Shown here one piece after another: positions 1 through 43,925 of a stretch of 43,925 bases of DNA; the first letter of the stretch is position 1, and every line of letters begins with the position of its first letter. Under the pieces are notes generated by a model that had not been told where the DNA came from, ran no database searches, and saw only the letters and a program-made list of their open reading frames with translations. The stretch lies in assembly GCA_013152275.1 (NCBI GenBank), contig JAADGS010000032.1, positions 1 through 43,925 of the forward strand. Direction: 5' to 3'. The DNA comes from Actinomycetota bacterium (GTDB lineage: Bacteria > Actinomycetota > Acidimicrobiia > Spongiisociales > UBA4744). The position numbers and the translations under genes are program-made.

Positions 1-2
1 GG

Positions 3-461
3 CTTCGTGCTCGGACATTCGGGCGGGTCCGAATCGAGTTCATCACGTCGGTGCACACGTCGGATCGACCCACCGATGTCGTCAACACCCCAACCGGGAC
101 GATGCGTGTCTCCACCCCGGAAGCCACCGTGCTCGATCTCGTTTCCTTCCCCAATGCGAGTGGGGCCTTGTTCAACGTGGCGACGATCATCGGCGACATG
201 CTGGGTGAGGATGCTCTCGATGTTGGCCGGCTCGCCGAGGTCGCCTCCGGCTATCCGGCGTCGATTGTGCAACGCACCGGATGGCTCCTCGATTACATGG
301 CCGGGCAGGTCGACGTGGAAGTCGACACCGAACCGCTGGTCCCCGTTGCGTCCACGCGGACCACGCCCACTCTGTTGGACCCCGGCCACGGGCGATCCGG
401 GAACCTCGATCGGCGCTGGAACGTGATCGTCGCCGAGTACCCGGACGAGGAGTCGTCGTGA
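3..461 (+). CDS. Type IV TA antitoxin AbiEi, C-terminal part (5'-truncated by the window edge)
   Basis: Frame is open from position 3. Contains RVSTPEATVLDL, QRTGWLLD and LDRRWNVI, typical of AbiEi C-terminal domains. Stop overlaps the next start (GTGA 458-461). Confidence 0.8.
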   Translation, partial: LRARTFGRVRIEFITSVHTSDRPTDVVNTPTGTMRVSTPEATVLDLVSFPNASGALFNVATIIGDMLGEDALDVGRLAEVASGYPASIVQRTGWLLDYMAGQVDVEVDTEPLVPVASTRTTPTLLDPGHGRSGNLDRRWNVIVAEYPDEESS

Positions 462-826
462 TCCCCCAAGCGGCAATCACCGAATGGGGCCGCACCGTGC
501 CGTGGCCGACGGTGGAGCAGATCGCGCAGGACCTGGTGCTGTCCCGGCTCATCGTCGAGATTGCCAACGACGACTATCTCGGTGACGAGCTGGTGTTCCG
601 AGGGGGCACCTGTTTGCACAAGCTCTATGCACCTGCGCCAGTGCGGTGCAGCGAGGACCTCGACTACGTCCGCAGCACCGGCGGCGGGATTCGCGAACTC
701 ACCCGAGCCGGTTTGGAAAGCGCGATGGACCTATATGCTGTAAAACTATCGGTTAGCGATAGGTTTGCAGCTATGATGTGTGATCATGGCTACGTTTACA
801 CGGCCTCCGATCGGAGCCCGGCTTAG
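458..826 (+). pseudogene. Truncated AbiEii/AbiGii nucleotidyltransferase toxin (homology ends near 709)
   Basis: MIPQAAITEW...EQIAQDLVLSR...LVFRGGTCLHKLY...RCSEDLDYV is a typical AbiEii N-terminus. After about 84 aa the frame runs into AT-richer promoter DNA and stops at 826. Confidence 0.8.
737..777 (+). promoter_or_regulatory. Inverted-repeat operator plus -10 box of the abiE operon
   Basis: GCTGTAAAACTATCG-gttag-CGATAGGTTTGCAGC (15-bp arms, 13/15 complementary). TATGAT at 772-777 lies 8 nt before ATG 786, with no SD. Confidence 0.7.
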
Positions 827-1412
827 CGCTGTGGCTGAGTCGCAGCAAGGCTATTTCACTCGTGCCCAGGCGGTTCGTGAGTGTGTCGGCGATATGGCAC
901 TGCAGCGTGCCCTGAAGAGTGGAGCTATCGAGCGGCTCGACTACGGCGTCTACCGGATCGCTGGGGCCGGCTACGACCCCCATCAGCAGCTTCGGGCGGC
1001 GTGGCTTCGGCTCACCCCAGAGCTGTCGGCCCGGGAACGGACCCTCAGGCCTCATCTCTGGGTGTCGCATCGGTCGGCGGCGGGCCTGTTTGATCTGGGG
1101 GTCGCCATCGCCGACGTACCGGAGTTCATCTCCGACCGACGTCTCCAGGCTCGGGCGAACGTCAAGATCCACCTCCGGTCACGTGGTCTGAAGAGGGAGG
1201 AGTGGACGGTGTACGACGGGTTTGCAGTCACGACGCCGGCGCGGACCATTGCTGACCTCGCGGCCGATCACATGGACGGCGGACATTTGGGACGTATCGC
1301 TTCCGAGGCGCTGGCGAGAGGTCTGACCACAGAAGCCGAAGTGGAGGAAGCTCTGGAGGGAAGGGTTGACCTTGCCGCGATTCTGGAGCTGGCAACGGGG
1401 AAGATGCGGTGA
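786..1412 (+). CDS. abiEi: Type IV TA antitoxin AbiEi (N-terminal wHTH)
   Basis: AESQQGYFTRAQA, ERLDYGVYR, VSHRSAA and VTTPARTIADL motifs. GTGA-coupled to the toxin. Confidence 0.88.
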   Translation: MATFTRPPIGARLSAVAESQQGYFTRAQAVRECVGDMALQRALKSGAIERLDYGVYRIAGAGYDPHQQLRAAWLRLTPELSARERTLRPHLWVSHRSAAGLFDLGVAIADVPEFISDRRLQARANVKIHLRSRGLKREEWTVYDGFAVTTPARTIADLAADHMDGGHLGRIASEALARGLTTEAEVEEALEGRVDLAAILELATGKMR

Positions 1413-2311
1413 TGACTCCAGCCGAGGGCGTCCCCTATGTGTCGGCGAGGGATTTCGAACGTGCACTGACCGATCGGATCGCCAACGTCGCGGCCTCATC
1501 GCCCCACGGGGTCGCCGAACTTCGCCGCCAGTTCGCCTACGGACGTCTGCTGGCGAGGCTGTTCATCCGGCAGCCGGAGCGGTGGGTGTTGAAAGGAGCC
1601 ACCGGTCTGCTTGCCCGTCTACCTCTCCGAGCGCGTCACAGCATCGACGTCGACCTGTACTACGAGGGCGAGATCGACGCGGCGCTTGCTGCGTTGCGCG
1701 ACGCGACGGAGGCCGATCTTGGCGACTTCTTCACCTTCGACGTCGAACGCGGAGCGAGTCTCGGCAGAGAGACGGCCGGGATCCAAGTTCGAGTGACCGC
1801 CTACCTCGGGGACAAGGTCTTCGAGACGTTCAGAGTCGATGTGGTCGCGGATCGCACCATGACGGCTGAGCCCGATCTGATCCCACCAATCGAGCCGGTC
1901 GAGATACCTGGACTGCGCAACGCTGTGTACCGCGCTCACCCCATCCCGGACCAGATTGCCGACAAGCATGCGGCAATGATCGGTACTTACGCCGGTCGGC
2001 CCAGTACCCGCTACCGCGACCTTGTCGATCTCGTGCTGATCGCGACCACCCAGACTGTCTCGGCTACCGCCCTCCATGCGGCTCTGGTCAGTGAGCATCG
2101 CCGCCGGGGCATGACCCCGTGCCTGCCGTTCTCGCTACCATCGGACGAGTGGCAGCAGGGCTACCGGAAGATCGCAACCACCGTTCCCGGCTTCGCAGTC
2201 CTCGACGCTACCGAGGCCACCGAGATCGTGAGCCGCCTCGTCGACCCGGTGATCGCCGGACTGACCAGGGGAACCTGGGATCCTGATGGCCTGAAGTGGG
2301 GGTCGCCGTGA
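1409..2311 (+). CDS. abiEii: Type IV TA toxin, AbiEii/MenT-like nucleotidyltransferase
   Basis: RLLARLF, WVLKGA, RHSIDVDL, IADKHAA and STRYRDLVDL motifs; 300 aa. Confidence 0.88.
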   Translation: MMTPAEGVPYVSARDFERALTDRIANVAASSPHGVAELRRQFAYGRLLARLFIRQPERWVLKGATGLLARLPLRARHSIDVDLYYEGEIDAALAALRDATEADLGDFFTFDVERGASLGRETAGIQVRVTAYLGDKVFETFRVDVVADRTMTAEPDLIPPIEPVEIPGLRNAVYRAHPIPDQIADKHAAMIGTYAGRPSTRYRDLVDLVLIATTQTVSATALHAALVSEHRRRGMTPCLPFSLPSDEWQQGYRKIATTVPGFAVLDATEATEIVSRLVDPVIAGLTRGTWDPDGLKWGSP

Positions 2312-2652
2312 TCCCCGAGATCGATCTCGTTCGGATCCGACGGTGGGTCGATGCCCGCAACGCCAACCTACCTGAGCGCGCTCGTGGCCTCGTTCGTTAT
2401 GAACTCGACGTGACCGACCGAACCGTCACCATCTTGGAATGCCGTCCACCGTGGCAATCCGACTACGGGCCGGAGTGGACCCGGTTCCCCGTTGCCCGAC
2501 TCCGCTACACGAAGACGAGAAGCGAATGGCTGCTCTACTGGCGAGATCGGAACCTCAAGTTCCACAAGTACGATCCGGTGCCGCCGACCCCTCACGTGGA
2601 CCGCCTCATTGCCGAGATCGAGAGCGACCCGACCGCCATCTTCTGGGGATGA
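2308..2652 (+). CDS. DUF3024 family protein
   Basis: TILECRPPW...WTRFPVARLRY...W.LYWRDRNLKFHKY...DPTAIFWG signature. GTGA overlap with the toxin stop. Confidence 0.85.
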   Translation: MIPEIDLVRIRRWVDARNANLPERARGLVRYELDVTDRTVTILECRPPWQSDYGPEWTRFPVARLRYTKTRSEWLLYWRDRNLKFHKYDPVPPTPHVDRLIAEIESDPTAIFWG

Positions 2653-2676
2653 CCTCCCCGAGTCCCTTACCCCGAT

Positions 2677-2700
2677 TCTTCTAACGGATCTTCTAACGGA
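2677..2700 (+). repeat. Perfect 12-bp tandem direct repeat (TCTTCTAACGGA x2), candidate integrase arm-type sites
   Basis: Seen directly; lies about 115 bp inside the tRNA-derived att remnant. Confidence 0.6.
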
Positions 2701-2816
2701 TGGGGCGATATGAGGGATTATCCACAGGTACGAGCTAACACGCCCATTGCGAGAAACCCCTGGCAGCGGGCACTATTGAGCACCAACGAGAACCAACCAG
2801 CACCCTTTGAAAGCAA

Positions 2817-2849
2817 CTCATAACCCGAAGGTCGCGAGTTCGAATCCTG
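2817..2849 (+). mobile_element. Degenerate 3' fragment of tRNA-Met (CAT), attR-like boundary of an integrated element
   Basis: CTCATAACCCGAAGGTCGCGAGTTCGAATCCTG gives anticodon loop, variable loop and T arm. No 5' half, no CCA end, mismatched T stem. Confidence 0.75.
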
Positions 2850-2879
2850 TTGGACAACCCCCGGTCGCACTGCCGTGTG

Positions 2880-3150
2880 CGTATGGAGCGGCCGGCACGC
2901 TTCGACGTCTTCCGATACCGACCTTCTCCCGATGACCCTGGCCGTCATCAGGTCGAGCAGCCTGTTGCGTGTCGGCGACGTACCCGTAGAGGGTCATCGT
3001 TCCGTCCTCGAGTCTCGACGTCAGTTTGGGCATCGACAGTCCCACGACCCCTCCATCGTCGGCGAGCGTGATCGCGATGTCGACGACCTGGTCCGCGGTG
3101 AGCAAGGGTGGGCGTCGCACTTTGGGACGGCGGTCGTCTTCACTGCCACC
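2880..3150 (-). pseudogene. Frameshifted TetR-family regulator remnant (approximate ends)
   Basis: RRPPLLTADQVVDIAITLADDGGVVGLSMPKLTSRLEDGTMTLYGYV (TetR HTH) continues as LLDLMTARVIG in another frame. Confidence 0.7.
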
Positions 3151-3327
3151 GGGTGTTATCGGTGTGTCCGTTCTGTGTTGGTCGCTCGTCCAGCACGATC
3201 TGAGAACGTTTTCGAAACGGGGATCAAGATGGAAACTGCGGTCGATCGGCTCGGGCCGCTGCCCACGTCCGCATTGCGACAACCGTCCGACTTGAATGCC
3301 GAGTGGAAGTTTCATGGGGAGAGGGAC

Positions 3328-4344
3328 ATGGGCTACAGGCGGGTCGTGATCACCGAGTTCGGCGGACCGGACGTCCTCGAGGTTGTTGAAGAAGCTGTCC
3401 TCCCCGAGCCGGGTCCGGGTGAGGTGCGCGTGAAGGTGCAGGCGACCAGCGCCTGTTTCACCGACACGATGGTTCGCAAGGGCGTCTACTACGGCCTGAA
3501 GCAGAAACCGCCGTTCTCTCCGGGCTATGACCTGGTCGGCGTGGTGGACAAGCTGGGTGAGGATGTCACCAAGTTCGAGGTCGGGGAAGCGGTGGCCGAT
3601 CTTACGGTCTGGGGTGCCTACGCAGAATACATCTGTCGATCGGAGCGATCTCTGGTTCCCGTGCCCGCCGGATTGGATCCGAGCGAAGCGGTCAGTCTCG
3701 TGTTGTCGTACGTCACGGCCCACCAAATGTTGCATCGTTCGGCACACATGCAGCGCGGGCAGAGCATCCTGGTTCACGCCGCCGGCGGGGCAGTCGGCAC
3801 GGCGTTGCTCCAACTGGGAAGACTGGCGGGTTTGCAGATGTACGGGACGGCCTCGGAACCCAAGCACGACTTGGTCGCCGAGCTGGGGGCAACCCCTATC
3901 GACTATCGGAGTGAAGACTTCGTTGCCCGCGTCCGGGCGTTGACCGGTCAGGGTGTGGACGCTGTCTTCGATGCCATCGGCGGAGACAACTTCAAGCGGT
4001 CCCTCGCGTCACTCGGGCCAGGCGGCAAGCTCGTCGCCTACGGTTTCTACGACAGTGCCATGGGCAGAGGCGGCAGCGTCCCTCTCGAGTTCATGCGGGT
4101 TGTGTTGTGGAACTTCCTCCCGAACCGCCGCTCGACGGCTTTCTACCAGATCGGTGCGCTGCGCAAGAAACACCCGGACTGGTTCCGCGAGGACCTGACC
4201 GCGCTCTTCGACCTGTTGGTGCAGGGCAAGATCAGACCGGTCATCGCGAAACGGATGGAGCTGGAGGAGGCCGCGCAGGCGCACCGACTCGTCGAGCAGG
4301 CCGCCGTGCAGGGCAGGATCGTGCTGGTCGTCGACGCAAATTGA
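3328..4344 (+). CDS. Medium-chain dehydrogenase/reductase (quinone oxidoreductase-like MDR)
   Basis: FGGPDVL, PGPGEVRVKV, PGYDLVG, ILVHAAGGAVG and GRIVL motifs. SD-like GGAGAGG before ATG 3328. Confidence 0.9.
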   Translation: MGYRRVVITEFGGPDVLEVVEEAVLPEPGPGEVRVKVQATSACFTDTMVRKGVYYGLKQKPPFSPGYDLVGVVDKLGEDVTKFEVGEAVADLTVWGAYAEYICRSERSLVPVPAGLDPSEAVSLVLSYVTAHQMLHRSAHMQRGQSILVHAAGGAVGTALLQLGRLAGLQMYGTASEPKHDLVAELGATPIDYRSEDFVARVRALTGQGVDAVFDAIGGDNFKRSLASLGPGGKLVAYGFYDSAMGRGGSVPLEFMRVVLWNFLPNRRSTAFYQIGALRKKHPDWFREDLTALFDLLVQGKIRPVIAKRMELEEAAQAHRLVEQAAVQGRIVLVVDAN

Positions 4345-4497
4345 TCCGTCGAGAGGAATCGCAGGGGCCACTCGTCTGACTCGGGGTCCGCCGACGGGGT
4401 GTGACGTGAGACCGGCCGCGTCGACAATCTCCCGGCAGCGAGTTCCCTGCTCGAACAGGTCGAGATCTACCATGCTCGACGGCGTATCGGAGGCAGC

Positions 4498-5394
4498 ATG
4501 ACAATCAGATTCGACAAGGATCTGAATCAGGTCCATATCACCAATGACCGACTTGTCTTGACCGTTGCCACCGGATTCGGCCCTCGTATCACCGCTTTCT
4601 CGGAGGTCGGGTCGACGAATGTGCTTGCCGAGTTGGGTGACGCCGCACTCGATCTTCCCGATGGTCGCTCCTACAAGCTTCATGGCGGCCACCGGCTATG
4701 GATTGCGCCTGAGTCACCCGATGTCACCTACGAGCCCGACGATGAACCCGTGGTCGTGACCGAGGTCGGAGCGGCGCTGCAGGTCGTTGGAACCGGCGGT
4801 GTGACCGTCGGGATAGAGAAGAAGATGATCATCCGTCCGCACGCCGGGCAGAACACCGTCTCCATCGTCCACACACTCACCAACACCGGAGACAAGGCAA
4901 TCGACGTCGCACCGTGGGCGATCACCCAATTGCCCGTCGGTGGTACGGCCCTGATTCCTCTGGCTCGCAAGCCCGTCGACCCGCACGGTTTGCAGGCGAA
5001 CGCTGCGATCGTCGTTTGGCCGTATACCGGCGTGGAAGACAACCCGTTTGTGGTCGAGAACCGGATGATCATGCTCGAGGCCAATCGCACCCGTCCCACC
5101 AAGGTGGGAACGTCGCTGGATCGAGGGTGGCTGGCCTATGTGCGGGACGATTCGGTGTTTGTGAAACGTGCACAACACTCCACCGGTGGCCGTCACGTCG
5201 ACCTGGGCGCAACCGCACAGTGCTATTGCGACTCGCGGTTCGTCGAACTCGAGACACTCGGGTCACTGGCCACGCTTTCCCCGGGTGCTTCCACGTCGCA
5301 CGAGGAAACCTGGGAGTTGCATCGAGTCGATCCCGGCATCGATCCACATGACGTCCCGGAGTTGCTCAAACTCGACGGAGGAATCGCGAAGTGA
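4498..5394 (+). CDS. Hypothetical protein, galactose-mutarotase-like / DUF4380-like fold
   Basis: FGPRI, GGHRLWIAPE, APWAITQ and ELETLG motifs; GGAGG SD. Confidence 0.65.
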   Translation: MTIRFDKDLNQVHITNDRLVLTVATGFGPRITAFSEVGSTNVLAELGDAALDLPDGRSYKLHGGHRLWIAPESPDVTYEPDDEPVVVTEVGAALQVVGTGGVTVGIEKKMIIRPHAGQNTVSIVHTLTNTGDKAIDVAPWAITQLPVGGTALIPLARKPVDPHGLQANAAIVVWPYTGVEDNPFVVENRMIMLEANRTRPTKVGTSLDRGWLAYVRDDSVFVKRAQHSTGGRHVDLGATAQCYCDSRFVELETLGSLATLSPGASTSHEETWELHRVDPGIDPHDVPELLKLDGGIAK

Positions 5395-5469
5395 GCCGCA
5401 TGGAGGACTGAGCGGCAGACGGGATAACATCATGGAACGAAGCGAGATGTGAGGACCGGGGGCGGCGCG

Positions 5470-6291
5470 ATGAAGGACTTCTCGGGCAAGGTGGTGGCTC
5501 TCACAGGTGCCGCGTCGGGGATCGGGCGGGCTCTGGCGGTCCGACTGGGAGAAGAGGGCGCAGATCTCGCGCTCGGCGACGTCGACGAGGCGGGGCTGAA
5601 TGAGACCGCCAAACTCGTCGATCGCAGTCCCAAAGTGACGACCCACGTCGTCGACGTCGGCGATCGGCATGCTGTCGAGGCATTCGCCCTCGCCGTCGAA
5701 CGTCGGCACGGTGGTGTCGACGTCATCGTCAACAATGCGGGTGTGGGCTGCGTGGCAACCGTCGAGGACGCGACCTACGAGGACTTCGACTGGGTCATCG
5801 GTGTCAACCTCTGGGGCGTGATCCATGGTGTCAAGGCGTTCCTTCCTCTCTTAAGGAAGAGGCCGGAAGCGCACATCGTCAACGTGGCGAGTGTCAACTC
5901 ATTCCTTCCCTTTCCGACCAGCGGTCCCTACAACATCTCGAAGTCCGGCGTGGAGGCCTTGTCGGAAACCCTGATGGAGGAGCTGTCGGATACGAACGTC
6001 TCCGTCAGCTGTGTGTACCCGGGGGGTGTCAAGACCAACATCTCGCGTAACGCCCGCCACACGAGTGACGAGGAGAACGTCGAGTTCGAACGCCGGGCGA
6101 TGGCCACTCCCGACCAGGCCGCTCGGCGCATCATTCGTGGTATCAAGAAGGACAGGAAACGAATCGTCGTCGGGGTCGACGCGAAACTCATGGTGATCGC
6201 CAGGCGCCTCAGCCCCCTGGGAACGCTCCGACTGGTGACGTGGGGGTGGCGCCGGACCCTGAAAGGGCGGTCAGGCCATCCGACACCATGA
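5470..6291 (+). CDS. SDR family oxidoreductase
   Basis: TGAASGIG, NNAG and YNISK motifs. Confidence 0.92.
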   Translation: MKDFSGKVVALTGAASGIGRALAVRLGEEGADLALGDVDEAGLNETAKLVDRSPKVTTHVVDVGDRHAVEAFALAVERRHGGVDVIVNNAGVGCVATVEDATYEDFDWVIGVNLWGVIHGVKAFLPLLRKRPEAHIVNVASVNSFLPFPTSGPYNISKSGVEALSETLMEELSDTNVSVSCVYPGGVKTNISRNARHTSDEENVEFERRAMATPDQAARRIIRGIKKDRKRIVVGVDAKLMVIARRLSPLGTLRLVTWGWRRTLKGRSGHPTP

Positions 6292-6325
6292 ACGCGACAC
6301 GGGGGAGCAGGACGGCCCTGGCGGT

Positions 6326-6523
6326 CTGGCGAACGGGGCTCGCTGTCCGCTCACCGGGCTCGCCGAGTCCCTTGGCGCCGAGAACGGGTCCGTCACAGAC
6401 ATCTACCTGCCGGAGCGGCCCGCGCGCAATCTACCTGCGATCCACGTTCCGCTCATCGCCCTCGTGGTGTTCCTCCACGGACGGAACATGTTGGGACGGC
6501 GAAGACGCGGTCACACAGGATGA
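6326..6523 (+). pseudogene. Startless C-terminal remnant of a small membrane protein
   Basis: Frame not in the ORF track reads LANGARCPLTGLAESLGAENGSVTDIYLP...NLPAIHVPLIALVVFLHG, a CPLT-type membrane protein C-terminus. N-terminus is missing. Confidence 0.5.
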
Positions 6524-6717
6524 CATGTAGGTCGGCCATCACGACTTGGCGCGAGACGTTCGAGATTCGACAATCTGCGCGGCCGCTCGTCGGCCGGCGC
6601 GGCCCGGACGGTGACCATGGCTGCGACGGTGTCGACTGATCCCGCATTGAGGTCAGAGGTCCAGGTTCCGTCGTCGGTTCGCCAGGTATGAAACCCGGCC
6701 GTGCTACCTTTTTTGGC

Positions 6718-7482
6718 ATGGTCGTGCGTGTCGAGGATACGGGAGGTCTGGGAACCGTCGAGGTGGAGATCGCCGCCGGCGGGGGACCGGTCACGCCGGC
6801 GAGCAGGGTGATGGCACGGGCGGTGGGCCGCTGTCGGGATCTCCTTGTCGGCGTCGGCATCGACTGGGGCACGGGTACCGGGCTCCTCTCCATCGCCGCG
6901 GCCCGTATCCCCGCGGTGACGTCGATCATCGCCATCGAACGGGATCCCGAGGCGGTGGCGAACGCTCGCCGCAACGTCGCCCGCAACGGTGTTGCCGACC
7001 GAGTCACCGTCGTTCGGGCCGACCACTTCACTCCCTACGACCCAGGCGACCGGGATCTGCTCGAGCGGCTGGTCGGCGGTGTCGACTTCCTCGTTGCCAA
7101 CCCGCCGGCTTCCGACGACGGGGACGGGCTGGAGTGGCGGCGCCGGGTCCTCGACGGCGCCCGGCCGTTTCTGAAACCCGGCGCGGTTGTTCTTCTTCAG
7201 GTGTCGTCCCACTACGGAGAGGAGCGGATCAAGGGCCTTGCCGACGTCGGCGGCTACCGGTTCGTCGAGACGGTGGAACGCTCCTCGTGGGTGCCGTTCG
7301 ACCTCTCCCGTGAAGATCTGCGCCGGGCTCTCGACGTCTACGTCGCAGAAGAGCGCCGGGGTGGCCGCCCTTACGAGTTCCATCTTGCCGACGGGTCCGT
7401 GATCGACGCCCGACAGGTCGCCGCCGGGGTGGGCCCTCCACTCACGAGCTGGCAGGCCCACCGTTTCGAACGTACCGGCTGA
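6718..7482 (+). CDS. Class I SAM-dependent methyltransferase (HemK/PrmC-like NPP motif)
   Basis: IDWGTGTG motif I, IAIERD and LVANPPAS. The start could be 6688. Confidence 0.8.
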   Translation: MVVRVEDTGGLGTVEVEIAAGGGPVTPASRVMARAVGRCRDLLVGVGIDWGTGTGLLSIAAARIPAVTSIIAIERDPEAVANARRNVARNGVADRVTVVRADHFTPYDPGDRDLLERLVGGVDFLVANPPASDDGDGLEWRRRVLDGARPFLKPGAVVLLQVSSHYGEERIKGLADVGGYRFVETVERSSWVPFDLSREDLRRALDVYVAEERRGGRPYEFHLADGSVIDARQVAAGVGPPLTSWQAHRFERTG

Positions 7483-7689
7483 AAGCCGTCCTGGCCTGAT
7501 GCCTCCGCCAAAGGAAGGCGACCACCCGAAGTCGGCATCGCGCCGAAGAGCATCGGTGCGGGATGAGTCGGCGCCCCAGCCGGCTACTCCGTGGTATTTG
7601 GCGTATCTTCGCCGGCATCCAGGCCGCCGGACACAGCGCCGTGGCCGGATATAGGCGTGTCACCGTGGTGGTAGTCGTCGTTGACCTCA

Positions 7690-8907
7690 TCAGATGAGTA
7701 CGTCTCTCAGGGCTCGACGGGGGCTTGGGCGGGCCTCGCGGTCTGCGTATCCGACGCGAAACGCGACCAGGGGCTGTAGCGCGTCGCCACCCACGAGTTG
7801 TTCGAGGGCATTGCCGAAGGTGGGGGCGAGGCCAAGCTGAAGTTCGCGGTCGGCGCGTTCGGTGAGCTGGTTCATGTGCTGGAGGGCGATGCCGTTCTCG
7901 GTGGCAGCGAGATGGATGCGTTGAAGGGTGCGGCCACCGATCAGCCGCGACTCGGTGGCCGCAGCGTCGGGCACCAGGATGATCCCGTAGGCGGCGGCGG
8001 TCACAACCTGGGTGTCGCGCAACGCCATGAGCCAGTAGTCGTCGTTTCGCTGCCGCGAACCGGCGGGGAGCATCTTGGCGATGGCCGTTCGCAGGACGGA
8101 CATTCCCTGGGCATCGAGGGTGATGCCGTCTCGCTGAGCTTGGATGTCGTCCCACGAGTGCCGGAACCATTTGGCGGAGGCTGCTGATTGCTCCAGATCG
8201 GCAATGAGCGCCTCGGTGGCCGCCACGAGGAGCTCACCGTAGCGGTCGGCATCGGAGCCGATCAGCCATCGGACTTTCACACCGTCGAGTTCGCCGAGGC
8301 CGGCGATGTCTTCGAGCAGCCCAGGATCGATCCGTGCACTCGTGTAGCCGGATCGGTTGGTGTGGCGGCCCGGAATCATCCGGTAGAGGCCGGATCGGTC
8401 TGCAGGCGCCGCCACGAGCGTGATGCGGGCGGTCCGATCAGGCTGAGACCGATCGGGCCGATAGGTGATCTGTGGTGCGAAGCCTTCGGCGCGGGCGGTC
8501 AACATCAGGTTCTCGATCGCACAGCCCAGACTCACAACCGATTCACGAGTGAGAGGGTCGATGGCACCGAGAAACCGGGAGCGATCGGCGATGACATCGA
8601 TCCGGTCTGGCCGTACCTCGAATAACCAGGGTTGGCTGTCGTGCGCGTTGGCGGCCAGGATGGCTCCGGCGACCAGGGCTTCGAGTCCGCTGCGATCGGC
8701 GAAGTCGGCCCATGGCGCATATGCCTGCCCCGTGCCGGTGGCGAACACGCCCTGATCGACGGCTCGGTATCCCAGCGTGGTAGCTCCCAGCACCGCGATG
8801 GCACCGGCCACCCGAGCCAGAAACGCTCTGCGGGTCATCCCGGGATGCTCCTCGCCGGTGTCACCGGGTTTCGGCGTGGCGCAGCCTGACTCTTCGTCGA
8901 GCGGCAT
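7690..8907 (-). CDS. Acg-family FMN-binding nitroreductase-like protein with twin-arginine N-terminus
   Basis: TRRAFL followed by a hydrophobic stretch; LAANAHDSQPW, SLGCAIENL, RHTNR and SPRR motifs. Start overlaps the TetR stop (TGATG). Confidence 0.85.
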   Translation of the reverse strand: MPLDEESGCATPKPGDTGEEHPGMTRRAFLARVAGAIAVLGATTLGYRAVDQGVFATGTGQAYAPWADFADRSGLEALVAGAILAANAHDSQPWLFEVRPDRIDVIADRSRFLGAIDPLTRESVVSLGCAIENLMLTARAEGFAPQITYRPDRSQPDRTARITLVAAPADRSGLYRMIPGRHTNRSGYTSARIDPGLLEDIAGLGELDGVKVRWLIGSDADRYGELLVAATEALIADLEQSAASAKWFRHSWDDIQAQRDGITLDAQGMSVLRTAIAKMLPAGSRQRNDDYWLMALRDTQVVTAAAYGIILVPDAAATESRLIGGRTLQRIHLAATENGIALQHMNQLTERADRELQLGLAPTFGNALEQLVGGDALQPLVAFRVGYADREARPSPRRALRDVLI

Positions 8908-9533
8908 CAGGAATGTGGTCCTTGCCTGCTGCAGTCGCCGAGGAACTCGTCGCTCAGATGCGGGCCCAACACGGCGAGTACGATCTGGACACCGTGGCGA
9001 ACCTGTTCGGGATCGTTTGGGTCCCCGACGATCTCGAGGTGCCCCATCCAGTGTTCGCCGATGATCCAGAGACCCTCGAGCAGTCCGGTGAACCACGGTT
9101 GTATCGAAGAGCGGATCACCCCTGCAGCGGCGAGCGATTCGGCAAACACGGTGAACTCTTCGAGGCGCCGGCGGTACACGGCGCGGTACCGATCCCGCAG
9201 CTGTGGGTCTCGGGCCAACAATGCGAGGAGTTCCCGCTGGAAGAACCGGTAACGCCGGTGCAGCTCGAATGTCCGCTCGAGGGTTTGGACGAGATCGCTC
9301 GCGGTGGGAGCCCGTCCTGGCGGGAGCTGCCACACCGTGTCCCAATCGTCGACCATGCGGTCGAAGAGGGTGCGGACGATCTCTTCCTTGTTGCGGTAGT
9401 GGTAGTAGAGGTTGCCGGGGCTGATCCCGATTTCCTGGGCGATGCGGTTTGTCGAGACCGCGGCCACCGTGTCCTTGTTGAACAGCTCGAGTGCCGCATC
9501 GACGATCGCATCTCGTGTGTCGACCGTTGCCAT
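8907..9533 (-). CDS. TetR/AcrR family regulator
   Basis: IVDAALELFN...IAQEIGISPGNLYYHYRNKEEI HTH. Confidence 0.92.
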   Translation of the reverse strand: MATVDTRDAIVDAALELFNKDTVAAVSTNRIAQEIGISPGNLYYHYRNKEEIVRTLFDRMVDDWDTVWQLPPGRAPTASDLVQTLERTFELHRRYRFFQRELLALLARDPQLRDRYRAVYRRRLEEFTVFAESLAAAGVIRSSIQPWFTGLLEGLWIIGEHWMGHLEIVGDPNDPEQVRHGVQIVLAVLGPHLSDEFLGDCSRQGPHS

Positions 9534-9570
9534 AGAGTATGTCCTCTAATTATTAGAGTATAAACTCTAA
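9533..9570 (-). promoter_or_regulatory. Two tandem palindromic TetR operators
   Basis: TAGAG-tatgtc-CTCTA (9533-9548) and TTAGAGT-ataa-ACTCTAA (9553-9570), 21-bp period, abutting the start codon. Confidence 0.75.
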
Positions 9571-10065
9571 CAGGCGAGACTCAGGACATCGTTGGCGTTG
9601 TGAGTCAAGTTCTCGTCCGTATCGAGGTCGAGAGATGGTGCGGAGGGCGGCTGCGAGCGGTTCGGGGGTGTCGGCGCGTCGATGGTGGTTCTTCCAGAAG
9701 GGAACTCTCCGTACGATCGGATGTCGCCGTGCGTCCGGGAGAACTTCCGCGTGGGTGTCAGGATGTCTCACCCTTCGAGCCAGGTCGCGGAACGCGGACG
9801 ACCCCTTTCCTCCAATGACGCACCAGGACTCGGGCACACCCCTGTCGGCAACATGTATCGGGGCTTTCACTCTGCCGTCGCGGACAAACGCTTGAGATTT
9901 GGGCCCGATGTGTCGAATACCGGATGTGATGATTCCTACTGGATGGGTCGAAACAGGTGTGCCGTGTTCGTCTGAACACCAGGTGAAGATGGCAGGGCGA
10001 CCGTTTTGATCCGGTGGAAGTCCTGTCGGTACAGTCCACCCGCGACGACATCTTTGGAGAAGGCA

Positions 10066-11931
10066 ATGCCTCGCAGCATCTGGATCGCACTCGCCGGCCT
10101 CACACTCGTTCTGAGTGCCTGCAGTATCCAGATCAACACGACGACGACAACTACTTCCGATGACTCCGGCACGAGCGCGCCGACCGACACGAATGTGCCG
10201 TCCGGCAATGCCGCCGCCACCGTCCCCGGTGGTGGTGCCGCCGGCTCGACCGGCGGGGCCGTCGACGCCAACGTGCAAGACGCCCGTGCCGCCATCGTCC
10301 GTGTCGTTGCCGGACCTTTCAACGATCCGCCCGAAGACGAGGCGTTGAATCCCGTCGCCGCCGCCGCCACCGGGTTCTTCATCGGCGTCGGCGGAAACAT
10401 CCTCACCACGAATCGTGCCGTCGCCGGTGCCGAGAACATCGACGTGTATCTCGCCGACGATCCACAACCGCACGCTGCCACGGTGAGAGCCATCGACGAG
10501 TGCTCCAACCTTGCCGTCATGTACACCGACATCACGGACACCCCGTTTCTCGACAATGTGGGGGAACACGTCGCTGTCGGCACACACGTCAGCATCGGCG
10601 GGTATCCGCAGGACACGTCCGAGTACACCGTCACCGACGGGACCGTCACCGGTATCGACCTCAGGGGGCAAACCACCTGGTTCGACATCGACAGCGACGC
10701 CCTCTTGAGCCTCAGCGTGCCAACCCGGGCTGGAGAAGGCGGTGCACCCGTCATGATCGACGACGGTTCCGTTGTCGCCATCATCCTGCCCGTCGATGGC
10801 ACGGGCACCTTCGCCGTCCCCTTCTGGGCCATCGGCGCGGGGATCTCCGATCTCGAACTGGGCGGTCGCTCCGGTGGCAGCCCGCTGATCACCATCGGTC
10901 TCAACACCGTTCCCTATCGCGATCCGGCCAACACCTCCGGTCCCGACGGCCTCTGGGTACGTGCCGTGGTTCCAAACAGCGCCGCCGATCAGATCGCCCT
11001 TCAACCCGGCGACATCATCGTCTCCATCGACGGGCGTGAAACTGCCTCCGAACGCGGCTTCGACAACTACTGCATCGCCCTCCACGATCACAATGCCATC
11101 GAGCCCATCCCCATCGTCGTCTACAGGCCCGGCGACGACCTGTTCTACGAGGGGGTCCTTGGTACCGACGTGGTCCTCGGCTCCAACGGGCAACACTGGA
11201 GCAATGCCGGCGCGCCGCAGCCGACGGGTACAACGACGGTGACGAAGCCGCTGCCGCCTCCCACCACCACGACGGTGACGAAGCCGCTGCCGCCTCCCAC
11301 CACCACGACGTTGCCCACCTTCGGGCCGCCGCCCGGTAACGACAACGGCGGTTTCGACTGGATCAAGAACACCGGTTTCTACCTGCTGCCCGCAGAACCG
11401 TACCCGGCTGCCTACGACTCGGTGGACGACGCTCACCATGTCATCCACGCCGTGAAACCCGACGAATGGGGGCTCGAGCTCTCCGTCGATGCCACACCCA
11501 TCTACGGGTCACCCGACGGGCCGTACGGCACCGGCGTGCAGTTGTACGTGATCGGCTCCGACACCATCGGCGACTACACCACCGACTGGACCACCCCCGG
11601 CTACCAGATGGGTATCGCGCACAAGACTCCGTACGACTCATGGACCCCCGAAATGTGGGTCAGATCCCGCGACTGGTCCGACCGGTGCACGGAGGGAGGC
11701 ATCGGTGTCTACGACGACGGCACCTACAACGGCCTGTACCGATTCTGGCACCACTGCAAAACCGACTATCTCGATGCCGTCAAGCTGGACATTGCGGCAT
11801 GGAACGCCGACCACAGCGTCATCATCTGGATTTCCGGACTCATGTTCAGCGAACCGGACTACGACGCGTTCTCCAAAGCCCTCGACGAGCACACCTTCGA
11901 TACGGCTCGGCTTACCTCCGAAGGCTATTGA
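10066..11931 (+). CDS. Lipoprotein with trypsin-like (S1C) and PDZ domains, degenerate catalytic triad
   Basis: Lipobox LSAC. ATGFFI...TTNRAV, ECSNLAV and GEGGAP replace TNNHV, SDLAV and GSSGGP. PDZ-like LQPGDIIVSIDG. GGAG SD. Confidence 0.8.
   Translation: MPRSIWIALAGLTLVLSACSIQINTTTTTTSDDSGTSAPTDTNVPSGNAAATVPGGGAAGSTGGAVDANVQDARAAIVRVVAGPFNDPPEDEALNPVAAAATGFFIGVGGNILTTNRAVAGAENIDVYLADDPQPHAATVRAIDECSNLAVMYTDITDTPFLDNVGEHVAVGTHVSIGGYPQDTSEYTVTDGTVTGIDLRGQTTWFDIDSDALLSLSVPTRAGEGGAPVMIDDGSVVAIILPVDGTGTFAVPFWAIGAGISDLELGGRSGGSPLITIGLNTVPYRDPANTSGPDGLWVRAVVPNSAADQIALQPGDIIVSIDGRETASERGFDNYCIALHDHNAIEPIPIVVYRPGDDLFYEGVLGTDVVLGSNGQHWSNAGAPQPTGTTTVTKPLPPPTTTTVTKPLPPPTTTTLPTFGPPPGNDNGGFDWIKNTGFYLLPAEPYPAAYDSVDDAHHVIHAVKPDEWGLELSVDATPIYGSPDGPYGTGVQLYVIGSDTIGDYTTDWTTPGYQMGIAHKTPYDSWTPEMWVRSRDWSDRCTEGGIGVYDDGTYNGLYRFWHHCKTDYLDAVKLDIAAWNADHSVIIWISGLMFSEPDYDAFSKALDEHTFDTARLTSEGY
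11233..11310 (+). repeat. 36-bp in-frame tandem duplication in a Pro/Thr linker
   Basis: ACGACGGTGACGAAGCCGCTGCCGCCTCCCACCACC x2 plus a partial copy (TTVTKPLPPPTT). Confidence 0.9.
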
Positions 11932-12275
11932 TACCGTCATGATGGTGTATGAGATGGACATGTCCTCGTACTCGAGAGCAGGTTTGCGTCTCGCTACACC
12001 GACGCGACCGCCAAAGGATCGACAAGTTCTCCCAGCCGCACGACCGTCCATCGGTGCGACGATCATCGACCGGCAGATTCGTCCGCGGAACGACACAAAG
12101 GCGGGTGTCGCGGGTGTCCTCGATACTCCGGCGAGAACCCCGTTGTCTGCCCACACCGCATCCGTCGTGAGCGGCGGTCGCCTGCTGTCGGGGATCGATC
12201 ACGAAGCCAGGATCCGGCACACCGGCAAAGGTATGGTGCTGCAACCACGGAACAGTATCTGACAAGGAGAGTGAT

Positions 12276-13727
12276 ATGCGGATCAGGAAACTACATCTCG
12301 CGCTGATGGCCGTGGCGCTTGTCGCCGCCTCCTGTAGCGCCGAATTCAGCATCGGGGACAACCTGGACGACACGTCCGCCGATGGTGGAGGACAGGCAGT
12401 CGACAGTCTGGACCGTGTCCAGGACGCGGTCGTACGCATCGTCGCACATGGCAGTTTCGTGGAACCGGGCGAAGGCACCATGTACAACACGGCAGGATCC
12501 GGCTCCGGGTTCATCGTTGACGAGTCCGGCATTGCCGTCACCAACAACCACGTGGTCGCCGGTGCAGCCTTCTTGGACGTGTTCGTGAATGGGGAGGTCG
12601 AGCCTCGCAACGCCAAGGTCCTCGGTGTATCCGAATGCTCCGACCTGGCCGTCATCGATATCGACGGTGAGGGGTATGCGTATCTCGAGTGGTCCAGCGA
12701 TCCGATCGTGGCCGGCGAGAAGATCTACGCTGCGGGGTTCCCGCTCGGTTCCGCCGAGTACACACTGCTGGACGGGATCGTCTCCAAGGCGAAAGCGGAT
12801 GGCGAGTCCGACTGGTCGTCGGTCGATCATGTGATCGAGCATTCCGCGGACACGCTTCCCGGCTCATCGGGCGGTCCAATCGTCACCGAGAACGGCAACA
12901 TAGTTGCCGTCAACTACGCCGGCGACTCTGCCGGCCAATCGTACGCGATCGGCCGTGACGAGGCGCTCTCCGTTCTCGATCAACTCAAAGCCGGCGAGAA
13001 TGTCACCTCCCTCGGCATCAACGGGCAGGCGATCAGCCAGGACGGCGTGTCCGGCGTCTTCGTCAACTCGGTCGTCTCCGGCAGCCCCGCAGGAAACGCC
13101 GGTGTCAGACCCGGCGATATCGTCACCCTCATCGAAGGGATCGTCCCTGCCACCGACGGCACCATGGCCGACTACTGCGACGTGCTTCGCAGCCGCAACG
13201 CCACCGATGCGATCTCCATCGAGGTGTACCGGCCCGACACGGACCTGTTCTACGAAGGTGTCCTCAACTCGGGTGAGAAACTCGCCGCCGAGGATGTTCC
13301 CGTAACGAACCCCCCGGCCACGGAGCCCACGGCGGCTGCATCACCGAGTCAGGACGACGTGTACGAGTACCTGCAGCTCTGGCCCGGCACCTGCTTCGAC
13401 GACGAAGGGATCGACCTCGACGCCGGCTACATCACACCCGTGGACTGTAACCAGGCACACGACAATGAGGTGATCGCCATCATCCAGTTCGATTCTTCCC
13501 GCCCGTGGCCTGGCGCCGACACGCTCCAAGAAGAATCGGACACAGAGTGCGCCGGTTCCGTCTTCGAAGACTTCGTTGGCGTTCCCTATGACGACTCGGC
13601 ACTGTACGTCGAATCGATCCCTGCCCCCCGGGGCGACTGGGACTCAGGCATGGCCTATGCCATCTGCGTCGCCTACGACGTGGACTGGGATCCCATCACC
13701 GGCAGTGTCTACCAGTCCGGCTACTAG
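12276..13727 (+). CDS. Lipoprotein HtrA-like serine protease (trypsin + PDZ) with C-terminal septum-formation-like Cys domain
   Basis: Lipobox AASC; GSGFIV, TNNHVV, SDLAV and PGSSGGP; PDZ; GTCFD...VDCNQAHDNEV...C...ICV. AAGGAG SD. Confidence 0.88.
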   Translation: MRIRKLHLALMAVALVAASCSAEFSIGDNLDDTSADGGGQAVDSLDRVQDAVVRIVAHGSFVEPGEGTMYNTAGSGSGFIVDESGIAVTNNHVVAGAAFLDVFVNGEVEPRNAKVLGVSECSDLAVIDIDGEGYAYLEWSSDPIVAGEKIYAAGFPLGSAEYTLLDGIVSKAKADGESDWSSVDHVIEHSADTLPGSSGGPIVTENGNIVAVNYAGDSAGQSYAIGRDEALSVLDQLKAGENVTSLGINGQAISQDGVSGVFVNSVVSGSPAGNAGVRPGDIVTLIEGIVPATDGTMADYCDVLRSRNATDAISIEVYRPDTDLFYEGVLNSGEKLAAEDVPVTNPPATEPTAAASPSQDDVYEYLQLWPGTCFDDEGIDLDAGYITPVDCNQAHDNEVIAIIQFDSSRPWPGADTLQEESDTECAGSVFEDFVGVPYDDSALYVESIPAPRGDWDSGMAYAICVAYDVDWDPITGSVYQSGY

Positions 13728-13750
13728 AACCCCCATCTGCCCTGAGAACA

Positions 13751-13776
13751 CGGGGGGCTCCCTCGGGAGCCCCCCG
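13751..13776 (+). terminator. GC-rich hairpin after the protease gene
   Basis: CGGGGGGCTCC-ctcg-GGAGCCCCCCG, 24 nt after the stop, in a convergent intergenic region. Confidence 0.7.
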
Positions 13777-13970
13777 GTCCGTTCGTGCAGCATCCAACTC
13801 ACAGGTCACGCTATCTCGGCATCCGGAGAAGCCGGCCCGGATCGGCAGGCCGGTCGCCCACGATCGGCGAGAGTGCCGGGCTCCCGTATCACGGCGCCGC
13901 CGAGTTCGTTCCTCACCAAGCCTGCAAACGGTGGTATCAACCCTGTCGGTGATTCGGCGCCGGCGGGGTG

Positions 13971-15458
13971 TCAGTCGTAGTGGCGTTTTGGTTTGGCGAA
14001 GCGGACGGTGAGGTCCCGGCCGTCCAGCATCGAACCGTGCAGCGCTTCGATCGCGGTCCGAGCGGCCGGCTGGGGCATGTCGACGAAGCCGAATCCTTTC
14101 GAGCGTCCTGTCCGCCGGTCGGTGATGATGGTGGTTTGGTGGACTTCGCCGTAGCGTGCGAACAGCGTTTGCACGTCGTCGACGGTGGCTTCCCACGGTA
14201 GGTTCGCGATGTAGACGCTCGGCCCGCCGTCGCCTGGGTGATGCGGCTTCCTCTGGGGGCGTGCGTCCGGGCGCGTGGTCGGAGCTTGTCGCCTTGGCCC
14301 TACCGGCGCAGGCTCGCCGACCCGGTGCCCACCGTGGTTGAGCGCCTCGAGTCGGGGCGCCTCGATGGGTGCATGAAGGTCGAGGTCCCGTTGCATGCGG
14401 CGGACGTTCCGCTGCTGGTCGCCGGTCACGAGGCTGACGACCGTTCCGGTGGCACCGGCGCGAGCGGTGCGGCCCGAGCGATGCAGATAGTCCTTGGAGT
14501 CGCCAGGCGGATCGAAGTGGATCACCGAGGCGACCGCGTCGATGTGGATTCCTCTCGCCGCGACATCAGTGGCGATCAGCGCCTGGGAGCGACCGGACGA
14601 GAACGATTGGAGGGCCCTGGTCCGCTGGTTCTGGGAGCGTCCGCCGTGCATGGCGACTGCATTGATTCCCAGCTTGGAGAGCTGTTTGACGAGTCGGTCG
14701 GCACCGTGACGGGTACGGGTGAACACGATGGAGCGGCCTGCCGCCTCGATCAGGTCGGCGGTGTGCTGCACACGGTCGTGGTGTTGCACGAGCCAGAAGT
14801 GGTGCCGGACGTCGACCGTTTCGGGCTCCACCGTCCCCGCCTCGTGGCGGACAGGATCCCGCTGGTAATCGCGGCTCAAGACGGCCACGTCCCCATCGAG
14901 CGTCGCCGAGAACAACAGTGTTTGCCGTTGCTTCGACGTCTGATCGAGAATACGTCGCACGGCAGGGAAGAACCCCATATCGGCCATTCGGTCTGCCTCG
15001 TCGACCACGACGATATCGACCTTGCGCAGGTCCACGGAGCCTTGCTCGATGAGGTCCTCGAGCCTTCCGGGGGTTGCTACCAGAACATCGACGCCGCGCC
15101 GCAACGCGCCTTTCTGGGGACCGTATCCCACACCGCCATAGATGGCGAACACACGGCGGCCGACCGCCTGAGCCAGCGGAACGAGTTCGCGTTTGATCTG
15201 CTCGGCGAGCTCTCGCGTGGGAGCCAGGATCAGCGCCCGGGGCCGGTACGCGTTCGCCCTGTCCACCTTGGTGAGCAGCGGGAGGCCGAATGCGAGGGTC
15301 TTGCCGGATCCGGTCGGTGCCCTGCCGGACACATCTTTGCCGGCGAGAGCATCGGGGATCGTGACTGTTTGGACGGGGAAGGGTTCGACGATGTTGCCCT
15401 TGGCGAGTGCGCGCACGAGCGTGTCGGGTAGCCCAAGTTGGGCGAACGTGGTTGTCAT
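13971..15458 (-). CDS. DEAD-box RNA helicase with C-terminal RRM domain
   Basis: Q motif, APTGSGKT, PTRELA, DEAD, SAT, ARGIH and HRSGRTAR. C-terminal VYIANLPW...RSKGFGFV (RNP2/RNP1). AGGAG SD. Confidence 0.93.
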   Translation of the reverse strand: MTTTFAQLGLPDTLVRALAKGNIVEPFPVQTVTIPDALAGKDVSGRAPTGSGKTLAFGLPLLTKVDRANAYRPRALILAPTRELAEQIKRELVPLAQAVGRRVFAIYGGVGYGPQKGALRRGVDVLVATPGRLEDLIEQGSVDLRKVDIVVVDEADRMADMGFFPAVRRILDQTSKQRQTLLFSATLDGDVAVLSRDYQRDPVRHEAGTVEPETVDVRHHFWLVQHHDRVQHTADLIEAAGRSIVFTRTRHGADRLVKQLSKLGINAVAMHGGRSQNQRTRALQSFSSGRSQALIATDVAARGIHIDAVASVIHFDPPGDSKDYLHRSGRTARAGATGTVVSLVTGDQQRNVRRMQRDLDLHAPIEAPRLEALNHGGHRVGEPAPVGPRRQAPTTRPDARPQRKPHHPGDGGPSVYIANLPWEATVDDVQTLFARYGEVHQTTIITDRRTGRSKGFGFVDMPQPAARTAIEALHGSMLDGRDLTVRFAKPKRHYD

Positions 15459-15719
15459 GATGACTCCTGGTCCCGAAGGGGAAGATAGGTGAATGTGCCG
15501 ATCTCTCGCTCGACCGCGCGGCGCCCATCGCCTACGGGATCGAGAGTCGGCCGAAGAGGCAGTCCAACCGTATGAGAAACAAGCCGTGTAACCACCGGGG
15601 AAGCGACTATACGCTGGCCTCCACCCGGTGCGGCCTGTGCAACGATAGCAGGGATTCGGGGTTGCACGGCCGGCCGCTCCAGCCGGATGCATTCAACGCG
15701 GGCACGTGCCCGCCGACGG

Positions 15720-16304
15720 TCACGTGGCGAGAACCGGTGCCAGGGTGCTCGTGACGAGATGATCCACGTAGGTGTCGGTGATCTCGTCGTGGTACAGGAG
15801 CCGCCGGAGGTAGAGGGGGCCGATCAGACGGTCGGCGAGCAGGTCGATGTCTGCGCCGCGGACGATCGATCCCTCTTCGAGACCGATGTGGAGGAGATCC
15901 CTCAGCAACTTCGGTCCGAACGCCGTCATCCGCTCGAGCGCGGCAAACACGTCCTCGTCCCATTCGGCAAGGCTGATCATTGCCGTGACGATCTGTCCGC
16001 TGTCACCGTTGAGAGCGGCAGCGAACGTCCGCAGAAGTCCGGTCACCCGATCGGAGATGGGGAGGTTCGCCGGAGGAGGGGCCGGGTGGAGGTCGGCTCC
16101 CCGGCGCAGGAGGTCGAGGAGGATATCGGAGCGGTCGGGCCAGTGGCGGTAGACCGTGGCCCTGGCGACACCGGCCGCGTCGGCGACCCGCAGGTGGGTC
16201 ACCGCTTCGGGGCCGTGTTCCGAAAGCAGCCGACGGGCCGCATCGAGCATGAGGCGGCGAGTGCGTTGAACCTGCGGGTTGGTCCGGCGTTCAGAGCTGG
16301 GCAT
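15720..16304 (-). CDS. TetR/AcrR family regulator, divergent from MMPL
   Basis: VADAAGVARATVYRHWP HTH; GGAGG SD. Confidence 0.9.
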   Translation of the reverse strand: MPSSERRTNPQVQRTRRLMLDAARRLLSEHGPEAVTHLRVADAAGVARATVYRHWPDRSDILLDLLRRGADLHPAPPPANLPISDRVTGLLRTFAAALNGDSGQIVTAMISLAEWDEDVFAALERMTAFGPKLLRDLLHIGLEEGSIVRGADIDLLADRLIGPLYLRRLLYHDEITDTYVDHLVTSTLAPVLAT

Positions 16305-16322
16305 GTGGTACCTCCACATACA

Positions 16323-16358
16323 TGATATGGTCTGTCTCGCTTAAGTCAGTTTGTCTCA
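16323..16358. promoter_or_regulatory. Two imperfect TGAGACA-N3-TGTCTCA operator-like sites
   Basis: TGATATG-gtc-TGTCTCG and TAAGTCA-gtt-TGTCTCA in the 69-bp tetR/MMPL divergent gap. Confidence 0.5.
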
Positions 16359-16373
16359 TTTGGGGAGTTCTTC

Positions 16374-18680
16374 ATGCTCACACGCCTCGGTCGGTTCGCC
16401 GCGTCCCATCCGTGGCGATTCATTGCCGCCTGGCTCTTGACGGTAGCCGTGCTCGTCGGCACCGTCCTCGGCGTGGGACAGGCCTTCACTTCCAGCATCA
16501 CTGCTCCAGCGTCGGAGAGTAGTGAAGGTCTGGGCATCCTCGCGACCGAGTTTCCGCATGCAGGAGGCGATCCGGCGACGATCGTGTTCCGGGCCGAACA
16601 GGGTGTCGACAATTCGGATGTGCGAACAGCGATGTCCGAGCTCTTCGAGAGAACGAAGCAGATCGAGGGCGTCGTCAACGTCGTCAGCCCGTACTCACCG
16701 ATCGGGGACAGCCAGATCTCGACGAGCGGCGAGAGCGCGGGAAAGATCGCTTATGCACAGCTCGTCCTGGATGCGGCCACCACGACTGGCGAAGGTGCCA
16801 GGATTGGGGAGGAGATCATATCGATGGCCCCCGAGATCGACGGGTTCGAGTTGGCTCTCGGCGGTGACGTGTTCCGCCATCGCGAACCTCCGAGTTCGGA
16901 GACTCTCGGCCTGGCGTTCGCCATGTTCGTATTGATCGCGGCGTTCGGATCCGTGCTCGCAATGGGCCTCCCCGTCGCGACGGCACTCGCCGGGGTGGGA
17001 ACCGGCGTGCTGATCACGGCGCTGGTGAGCAACATCATCGAGATGCCCGACTTCGCCGCGACGATCGGCATCATGATCGGCCTCGGGGTCGGCATCGACT
17101 ATGCGTTGTTCATCGTTACTCGGCATCGGGAGTACCTCGGCCGCGGGATCTCCGTTGTCGACTCGGCCGCGGCTTCGCTCAACTCCGCGGGTCGCGCCGT
17201 GCTGTTCGCCGGTGTCACCGTCGTCGTCTCGCTTCTCGGTATGTTGCTGATGGGCGTCTCGTTCATCACAGGTCTCGCCGTTGCCGCATCGACGACCGTG
17301 CTGGTCACGATGGTCGCGTCGGTCACCCTGCTTCCCGCCCTCATCGGTCTTGGAGGGCATCGCATCGAGGTGACACGCCGCGGTGGCCTGCTCGCCTCCG
17401 TGCTCGTGGCGACCGCCCTGATCGGCGTGGCACTCGACATCCCGGCGCTCAGGGCAGCACTCATTCTCGCCATTGCCGCCGTTATCGCAGGGCGCTTCTG
17501 GGGACCGCTCAAGAGGCGCGTCGTGATCTCGTCCGGCAAACCCATCGAAGAGACCGCCTTCTACCGGTGGAGTCGCTTCGTCCAGCGCAGAGCAGGAATC
17601 ATCACCGTGATGGGCATCGTCGTGCTCGCCATCGTTGCCATTCCCGTCCTCTCCGTTCAGCTCGGGTTTGCCGACGCGAGCAACGATCCTGTGGGGACGA
17701 CGACACGGGAGGCTTCCGATCTGCTCACCGAAGGCTTCGGGCCGGGCGCGAATGGGCCGTTGCTTCTCATCGGCGAGTTGTCGAGGGGGATAGATCTCAA
17801 GGCACTCCAAGGTGTGACGAACACGCTCGGGGAAGTGGACGGGGTCGCCCGGGTGTCCCGGCCCATTCTCAACGACCCACGGCAGCCGACCGCCGTCCTT
17901 TGGCAGGTGATTCCCGAGACTTCACCGCAGGATGAGGCAACCACCGATCTCGTTCACGATCTCCGCGACGACGTCATCCCGCAGATCGACCGGACGGTGG
18001 GGACCGATCTCAGGGTCACCGGGCCGGTCGCCGCGAATCTCGACTTTTCCGAGTACCTGTCTCGGCGGATCTGGTACTTCTACGGGGCCGTCCTGTTCAT
18101 CTCGTTCCTGTTCCTCATGGGGGTGTTTCGCTCGGTGCTCGTTCCGGCGAGCGCGGTCGTGATGAACCTGCTCGCGATCAGCGCCGCCTACGGCATCGTC
18201 GTAGCGGTGTTCCAGTGGGGATGGGGCGGCGGACTCCTGGGCATCGCTCCCGGTCCGATCGAGCCATTCATCCCGATGATGCTGTTCGCTATCGTCTTCG
18301 GGCTCTCGATGGACTACGAGGTGTTCCTGCTGACCCGTATTCGTGAGGAGTACGACCGACACGGTGACAACAGCGCGGCCGTGTCCGACGGATTGACCGT
18401 CACGGCGCGGGTCATCACGGCGGCGGCACTGATCATGGTCTTCGTTTTCGGCAGCTTCCTGCTCGAGGACACCAGAACGGTCAAGATCCTCGGGCTGGGT
18501 CTCGCCGCAGCGGTCGCCATCGACGCGACCCTGGTGCGGATGCTGCTCGTGCCCGCCACGATGGAGCTGTTCGGAAAGAAGAACTGGTGGATTCCCCGCC
18601 GGCTCGACCGTATGCTTCCAAACCTGGTCGTCGAGCCCGAACAAGTGGAATCGCAGGCACGCCAGGAGTCTGCCGAGTGA
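16374..18680 (+). CDS. MMPL (RND superfamily) transporter
   Basis: GLGVGIDYALF, FGLSMDYEVFL, ITAAALIM and DATLVRMLLVPA motifs; two TM blocks. Confidence 0.93.
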   Translation: MLTRLGRFAASHPWRFIAAWLLTVAVLVGTVLGVGQAFTSSITAPASESSEGLGILATEFPHAGGDPATIVFRAEQGVDNSDVRTAMSELFERTKQIEGVVNVVSPYSPIGDSQISTSGESAGKIAYAQLVLDAATTTGEGARIGEEIISMAPEIDGFELALGGDVFRHREPPSSETLGLAFAMFVLIAAFGSVLAMGLPVATALAGVGTGVLITALVSNIIEMPDFAATIGIMIGLGVGIDYALFIVTRHREYLGRGISVVDSAAASLNSAGRAVLFAGVTVVVSLLGMLLMGVSFITGLAVAASTTVLVTMVASVTLLPALIGLGGHRIEVTRRGGLLASVLVATALIGVALDIPALRAALILAIAAVIAGRFWGPLKRRVVISSGKPIEETAFYRWSRFVQRRAGIITVMGIVVLAIVAIPVLSVQLGFADASNDPVGTTTREASDLLTEGFGPGANGPLLLIGELSRGIDLKALQGVTNTLGEVDGVARVSRPILNDPRQPTAVLWQVIPETSPQDEATTDLVHDLRDDVIPQIDRTVGTDLRVTGPVAANLDFSEYLSRRIWYFYGAVLFISFLFLMGVFRSVLVPASAVVMNLLAISAAYGIVVAVFQWGWGGGLLGIAPGPIEPFIPMMLFAIVFGLSMDYEVFLLTRIREEYDRHGDNSAAVSDGLTVTARVITAAALIMVFVFGSFLLEDTRTVKILGLGLAAAVAIDATLVRMLLVPATMELFGKKNWWIPRRLDRMLPNLVVEPEQVESQARQESAE

Positions 18681-19039
18681 CGCCCACACCTGGCACACGG
18701 CACTTGGTGTTCCGTGCTGCAACCTCCGACCGAAAGGCGAGGGGTGACCGCCGCTGCTGTTGCCGGGGGCTTCGAATGGTCGCGGGACGCAGTAAACGGT
18801 CCCGGATCACCCTGACCCGATCCGGTGAGGGGTGTCGGGTTGCTCTGTGTCGATGGGCGATCGAGGGTCCGCAGGATGTGTGCCAAGCAGTACGGGCCCA
18901 CTCCCCGGACGAAACGGGCCGAAGTGAGCATTCGAGTCTCGGGTATCGTCCTCGCCACGGACGGCACCCGTGCTGCCGGCCGGTCGTGGCCGCGGACACC
19001 CGTGGTCGAAATGCATCCCGCAAACCACGTCCTGAAACG

Positions 19040-19069
19040 GATGGTCGCCTCCCCAGGGAGGCGACCATC
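19040..19069 (-). terminator. Hairpin terminator downstream of the merA transcript (possibly bidirectional)
   Basis: GATGGTCGCCTCCC-ca-GGGAGGCGACCATC, perfect 14-bp arms. Confidence 0.75.
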
Positions 19070-19096
19070 GGCTCTTTGAGCGGTTTAACGTCCTGC

Positions 19097-19159
19097 TCAG
19101 GACCCGATTCTGCAGCCGTCCGAACAGTGGGCTACGCGAGGTACCGTGAAGCGCTTCAT
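19097..19159 (-). CDS. Putative 20-aa Cys/His peptide MKRFTVPRVAHCSDGCRIGS
   Basis: AAAGGAG SD 7 nt before the ATG; lies between the merA stop and the terminator. Confidence 0.55.
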   Translation of the reverse strand: MKRFTVPRVAHCSDGCRIGS

Positions 19160-19210
19160 GCGGTCTCTCCTTTCTTGGTCATCATCATTCATTATCCCAC
19201 AGCATAGGCA

Positions 19211-20857
19211 TCATGCAGCACAACAAGACAGGTTTCTGACGTCCTTGTTGAAGGTCTGGGCGGCGAGTTTGAGCGCCTCGGCCATCGTCAGATACGGGTG
19301 GAACATTCCGGCGATCTCATCGACCGTTGCGTGGTAGTGCATCGCCACGACCGCCGCCTGAATGACGTCACCGGCTCCCTCCGCCAGCATATGTGCGCCG
19401 AGCAACTCTCCGGTCGACTCATCGGCGACGAGCTTGATCACTCCGGCGGTGTCGCGGTTCACCAGCGCCCGGGGCACGGAATCGAGGGGAAGGATCGACG
19501 TCACGACCGGGCGTCCGGTCTCCCGCGCCGCCTCTTCCGTGAGGCCGACCGAAGCAATCGGAGGGCTCGTGAATGTGACACGCGGCATCGTGCGGAGGTC
19601 GATCGCGCGTCCCGCAGCGCGCAGCGCGTTCTCTGCGGCGATATTGCCGGAGGCGGCGGCGACGTAGACGAACTGCGGGATGGTGGTGACGTCGCCGGCT
19701 GCCCACACCGCCGGGTTCGAGGTGGCGAAGCTCGCATCGACGACGATTGAGCCGTGCTTGTCGGTTCCAACATCTGCAAAGTCGAGCCCAAGGTTCGCCG
19801 TGTTGGCCCGACGGCCCGTGGCGATCAGAAGCCGGTCGGCTTCCAGACGCGCGCCGGTGCCGCCGGTCTCGATCTCGAGCCATGTCCGGTCTCCGTCTGT
19901 GCCGGCGCGCCGTGCCACGGCATTCTCGTAGACCTGTCCGCCATCACTGACGAGGTTCCCGCGCAGCAGGTCGGAGATCTCGGGTTCTTCGAACGGGGCG
20001 ATCCGGTCCAACGCTTCGACCCAAGTGACCTTCGACCCGAGATGGGCGAAGAGCTGTCCGAGCTCGAGACCGATGGCATTGGCGCCGACGACGATCAGTT
20101 CCTCTGGCAGTTCCGTCAGCTCGAGAGCGGTCGTCGACGTCAGATAGTCCGTATCGTCGAGACCCTCGATCGGTGGCACCCACGGGGAGGCTCCTGTCGC
20201 GATGAGGTAGCGACCGGCTGTAATCGGTCGTCCATCGACCTCGACGGCATTTGGGCCGGTGAAGCGGGCGGTTCCTCTGATCAGATCGATGTCATAGACG
20301 TCGAGAAGATCGACGTACTTCTCCTGCCGGAGGACTCCGACGAGTTCATCCTTGGCTGCGATGAGGACGCCAAGGTCGAGATCACCGGCGAACGTCGCGA
20401 CTCCGGCGAACGGCGAGTGGCCGGCCTGGTGGTAGAGCTCCGCAGGTCGTAGCAACGCCTTGGACGGCACGCAACCGACGTTCACGCAAGTGCCGCCGAT
20501 GGTGCCCTTCTCGGCGATGGCGACGGACGCTCCGAGATCCCTCGCCTTGATCGCTGCGGCGAACGCCGCCGAACCCGAGCCGATGATCAGCAGGTCGTAG
20601 TCGTCGTCGCCCGAGGCGGTGATGTCCGCCGGCTCGTTGTCGGATGTGGAGACGGAGACGATCTCGTAGGTGGTCCCCTCCAGCGCATCGGTCGCCTTCG
20701 TCACGTCGAACGAACCTGTGTCGATTCCGGTTGCGAGCCCACGGCGCCAGTCGACTTCGAGATCCGTCAGGCCTGCCGAGGCAAGCACGCTCCCAACGTG
20801 GTGTTCGCAGCTGTCGCAGGTCATCCCCTTGACGCCGAGGGTGATCTTGGTACTCAT
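19211..20857 (-). CDS. merA: Mercuric reductase
   Basis: N-terminal GMTCDSC (NmerA), GGTCVNVGCVPSK, HPYLTMAE and C-terminal SCCAA. Confidence 0.96.
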   Translation of the reverse strand: MSTKITLGVKGMTCDSCEHHVGSVLASAGLTDLEVDWRRGLATGIDTGSFDVTKATDALEGTTYEIVSVSTSDNEPADITASGDDDYDLLIIGSGSAAFAAAIKARDLGASVAIAEKGTIGGTCVNVGCVPSKALLRPAELYHQAGHSPFAGVATFAGDLDLGVLIAAKDELVGVLRQEKYVDLLDVYDIDLIRGTARFTGPNAVEVDGRPITAGRYLIATGASPWVPPIEGLDDTDYLTSTTALELTELPEELIVVGANAIGLELGQLFAHLGSKVTWVEALDRIAPFEEPEISDLLRGNLVSDGGQVYENAVARRAGTDGDRTWLEIETGGTGARLEADRLLIATGRRANTANLGLDFADVGTDKHGSIVVDASFATSNPAVWAAGDVTTIPQFVYVAAASGNIAAENALRAAGRAIDLRTMPRVTFTSPPIASVGLTEEAARETGRPVVTSILPLDSVPRALVNRDTAGVIKLVADESTGELLGAHMLAEGAGDVIQAAVVAMHYHATVDEIAGMFHPYLTMAEALKLAAQTFNKDVRNLSCCAA

Positions 20858-20895
20858 TGTCTTCTCCGCTCGTGGTCGTAAGACAGAGTACTCAG

Positions 20896-20915
20896 ATATT
20901 GTGTTAATGCAATCA
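20896..20915 (-). promoter_or_regulatory. ArsR/SmtB-type operator upstream of merA
   Basis: ATATTG-tgttaatg-CAATCA; overlaps TTGCAT (-35-like) on the minus strand. Confidence 0.55.
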
Positions 20916-21287
20916 GTCCTGGTTCATAGGTTGTTCGGTCATCACGATGCGGCACGACCCGATATCGCCAGTGGTCGTGTCGAGGAATCCTTTGCCGAGA
21001 TCGAGCAGAGCGACAACTCGCGCGTTCGTAACCCGGTACTCCACGATACGGCCGCGCCGTACGCTTTCGAGGTATCCGCACCACTCGAGGCACGCGAGAT
21101 GTTGTGAGACGCGTCCCTGGGAGAGGCCGACTTCTTCGACGATCTCCTTTTGGCTTCGAGGGCCTTTCAGGAGAAGCTGAAGAATGCGGATCCGGGTTGC
21201 GTCACCGAGCCCTCGGAAGATGCGGGCGATGAGTTCCTCGTCGGGGAGCGGAACCGGGGTTGCTTCGATGATGGCTGGTCGTCCCAT
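20913..21287 (-). CDS. ArsR/SmtB family metalloregulator (probable Hg-responsive repressor)
   Basis: FRGLGDATRIRIL, SQGRVSQHLACLEWCGY and a C-terminal GSC; immediately upstream of merA. Confidence 0.9.
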   Translation of the reverse strand: MGRPAIIEATPVPLPDEELIARIFRGLGDATRIRILQLLLKGPRSQKEIVEEVGLSQGRVSQHLACLEWCGYLESVRRGRIVEYRVTNARVVALLDLGKGFLDTTTGDIGSCRIVMTEQPMNQD

Positions 21288-21315
21288 GAAGTCTCCGATC
21301 GTTGTTGCCGGGGAG

Positions 21316-21335
21316 ATATCGACGATAGCGCATAC
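21316..21335 (-). promoter_or_regulatory. ArsR-type operator upstream of the regulator
   Basis: ATATCG-acgatagc-GCATAC, same geometry as the sites at 20896 and 22011. Confidence 0.45.
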
Positions 21336-21353
21336 GTTGTTGGGGCGATGGGC

Positions 21354-21971
21354 TCACACGACCGTGCTGCCGGTGACGGCGTAGGTGCCCGGTCCGCAAC
21401 GTGGGCATGCGATCTGTTGGGCGAGGGCCGACTGCAACTGTCGGCGAGCACGGCGAAGCCTGGCTTTTACAGCGTCTTCGGAGATTCCGAGACGTGTCGC
21501 GGTTTCGGCGGTCGAGAAGCCCCAGCCGAGGCGAAGAACGACGACGCCGGCCTGTCCCTTGGGTAGTTCATGAATGGCCAAGGCGGTCCGGCATCCCAGT
21601 ATCGAGATATCGAAGGCATCGGCAGGCCGGCTTGCACCGGGAATGTCTTCGGGGATGGCATCGGACGAACAGGTGGGAGGTTTCCTTCTGCGTCTGACAT
21701 CGAGGCAGGTATTGCGTGCCACCGCGAAGATCCATGTGCCGATCGTCGAGTCACCTCGGAACCGAGGGATGCCTCTGAGGATGCGCTCGTTGATCTCCTG
21801 GATGGCGTCCTCGCTTTCTCCGGGTGACACCATTCGGTGTGCACACCTCCAGAGTCGCTCTTGGTAGCGGCTCAACAGTTCACCGAGCCAGTCGCGGTCG
21901 TCATAGAGCGCCGCGGCCGTGAACTGTTCGTCCGTCAGTGTCGTCCAATTCGGCCTGGGAGTCGTGGCCAT
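21354..21971 (-). CDS. ECF sigma-70 factor with C-terminal CxxC extension
   Basis: SEDAIQE, FRGDSTIGTWIFAVARN, STAETATRLGISEDAVKARLRRAR; tail IACPRCGPG. Confidence 0.88.
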   Translation of the reverse strand: MATTPRPNWTTLTDEQFTAAALYDDRDWLGELLSRYQERLWRCAHRMVSPGESEDAIQEINERILRGIPRFRGDSTIGTWIFAVARNTCLDVRRRRKPPTCSSDAIPEDIPGASRPADAFDISILGCRTALAIHELPKGQAGVVVLRLGWGFSTAETATRLGISEDAVKARLRRARRQLQSALAQQIACPRCGPGTYAVTGSTVV

Positions 21972-22007
21972 GGTGATCGTTGGCTCCGGTAGGTTGCTGA
22001 CGCGTCG

Positions 22008-22033
22008 ATAATATTGTAGTGAGCGAATGTTAT
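22008..22033. promoter_or_regulatory. Operator in the divergent ECF / transporter promoter
   Basis: ATAATATT-gtagtgagcg-AATGTTAT imperfect palindrome in an AT-rich gap. Confidence 0.55.
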
Positions 22034-22063
22034 ATTGCCGGAGCCCGATGAGATACGGAGGTC

Positions 22064-22342
22064 ATGCCCGTGACGAACAGGTCTTCGTCCCGGCCGCGTT
22101 CGAGACAGGACGCGGCGGCGAGAGCCGGTGGTGTCGGTGGGGCGATCGCCTTGGCGTTGTGCTGTGGGGGCGCTCTGCTGGCCGCGGCATTGGGGCTCGG
22201 AGCGGTCGCTGCGTTTCTCATCGCTCCGTGGTTCATCATTCCTGTGGTCCTCTTGGCCGCAGGGATCGCCTACCGACGTTCGGTGAGACGCAAGCCGACG
22301 TGTGAAGTTCGACCGACTGCTCAGGAAAGGAAGCGGCGATGA
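22064..22342 (+). CDS. Small Mer-type (MerF/MerT-like) membrane protein
   Basis: Vicinal Cys pair in TM1 (ALALCCGG), a second TM segment, Cys in the tail (PTCEV); GGAGG SD; mer context. Confidence 0.65.
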   Translation: MPVTNRSSSRPRSRQDAAARAGGVGGAIALALCCGGALLAAALGLGAVAAFLIAPWFIIPVVLLAAGIAYRRSVRRKPTCEVRPTAQERKRR

Positions 22343-22965
22343 GTGAAAAGCAGAAGGCCCGGCGGCAACGCCGTCGCGCCGAACGAGCCGCCGGCGGTGG
22401 CGGAGCGAGCCGGAGATGGTGGATAGTCGGCGGCATCGGCGTCGTCGTGCTCGTAGCGGTCTCTGTGGCGTTCGCGTTGTCCCGGAGTCCGCAGGCGTCG
22501 ACAGGGCCGAGTCCGCAGGCGTCGACAGGGCCGAGTGCGGCGGCGTCGACAGGGGCGAGTGCGGCGGCCGACGTGGTGCTGCAGGATTTCGAGGGCAACC
22601 CCGTGACCATATCGAGTCTGGAGGGCCGGCCTCTTGTCATCAATTTCTGGGCCTCGTGGTGCCCGGCATGCTTCTCTGAGATGCCGAGTCTCGAGAAGGT
22701 CTACCAGGCCCATCGCGATTCGGTCCAGTTCCTCGGCATCAATCTCGGTAATGACATCGAAGCGGCCATGAGCGTCGTCGAGCAGACCGGTGTCACCTAT
22801 CCACTGGCGAGGGATCCGCAAGGCGAGACGTATGCCGAGTTCGGAGGCTATGGGATGCCGACAACGGTTTTCCTGGATGGGGATGGGCGCGTGATCGAGC
22901 TCTACACCGGTGAGCTCACGGTCGATGAGCTCGAAACCCGGATCGTCAAGTACTTCGAGAGCTGA
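22339..22965 (+). CDS. Membrane-anchored TlpA/ResA-like thioredoxin
   Basis: One N-terminal TM; LVINFWASWCPAC and GMPTTVF motifs. Confidence 0.9.
   Translation: MSEKQKARRQRRRAERAAGGGGASRRWWIVGGIGVVVLVAVSVAFALSRSPQASTGPSPQASTGPSAAASTGASAAADVVLQDFEGNPVTISSLEGRPLVINFWASWCPACFSEMPSLEKVYQAHRDSVQFLGINLGNDIEAAMSVVEQTGVTYPLARDPQGETYAEFGGYGMPTTVFLDGDGRVIELYTGELTVDELETRIVKYFES
22485..22568 (+). repeat. 24-bp in-frame tandem repeat (about 3.5 copies) in the TlpA linker
   Basis: GAGTCCGCAGGCGTCGACAGGGCC x2 followed by diverged copies (SPQASTGP/SAAASTGA). Confidence 0.88.
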
Positions 22966-23831
22966 TGATCCTCACTGCAGCACTTCTGTTCGCGTTTGTC
23001 GCCGGCATGGTCGCCACCGTCAACCCGTGCGGATTCGCGATGCTGCCCGCGTACGTGTCCATGTTCCTCGGTGGCAACGAAGGCGACGAAGCCCCTCCCG
23101 GCGTTGTGACGGGACTTCGAGTCGGCTTCTCTGTCACAGTCGGTTTCTTGGTGTTGTTCAGTGCCGTCGGTCTCCTGGTATCGGCGGGTCTCCAATGGAT
23201 GCTCAGTTTTGTGCCGTGGGTTGCGTTGGTCATCGGCGCATCGCTCCTTGGGATCGGCATCGCGGTGATACGCGGGTATCACCTCACCGCACGAGTCATC
23301 GGCATGAAGAAAAGGCAAGGCCGATCGTTTCTGGCCATGGCAGGATTCGGTGTTGCGTTTGGAACGGCGTCGATCTCGTGCACGCTTCCGATCTTCCTTG
23401 CAGTCGTCGGCCTTTCGGCAAGAACTCCGAGTCTTGTGTATGGCTGGTCGGTCTTCGTTGCCTACGCCGTGGGTATGGGTGTCGTGCTGGCCGCCATCGC
23501 CGTGGCGCTCGCGACATCCCGCCAGGTTCTCGTGACACGTATGCAGAGGATTCTTCCGTACGTTGAACGAATCGGAGGATGGTTACTCGTCGCATCGGGT
23601 CTCTTCATCATGTACTACTGGGCGATATCGCTGTTCGTCAAGCCCGGTCAGGACTCGATCCTCTACCGGCCGATCTTCTACGTGGGAGGAGTCTCGGCGT
23701 GGTTCACGAACAGCATCGGGAATACGCCGATACGCTGGGCCGGCGGCTTCGTCGCCGTGATCGTCGCGATCGGCGTTGCCGAGGCCATCCGCGTTCGGCG
23801 GCGCCGTCGAGCCAAGGAGATCGCATCGTGA
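22965..23831 (+). CDS. ccdA: CcdA/DsbD-type transmembrane electron transporter
   Basis: NPCGFAMLPAY and SISCTLP Cys motifs; multiple TM segments. Confidence 0.88.
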   Translation: MILTAALLFAFVAGMVATVNPCGFAMLPAYVSMFLGGNEGDEAPPGVVTGLRVGFSVTVGFLVLFSAVGLLVSAGLQWMLSFVPWVALVIGASLLGIGIAVIRGYHLTARVIGMKKRQGRSFLAMAGFGVAFGTASISCTLPIFLAVVGLSARTPSLVYGWSVFVAYAVGMGVVLAAIAVALATSRQVLVTRMQRILPYVERIGGWLLVASGLFIMYYWAISLFVKPGQDSILYRPIFYVGGVSAWFTNSIGNTPIRWAGGFVAVIVAIGVAEAIRVRRRRRAKEIAS

Positions 23832-25198
23832 CCGAATCCACAGACGTCGACACGATCGTCATCGGCGGTGGAATGGCCGGTCTCCCGTTCGCGCTGCGTG
23901 CCGCTCGGCGGGGTTCGACGGTGCTCATCGAAGGTGATCTCCTCGGAGGTACCTGTCTGAACCGGGGATGCATCCCGACCAAGACGATGATCCACTCTGC
24001 CAAGGTCGCGCATCTGGCGCGGCGCGCCGACGAATTCGGGATCGACGTGGGACCGGTTTCTGTCGACCTGGGCCGGATCGTCGACCGCAAAGATGCGATC
24101 GTCGAAGCCGTCAGGAATGGGTCGTATCGGGCGGCGGAGCGAGCGACGAATCTCACGCTTGTCGAGAACTGGGCCCGGTTCGTGGGACCGCACGCCGTCG
24201 AGGCCGGAGGGGCCGTGTACCGGGCCGCCCGGATCGTGATCAACACGGGCGCTCGTCCAACCGTGCCCGATCTGCCGGGGATCGGCGAGGTGCCGACTCT
24301 CGACTCGACGGCCGCGTTGGATCTTCGTGAGGCGCCGGAGCATCTGATCGTGATGGGCGGCGGCTATGTGGGCTGTGAGTTCGCCCAGATGTACCGCAGA
24401 TTCGGATCTCGGGTAACGGTGGTCCATCGCCGATCGCGTCTGCTTCCAGCCGAGGATCCCGAGGCCTCCGAAGTCGTCGAGCGTGTGTTCCTGCGTGAGG
24501 GCATCGAGTTGTTGCTCGGCGAGGAACCCACCGCGGTACGCGCGGCAAACGGCTGCATCGAGCTGTCCGTCGGTGGACGTGATGTCGGGGCGTCGCATCT
24601 CCTCGTGGCGGTCGGGAGAACACCCAACACGTCACGGCTCGGCCTCGAGATACCGGGTGTGGCGGTCGATGATGGGGGATTCATCGTCGCCTCCGAACGG
24701 TTCGAAACGTCGGCTGCCGGTGTCTACGCGATCGGCGATGTGATCGGACCACCACTGTTCACGCACTCGGCGAGAGACGACGCAGCGCTTCTCGCGCGAC
24801 ATCTGTTCAACGGAGAGGACATCACGACGTCGACACGACTGGTCCCACATGCCGTGTTCACCGACCCCGAGGTCGCCACATTCGGGATGACGCACGCCGA
24901 AGCGGAGACACGGTACGGCGAAGCGGCAGTGGGGGTCGAGAACTTCCGCGGCGTGGCCAGAGCGAAGGCGATCGGTGAGACGGACGGGTTCGTCAAGATC
25001 GTCACCAGGCCCGATCGAGTGATCGTCGGAGCCACGATCGTCGGACCCGATGCCGGGAACCTCATCCACGAACTCGTCGTCGCCGCGTACGCGGGGCTCA
25101 CCGTCGACCAGGTGCGCAACGCGATCCACATCCATCCCACGCTGGCAGAAGCGGTGAACGCCGCCGCCGGAGGGGTCCACCGACCAACAACGGCGTGA
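23828..25198 (+). CDS. Class I pyridine nucleotide-disulfide oxidoreductase (LPD/MerA-like, no C-terminal CC)
   Basis: IGGGMAG, GGTCLNRGCIPTK, GGGYVGCE and HIHPTLAE; GTGA-coupled to ccdA. Confidence 0.9.
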   Translation: MTESTDVDTIVIGGGMAGLPFALRAARRGSTVLIEGDLLGGTCLNRGCIPTKTMIHSAKVAHLARRADEFGIDVGPVSVDLGRIVDRKDAIVEAVRNGSYRAAERATNLTLVENWARFVGPHAVEAGGAVYRAARIVINTGARPTVPDLPGIGEVPTLDSTAALDLREAPEHLIVMGGGYVGCEFAQMYRRFGSRVTVVHRRSRLLPAEDPEASEVVERVFLREGIELLLGEEPTAVRAANGCIELSVGGRDVGASHLLVAVGRTPNTSRLGLEIPGVAVDDGGFIVASERFETSAAGVYAIGDVIGPPLFTHSARDDAALLARHLFNGEDITTSTRLVPHAVFTDPEVATFGMTHAEAETRYGEAAVGVENFRGVARAKAIGETDGFVKIVTRPDRVIVGATIVGPDAGNLIHELVVAAYAGLTVDQVRNAIHIHPTLAEAVNAAAGGVHRPTTA

Positions 25199-25516
25199 TG
25201 GCCGATCGGCGGACCTGCCGCGACGACACGGGGCGTCGTTGCCGGTGTCGGTCCGAAGGGGTCGCCCTACGGTCGGGGCACACCATGGGTTCGTGCACCT
25301 CGAGGATCCTGCCGGGGGTATGCCGTTCGGTGATCGGTGCGATCCGAGTAGTCCGGTGACACGTTTTCTCGGGCCTGGGGACACCGGGCGAGACCAACTC
25401 CTCCGCCTCGGTCGACGGAATGTCGGATCGTGAACGGAATTGTGTCGTCCGGAGCGACACGTTTCCGCCCGACCTTCGACTCAATCGTTGGGACCATACA
25501 CAAAGGAGGTGGCCCC

Positions 25517-25984
25517 ATGAGTTGGTTGAAGAAGAACACCAAGACCGAGCGGAAAGCATCGGCTCCTGCCCCCGCATCCCAGGGTGGACAAGCCGGCATG
25601 GACCAGATGGTTCGGATGCTGGCTGCCGCGCCGGAGGATCGGCGGACAATGATGCTCGGAGATCGCCTCGCCGTGTTCGCCGGTCAAGACGAAGCGTCTC
25701 GCGAGCGCGCCATGAAGGGGATGCTCGCCGCAGCGTTGCAGCTTCCCGAAGACGGCTACCGGAAGATCGCCGCGTCACGCTTCAAGGCGTTGAACGGGCT
25801 CGATGCCGATACCCGGATGACGCTGATGAAGTCGCACGCCGCCGTGGTCAAGTCGTTGCCGGCCGACCAGCAGCAGAGGGAGATGAAAACGATGAAGCAG
25901 ATCGTCTCCGCCCTGCCGGAAGCCGAACGTGGCCGGATGATGGCCATGATGCAGAACCTCGGGCTGATGGGAGAGGCGGGATGA
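25517..25984 (+). CDS. Hypothetical soluble Met-rich helical-repeat protein (155 aa)
   Basis: AAAGGAGG SD; 17 Met, no Cys; 19-residue periodicity. Confidence 0.8.
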   Translation: MSWLKKNTKTERKASAPAPASQGGQAGMDQMVRMLAAAPEDRRTMMLGDRLAVFAGQDEASRERAMKGMLAAALQLPEDGYRKIAASRFKALNGLDADTRMTLMKSHAAVVKSLPADQQQREMKTMKQIVSALPEAERGRMMAMMQNLGLMGEAG

Positions 25985-26172
25985 GCACGCCGGCGAAGTT
26001 CATCGCCGCCTATCTCGGAGTCCTCGTCTTGATGCTGACCTGGTGGTCGACGCTCAGGGCGTCGGGGTCGGTCGGGCAGATTTGGCTCGTCGTGGCAGCG
26101 TACGGTGCGCTGCTCGCCGTGTGGGGTGTCCTGGTGCGGTGGGGACGATCACAGGAAGAGGGGACGAAGTGA
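25981..26172 (+). CDS. Hypothetical 63-aa two-TM membrane protein
   Basis: MSTPAKFIAAYLGVLVLMLTWW...IWLVVAAYGALLAVWGVLV; ATGA and GTGA overlaps with both neighbours; GAGG SD. Confidence 0.7.
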   Translation: MSTPAKFIAAYLGVLVLMLTWWSTLRASGSVGQIWLVVAAYGALLAVWGVLVRWGRSQEEGTK

Positions 26173-27386
26173 CCGTCGACTGGCCGGCGATCGTCGGTGT
26201 GAGCCTCATCAGTGCCGTCTTGACACTCATGCTCTTCCCGTTCGCCGAACGGAAGGACTACCTGAAGAGCCGGCCACCATCGTTCATCGCCGGGGTGCTG
26301 TTCATGCCGTTGTTCGTCGCGATTGCCGTCATGCTGCAAACGGGCTGGGCCGATGCCGCCAAGGCAACGGTACTGGTCGTTCTCTTCCTCGGGTTCTGGG
26401 CATCGGCCGCGTGGCTGGTGCGCACCCCGATCGAGGGTGCCTATGTTCGTGGCCTCGAGTTCGGGCCGGGTCTGAACTTCCGGCCAGATCTCATCCTGCC
26501 CGGCGGAGTGATGTTGGTGAAGGGCATCATCCTCACCGGGGTGGGGACGTTGATCGCCGTTCAGGGCGTCTTCGGGCTGCCGAAATGGAGCTGGTCGGGG
26601 TTCATCCTTGCGTTCATCGGCATCATCACGATCATCCCCATCCGGGGAATGGCCAAGATGATCGCTCGAAGAGAGCGGTTCCTCGGCAACGACCCGCGCT
26701 GGCAGGTACCGGTGCGCTGGGCGCTGCTGGTCGGTGGCCTTGCGGTCCTGCTCTACGGTTTTCTGAGCGCGTTCATGGGAGGGACGCCCTTCGTCGATCT
26801 CCTCCCGAAGGCCGAGCTTTCCTGGCTCTCGGTCATCCTCCTCGTTGCCTCGTCCGCGTCGCTGTGGATCCGGGAAGTACGGAAGGCGAATCTCCTCGAG
26901 GGAACCGAGACCATGGCACAGCGGTTCGCATCGAACCTGTGGCTGTACCTGTCCGTCCTCGCCTACATGTATGGATTCATCGTGCTCTTCATGGGCACGT
27001 ATATGTACCCACACCCGGGAACGAATCCGTGGGGTGTGGTGCTCGGAGCCGGGTTGTTCATTGCGGGGCTGTCGCTGATGATCGGGTTCCGGCCGTTCGC
27101 GACCAGGAATGAGCTGAGCGGGACGATCGGCATCATGGTCGGGATGCTCGCGGCCCTCGAGAAGGAGGAGCGATGGAAGATGATGATGAGTCGCATCCGC
27201 ACCATCGCCGCATATCCGACCATCCAGTGCACCTGGCATGTCGGCACCATGGCCTCGGCTCTCGATGGGTTGTCGACGGTCGATCGGGAGCGTGTCGAGA
27301 CGACTCGCAACGAGGTGATGATGTCGCTGTCGAGTCAGGAACGGCAGGCGATGATGATCGCCATGGATCGACTTCGGGTCGCCTGA
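26169..27386 (+). CDS. Hypothetical polytopic membrane protein (about 9 TM) with C-terminal Met-rich repeat domain
   Basis: Many hydrophobic segments; tail is homologous to the 25517 protein. Confidence 0.82.
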   Translation: MTVDWPAIVGVSLISAVLTLMLFPFAERKDYLKSRPPSFIAGVLFMPLFVAIAVMLQTGWADAAKATVLVVLFLGFWASAAWLVRTPIEGAYVRGLEFGPGLNFRPDLILPGGVMLVKGIILTGVGTLIAVQGVFGLPKWSWSGFILAFIGIITIIPIRGMAKMIARRERFLGNDPRWQVPVRWALLVGGLAVLLYGFLSAFMGGTPFVDLLPKAELSWLSVILLVASSASLWIREVRKANLLEGTETMAQRFASNLWLYLSVLAYMYGFIVLFMGTYMYPHPGTNPWGVVLGAGLFIAGLSLMIGFRPFATRNELSGTIGIMVGMLAALEKEERWKMMMSRIRTIAAYPTIQCTWHVGTMASALDGLSTVDRERVETTRNEVMMSLSSQERQAMMIAMDRLRVA

Positions 27387-27474
27387 GGCGCGTGTTGCCC
27401 GACGTGTGACACGGGCGCTCTTGCACGTGGACGAGTGCGCCACGCCGTACCGATTCATCGTTCCGAGAATGTAC

Positions 27475-27505
27475 TTGACCTTCAAGTTGCTCGAAGGTGT
27501 ACGGT
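27475..27505 (+). promoter_or_regulatory. MerR-type promoter with dyad operator
   Basis: -35 TTGACC, 19-bp spacer, -10 TACGGT. Dyad ACCTTCA-N7-CGAAGGT has CueR-box geometry. Confidence 0.85.
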
Positions 27506-27570
27506 CGGTGTCGTCGGCGTGCACCGACGGGAGATTCGGCCGGAGAGTCGGGATAGCAGGTGGTGGTGAG

Positions 27571-27981
27571 ATGAGAATCGGCGAGGTTGGGAAGGCGGTG
27601 GGGGTGGGTCCGCCGACGATCCGTTATTACGAGTCGGTCGGGGTGCTGCCGGAGCCGGAGCGGACCCCGTCGGGCTATCGCTCGTACTCGGTGGACGATG
27701 TGGAGCGACTGCGGTTTGTGACGTTGGCGAGGTCGTTGGGCATCGGGTTGGACGATATCCGCGAGATTCTGGGTCTGCGAGACCGGGGTGAGGCTCCGTG
27801 CCGGTATGTCCGTGCCGTGTTGGATCGTCAGGTGGATGCCGTTGCGGAACGAATCGGCCGGCTCGAGACCTTGTCTGAGGAGCTTCGCCGGTTGCAGCGA
27901 CTGGCTCGCACACTTCCCGATATCGACTCGGATGATCCCTGCGTGTGTCACATCCTCCAGCCTGCCGGGGCACGGCACTGA
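27571..27981 (+). CDS. MerR-family heavy-metal-responsive regulator
   Basis: MRIGEV...TIRYYE...RTPSGYRSY; Cys77; C-terminal CVCHIL. Confidence 0.92.
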   Translation: MRIGEVGKAVGVGPPTIRYYESVGVLPEPERTPSGYRSYSVDDVERLRFVTLARSLGIGLDDIREILGLRDRGEAPCRYVRAVLDRQVDAVAERIGRLETLSEELRRLQRLARTLPDIDSDDPCVCHILQPAGARH

Positions 27982-28256
27982 CCGTGCGTGGAACGACGGC
28001 AACGACAGTCCCCGACGACTTGGACGTGAGGGGCAGATGGCGGCAGCGGCATCGATGACGTTCACGGTGCAGGGGACTGCACGGGATCCGCAGACAGCCT
28101 CGGATCTGCGCCGAGCCATCTGGACGGTGTGATCCGGGCCCGAGCCGGCTACGACGGTGCCGGGTGGAGGTGCGTTTCTACCCGGACCGGGTGTCAAAGG
28201 ACGTCGTTCGAGGACGGATCCGAGCCTCGGGTTTCGAACCCGATTGAACAAACGAG

Positions 28257-30707
28257 ATGACAGAGATGGCCGACGGATCCACAGACCGAAACACCGACAT
28301 CGAGGGCGCACAGGCTGTGTTCCGGATGAAGATCGGTGGCATGTCGTGCTCGTTCTGTGCGTCGACGATCAACAAGGCCTACGGGCGGATCGACGGTGTG
28401 TATGAGGTGGGCGTGTCGTTGGCCCATGAGGAGGGGCTGGTCAGGTACGACCCTTCCAAGGTGACGCCGGAGAAGTTGCGCCGCACGCTGGAGGAACTGG
28501 GCTACACGTATCGGGATCCGGAGAAGGTGCGAAGCTTCGACGAGGACGCCGACGAGCTTCGCCGTGAGCGGGGCCGGTTGATCGCCGCGGGGAGTTTCGC
28601 CGTGGCGAGTCTGCTGCTGATGTTGTTCGGCCGGTGGCTCGATCTCGTCGAGATCCCGCTGATGCCCTGGCTGTTGTTGGCGTTGGCGCTGAACACGATG
28701 TTCGTCACGGGCTGGTTCATCAAGAAGATGGCATGGGCGTCGCTGCGCCGTGGCATTCTGAACCAGCACGTGCTGTTGGAGTTCGCCGCGTTCGCCGGGA
28801 TCGCCGGCGGCTTGATGGGTCTGTTCGTGTTGAACGATTTCCCGGTCGGTGACTTCTTCGCCGCCGCCACTCTGGTCACCACCTATCACATTCTGTCGCA
28901 CTACTCGTCGCTGGTCGTGCGCACGCGCGCATCGCAGGCGGTTCGCCGTCTCATGGCGCTACGTCCCGATACCGCCCGGGTGATCCGTAACGGTGAAGAG
29001 AGCGAGACACCGATCGACGGCGTGGTCTCAGGCGACCGTGTCCGCATTCGACCAGGTGAGTCGATCCCGGTCGACGGAATCGTCGTGGACGGGCTCTCGG
29101 CGGTGGACGAGGCGCTCGTGACCGGCGAGTCGATTCCTGCAGAGAAGGGTCCCGGCGACGACGTGATCGGCGGATCCATCAACCAGACCGGCACCCTCGT
29201 CGTGCAAGTGACTCGGGTCGGCGAGGACGCGTTCCTCTCTCGGGTGGGGCGTTTCATCGACGAGGCCCGAAGCCTCCGCCCCGGCGTGCTGCAGATCGTC
29301 GACGTCGTACTCCGTTACTTCGCACCCACCGTGCTCATCCTTGCCGCCGCCGGATTCGCGATCTGGACCGTTGCACCGGCTCTTCTCGGAGACGGACCGA
29401 ACTGGAATCGTGCATTCCTTGCCGGGCTCGCCACTTTGGTGATGGGGTACCCTTGCGCGTTGGGGATGGCCACACCGTTGGCCACTATTCGCGGCGGTGG
29501 CGAAGCAGCCCAGCGGGGGATCCTGATGCGATCGGGTGAAGCATTCCAGGTGATGGGTGACATCGCCGTCATCGTGTTCGACAAGACCGGCACGATCACT
29601 CGAAGCGAACCCACCGTGAATACCATCGTGCCGGCCGATGGCGTCAACGAAGAGGACGTGCTGCGGATGGGCGCCTCCATCGAGATGAACAGCGAACACC
29701 CTCTCGCCCGCGCCGTCGAAGGCGCCGCCGAGAATCAGGACCTCTCCCTGGTCGAAACCGATGCCTTCGAGTCCCACACCGGATACGGCGTGGAAGCCAT
29801 CGTCGAAGGCGCACGCGTTCTCGTAGGGAAACCGACCTGGCTCATCACAGAAGGTATCGATCTCACACCGCTCGACACCGACCGGCGGCGCCTCGAAGAA
29901 GCAGGCCAGACCGTCATCGCCGTTGCTCGCAGCGGACGGCTTCTCGGACTCGTCGGCATCGCCGACAACAGCAAAGACGACGCCGCCCAAACCATCCAAC
30001 GAATCAAGGACGCCGGCATCACCCCGGTCATGATCACCGGTGACAACCATCGCACCGCGCGAGCCGTCTCCACCCAGGTCGGAATCGACGAAGTACTTGC
30101 CGAGGTCCTCCCCGACGAGAAAGCCGCCGAGATCCGCCGGCTCCAGGACGACGGGACACGAGTGATGATGGTCGGTGACGGCATCAATGACGCTCCCGCC
30201 CTCACCCAGGCGGACATCGGCGTCGCCATCGGTGCCGGAACCGACATCGCCATCGAGTCCGCGGACATCGTCATCATGAGTGACCGGCTCGGTTCCGTGA
30301 TGGACGCCCACGAGATCGGCGTGTCCTCCTACCGCAAGACCAAACAGAACCTGGCGCTCGCGTTCGGCTTCAACGGAATCGGAATCGCCGCTGCGGTCAC
30401 CGGCCTCGTCAGTCCCGTCTGGGCAATGATCGCCATGATCTCATCGGTCACCGCGGTGCTCGCCAACTCGTTCGGAGGCCGGTTTCTCCGTGGCGAGGCA
30501 CGCAACAGCCGATACGAATCCTTCAGCCGAGACAGTCACCATCAGAGTCCCGATCGGCACGACGCGACCAAAGGCGGCGCACCTCACATGTTCGACCATG
30601 AGGGTCTGCTCGAACTTCGCCTGGACGGGCAAACGGTACGCTTCTGGGCCACGCTCGCCGTAGCGATCACGGCCATCACGCTTCTCGTCGGCGTCTGGTC
30701 GACTTGA
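28257..30707 (+). CDS. P1B-type heavy-metal-translocating ATPase (CopA-like, YPC variant)
   Basis: GMSCSFC MBD, TGES, GYPCALG, DKTGT, SEHPLA, TGDN and GDGINDAP. The start could be 28266. Confidence 0.93.
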   Translation: MTEMADGSTDRNTDIEGAQAVFRMKIGGMSCSFCASTINKAYGRIDGVYEVGVSLAHEEGLVRYDPSKVTPEKLRRTLEELGYTYRDPEKVRSFDEDADELRRERGRLIAAGSFAVASLLLMLFGRWLDLVEIPLMPWLLLALALNTMFVTGWFIKKMAWASLRRGILNQHVLLEFAAFAGIAGGLMGLFVLNDFPVGDFFAAATLVTTYHILSHYSSLVVRTRASQAVRRLMALRPDTARVIRNGEESETPIDGVVSGDRVRIRPGESIPVDGIVVDGLSAVDEALVTGESIPAEKGPGDDVIGGSINQTGTLVVQVTRVGEDAFLSRVGRFIDEARSLRPGVLQIVDVVLRYFAPTVLILAAAGFAIWTVAPALLGDGPNWNRAFLAGLATLVMGYPCALGMATPLATIRGGGEAAQRGILMRSGEAFQVMGDIAVIVFDKTGTITRSEPTVNTIVPADGVNEEDVLRMGASIEMNSEHPLARAVEGAAENQDLSLVETDAFESHTGYGVEAIVEGARVLVGKPTWLITEGIDLTPLDTDRRRLEEAGQTVIAVARSGRLLGLVGIADNSKDDAAQTIQRIKDAGITPVMITGDNHRTARAVSTQVGIDEVLAEVLPDEKAAEIRRLQDDGTRVMMVGDGINDAPALTQADIGVAIGAGTDIAIESADIVIMSDRLGSVMDAHEIGVSSYRKTKQNLALAFGFNGIGIAAAVTGLVSPVWAMIAMISSVTAVLANSFGGRFLRGEARNSRYESFSRDSHHQSPDRHDATKGGAPHMFDHEGLLELRLDGQTVRFWATLAVAITAITLLVGVWST

Positions 30708-31121
30708 GACGGGCCTTCCGATCTTCGCGGGAGCCGGCCTGTGCAATGGATGAGACGAGATCGCAGCAGATGTGGGCCGCGACGTGCCGCACGATGACCC
30801 CGATCCGTTGCGGCGCTACGCACGAAAGCCCGGTCGGGGTAATCCGCGACGCGATGGGCGCTCCGCAGGCGCCCGTCGCTTCGCTTTCCACCGATCAAGA
30901 CGACGAATGAGTCCGCCGCATGAGCCTCGCCTCCCGCCCACATCCGGCTTCTGGACGCCGAGCAGACGACCGGGAGCCTGGGGGCGAAGGGGGGCCGGTG
31001 ACGCTCGAACCAATCTGTCGAAACGGCGACGCGAGGCCGAAACGGCATCTTCCACACGGCACGTCGCAGGACAAGCTCCTACTGTGGCCGTGATCCGAGG
31101 ACGGGATGAGGTGAGATCGCG

Positions 31122-31724
31122 ATGTGGCTCTACATAGTCTTGGGTGTGTCCATCGGCTTGTGGCTGGCGTTGGGGATATACGTCTTTTCCGAGATCAAGA
31201 CGACCTACGAGGCGAAGGGCACGTTCTCGAACAGGCTTCTCTACACCTGGTACGGCATGTGGGTGTTTCATCACCTTCCGGTGGTCTTGGCGTCCTGGTT
31301 TGCCGTCTGGGCGATACCGGTCGACAAGACGCTCGCTCAGATTGTCGGTCTGGTTCTGTTCGTGATCGGACTCGTACTCTTGCCGATGGGGATGATCGAG
31401 TTTCGTTCGCTGCGGAGGTCGACCGGGCAGGATATCTCGAAGCTCGTCACCTCCGGGATCTATCGATGGAGCAGGAATCCGCAGTTCGTCGGCTGGTCGT
31501 TGATGCTGTTGGGAGTATCGATCTTCGGGCGTTCGGGATTCGCCCTGGCGCTCACGTTCGTGTTCATGGTCGTTTTGCATCTGTACACCGTGCGGCTGGC
31601 GGAGCCGTATCTCGAGAATGTGTACGGAGATGAATACCGTCGGTATCTGTCCAACGCTCCGAGATACATCGGGATACCGAAAGAACCTGGGAGATCACCT
31701 GATCGGGCAACCGGGGGCAGATGA
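31122..31724 (+). CDS. Isoprenylcysteine carboxyl methyltransferase (Ste14/PEMT-like) membrane protein
   Basis: LVTSGIYRWSRNPQFVG and E.YL...YGDEY..Y...PRY motifs; GAGG SD. Confidence 0.85.
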   Translation: MWLYIVLGVSIGLWLALGIYVFSEIKTTYEAKGTFSNRLLYTWYGMWVFHHLPVVLASWFAVWAIPVDKTLAQIVGLVLFVIGLVLLPMGMIEFRSLRRSTGQDISKLVTSGIYRWSRNPQFVGWSLMLLGVSIFGRSGFALALTFVFMVVLHLYTVRLAEPYLENVYGDEYRRYLSNAPRYIGIPKEPGRSPDRATGGR

Positions 31725-31909
31725 TCCGCCTGTTCGGAGCACGGCAGGGTGCCGGAACGGGCGCACGTGACGGCGTCCTGCTGCATACTCCGAGCAAGCA
31801 CGCTGGAGGGGTTCCGAACACGGGGCCGGGACATGGTCTGGGCAATCCCGCAGTCGGTGTCGGCTGTGGCCGTCGTGGGGGGGTGTCTGTCCGGCGCCTT
31901 GCCTCGGGA

Positions 31910-32719
31910 TCACTTCGCCGCCCGGTAGGTGCCGAGGATGTGGAGATCGTCGATCGAGTGCGGGGGCGGGTCCAGGATCCGTGCCAGCCCGACCGGTCCC
32001 GGCTCGTGCAGCAGATCCACGTAGAAGCGATAGGACCAGGCAGTTCTCCCTGGCCTGGACTCGATGCGGGTCAGGTTGGCACCGCGCAGCCCCAGTTCGG
32101 TGAGAGCCAAGGCCAACGCGCCGGGGCTGTGCGCGGTCGAGAATGAGATCGAGCTCTTGTTGTCGTCTGGTCTGGCGCACGGCGCCCCGGGGGCGAGGGC
32201 CACGAACCGGGTGGCGTTGTGGTCACGGTCGACGACGTCGGAGAGCAGGACGCTCAGCCCGTAGCGCCGATGCGCGTCGGGAGGGGCCAGGGCAGCCTGT
32301 GTAGGGTCACGGTCCTCCGCGACCAGGCGCACGGCGCCGGCCGTATCGGGCACGGCGACCGGCTCCCATCCGCGGACGGTCAGTGTCTCACGGGCCTGAG
32401 CCAGCGCCTCGGGATGCGACAGCACGCGACGGATGTCGCAAGGTTGCGCACCAGGAAGACCGATGAGGGCGTGGCGTACCCGTCCGTAGTGTTCGGCCAC
32501 GATCGACGCATCGGCGGCGTCGAGTCTGTCGAGGACTTCGAGGATGCTTCCCGTCGTCGAGTTCTCGATGGGAACGACCAGCACGTCGACGTCGGCGTCG
32601 ACGAGGGCGGCGAAGGCCTCGGCGAACCCGTGCAGCCCCACCGCTTCGGCGTCCGGATACAGGTCCGTCACGGCCTGGTGGCTGTAGGAGCGTTCCTCTC
32701 CCTGGTATCCGACCTTCAT
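31910..32719 (-). CDS. pheA: Prephenate dehydratase
   Basis: GYQGEERSYSH, VPIENSTTG, SHPEALAQ, NATRF and NLTRIESRP motifs. Confidence 0.92.
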   Translation of the reverse strand: MKVGYQGEERSYSHQAVTDLYPDAEAVGLHGFAEAFAALVDADVDVLVVPIENSTTGSILEVLDRLDAADASIVAEHYGRVRHALIGLPGAQPCDIRRVLSHPEALAQARETLTVRGWEPVAVPDTAGAVRLVAEDRDPTQAALAPPDAHRRYGLSVLLSDVVDRDHNATRFVALAPGAPCARPDDNKSSISFSTAHSPGALALALTELGLRGANLTRIESRPGRTAWSYRFYVDLLHEPGPVGLARILDPPPHSIDDLHILGTYRAAK

Positions 32720-33765
32720 CGTTCGTCACCTCTGATTCGTGCCACGGTCAACGCTTCGGCATGCAACGCCCGGCACAGGGCCGGAATGTCGTCTTTGCGC
32801 ACGAACACCTGCAGCAGGCCACCGCCGCCATGAGGGGCGTGACGAAGTTGCAGGTCGCGCACGTCTACTCGGCTGTGCTCCAGCGCCCGGCCGACCGCGG
32901 CGAGTTCGCCTGGTCGGTCCAGCAGTGAGATCTCGATCGCGGCTACCGCCGGGTGAAGTCTCTCTTGGAGCCGGCCCGACTCGGCCAACGCCGCGGTGAC
33001 CTCTACGTGCGCCTCGGCCTTGAGGAGATCTGCCCACCGTTGCAGTCTGTGACCGAATCGTTCGATCGTCTCGATGGCAAGCTGTCGGTTCGCAGCAAGC
33101 AGATCGGACCACAGGCCGGGATCGGAGGCTGCCACCCGGGTGAGGTCGCGAAAGCTGCCACCGACGAGGGAGAGGTCTCCAAGTTCTGCCGCGGCTTGCG
33201 CGATCAGCGTCGAGGCCAGCAACTGTGGCAAGTGGCTGACCACGGCGATCGCCCGATCGTGCTCGTCTGCAGACATCCGCACCGGATTGGCTCCGAGTTG
33301 TCTCACGATCTCTTCGACTCGTTCCATGTCGTCGGAATCGGCTCCATCGGTGGTGAGGATCCAGGTTGCTCCATGAAACAACACAGGTGTGGCGGCGGCT
33401 GGGCCACTCACTTCTCGTCCCGCCATCGGATGGCCGGGCACGAAATGGCGGAGATGGGCTCCGGCGGCGATCACGGGGGTCTTGACACCGGCGACATCGG
33501 TCACCAGCACGTCGGTCGAGAGTTTTCGCAGCGTTCCAGGAACCGCCTGCGGCGGCCCGGCCAGAATGAGCAGGTCCAGATCTTCGGAGACGACGTCGTT
33601 CTCGGAGACGGCGATGCTGGCGACCGCACCTCGCTCGTGCGCCGCCTGCAGCGATGCGAGATCCGGGTCCCATCCGATGAGGTCCCATCCTGCTGCGGTC
33701 AAGCCGAGTCCGATCGACGAGCCGATCAGGCCGGTGCCGAGAACCCCCGCCGTGGGCCTACGCAC
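32716..33765 (-). CDS. tyrA: Prephenate dehydrogenase with C-terminal ACT domain
   Basis: GTGLIGSS, TDVAGVK, GHPMAG, HD...SHLPQL, RDLTRVA and DRPGEL motifs. Confidence 0.92.
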   Translation of the reverse strand: MRRPTAGVLGTGLIGSSIGLGLTAAGWDLIGWDPDLASLQAAHERGAVASIAVSENDVVSEDLDLLILAGPPQAVPGTLRKLSTDVLVTDVAGVKTPVIAAGAHLRHFVPGHPMAGREVSGPAAATPVLFHGATWILTTDGADSDDMERVEEIVRQLGANPVRMSADEHDRAIAVVSHLPQLLASTLIAQAAAELGDLSLVGGSFRDLTRVAASDPGLWSDLLAANRQLAIETIERFGHRLQRWADLLKAEAHVEVTAALAESGRLQERLHPAVAAIEISLLDRPGELAAVGRALEHSRVDVRDLQLRHAPHGGGGLLQVFVRKDDIPALCRALHAEALTVARIRGDER

Positions 33766-34852
33766 CAGTCCGACTCCTGCCTGCCGCTGCCGCGAGCGGT
33801 GTGAGCGAGTGACGCTGCGCTCTGCGGGATTGGTGCAGAATCGTTTCGAACAGTGCCCGCACCACCTGAGGGTCGAGTCCGGAGCCTTCCGCCTCCGCAG
33901 CCAGGCCTGCGAGGATTTCGGCTTCGCGACCGGGACTGTGCAGGGGCAGGCCGCGAGCCATTTTGGCTTGGCCGATCTCGAGCGAACGAGAGAGTCGCTG
34001 AGCGAGAAGGCGGAGGATCTGGCGGTCGATCCGATCGATATCCTCTCGAACCGAGACGATACCGAGTGCCTCCATGAGCTGCTCGAAACCGGCGGCGTCG
34101 AGCTGTTGTGGACCGTCGGACAGGGCCCGGTCCGGTTCTGGATGCACTTCGACCATCATGCCGTCGGCTCCGACGGCGCGTCCGGCGAGCGCGAACGGCA
34201 TGATCAGGTCTCTGCGGCCCGAAGCATGGCTCGGGTCGATGGTCACCGGCAGGTGACTGATGGCCTTTACGACCGGGACCGCTCCGATGTCGAGTGTATT
34301 CCGGGTGCTGGTCTCGAACGTTCGGATGCCGCGTTCGCACAGGACGACCTGGGCGTTTCCGCCATCCAGGATGTATTCGGCGGCGAGGAGCCACTCATCG
34401 ACGGTGGCGGCCAGCCCACGCTTGAGGAGAATCGGCTTGCCCGAACGAGCGACCGCGCGCAACAGAGCGAAGTTCTGCATGTTTCGGGAGCCGACCTGAA
34501 GCATGTCGACGTGGCTTGCCACGAGGTCGACGTCGGCCGGTTCCATCACCTCCGAGACCGTCGGCAGGCCCGTCCTCCGCCCGGCCTTCTCGAGGATGCG
34601 AAGACCTTCCGGGCCGAGACCCTGGAACGAGTATGGGGAGGTCCTCGGCTTGTAGGCACCGCCGCGCAGCATCGAAGCGCCACCGCGGGCGACGATCCCG
34701 GCGGTTCGCATCATTTGCGCCTCGCTTTCGATGGCGCAGGGACCGGCGATCACGGGGTAGGAGCCGTCGCCGAATTGCACGGGGCCGACTCGAACCACGG
34801 TCGTGGTCGAGTCTTCATTGCGATGACTCTTCAGTGCTGGCTGGCTGCTCAT
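33758..34852 (-). CDS. aroF: Type I-beta DAHP synthase fused to a C-terminal chorismate mutase
   Basis: IAGPCAIES, GGAYKPRTSPYSFQG, LCERGIR, DPSH and SDGPQ; tail VREDIDRIDRQILRLLAQR...RE (AroQ). Confidence 0.92.
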   Translation of the reverse strand: MSSQPALKSHRNEDSTTTVVRVGPVQFGDGSYPVIAGPCAIESEAQMMRTAGIVARGGASMLRGGAYKPRTSPYSFQGLGPEGLRILEKAGRRTGLPTVSEVMEPADVDLVASHVDMLQVGSRNMQNFALLRAVARSGKPILLKRGLAATVDEWLLAAEYILDGGNAQVVLCERGIRTFETSTRNTLDIGAVPVVKAISHLPVTIDPSHASGRRDLIMPFALAGRAVGADGMMVEVHPEPDRALSDGPQQLDAAGFEQLMEALGIVSVREDIDRIDRQILRLLAQRLSRSLEIGQAKMARGLPLHSPGREAEILAGLAAEAEGSGLDPQVVRALFETILHQSRRAQRHSLTPLAAAAGRSRTGA

Positions 34853-34879
34853 GGTCTCCGGTCCTCTCTCAGGGGACCA

Positions 34880-34982
34880 CGGCTCCGGGAATCAAGAAAC
34901 CCGGAGCCGTCGGCTCCGGGTTGAAGGGGTTGTGTCGTGTGCCTACCTAGTGGCGCGTTCCCTTCACCCGGGCCTCGGGCCC
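34880..34982 (-). promoter_or_regulatory. Transcription attenuator (terminator/antiterminator) of the aro operon
   Basis: Terminator AACCCGGAGCC-gac-GGCTCCGGGTT followed by TCTTGATT (34898-34922). Leader segment CCGGGTGAAGGG is complementary to CCCTTCAACCCGG, which overlaps the terminator 5' arm. Confidence 0.82.
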
Positions 34983-35018
34983 GGCGTAAAAGAACGTAAA
35001 GACGTAGGTGGCTCTCAT
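34947..35018 (-). CDS. Phe/Tyr-rich leader peptide MRATYVFTFFYAGPEARVKGTRH
   Basis: 5 of codons 5-11 are Tyr or Phe; upstream of aroF-tyrA-pheA; TATGCT -10-like box 9 nt before the ATG. Confidence 0.85.
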   Translation of the reverse strand: MRATYVFTFFYAGPEARVKGTRH

Positions 35019-35128
35019 CTGACGAGGAGCATAGCCACGTCGCGGCGGAGAGCCAAGGAGTTCTTGTCGCGGCGCTTCCCATCACGGGGGCTCCCGGTCT
35101 TTGACCGAGCCGGGGGTAGCCTTGCACA

Positions 35129-35674
35129 GTGGCTACGTTCATCGCCCTGCTCCGCGGGGTCAACGTCGGCGGGCACAAGAGGGTCCCGATGGTGAGCTTG
35201 CGTGAAACCCTTCACAGGGCTGGGTACACGAACGTGGTCACGTACATCCAGTCGGGCAATGTCGTCTTCGATGCAGACGAGAATGGTCCGGACGCTCTGG
35301 CCAAGTCGATCGAGGCTGCTCTCACGTCCAAGTTCGGGTTCGACGTTCCGGTGATCGTCCGCACTTGCGACGAACTGGCCGCCGCGGCCAGTGTCAACCC
35401 CTATGTCGGTGTCGTCGACGACGCCCAGATCGGTATCGCCTTGCTGAAGCGAGTCCCCACAATCGACGACCCGATCGATCCGGCTGTGCACCGGCCAGAC
35501 GAGTTCACGCTCGTCGGCCGCGAGGTGCACTTGCACTGCCCCAACGGGTTCGGAAGAACGAAGCTCACGAACGCCTACCTGGAAGATGCGCTGGGAGTCG
35601 TCGCCACGACCCGCAACGTGCGAACCGTTCGCAAACTGCTTGGACTGAGCGACCGCCGGAAGTCTGCCGAGTAG
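35129..35674 (+). CDS. DUF1697 family protein
   Basis: IALLRGVNVGG, VVTYIQSGNVVF, G.GRTKL and TTRN motifs. Confidence 0.9.
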   Translation: MATFIALLRGVNVGGHKRVPMVSLRETLHRAGYTNVVTYIQSGNVVFDADENGPDALAKSIEAALTSKFGFDVPVIVRTCDELAAAASVNPYVGVVDDAQIGIALLKRVPTIDDPIDPAVHRPDEFTLVGREVHLHCPNGFGRTKLTNAYLEDALGVVATTRNVRTVRKLLGLSDRRKSAE

Positions 35675-35746
35675 TGCCAGTGCGTAGATCGGCGGCTGTG
35701 CGCGTCAGTCGCGTGTTTCGGACTTCGTGCTTCGTATCGCGATGAG

Positions 35747-36454
35747 GTGATCCGTGACTTCCCCGAAGACCCCGTGCCGGATGACGCCCGGGTCCTCACC
35801 GCCCGATTCGGCAGCGTCATCTTCATCGACGTGTACGTGGTCAACGGCCGGGACGTCACCGACCCGACGTACCAGGTCAAGCTCGAATGGCTTGCCGCGT
35901 TGCGCCGTTGGATGACCGACACCTTTGACCTGAACGACGAGCTCGTCGTCGCCGGAGACTTCAACATCGCCCCGGACGAGCGTGACGTCTGCGACCCGGC
36001 CACGTGCGCCGGCCGCATCCACTGCTCCGAAACGGAACGCGCCGAGCTGCGGTGGTTCCTGGACCGGGGGTTCGTCGACCTTCTCCGCCTCCACAGCGAA
36101 GGCGCCGGCCGGTACAGCTGGTGGGACTACCGCGGCGGGGGCGTTCCATCGTGGCTGGGGCTCAGGATCGACCTTGTCCTCGGCACCCGACCGATGGCCG
36201 ACCGCTGCGTCGAGGTGCGGATCGACCGCAACGAACGGCGCCCGACCGCCGGTGAAGGCAAGCCCGGCGATCATGCACCGATCATCGCGAAGTTCCGGCC
36301 CCAGGAGCTTGTGGTGGGTGCCCGGTACTCGGACCGAGACCTCCCGATGCTCGCATGCCTCGGCGTCGAGCCGGTGGTGAGCGTCGAGGCTGTGCAGCAG
36401 CAGGCCAAGCAGCTCCTGTCACGACGTTCCGATATCGGGACGGACGCCCTGTGA
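35747..36454 (+). pseudogene. xth: Exodeoxyribonuclease III remnant (N-terminus lost, C-terminal read-through)
   Basis: YVVNG, AGDFNIAP, YSWWDYR, GLRIDL and GDHAP are present. The N-terminal WNVN/LQE metal-binding segment is absent. Confidence 0.72.
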
Positions 36455-36725
36455 CTACGGAAGGCATTCTCGATCGCTGTGGGAAGTGGGCTCGGGCGGC
36501 TGCGACAGGGCGAGGGGAGAACCGGCGTCCCGGGTCTGGTTGGCTCCTCGATCAGGTAGTTTTGTACGTGAGAGGCGAATCAGATGTGCGAAGAGTGAAT
36601 GTGGCGTGTGACCGCAGATTCACCGGCGTTGGGTGAACAGAGGGTTCCACAGGAGCGTATGGCTCGTCAAGGTGTCGCCGAGCGCCCGACCGACTCCGAA
36701 GTGCACCAAGAAGAGGAGGCTTTCA

Positions 36726-37868
36726 GTGGACATCATCAACAGGGACATGTTCGACGCTCTGGTCGAATCGACGGCATCGCCCGCGGTGTCGATCTACATG
36801 CCCACGCATCGTTTCGGGCCCGAGATTCAACAAGATCCGATCCGTTTGAAGAACCTGCTCCAAGCGGCCCATCGGAGGCTCGTGAGCGATGGTGTGCGGG
36901 CGCCGGAGGCAGAAACACTGCTTCGCCCCGCCGCCGAGCTGAGTGATGATCCCAGCTTCTGGCAGCATCAGGAGGACGGATTGGCCCTGTTCCTCGCGCC
37001 GGATCGGTTCGACTCATACCGACTCCCTGTGGCGTTTCGAGAATTGGTGGTGGTAGGCGAGACGTTCCATGTCAAGCCGCTGTTGCGGGTGATGAGTCGG
37101 GGTGAGCGCTTCTATGTGCTGGGGCTCAGCCAACAGCGGGTGCGGCTGCTGCGGGCATCGAGATATCGGGTGGGTGAGGTCGACATCAAGGACGAGGTCC
37201 CGGAGAGCCTGGCCGAGGCACTCTGGTTCGAGGATCCCGAACGTCAGCTCCAGTTTCACCAGTCGGCACGGCAAGGAGAGGGAAGGCTGACGGCTACGTT
37301 CCACGGTCACGGGATGGGGAAAGAGACCTCATACAAGCGACTCGAGCGGTTCTTCCGGGCCGTCGACCAAGGGATCGGCCAGCTCATCGAAACCGATGCT
37401 CCCCTCGTGCTGGCCGGTGTCGAGTACCTGCTTCCCATCTATCGCCGTGTGAGCGAGCATCCCACGATCCTCGATGGCGAGATCACCGGGAACCCCGAGG
37501 AGCTCACGGCCGAGGAACTCCATCAGCGGGCATGGAGTATCGCCCAACCGTTCTTTCGGAAGGAGCGGGATGCAGCCGCCGAGTCGTTCGCGACAGGCGT
37601 GAATCCGACCGAAACCACCATCGAGGCCATTCTGCCCGCCGCATCCCTGGGACGAGTGGCGGCCCTGTTCGTTGCAGAAGACGCCATCGAGTGGGGGGTG
37701 GCGGACCTTCCGACATCCGTGGAACGGCACGATGAACGTCAGCCCGGAGACCGCGATCTGCTCGATCTTGCCGTCGCAGAGACCTGGCGGCACCGAGGAT
37801 CGGTCTACCTGGAGCCCACTTCGGAGGTCCCGGGCGGTGGGGCGGTTGCCGCCGTGCTCAGATACTGA
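36726..37868 (+). CDS. Bacterial aeRF1-like protein (baeRF3-type)
   Basis: VSIYMPTHR, IRLKNLL, DGLALF, FHVKPLL, PLVLAGV, GNPE and AAVLRY motifs; GAGGAGG SD. Confidence 0.82.
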   Translation: MDIINRDMFDALVESTASPAVSIYMPTHRFGPEIQQDPIRLKNLLQAAHRRLVSDGVRAPEAETLLRPAAELSDDPSFWQHQEDGLALFLAPDRFDSYRLPVAFRELVVVGETFHVKPLLRVMSRGERFYVLGLSQQRVRLLRASRYRVGEVDIKDEVPESLAEALWFEDPERQLQFHQSARQGEGRLTATFHGHGMGKETSYKRLERFFRAVDQGIGQLIETDAPLVLAGVEYLLPIYRRVSEHPTILDGEITGNPEELTAEELHQRAWSIAQPFFRKERDAAAESFATGVNPTETTIEAILPAASLGRVAALFVAEDAIEWGVADLPTSVERHDERQPGDRDLLDLAVAETWRHRGSVYLEPTSEVPGGGAVAAVLRY

Positions 37869-37907
37869 GACCGGCCTCGCGCGCCGACCCGCTTCCCGCC
37901 TCGCCCG

Positions 37908-39290
37908 TCAGGACTCGCAGGGCGCGCCGGCCTTGTCGAGTGCCCGGCGCCCTCCGGCTTCCGCAAACGTGAAGCTGCGCCAGTCACCGGGCGCCTCCAC
38001 CATCCCGCAGAGGGTCCACGGGTCGATATGGCCGATGAGTGATGGCACCGCGTCCGCGCTCAGTGAGGAGAGGTAGCCGACATCCACCGGATCCTTCGTC
38101 AGGTTGGTGCGGGCGATGACCCCATCGGGATTCACGGCGGCGGTCCCGATGAGCAGCACGATCCCCGTCGCGAACGCAGTCAGCGCGAACGCCGACCGGC
38201 GTCCGCGCAGCAGCATCACCACAACGAGCACGAGCACCAACCCGGCCCACAGCAGGAACACTGCTGCGTAGAAGCGGGCGTCGGTCAGGCCGTACGCGTC
38301 CACATACAACCGGAGGCGGACAACTGCGCCGGCGAGCACGAGGAGCGTCTCGGCGACGAGCACGGTGAGAAGGCCATCCACGATTCGAGAGCGTTCGACG
38401 CCCTGGACGAGGCGGTCGACGGCGAGCGCGAGAAGCACGACGAGCGCACCGACGGTCACGAGCTGGAAGAACCCCCGCCGGGCATACTCCGCGTAGGTCA
38501 AGCCGGTGTTCGTATCGAGCCCGCCGAACAGGTAGGCGAATTGGATCACAACGAATACGGCGAACAACGCTGCGATGGCGACGAGGCCGGCGGTCGCTTC
38601 GACCACCAGGCGCGGCCGAGGGTTCGTCCGGGGAGCCGGTGTCTCCACGCGCAGTGCGTGCCGGAGCATGCCGAGTCCTGCCCAGGTGAGGGCTGCAACC
38701 GTCAGTACGTGGGTCACGAAGCGTCCCAGATCGATGTTGACGACGTCGTCGAGCAGGCGGGAGAAGACGGCATCCGCGCCGGCGAAGAGAGCGGTGAACA
38801 CGATGAGCACCGGCAGCACGACGAGCAGTCCGATCAGGATTCGTCCGACCCGGTTGCCGGTGTGGCCGAAGGTGACGTCCTCGGTCACGAAGTCGAAGGT
38901 CTCGACGACCGCAGCGAGTGTCGCCCTGCCGAGCGCTCCCGCGTACCGTCCGACGGTCCAGGCACGAAGGTCGTCACGCGCCAGCACACGGATGGACACC
39001 ATCCCGAGGCCGACGATGGCGATGACGGCAAGAGCTGTAAGCGTCGGTGCAGCTCTGAACGTCGGGATCCAGGCGACGACCGCAAGAACGAGAGCGAGGA
39101 GCCGTGCCGACGACGTGGGCCGAATGGACAGGGTGCGTTCTCCAAACCACACGACCGCTGCGAACAGCGAACCGGCAACCCCCAGCCCGATGCCCAACGG
39201 GTGCTGGAACACCAGCACGTCGAATGCGACAGCCATCAACACGACGACGGCGGTTGTGCGGGCCGGTCTGGCGACGACTCTCGTGTCCAT
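37908..39290 (-). CDS. DUF4153/DUF4173 membrane protein
   Basis: LFAGADAVF, QFAYLFGG, YAEYARRGFFQL, RLRLYVDAYGLT and YLSSLSADAVP motifs. Confidence 0.85.
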   Translation of the reverse strand: MDTRVVARPARTTAVVVLMAVAFDVLVFQHPLGIGLGVAGSLFAAVVWFGERTLSIRPTSSARLLALVLAVVAWIPTFRAAPTLTALAVIAIVGLGMVSIRVLARDDLRAWTVGRYAGALGRATLAAVVETFDFVTEDVTFGHTGNRVGRILIGLLVVLPVLIVFTALFAGADAVFSRLLDDVVNIDLGRFVTHVLTVAALTWAGLGMLRHALRVETPAPRTNPRPRLVVEATAGLVAIAALFAVFVVIQFAYLFGGLDTNTGLTYAEYARRGFFQLVTVGALVVLLALAVDRLVQGVERSRIVDGLLTVLVAETLLVLAGAVVRLRLYVDAYGLTDARFYAAVFLLWAGLVLVLVVVMLLRGRRSAFALTAFATGIVLLIGTAAVNPDGVIARTNLTKDPVDVGYLSSLSADAVPSLIGHIDPWTLCGMVEAPGDWRSFTFAEAGGRRALDKAGAPCES

Positions 39291-39396
39291 GCACAGTCAA
39301 CGATAGATGCCCGGTTGTCGTCGCGGAGTCGGGAGTCGGCGATGTATCCCGACGTCTAAGATTCACCGGCGGGTGACGGCGACCGAAGGACACGGG

Positions 39397-40770
39397 ATGG
39401 AACGGGGCATGCTCGGCATCGACGACCTTCGAGCCAGAGTGGAGACCGACGAGATCGACACCGTCGTTGTCGCGTTCACCGACCACTATGGAAGGGTGCA
39501 CGGCAAGCGTGTCGACGGCCGGTTCTTCGTCGACGAGGTGTACGAGCACGGCACACACGCCTGCGACTACCTGCTGACCGTCGATATGGAGATGGAACCG
39601 GTCCCCGGATATCGATACGCGAGCTGGGAGTTCGGGTACGGCGACTTTCACATGGTGCCGGATCTGTCGACCCTTCGCGTGGCGGACTGGCTTTCCACCA
39701 GCGCGATCGTGCTGTGCGATCTCGAGGACACCACGACCGGCGAGTTGGTTCCCGTCGCACCCCGTTCGATGCTGCGACGCCAGATCGATCATGCCGCCGA
39801 AATGGGATACACGGCCAAGGCGGCTTCGGAACTCGAGTACTTCCTGTACGAGACGAGCTACCGCGAAGGCGCCGAGTGTCGCTACCAGAATCTCACCCCT
39901 GCCGGCTGGTACATCGAGGACTATCACCTGTTCCAGGGCGCCCGCGAAGAGCACTACAACGCAGCGGTGCGTCGTCACCTGAGCCGGTCCGGAATCCCTG
40001 TCGAGAACTCCAAGGGCGAATGGGGACGAGGGCAGCACGAGATGAACATCCGCTACGCGGGCATTCTCGAGATGGCGGATCGGCACACGATCATGAAACT
40101 GGCGATGAAGGACATCGCCGAGCAGAAGGGTGTCAGCGTCACCTTCATGGCCAAGCCCGATGCCGCCGAAGCAGGATCGAGCTGCCATGTGCACGCGAGT
40201 TTGTGGCGGGACGGCGCCAATGTCTTCCCCGGCGACAAGAAGATGGGTCCGATCTCGGGCTCCGACGACTTCCGCTGGTTCCTCGGAGGGTGGATGGCCC
40301 ACGCTTCCGAGGCGATGGTCGCCTATGCACCGACGGTCAACTCCTACAAGCGCTATCAGGACAAGTCCTGGGCGCCGACCCGTATCGCCTGGAGCTACGA
40401 CAACCGCACTGCAGGGTTCCGGGTCGTGGGGCGCGGTGAGAGTCTGCGCATCGAATGTCGGATTCCCGGGGCCGATGCAAATCCGTATCTCGTGTATGCG
40501 ACCGTCCTCGCCTCGGGGCTCGACGGCATCGCCAACCGGATCGAGCCGCCGGAGATCTTCGAAGGCAACGTGTACGCAGCACGAGACCTTCCTCGTGTCG
40601 CGCGCACCCTGCGCGATGCGACCGACGGTTTCGAAGGCAGCGCCTTCCTGCGGGAAGCGTTTGGCGCCGACGTACACGAGCACTACCTGCACTTCTTCCG
40701 GACCGAACAGGCCGCCTACGACAACGCCGTGACCGACTGGGAGAAGTGGCGCTACTTCGAACGTATCTGA
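39397..40770 (+). CDS. Glutamine synthetase-like gamma-glutamyl ligase (GlnA4-type)
   Basis: HGKR, GYGDF, SELEYF, KGEWGRGQHE, TFMAKP, SSCHVH, DNRT and RIECRIPGADANPY motifs. Confidence 0.9.
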   Translation: MERGMLGIDDLRARVETDEIDTVVVAFTDHYGRVHGKRVDGRFFVDEVYEHGTHACDYLLTVDMEMEPVPGYRYASWEFGYGDFHMVPDLSTLRVADWLSTSAIVLCDLEDTTTGELVPVAPRSMLRRQIDHAAEMGYTAKAASELEYFLYETSYREGAECRYQNLTPAGWYIEDYHLFQGAREEHYNAAVRRHLSRSGIPVENSKGEWGRGQHEMNIRYAGILEMADRHTIMKLAMKDIAEQKGVSVTFMAKPDAAEAGSSCHVHASLWRDGANVFPGDKKMGPISGSDDFRWFLGGWMAHASEAMVAYAPTVNSYKRYQDKSWAPTRIAWSYDNRTAGFRVVGRGESLRIECRIPGADANPYLVYATVLASGLDGIANRIEPPEIFEGNVYAARDLPRVARTLRDATDGFEGSAFLREAFGADVHEHYLHFFRTEQAAYDNAVTDWEKWRYFERI

Positions 40771-40778
40771 GGAGAACC

Positions 40779-41555
40779 ATGAACAGACTCGATGGGAAGA
40801 CCGCGTTGATCACCGGAGCGGGGAGCGGCATCGGTCGTGAGACCGCCCTGCTGTTCTCCGCAGAAGGCGCGGCGGTCGCGGCGGTCGACATCGATTTCGA
40901 TGCGGTGACGGCCACGGTCGCCGAGATCGAGGAAACAGGCGGCAGGGCGGTGGCGATTCGCGCCGACGTCTCGAGATCGGCCGACAACGAGGCGATGGTA
41001 ACTGTCGCCGACGAGGCGTTCGGGCGACTCGATGTGCTCTTTCTCAACGCCGGCATCATGCATTCGGCCGACGGCGATGCAGTCGGCACCGACGAGGCCG
41101 TGTGGGATCTGACGATGGACATCAACGCCAAGGGTGTCTTCCTCGGCTGCAAGTACGGGATCCCCGCGTTGCGCCGTGCCGGCGGTGGATCCGTCATCAA
41201 CACCGCCTCATTCGTGGCCGTCATGGGTGCCGCCACTCCGCAGATCGCCTACACGGCGTCGAAAGGGGCGGTCCTTGCGATGACCCGCGAGCTGGCGATC
41301 GTGCATGCGAAGGAGAACATCAGGGTCAATGCACTCTGCCCGGGGCCGCTGCACACCGAACTGCTGATGAAGTTCCTCGATACGCCCGAGAAGAAACGGC
41401 GGCGTCTCGTGCATCTGCCGATGGGACGGTTCGGAGAAGCCGAAGAGATGGCGAAGGCGGCTCTGTTCCTCGCCTCCGACGACTCGTCGTATGTGACAGG
41501 AACCGATTTCATGGTCGACGGGGGACTCTCCGCCGCCTACGTGACCGCGGAGTAA
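40779..41555 (+). CDS. SDR oxidoreductase of the gamma-glutamylation cluster
   Basis: TGAGSGIG, YTASK, NTASFVAVMGAATPQ and RRLVHLPMGRFG motifs. Confidence 0.9.
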   Translation: MNRLDGKTALITGAGSGIGRETALLFSAEGAAVAAVDIDFDAVTATVAEIEETGGRAVAIRADVSRSADNEAMVTVADEAFGRLDVLFLNAGIMHSADGDAVGTDEAVWDLTMDINAKGVFLGCKYGIPALRRAGGGSVINTASFVAVMGAATPQIAYTASKGAVLAMTRELAIVHAKENIRVNALCPGPLHTELLMKFLDTPEKKRRRLVHLPMGRFGEAEEMAKAALFLASDDSSYVTGTDFMVDGGLSAAYVTAE

Positions 41556-41558
41556 GGG

Positions 41559-42992
41559 ATGAAAGGCATGTTCATCGACGGGACCGCCATCAAAAGCGCA
41601 GACGGAACCGCCGTCACCATCATCGATCCTGCGAACGGTCGGGCCCTCGCAGATGTCGCCCGTGCGACTCCGGACGACGTGGATCGGGCGGTTCGGATCG
41701 CTCATGGGCGGTTCGGAGTGTGGCGCAAGACATCTCCAGGCGAACGGCGGGACGTCCTTCGGCGGCTCGCGGGACTGATCCGCCGGGACCATGAGCGGTT
41801 GGCGAGGATCGAGTCCTCCAACGTCGGCAAGCCGATCTCGGCTGCTCGCGGTGAGATCGAGGCGGCCGCCGCCACCTTCGACTACTACGCAGGAGCCGTC
41901 GACAAGATCCACGGGCAGACGATCCCGACCGGTGCGCCGGGAACGCTGCTCACGTTCCGCGAGCCGCTTGGCGTGTGCGGCCTGATCGTGCCGTGGAACT
42001 TCCCGATGCTGATCCTGTCGTGGAAGACGGCGCCGGCTCTCGCCATGGGGAACACCATCGTCGCGAAGCCCGCCGAGGTGACGCCGCTGTCGGCGCTGGC
42101 GCTTGCCGAACTCGCCCTCGAGGCAGGAGTGCCGCCAGGCGTGTTCAACGTCGTTCCGGGCAAGGGATCGATCGCAGGTGAAGCACTCGTGCGCCATCCG
42201 CTGGTCCGCAAGCTGTCGTTCACCGGCTCGACCGAGGTCGGTACCAGGGTGATGCAAGGTGCAGCCGAAGGCATCAAGCGGGTGTCGCTCGAGCTTGGCG
42301 GCAAGTCCGCGAACGTGGTGTTCGCCGACGCGAACATGGAGCCATGTGTCGAATCGTCGATCTGGGCCGTGTACGACAACGCCGGACAGGACTGCTGCTC
42401 CCGCAGCCGGATCCTCGTGGAGCGGCCGATCTTCGAAGAGTTCGTGCAACGGTTCTCCGCCAGGGCTTCGACGATCAAACTCGGAGATCCCGCAGACGAA
42501 GCCACGGAGATGGGGCCGCTGATCACCCCTGCCCATCGTGAACTCGTCGAGAGATACCTCGAGATCGGTGATGCCGCCGGAGCAACCCGGATGTGCGGCG
42601 GCGAGCGCCCGGGCGGGGCCCTTGGCGAAGGCAACTACCTCACCCCGGCCGTGTACATCGATGTCAAGCCGGAGATGGCCATCATGCAAGAGGAGATCTT
42701 CGGTCCGGTCGTCGCCATCATCGCCTTCGAAGGTGAGGAGGAGGCGGTCCACCTCGCCAACGACAGCGACTACGGGCTCTCGGGCTCGGTATGGACCCGT
42801 GACATCGGGCGCGCCCTGCGATTCGTGCGCGAGTTCGAAACTGGGATGATCTCGGTGAACTCGAGTTCCAGCGTCCACATCGAGGCACCGTTCGGCGGGA
42901 TGAAGAAGAGCGGCATCGGTCGTGAGCAAGGCATGGTCGCGCTCGATCATTACAGCGACTACAAATCCGTGTTCATCGCGGACAGCCGATGA
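41559..42992 (+). CDS. Aldehyde dehydrogenase
   Basis: PWNFP, FTGST, LELGGKS, AGQDCC, EEIFGP and PFGGMKKSG motifs. Confidence 0.93.
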   Translation: MKGMFIDGTAIKSADGTAVTIIDPANGRALADVARATPDDVDRAVRIAHGRFGVWRKTSPGERRDVLRRLAGLIRRDHERLARIESSNVGKPISAARGEIEAAAATFDYYAGAVDKIHGQTIPTGAPGTLLTFREPLGVCGLIVPWNFPMLILSWKTAPALAMGNTIVAKPAEVTPLSALALAELALEAGVPPGVFNVVPGKGSIAGEALVRHPLVRKLSFTGSTEVGTRVMQGAAEGIKRVSLELGGKSANVVFADANMEPCVESSIWAVYDNAGQDCCSRSRILVERPIFEEFVQRFSARASTIKLGDPADEATEMGPLITPAHRELVERYLEIGDAAGATRMCGGERPGGALGEGNYLTPAVYIDVKPEMAIMQEEIFGPVVAIIAFEGEEEAVHLANDSDYGLSGSVWTRDIGRALRFVREFETGMISVNSSSSVHIEAPFGGMKKSGIGREQGMVALDHYSDYKSVFIADSR

Positions 42993-43693
42993 ACGTCGGG
43001 ATTCTCATCTGCGACCACGTGTCGGACCGGTTCCGGTCGATCTCGGGCGACTTCCCGGATATGTTCCGGAGCCTCTTCGCCCGGGCGGCATCCGATGTGC
43101 GGCTCAGGTTCTATGACCTGGCCGGGGGCGAGGAGCCCGACTCGCTCAACGAATGCGACGTCTGGTTGGCCACCGGAGCAAGAGCTTCCGTCTACGATCC
43201 ACTACCGATAGCGACAAGGCTCGAGCGTCTCGTCGTCGGCATCTACGAAGGCGGCCACCGATACTTCGGGATCTGTTTCGGCCACCAGATGATCGCGCAG
43301 GCGCTCGGCGGGCGGGTCGAGAGGTCGACCCGCGGCTGGGGAGTCGGGGTCCATGTCGCCAAAGTCGTCGACGAGGCGGCGTGGATGCGGCCACCGGCCC
43401 GCCGGCTGCGCCTTCTGATGACCCACCAGGATCAGATCGAGAAGCTCCCACCAGGCGGTCGGACGCTCGCATCGAGCGAGCACTGTCCCATCTGGATGCT
43501 CTCCGTCGATGACCACATGGTCGGGGTGCAGGGGCATCCGGAGTTCACACCCGCCTTCGCAGGAGCCTTGCTGACGGAACGCAGAGATGACATCGGCACT
43601 GCCGTCGCCGATGTCGCACAGGCGACGTTGCACGATGCGACCGACGAGGCGCTGCTGGCCGATTGGATCATCGAGTTCGCCCGCGCCGAGTAG
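42989..43693 (+). CDS. Class I glutamine amidotransferase-like hydrolase
   Basis: GICFGHQ, HQDQ and QGHPEF give the Cys-His-Glu triad. Confidence 0.88.
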   Translation: MNVGILICDHVSDRFRSISGDFPDMFRSLFARAASDVRLRFYDLAGGEEPDSLNECDVWLATGARASVYDPLPIATRLERLVVGIYEGGHRYFGICFGHQMIAQALGGRVERSTRGWGVGVHVAKVVDEAAWMRPPARRLRLLMTHQDQIEKLPPGGRTLASSEHCPIWMLSVDDHMVGVQGHPEFTPAFAGALLTERRDDIGTAVADVAQATLHDATDEALLADWIIEFARAE

Positions 43694-43812
43694 TCGAAGC
43701 CTCATCCACGGTCGCAGTTCGCTTTGATCGCCCTGTCCGGTATCCGGTGCTTCGTATCGTGGCCTCAGGTCGACTCAAGACCGCTGGGTGATGCGTCTAT
43801 TGGTCCCCCCAA

Positions 43813-43925
43813 GGGAGCGAAGCGACCGCAGGGGGGAAAGTACCGCAGCGGCTTTGCGCTGGGGTAGGGGGGTCTTTGTCGGGGAGCGGAGCGACCGTAG
43901 GGGGGAAGGTGCCGTAGCGGCTTTG
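43813..43925. repeat. Two 44-bp REP-like direct repeats (69-bp period), running off the window end
   Basis: GGGAGCG(A/G)AGCGACCG(C/T)AGGGGGGAA(A/G)GT(A/G)CCG(C/T)AGCGGCTTTG; 39/44 identical. Confidence 0.8.

Follow-up and report, generated by a model that had tools for sequence, protein, structure and literature searches.

Among metal-resistance systems, mer is one of the most thoroughly studied. Proteins that handle mercury normally use Cys, and the known Mer transporters carry Cys pairs for Hg(II). In the available portions of the papers cited here, the transporters MerT, MerC, MerF, MerE, MerH, and MerP are described as membrane proteins that are encoded beside merA and have two to four transmembrane (TM) helices, and a survey of 272 mer operons reports only Cys-type transport genes, which are nearly absent from archaea (PMC3466566). 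ArsR-type proteins regulate mer in actinobacteria and archaea; in Streptomyces and Sulfolobus, ArsR acts as the mer repressor (PMC3466566). The SilE/PcoE sponges contain helical, Met-containing i,i+3 motifs on about six helices, and SilE is a periplasmic, His-rich protein that is disordered without Ag (PMC5008109). STI1-domain Met-groove chaperones have a small, all-helical, Met-rich domain near membranes, and Met-rich grooves are presented as a hallmark of TM-binding chaperones (PMC13083928). ECF238/CorE-like sigma factors lie at metal loci with no evident anti-sigma gene, and their short Cys tails (about 20 aa) give CorE-type sigmas metal activation (PMC7826278, PMC8999054).

Here, we compared these systems with a module of three genes, A, B, and C, in a window of 43,925 nucleotides, the whole stretch of DNA that was analyzed. 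The features of the window are as follows.

19211..20857, minus strand: merA, mercuric reductase with an N-terminal HMA domain (TIGR02053, 559 bits; cut-off 454).
20913..21287, minus strand: ArsR/SmtB metalloregulator (NF033788, over cut-off).
21354..21971, minus strand: ECF sigma factor with a short Cys-containing C-terminal extension, heading ecf-arsR-merA (TIGR02937, over cut-off).
22013..22033, no strand assigned: conserved motif between the divergent ecf and merT-like genes, a candidate ArsR operator or promoter, seen by eye in the window, L003, L006, and L048.
22064..25198, plus strand: context operon encoding a MerT-like protein that contains a Cys-Cys pair (its match to MerT, at E 0.001, is under the cut-off), a TlpA thioredoxin, CcdA, and a PRK06370-like disulfide oxidoreductase.
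25455..25483, plus strand: promoter-like site of the ECF type (CG[AT]CAC-N16-CGACTCA), located 34 nt upstream of the start of A; sole match in the window, 0.02 expected.
25517..25984, plus strand: gene A, 155 aa, a predicted cytoplasmic, Met-rich solenoid of six to seven 19-residue helices, with a short aromatic/basic N-terminus as a possible membrane tether.
25981..26172, plus strand: gene B, 63 aa with two TM helices; judged by B profile match and TM prediction, it is the N-terminal hairpin of C, split off as a gene of its own.
26169..27386, plus strand: gene C, 405 aa, GTG start, nine predicted TM helices and a cytoplasmic tail of four 19-residue helices.
27135..27383, plus strand: C-terminal helical-repeat domain of C (residues 323–405), homologous to A by profile comparisons.
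27571..30707, plus strand: MerR-family regulator (Cys77, C-terminal CxC) and P1B ATPase, lineage-specific neighbors.

A, B, and C are real, coupled genes of unnamed families. As the original prediction stated, the three ORFs lie on the plus strand with ATGA and GTGA overlaps, between the mer/thiol operon on the left and the MerR-P1B ATPase pair on the right. None of them matches a Pfam or NCBIfam model over the cut-off. PADLOC reported nothing over its cut-off for A, B, or C. A sequence search of the PDB gave no match for C and weak, short matches for A (E 0.004 or worse). In the ESM Atlas, A was close to three 'hypothetical protein' clusters (0.87–0.89, which serve as leads), and the search with C gave no usable match. 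Full-text searches, in which coverage of subscription journals is thin, listed no paper that describes the module, and the accessible text of PMC12008989 mentions mer genes in Acidimicrobiia and no genes of the A, B, or C type. The module is undescribed, and its function is deduced from the comparisons below, which add a genome-level merA control, the split-gene status of B, and an ECF-promoter pair.

The soluble protein A and the tail of C had been aligned without gaps (A31–107 with C323–399), and exactly 17 of the 77 positions are identical. Because both stretches consist of 19-residue repeats, this alignment slides by 19 residues at equal score; the match is register-degenerate, with scores of 32, 37, and 34 at three offsets 19 residues apart, and self-similarity peaks at 19 and 38 residues. 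In a shuffle control, the best score was reached in none of 2000 cases and 17 identities in 11 of 2000. Pairwise BLASTP was not significant (E 1.3) and was dropped as evidence of a common domain. Alignment of the two families with hhalign gave a probability of 97.5 (E 6e-12), and the C-family profile recovered A from 1.84 billion proteins at E 1.9e-6. The A-family profile, run against 37,857 six-frame ORFs of the same genome, matched only A and the tail of C (E 1e-12). Judged from these profiles, the homology of A and the C tail is solid. The Met-rich character noted earlier was borne out: A contains 11.0% Met, no Cys, and one His, and the C tail contains 13.3% Met.

The model of A has seven helices with a period of 19 (pLDDT 88), which span residues 23–147 and reach a pLDDT of 96–97 over residues 31–130. 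It forms a HEAT-like stack, and the best structural match (CNOT1, Z 8.5, rmsd 3.6, 132 aligned residues) is in the range of unspecific helical matches. Fold searches with A and C gave no confident match, a result that does not in itself make the folds new; the whole 405-residue model of C reached a best Foldseek E of 0.012 with a TM of at most 0.17, and a best VIA-align Z of 7.3 over 53 residues. The MgtE N-domain, considered as a relative, gave only weak matches and was rejected. Sequence and TM prediction found no hydrophobic signal segment in A. Since TM segments or terminal aromatic motifs occur in many of its relatives, A is probably membrane-tethered; membrane anchors (TM hairpins, SPW domains) or terminal aromatic motifs were found in 44 of 78 A-type proteins by a rough screen in which close relatives are over-represented.

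The model of C is confident (pLDDT 89.8, pTM 0.89). The hairpins TM4–5, TM6–7, and TM8–9 are repeats (probability 97 for TM6–7 against TM8–9 and 83 for TM4–5 against TM8–9), each ended by a near-invariant Arg, and the basic loops suggest that the tail is cytoplasmic. When 16 B peptides were combined into a profile, it matched 13 of the 37 longer C-family proteins at their N-terminus (iE 3.5e-11 to 1.4e-5), and its best unrelated ORF in the same genome has an E of 0.23. B had been regarded as a small accessory subunit, a view that these matches contradict: by sequence comparison, it is a split N-terminal piece of C and not a separate kind of subunit. B and C are one membrane protein of 11 helices (12 when fused) that is split in two here. 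In the membrane part, M21 is invariant; M46, at which TM2 is broken (M46–P47) in the C model, is replaced by Glu alone, in step with a change of K118 to Arg (3 of 48). No conserved Cys column is present in 48 homologues; C has one Cys (17% conserved) and B has none.

A was docked onto C with a score of 0.59, which may reflect stacking of homologous repeats that the controls do not test; the best control scored 0.00, the runs agreed in 100% of contacts, and the partner pLDDT was at least 84. The docking mark was reached by 116 of 157 solved pairs and by 2 of 215 mismatched pairs, and at scores of 0.60 or less by 18 of the 157 and both of the mismatched pairs. These values hint that A may dock on the homologous domain of C, as had been proposed.

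A homologue of A was found near C at 30 of 36 loci (one match is weak), and the remaining six loci are contigs shorter than 5.5 kb. The orders A-B-C, B-C-A, A-[BC], and [BC]-A all occur; because the order varies, the partnership of A, B, and C is more than synteny. A fourth protein, D, is present at 17 of 36 related loci. It is a membrane protein of about 330–370 aa with the same helical-repeat domain inserted mid-protein and with conserved membrane His and Met. D was not found in the genome of the window, which is 100% complete by markers. DUF6789 (PF20587) matches 2 of 18 D proteins weakly (best E 2.5e-4), but D differs from it by the inserted domain. A, C, and the optional D carry the same Met-rich solenoid on the cytoplasmic side. 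C itself is rare: a word-indexed search found 45 homologues, 17 loci came from 16 species genomes, and 10 of 301 genomes of the order have it. The named records belong to Acidimicrobiia, other Actinomycetota, Bipolaricaulia, Anaerolineales, and archaea.

Like the Mer transporters, B and C are membrane proteins encoded beside merA, and by this analogy B+C may work as an uptake or hand-off route to MerA. However, B+C exceeds their two to four helices, ends in a Met-rich solenoid, has a putative ECF promoter to itself, and lacks the Cys pair of MerT, MerC, MerF, MerE, and MerH. Neither B nor C matched a Mer transporter model in Pfam or NCBIfam at E up to 1, whereas the MerT-like neighbor matches MerT weakly; with no match and no Cys pair, B and C were rejected as members of the Mer transporter families. 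A was likewise rejected as a CopZ/HMA chaperone because it has no Cys, an all-helical model, and no HMA match. A resembles SilE/PcoE in its helical i,i+3 Met motifs and in its number of helices, but it is cytoplasmic, has one His, and folds alone in prediction; no homology to SilE/PcoE was found. It is also a small, all-helical, Met-rich domain near membranes, as in the STI1 chaperones, but it models as a HEAT-like stack and has no sequence or fold match to STI1 among those listed. DUF3106 (PF11304) shares with A short helical repeats with LP-x-[DE]-x-x-R and matches 42 of 73 A proteins weakly (best E 8e-7). A scores 17 bits against a cut-off of 24.3, and some homologues reach 25–29 bits without a single significant stretch. 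A differs from DUF3106 in its strict period of 19, and the likeness is probably a repeat-level resemblance. The absence of a conserved Cys from A, B, and C speaks against Hg binding, as does the Cys-pair MerT-like gene that the locus already has.

For the merA flank check, 33 proteins were picked as candidates. MerA scores over the cut-off in the flanks of 10 of 36 loci (L003, L005, L006, L007, L008, L011, L012, L015, L019, and L029), and the contig edge of L002 holds the last 38 codons of merA. MerB is present in L012 and L015; A, C, and merA are consecutive on one strand in L011; and an HMA protein directly precedes B-C-A in L008. Among the four metagenome loci longer than 10 kb, merA is present in L029 and was not found in the flanks of L020, L027, and L034. 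At the genome level, 18 of the 19 genomes with the module contain a merA sequence, which is intact in 16, truncated at a contig end in one, and frameshifted in one. It lies within 10 kb of the module in 11 genomes; no merA was found in the L001 genome, which is 71% complete. The baselines were 31 of 351 genomes in the class sample and 43 of 301 in the archaeal phylum sample. All four module genomes of the class sample have merA (Fisher p 5e-5, which is overstated because two belong to one genus), and related genomes and shared islands inflate all of these co-occurrence counts. The module was found in only 4 of the 31 merA genomes of the class sample and is therefore accessory, since 27 merA genomes lack it. 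The copies next to merA are spread over six separate branches in the tree of C, and this label is unclustered (335 of 500 shuffles were as low).

A P1B ATPase flanks 4 of 38 loci, against 12 with merA and one with a merA fragment. CsoR-family repressors are encoded beside the module in L023 and L034. The MerR-family neighbor in the window scores best as CadR/PbrR-like and carries Cys77, which we take to be a mark of divalent-ion sensors; this gene and the adjacent P1B ATPase are probably not part of the module. The association with metal loci is supported, with mercury as the metal; the emphasis of the original prediction on Cu(I)/Ag(I) is not supported by these counts or by the MerR type. The module is probably tied to mercury rather than copper, and we consider a role in a mercury or soft-metal response likely.

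The promoter-like site was found by comparing the regions upstream of A, where it lies about 30–40 nt before the start, and it has what we take to be the shape of an ECF promoter. The site at 25455..25483 is the top match of its own genome (25.7; next, 18.9), a circular result for this site because the matrix was made from sites before A. A relaxed motif, adjusted after the first matches, was found 34 times in 20 actinobacterial-type sequences (230 kb in all, with the window and some near-duplicates among them), and 30 of these matches are near a called start. The 20 Markov controls gave 0–2 matches each, the remaining 17 loci (171 kb) none, and the own genome (3.07 Mb) five. The motif precedes A or B, D, and genes for patatin, SPW, DUF5698-like, glutamate dehydrogenase, and deaminase-like proteins in related loci. 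In the window, it is absent before merA, arsR, and the MerT-like gene; the motif at 22013..22033 is not present before A, and no control site common to A and the mer genes was found. An inverted repeat (TGTCG-N6-CGACA) before A in relatives was set aside, as the window has no copy of it and it is frequent across the genome. The genes that share the promoter motif with A, apart from the module, are not metal-specific, a point that stands against a metal role.

Like the ECF238/CorE-like factors, the neighboring ECF sigma has no evident anti-sigma gene, a short Cys tail, and a metal locus. It differs in having only a CxxC tail with one further conserved Cys and no CxC linker motif; ECF287, with a tail of about 80 aa, fits less well. 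The CxxC tail is present in seven of seven homologues listed. A search of 351 genomes gave seven matches at E 1e-25, four with at least 53% identity and three with 35–36%. The four genomes with an orthologue at this threshold, which was chosen afterwards, are exactly the four among the 351 that have A and C. In G353 and G797, the orthologue adjoins merA while the module lies on another contig, and none was found in G818 (88% complete). In Acidimicrobiia, the module therefore has a promoter motif of its own that occurs together with one ECF sigma gene of the merA operon. We infer that the ECF sigma is the activator of the module. Because ArsR represses mer elsewhere and Cys tails give CorE-type sigmas metal activation, a cascade from Hg through ArsR and the ECF sigma to the module would be an economical reading.

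Eight columns of A are Met in 79–96% of 73 proteins and form MxxM/MxxH motifs, that is, i,i+3 pairs that lie mostly on alternate helices. These Met residues are replaced mostly by Leu, Ile, or Val and never by Cys or His. Homologues lacking the Met residues, which the original prediction named as a ground for its refutation, do exist among the distant domain members (Ile, Leu, Phe, or Ala at the conserved positions; 1.3–7.4% Met overall), but not in the module's own clade; the enrichment in Met is characteristic of the clade linked to merA. H107 co-varies with E/D122 (Arg-Asp in nine proteins, Arg-Glu in none) and behaves like a structural partner of residue 122. The conserved Met pairs, M21, M46, and the Met enrichment favor metal binding; the aliphatic replacements, the behavior of H107, the Met-poor archaeal and TPR-fused domain members, and the lipid and stress genes under the same promoter motif count against it.

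Our preferred reading, which we hold tentatively, is that A, B, and C are the core of an accessory, second-tier mercury (soft-metal) response module: a complex of the inner membrane, under ECF control, for the capture or relay of Hg. Hg(II) would lift ArsR repression of ecf-arsR-merA, and the Cys-tailed sigma would then turn on A-B-C. The solenoids of C, A, and, where present, D would stack at the inner face of the membrane, where aligned MxxM pairs together with M21 and M46 of the membrane part could bind Hg(II) or Hg-thiolates weakly. The bound Hg might be buffered, or passed on between membrane and MerA, by a route that has none of the Cys pairs found in the known Mer transporters. A stronger form, in which B+C (with D and A) is a Cys-free, Met-based mercury transport or hand-off system with a new membrane fold in archaea and several bacterial phyla, under a two-step cascade in Acidimicrobiia, is in our view rather unlikely.

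The proteins may instead serve in membrane damage control, induced together with mer but binding no metal. The Met-lined solenoids would hold on to hydrophobic helices or lipids in the manner of STI1-type grooves, shielding or remodeling a membrane hurt by Hg or other thiol-reactive stress. The exchange of Met with hydrophobic residues alone, the HEAT-like stack, the frequent anchoring of A homologues in the rough screen, and the Met-rich grooves of TM-binding chaperones (PMC13083928, available portion) favor this reading, as do a co-regulated patatin lipase, SPW and small TM proteins, a cyclopropane synthase in the same clusters, and a PAC2-family gene directly before C in L013 and L029. However, a general repair unit is not expected beside merA in six lineages with different regulators, and no STI1 fold appeared in the structure-search lists for A. 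We regard this reading as somewhat unlikely. Another possibility is a general stress regulon carried along on metal-resistance islands, in which the ECF sigma would act with lipid genes, kinase genes, and genes for ammonia production; the tie to merA would then be common cargo without a common function. Its signs are patatin, cyclopropane synthase, glutamate dehydrogenase, an AmiS/UreI channel with PrkA in L002, L010, and L015, and the closer tracking of the module by the ECF sigma than by merA; distant A-domain proteins, present in 58 of 301 archaeal genomes, have housekeeping contexts in the loci inspected. The ECF gene itself lies inside the merA operon, however, and archaeal copies without this ECF still adjoin merA (L011 and L029). 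We consider such a regulon quite improbable.

Marginally less credible still is the originally favored arrangement, a Cu(I)/Ag(I) chaperone or store A that docks on a Cu/Ag transporter C and works with the adjacent P1B ATPase. The MxxM/MxxH motifs do resemble the His/Met motifs given for SilE in the accessible part of PMC5008109, D has its conserved membrane His and Met, and the CsoR-family repressors are joined by a CopZ zinc-finger domain in L013 and a cupredoxin in L008. Against this, two of the four P1B ATPase loci are from the same genus and one ATPase is ZntA-like, merA is a far more constant neighbor, and the adjacent MerR has the Cys77 that we assign to divalent-ion sensors. A also differs from SilE, which is His-rich, periplasmic, and disordered: it contains a single His, lacks a signal peptide, and is modeled with a confident fold. 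A could also act as an oxidant sink whose Met residues are sacrificed to HOCl or peroxide and then restored through the TlpA/CcdA thiol relay. Such a sink would have a precedent in MrpX, an ECF-controlled Met-rich protein under SigF (PMC4436054, as far as its available text goes), and TlpA, CcdA, peroxiredoxin, OsmC, and thioredoxin reductase are among the neighbors. MrpX, though, is a periplasmic protein with a methionine sulfoxide reductase as its partner; no such reductase was seen among 210 neighbor proteins scanned (a subset of those called), and the Met residues of A are conserved by position in a folded solenoid, not merely abundant. We consider this sink highly improbable.

With its company of merA from Acidimicrobiia to archaea and its predicted sigma factor and promoter, this set of unnamed families offers a directly testable lead to a branch of the mercury response, so far unknown, in lineages of the sediment, groundwater, and hot-spring type. 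If the Met-based transport reading were true, archaeal mer operons, which are reported to lack a membrane component, would have one in this module. Even as a membrane repair unit, the module would comprise three new protein families, a new repeat domain that reaches ammonia-oxidising archaea, and a new ECF regulon. The archaeal relatives of 121–125 aa were considered under the name MerI, which we take to be a Sulfolobus name, and this identity was rejected for the inspected loci; in G583, for example, the match lies more than 1 Mb from merA. The distant archaeal domain members are Met-poor and, in the loci inspected, do not adjoin merA, some being encoded beside purA and an Fe(II)-trafficking gene. 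The repeat domain was also found fused to TPR proteins.

One related locus carries two copies of the gene for the Met-rich repeat protein A, one broken and one intact, 3 kb apart (L002:7153-7560 and L002:12131-12568). The broken copy lies immediately 5' of B, which encodes the 2-TM hairpin, and the ECF-type promoter motif is found at both copies. At three loci (L012:9594-9928, L025:1299-1633, and L023:503-911), the N-terminal part of the membrane protein C is encoded by two small genes (2-TM and 1-TM) instead of one. In L012, a PIG-L deacetylase gene is located 5' of these two genes.

A pair consisting of an AmiS/UreI-family channel gene and a PrkA AAA kinase gene recurs close to the A-B-C module in three different lineages, and PAC2-family (proteasome assembly chaperone-like) genes adjoin it in two archaeal-type loci:

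L002:4454-6901, AmiS/UreI channel and PrkA pair, near the module
L010:8057-10528, AmiS/UreI channel and PrkA pair, near the module
L015:9921-12416, AmiS/UreI channel and PrkA pair, near the module
L013:238-960, PAC2-family gene, adjoining the module
L013:3152-3895, PAC2-family gene, adjoining the module
L029:8884-9585, PAC2-family gene, adjoining the module

A class III aminotransferase that also adjoins the module (L029:12115-13449) passed two model thresholds, that of PRK00062 (HemL-like) and that of GntE, and it is probably a HemL-like paralogue. In one sampled genome (G353:C93:4715-6318), merA is spread over two overlapping frames beside the orthologue of the ECF sigma factor gene, reflecting either a frameshift or an assembly error.

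Archaeal genomes (L063:1498-1956 and many of L060-L088) possess a conserved, Met-poor, 153-residue relative of the A domain, which has no Pfam family; its gene has purA on one side and, on the other, a convergent gene for Fe(II) trafficking (PF04362). The relatives in a further archaeal clade (L070:1480-1842, L089-L103) comprise 121-125 residues, and their gene contexts are varied: in L097 and L098 the gene is downstream of a molybdopterin oxidoreductase with a peroxiredoxin nearby, and in genome G411 merA is ~10 kb away. A Met-poor copy of the A domain also forms the C-terminal end of TPR proteins (L041, L042:1486-2859, and L043:1492-2937); the unnamed gene that follows them appears BirA-like by eye and had no Pfam match.

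In the window, the P1B ATPase (28257-30707) has YPC, FN, and MxxSS motifs and an N-terminal HMA domain with CxxC; the usual motifs of Cu(I) ATPases are CPC, YN, and MxxSS. The TlpA gene contains three tandem copies of a 24-nt repeat (22485-22568) encoding a low-complexity linker. The locus from the same genus (L048:7350-9736) lacks the second disulfide oxidoreductase found at 23828-25198 of the window, and its place 5' of A is taken by a patatin gene, which has been lost from the window.
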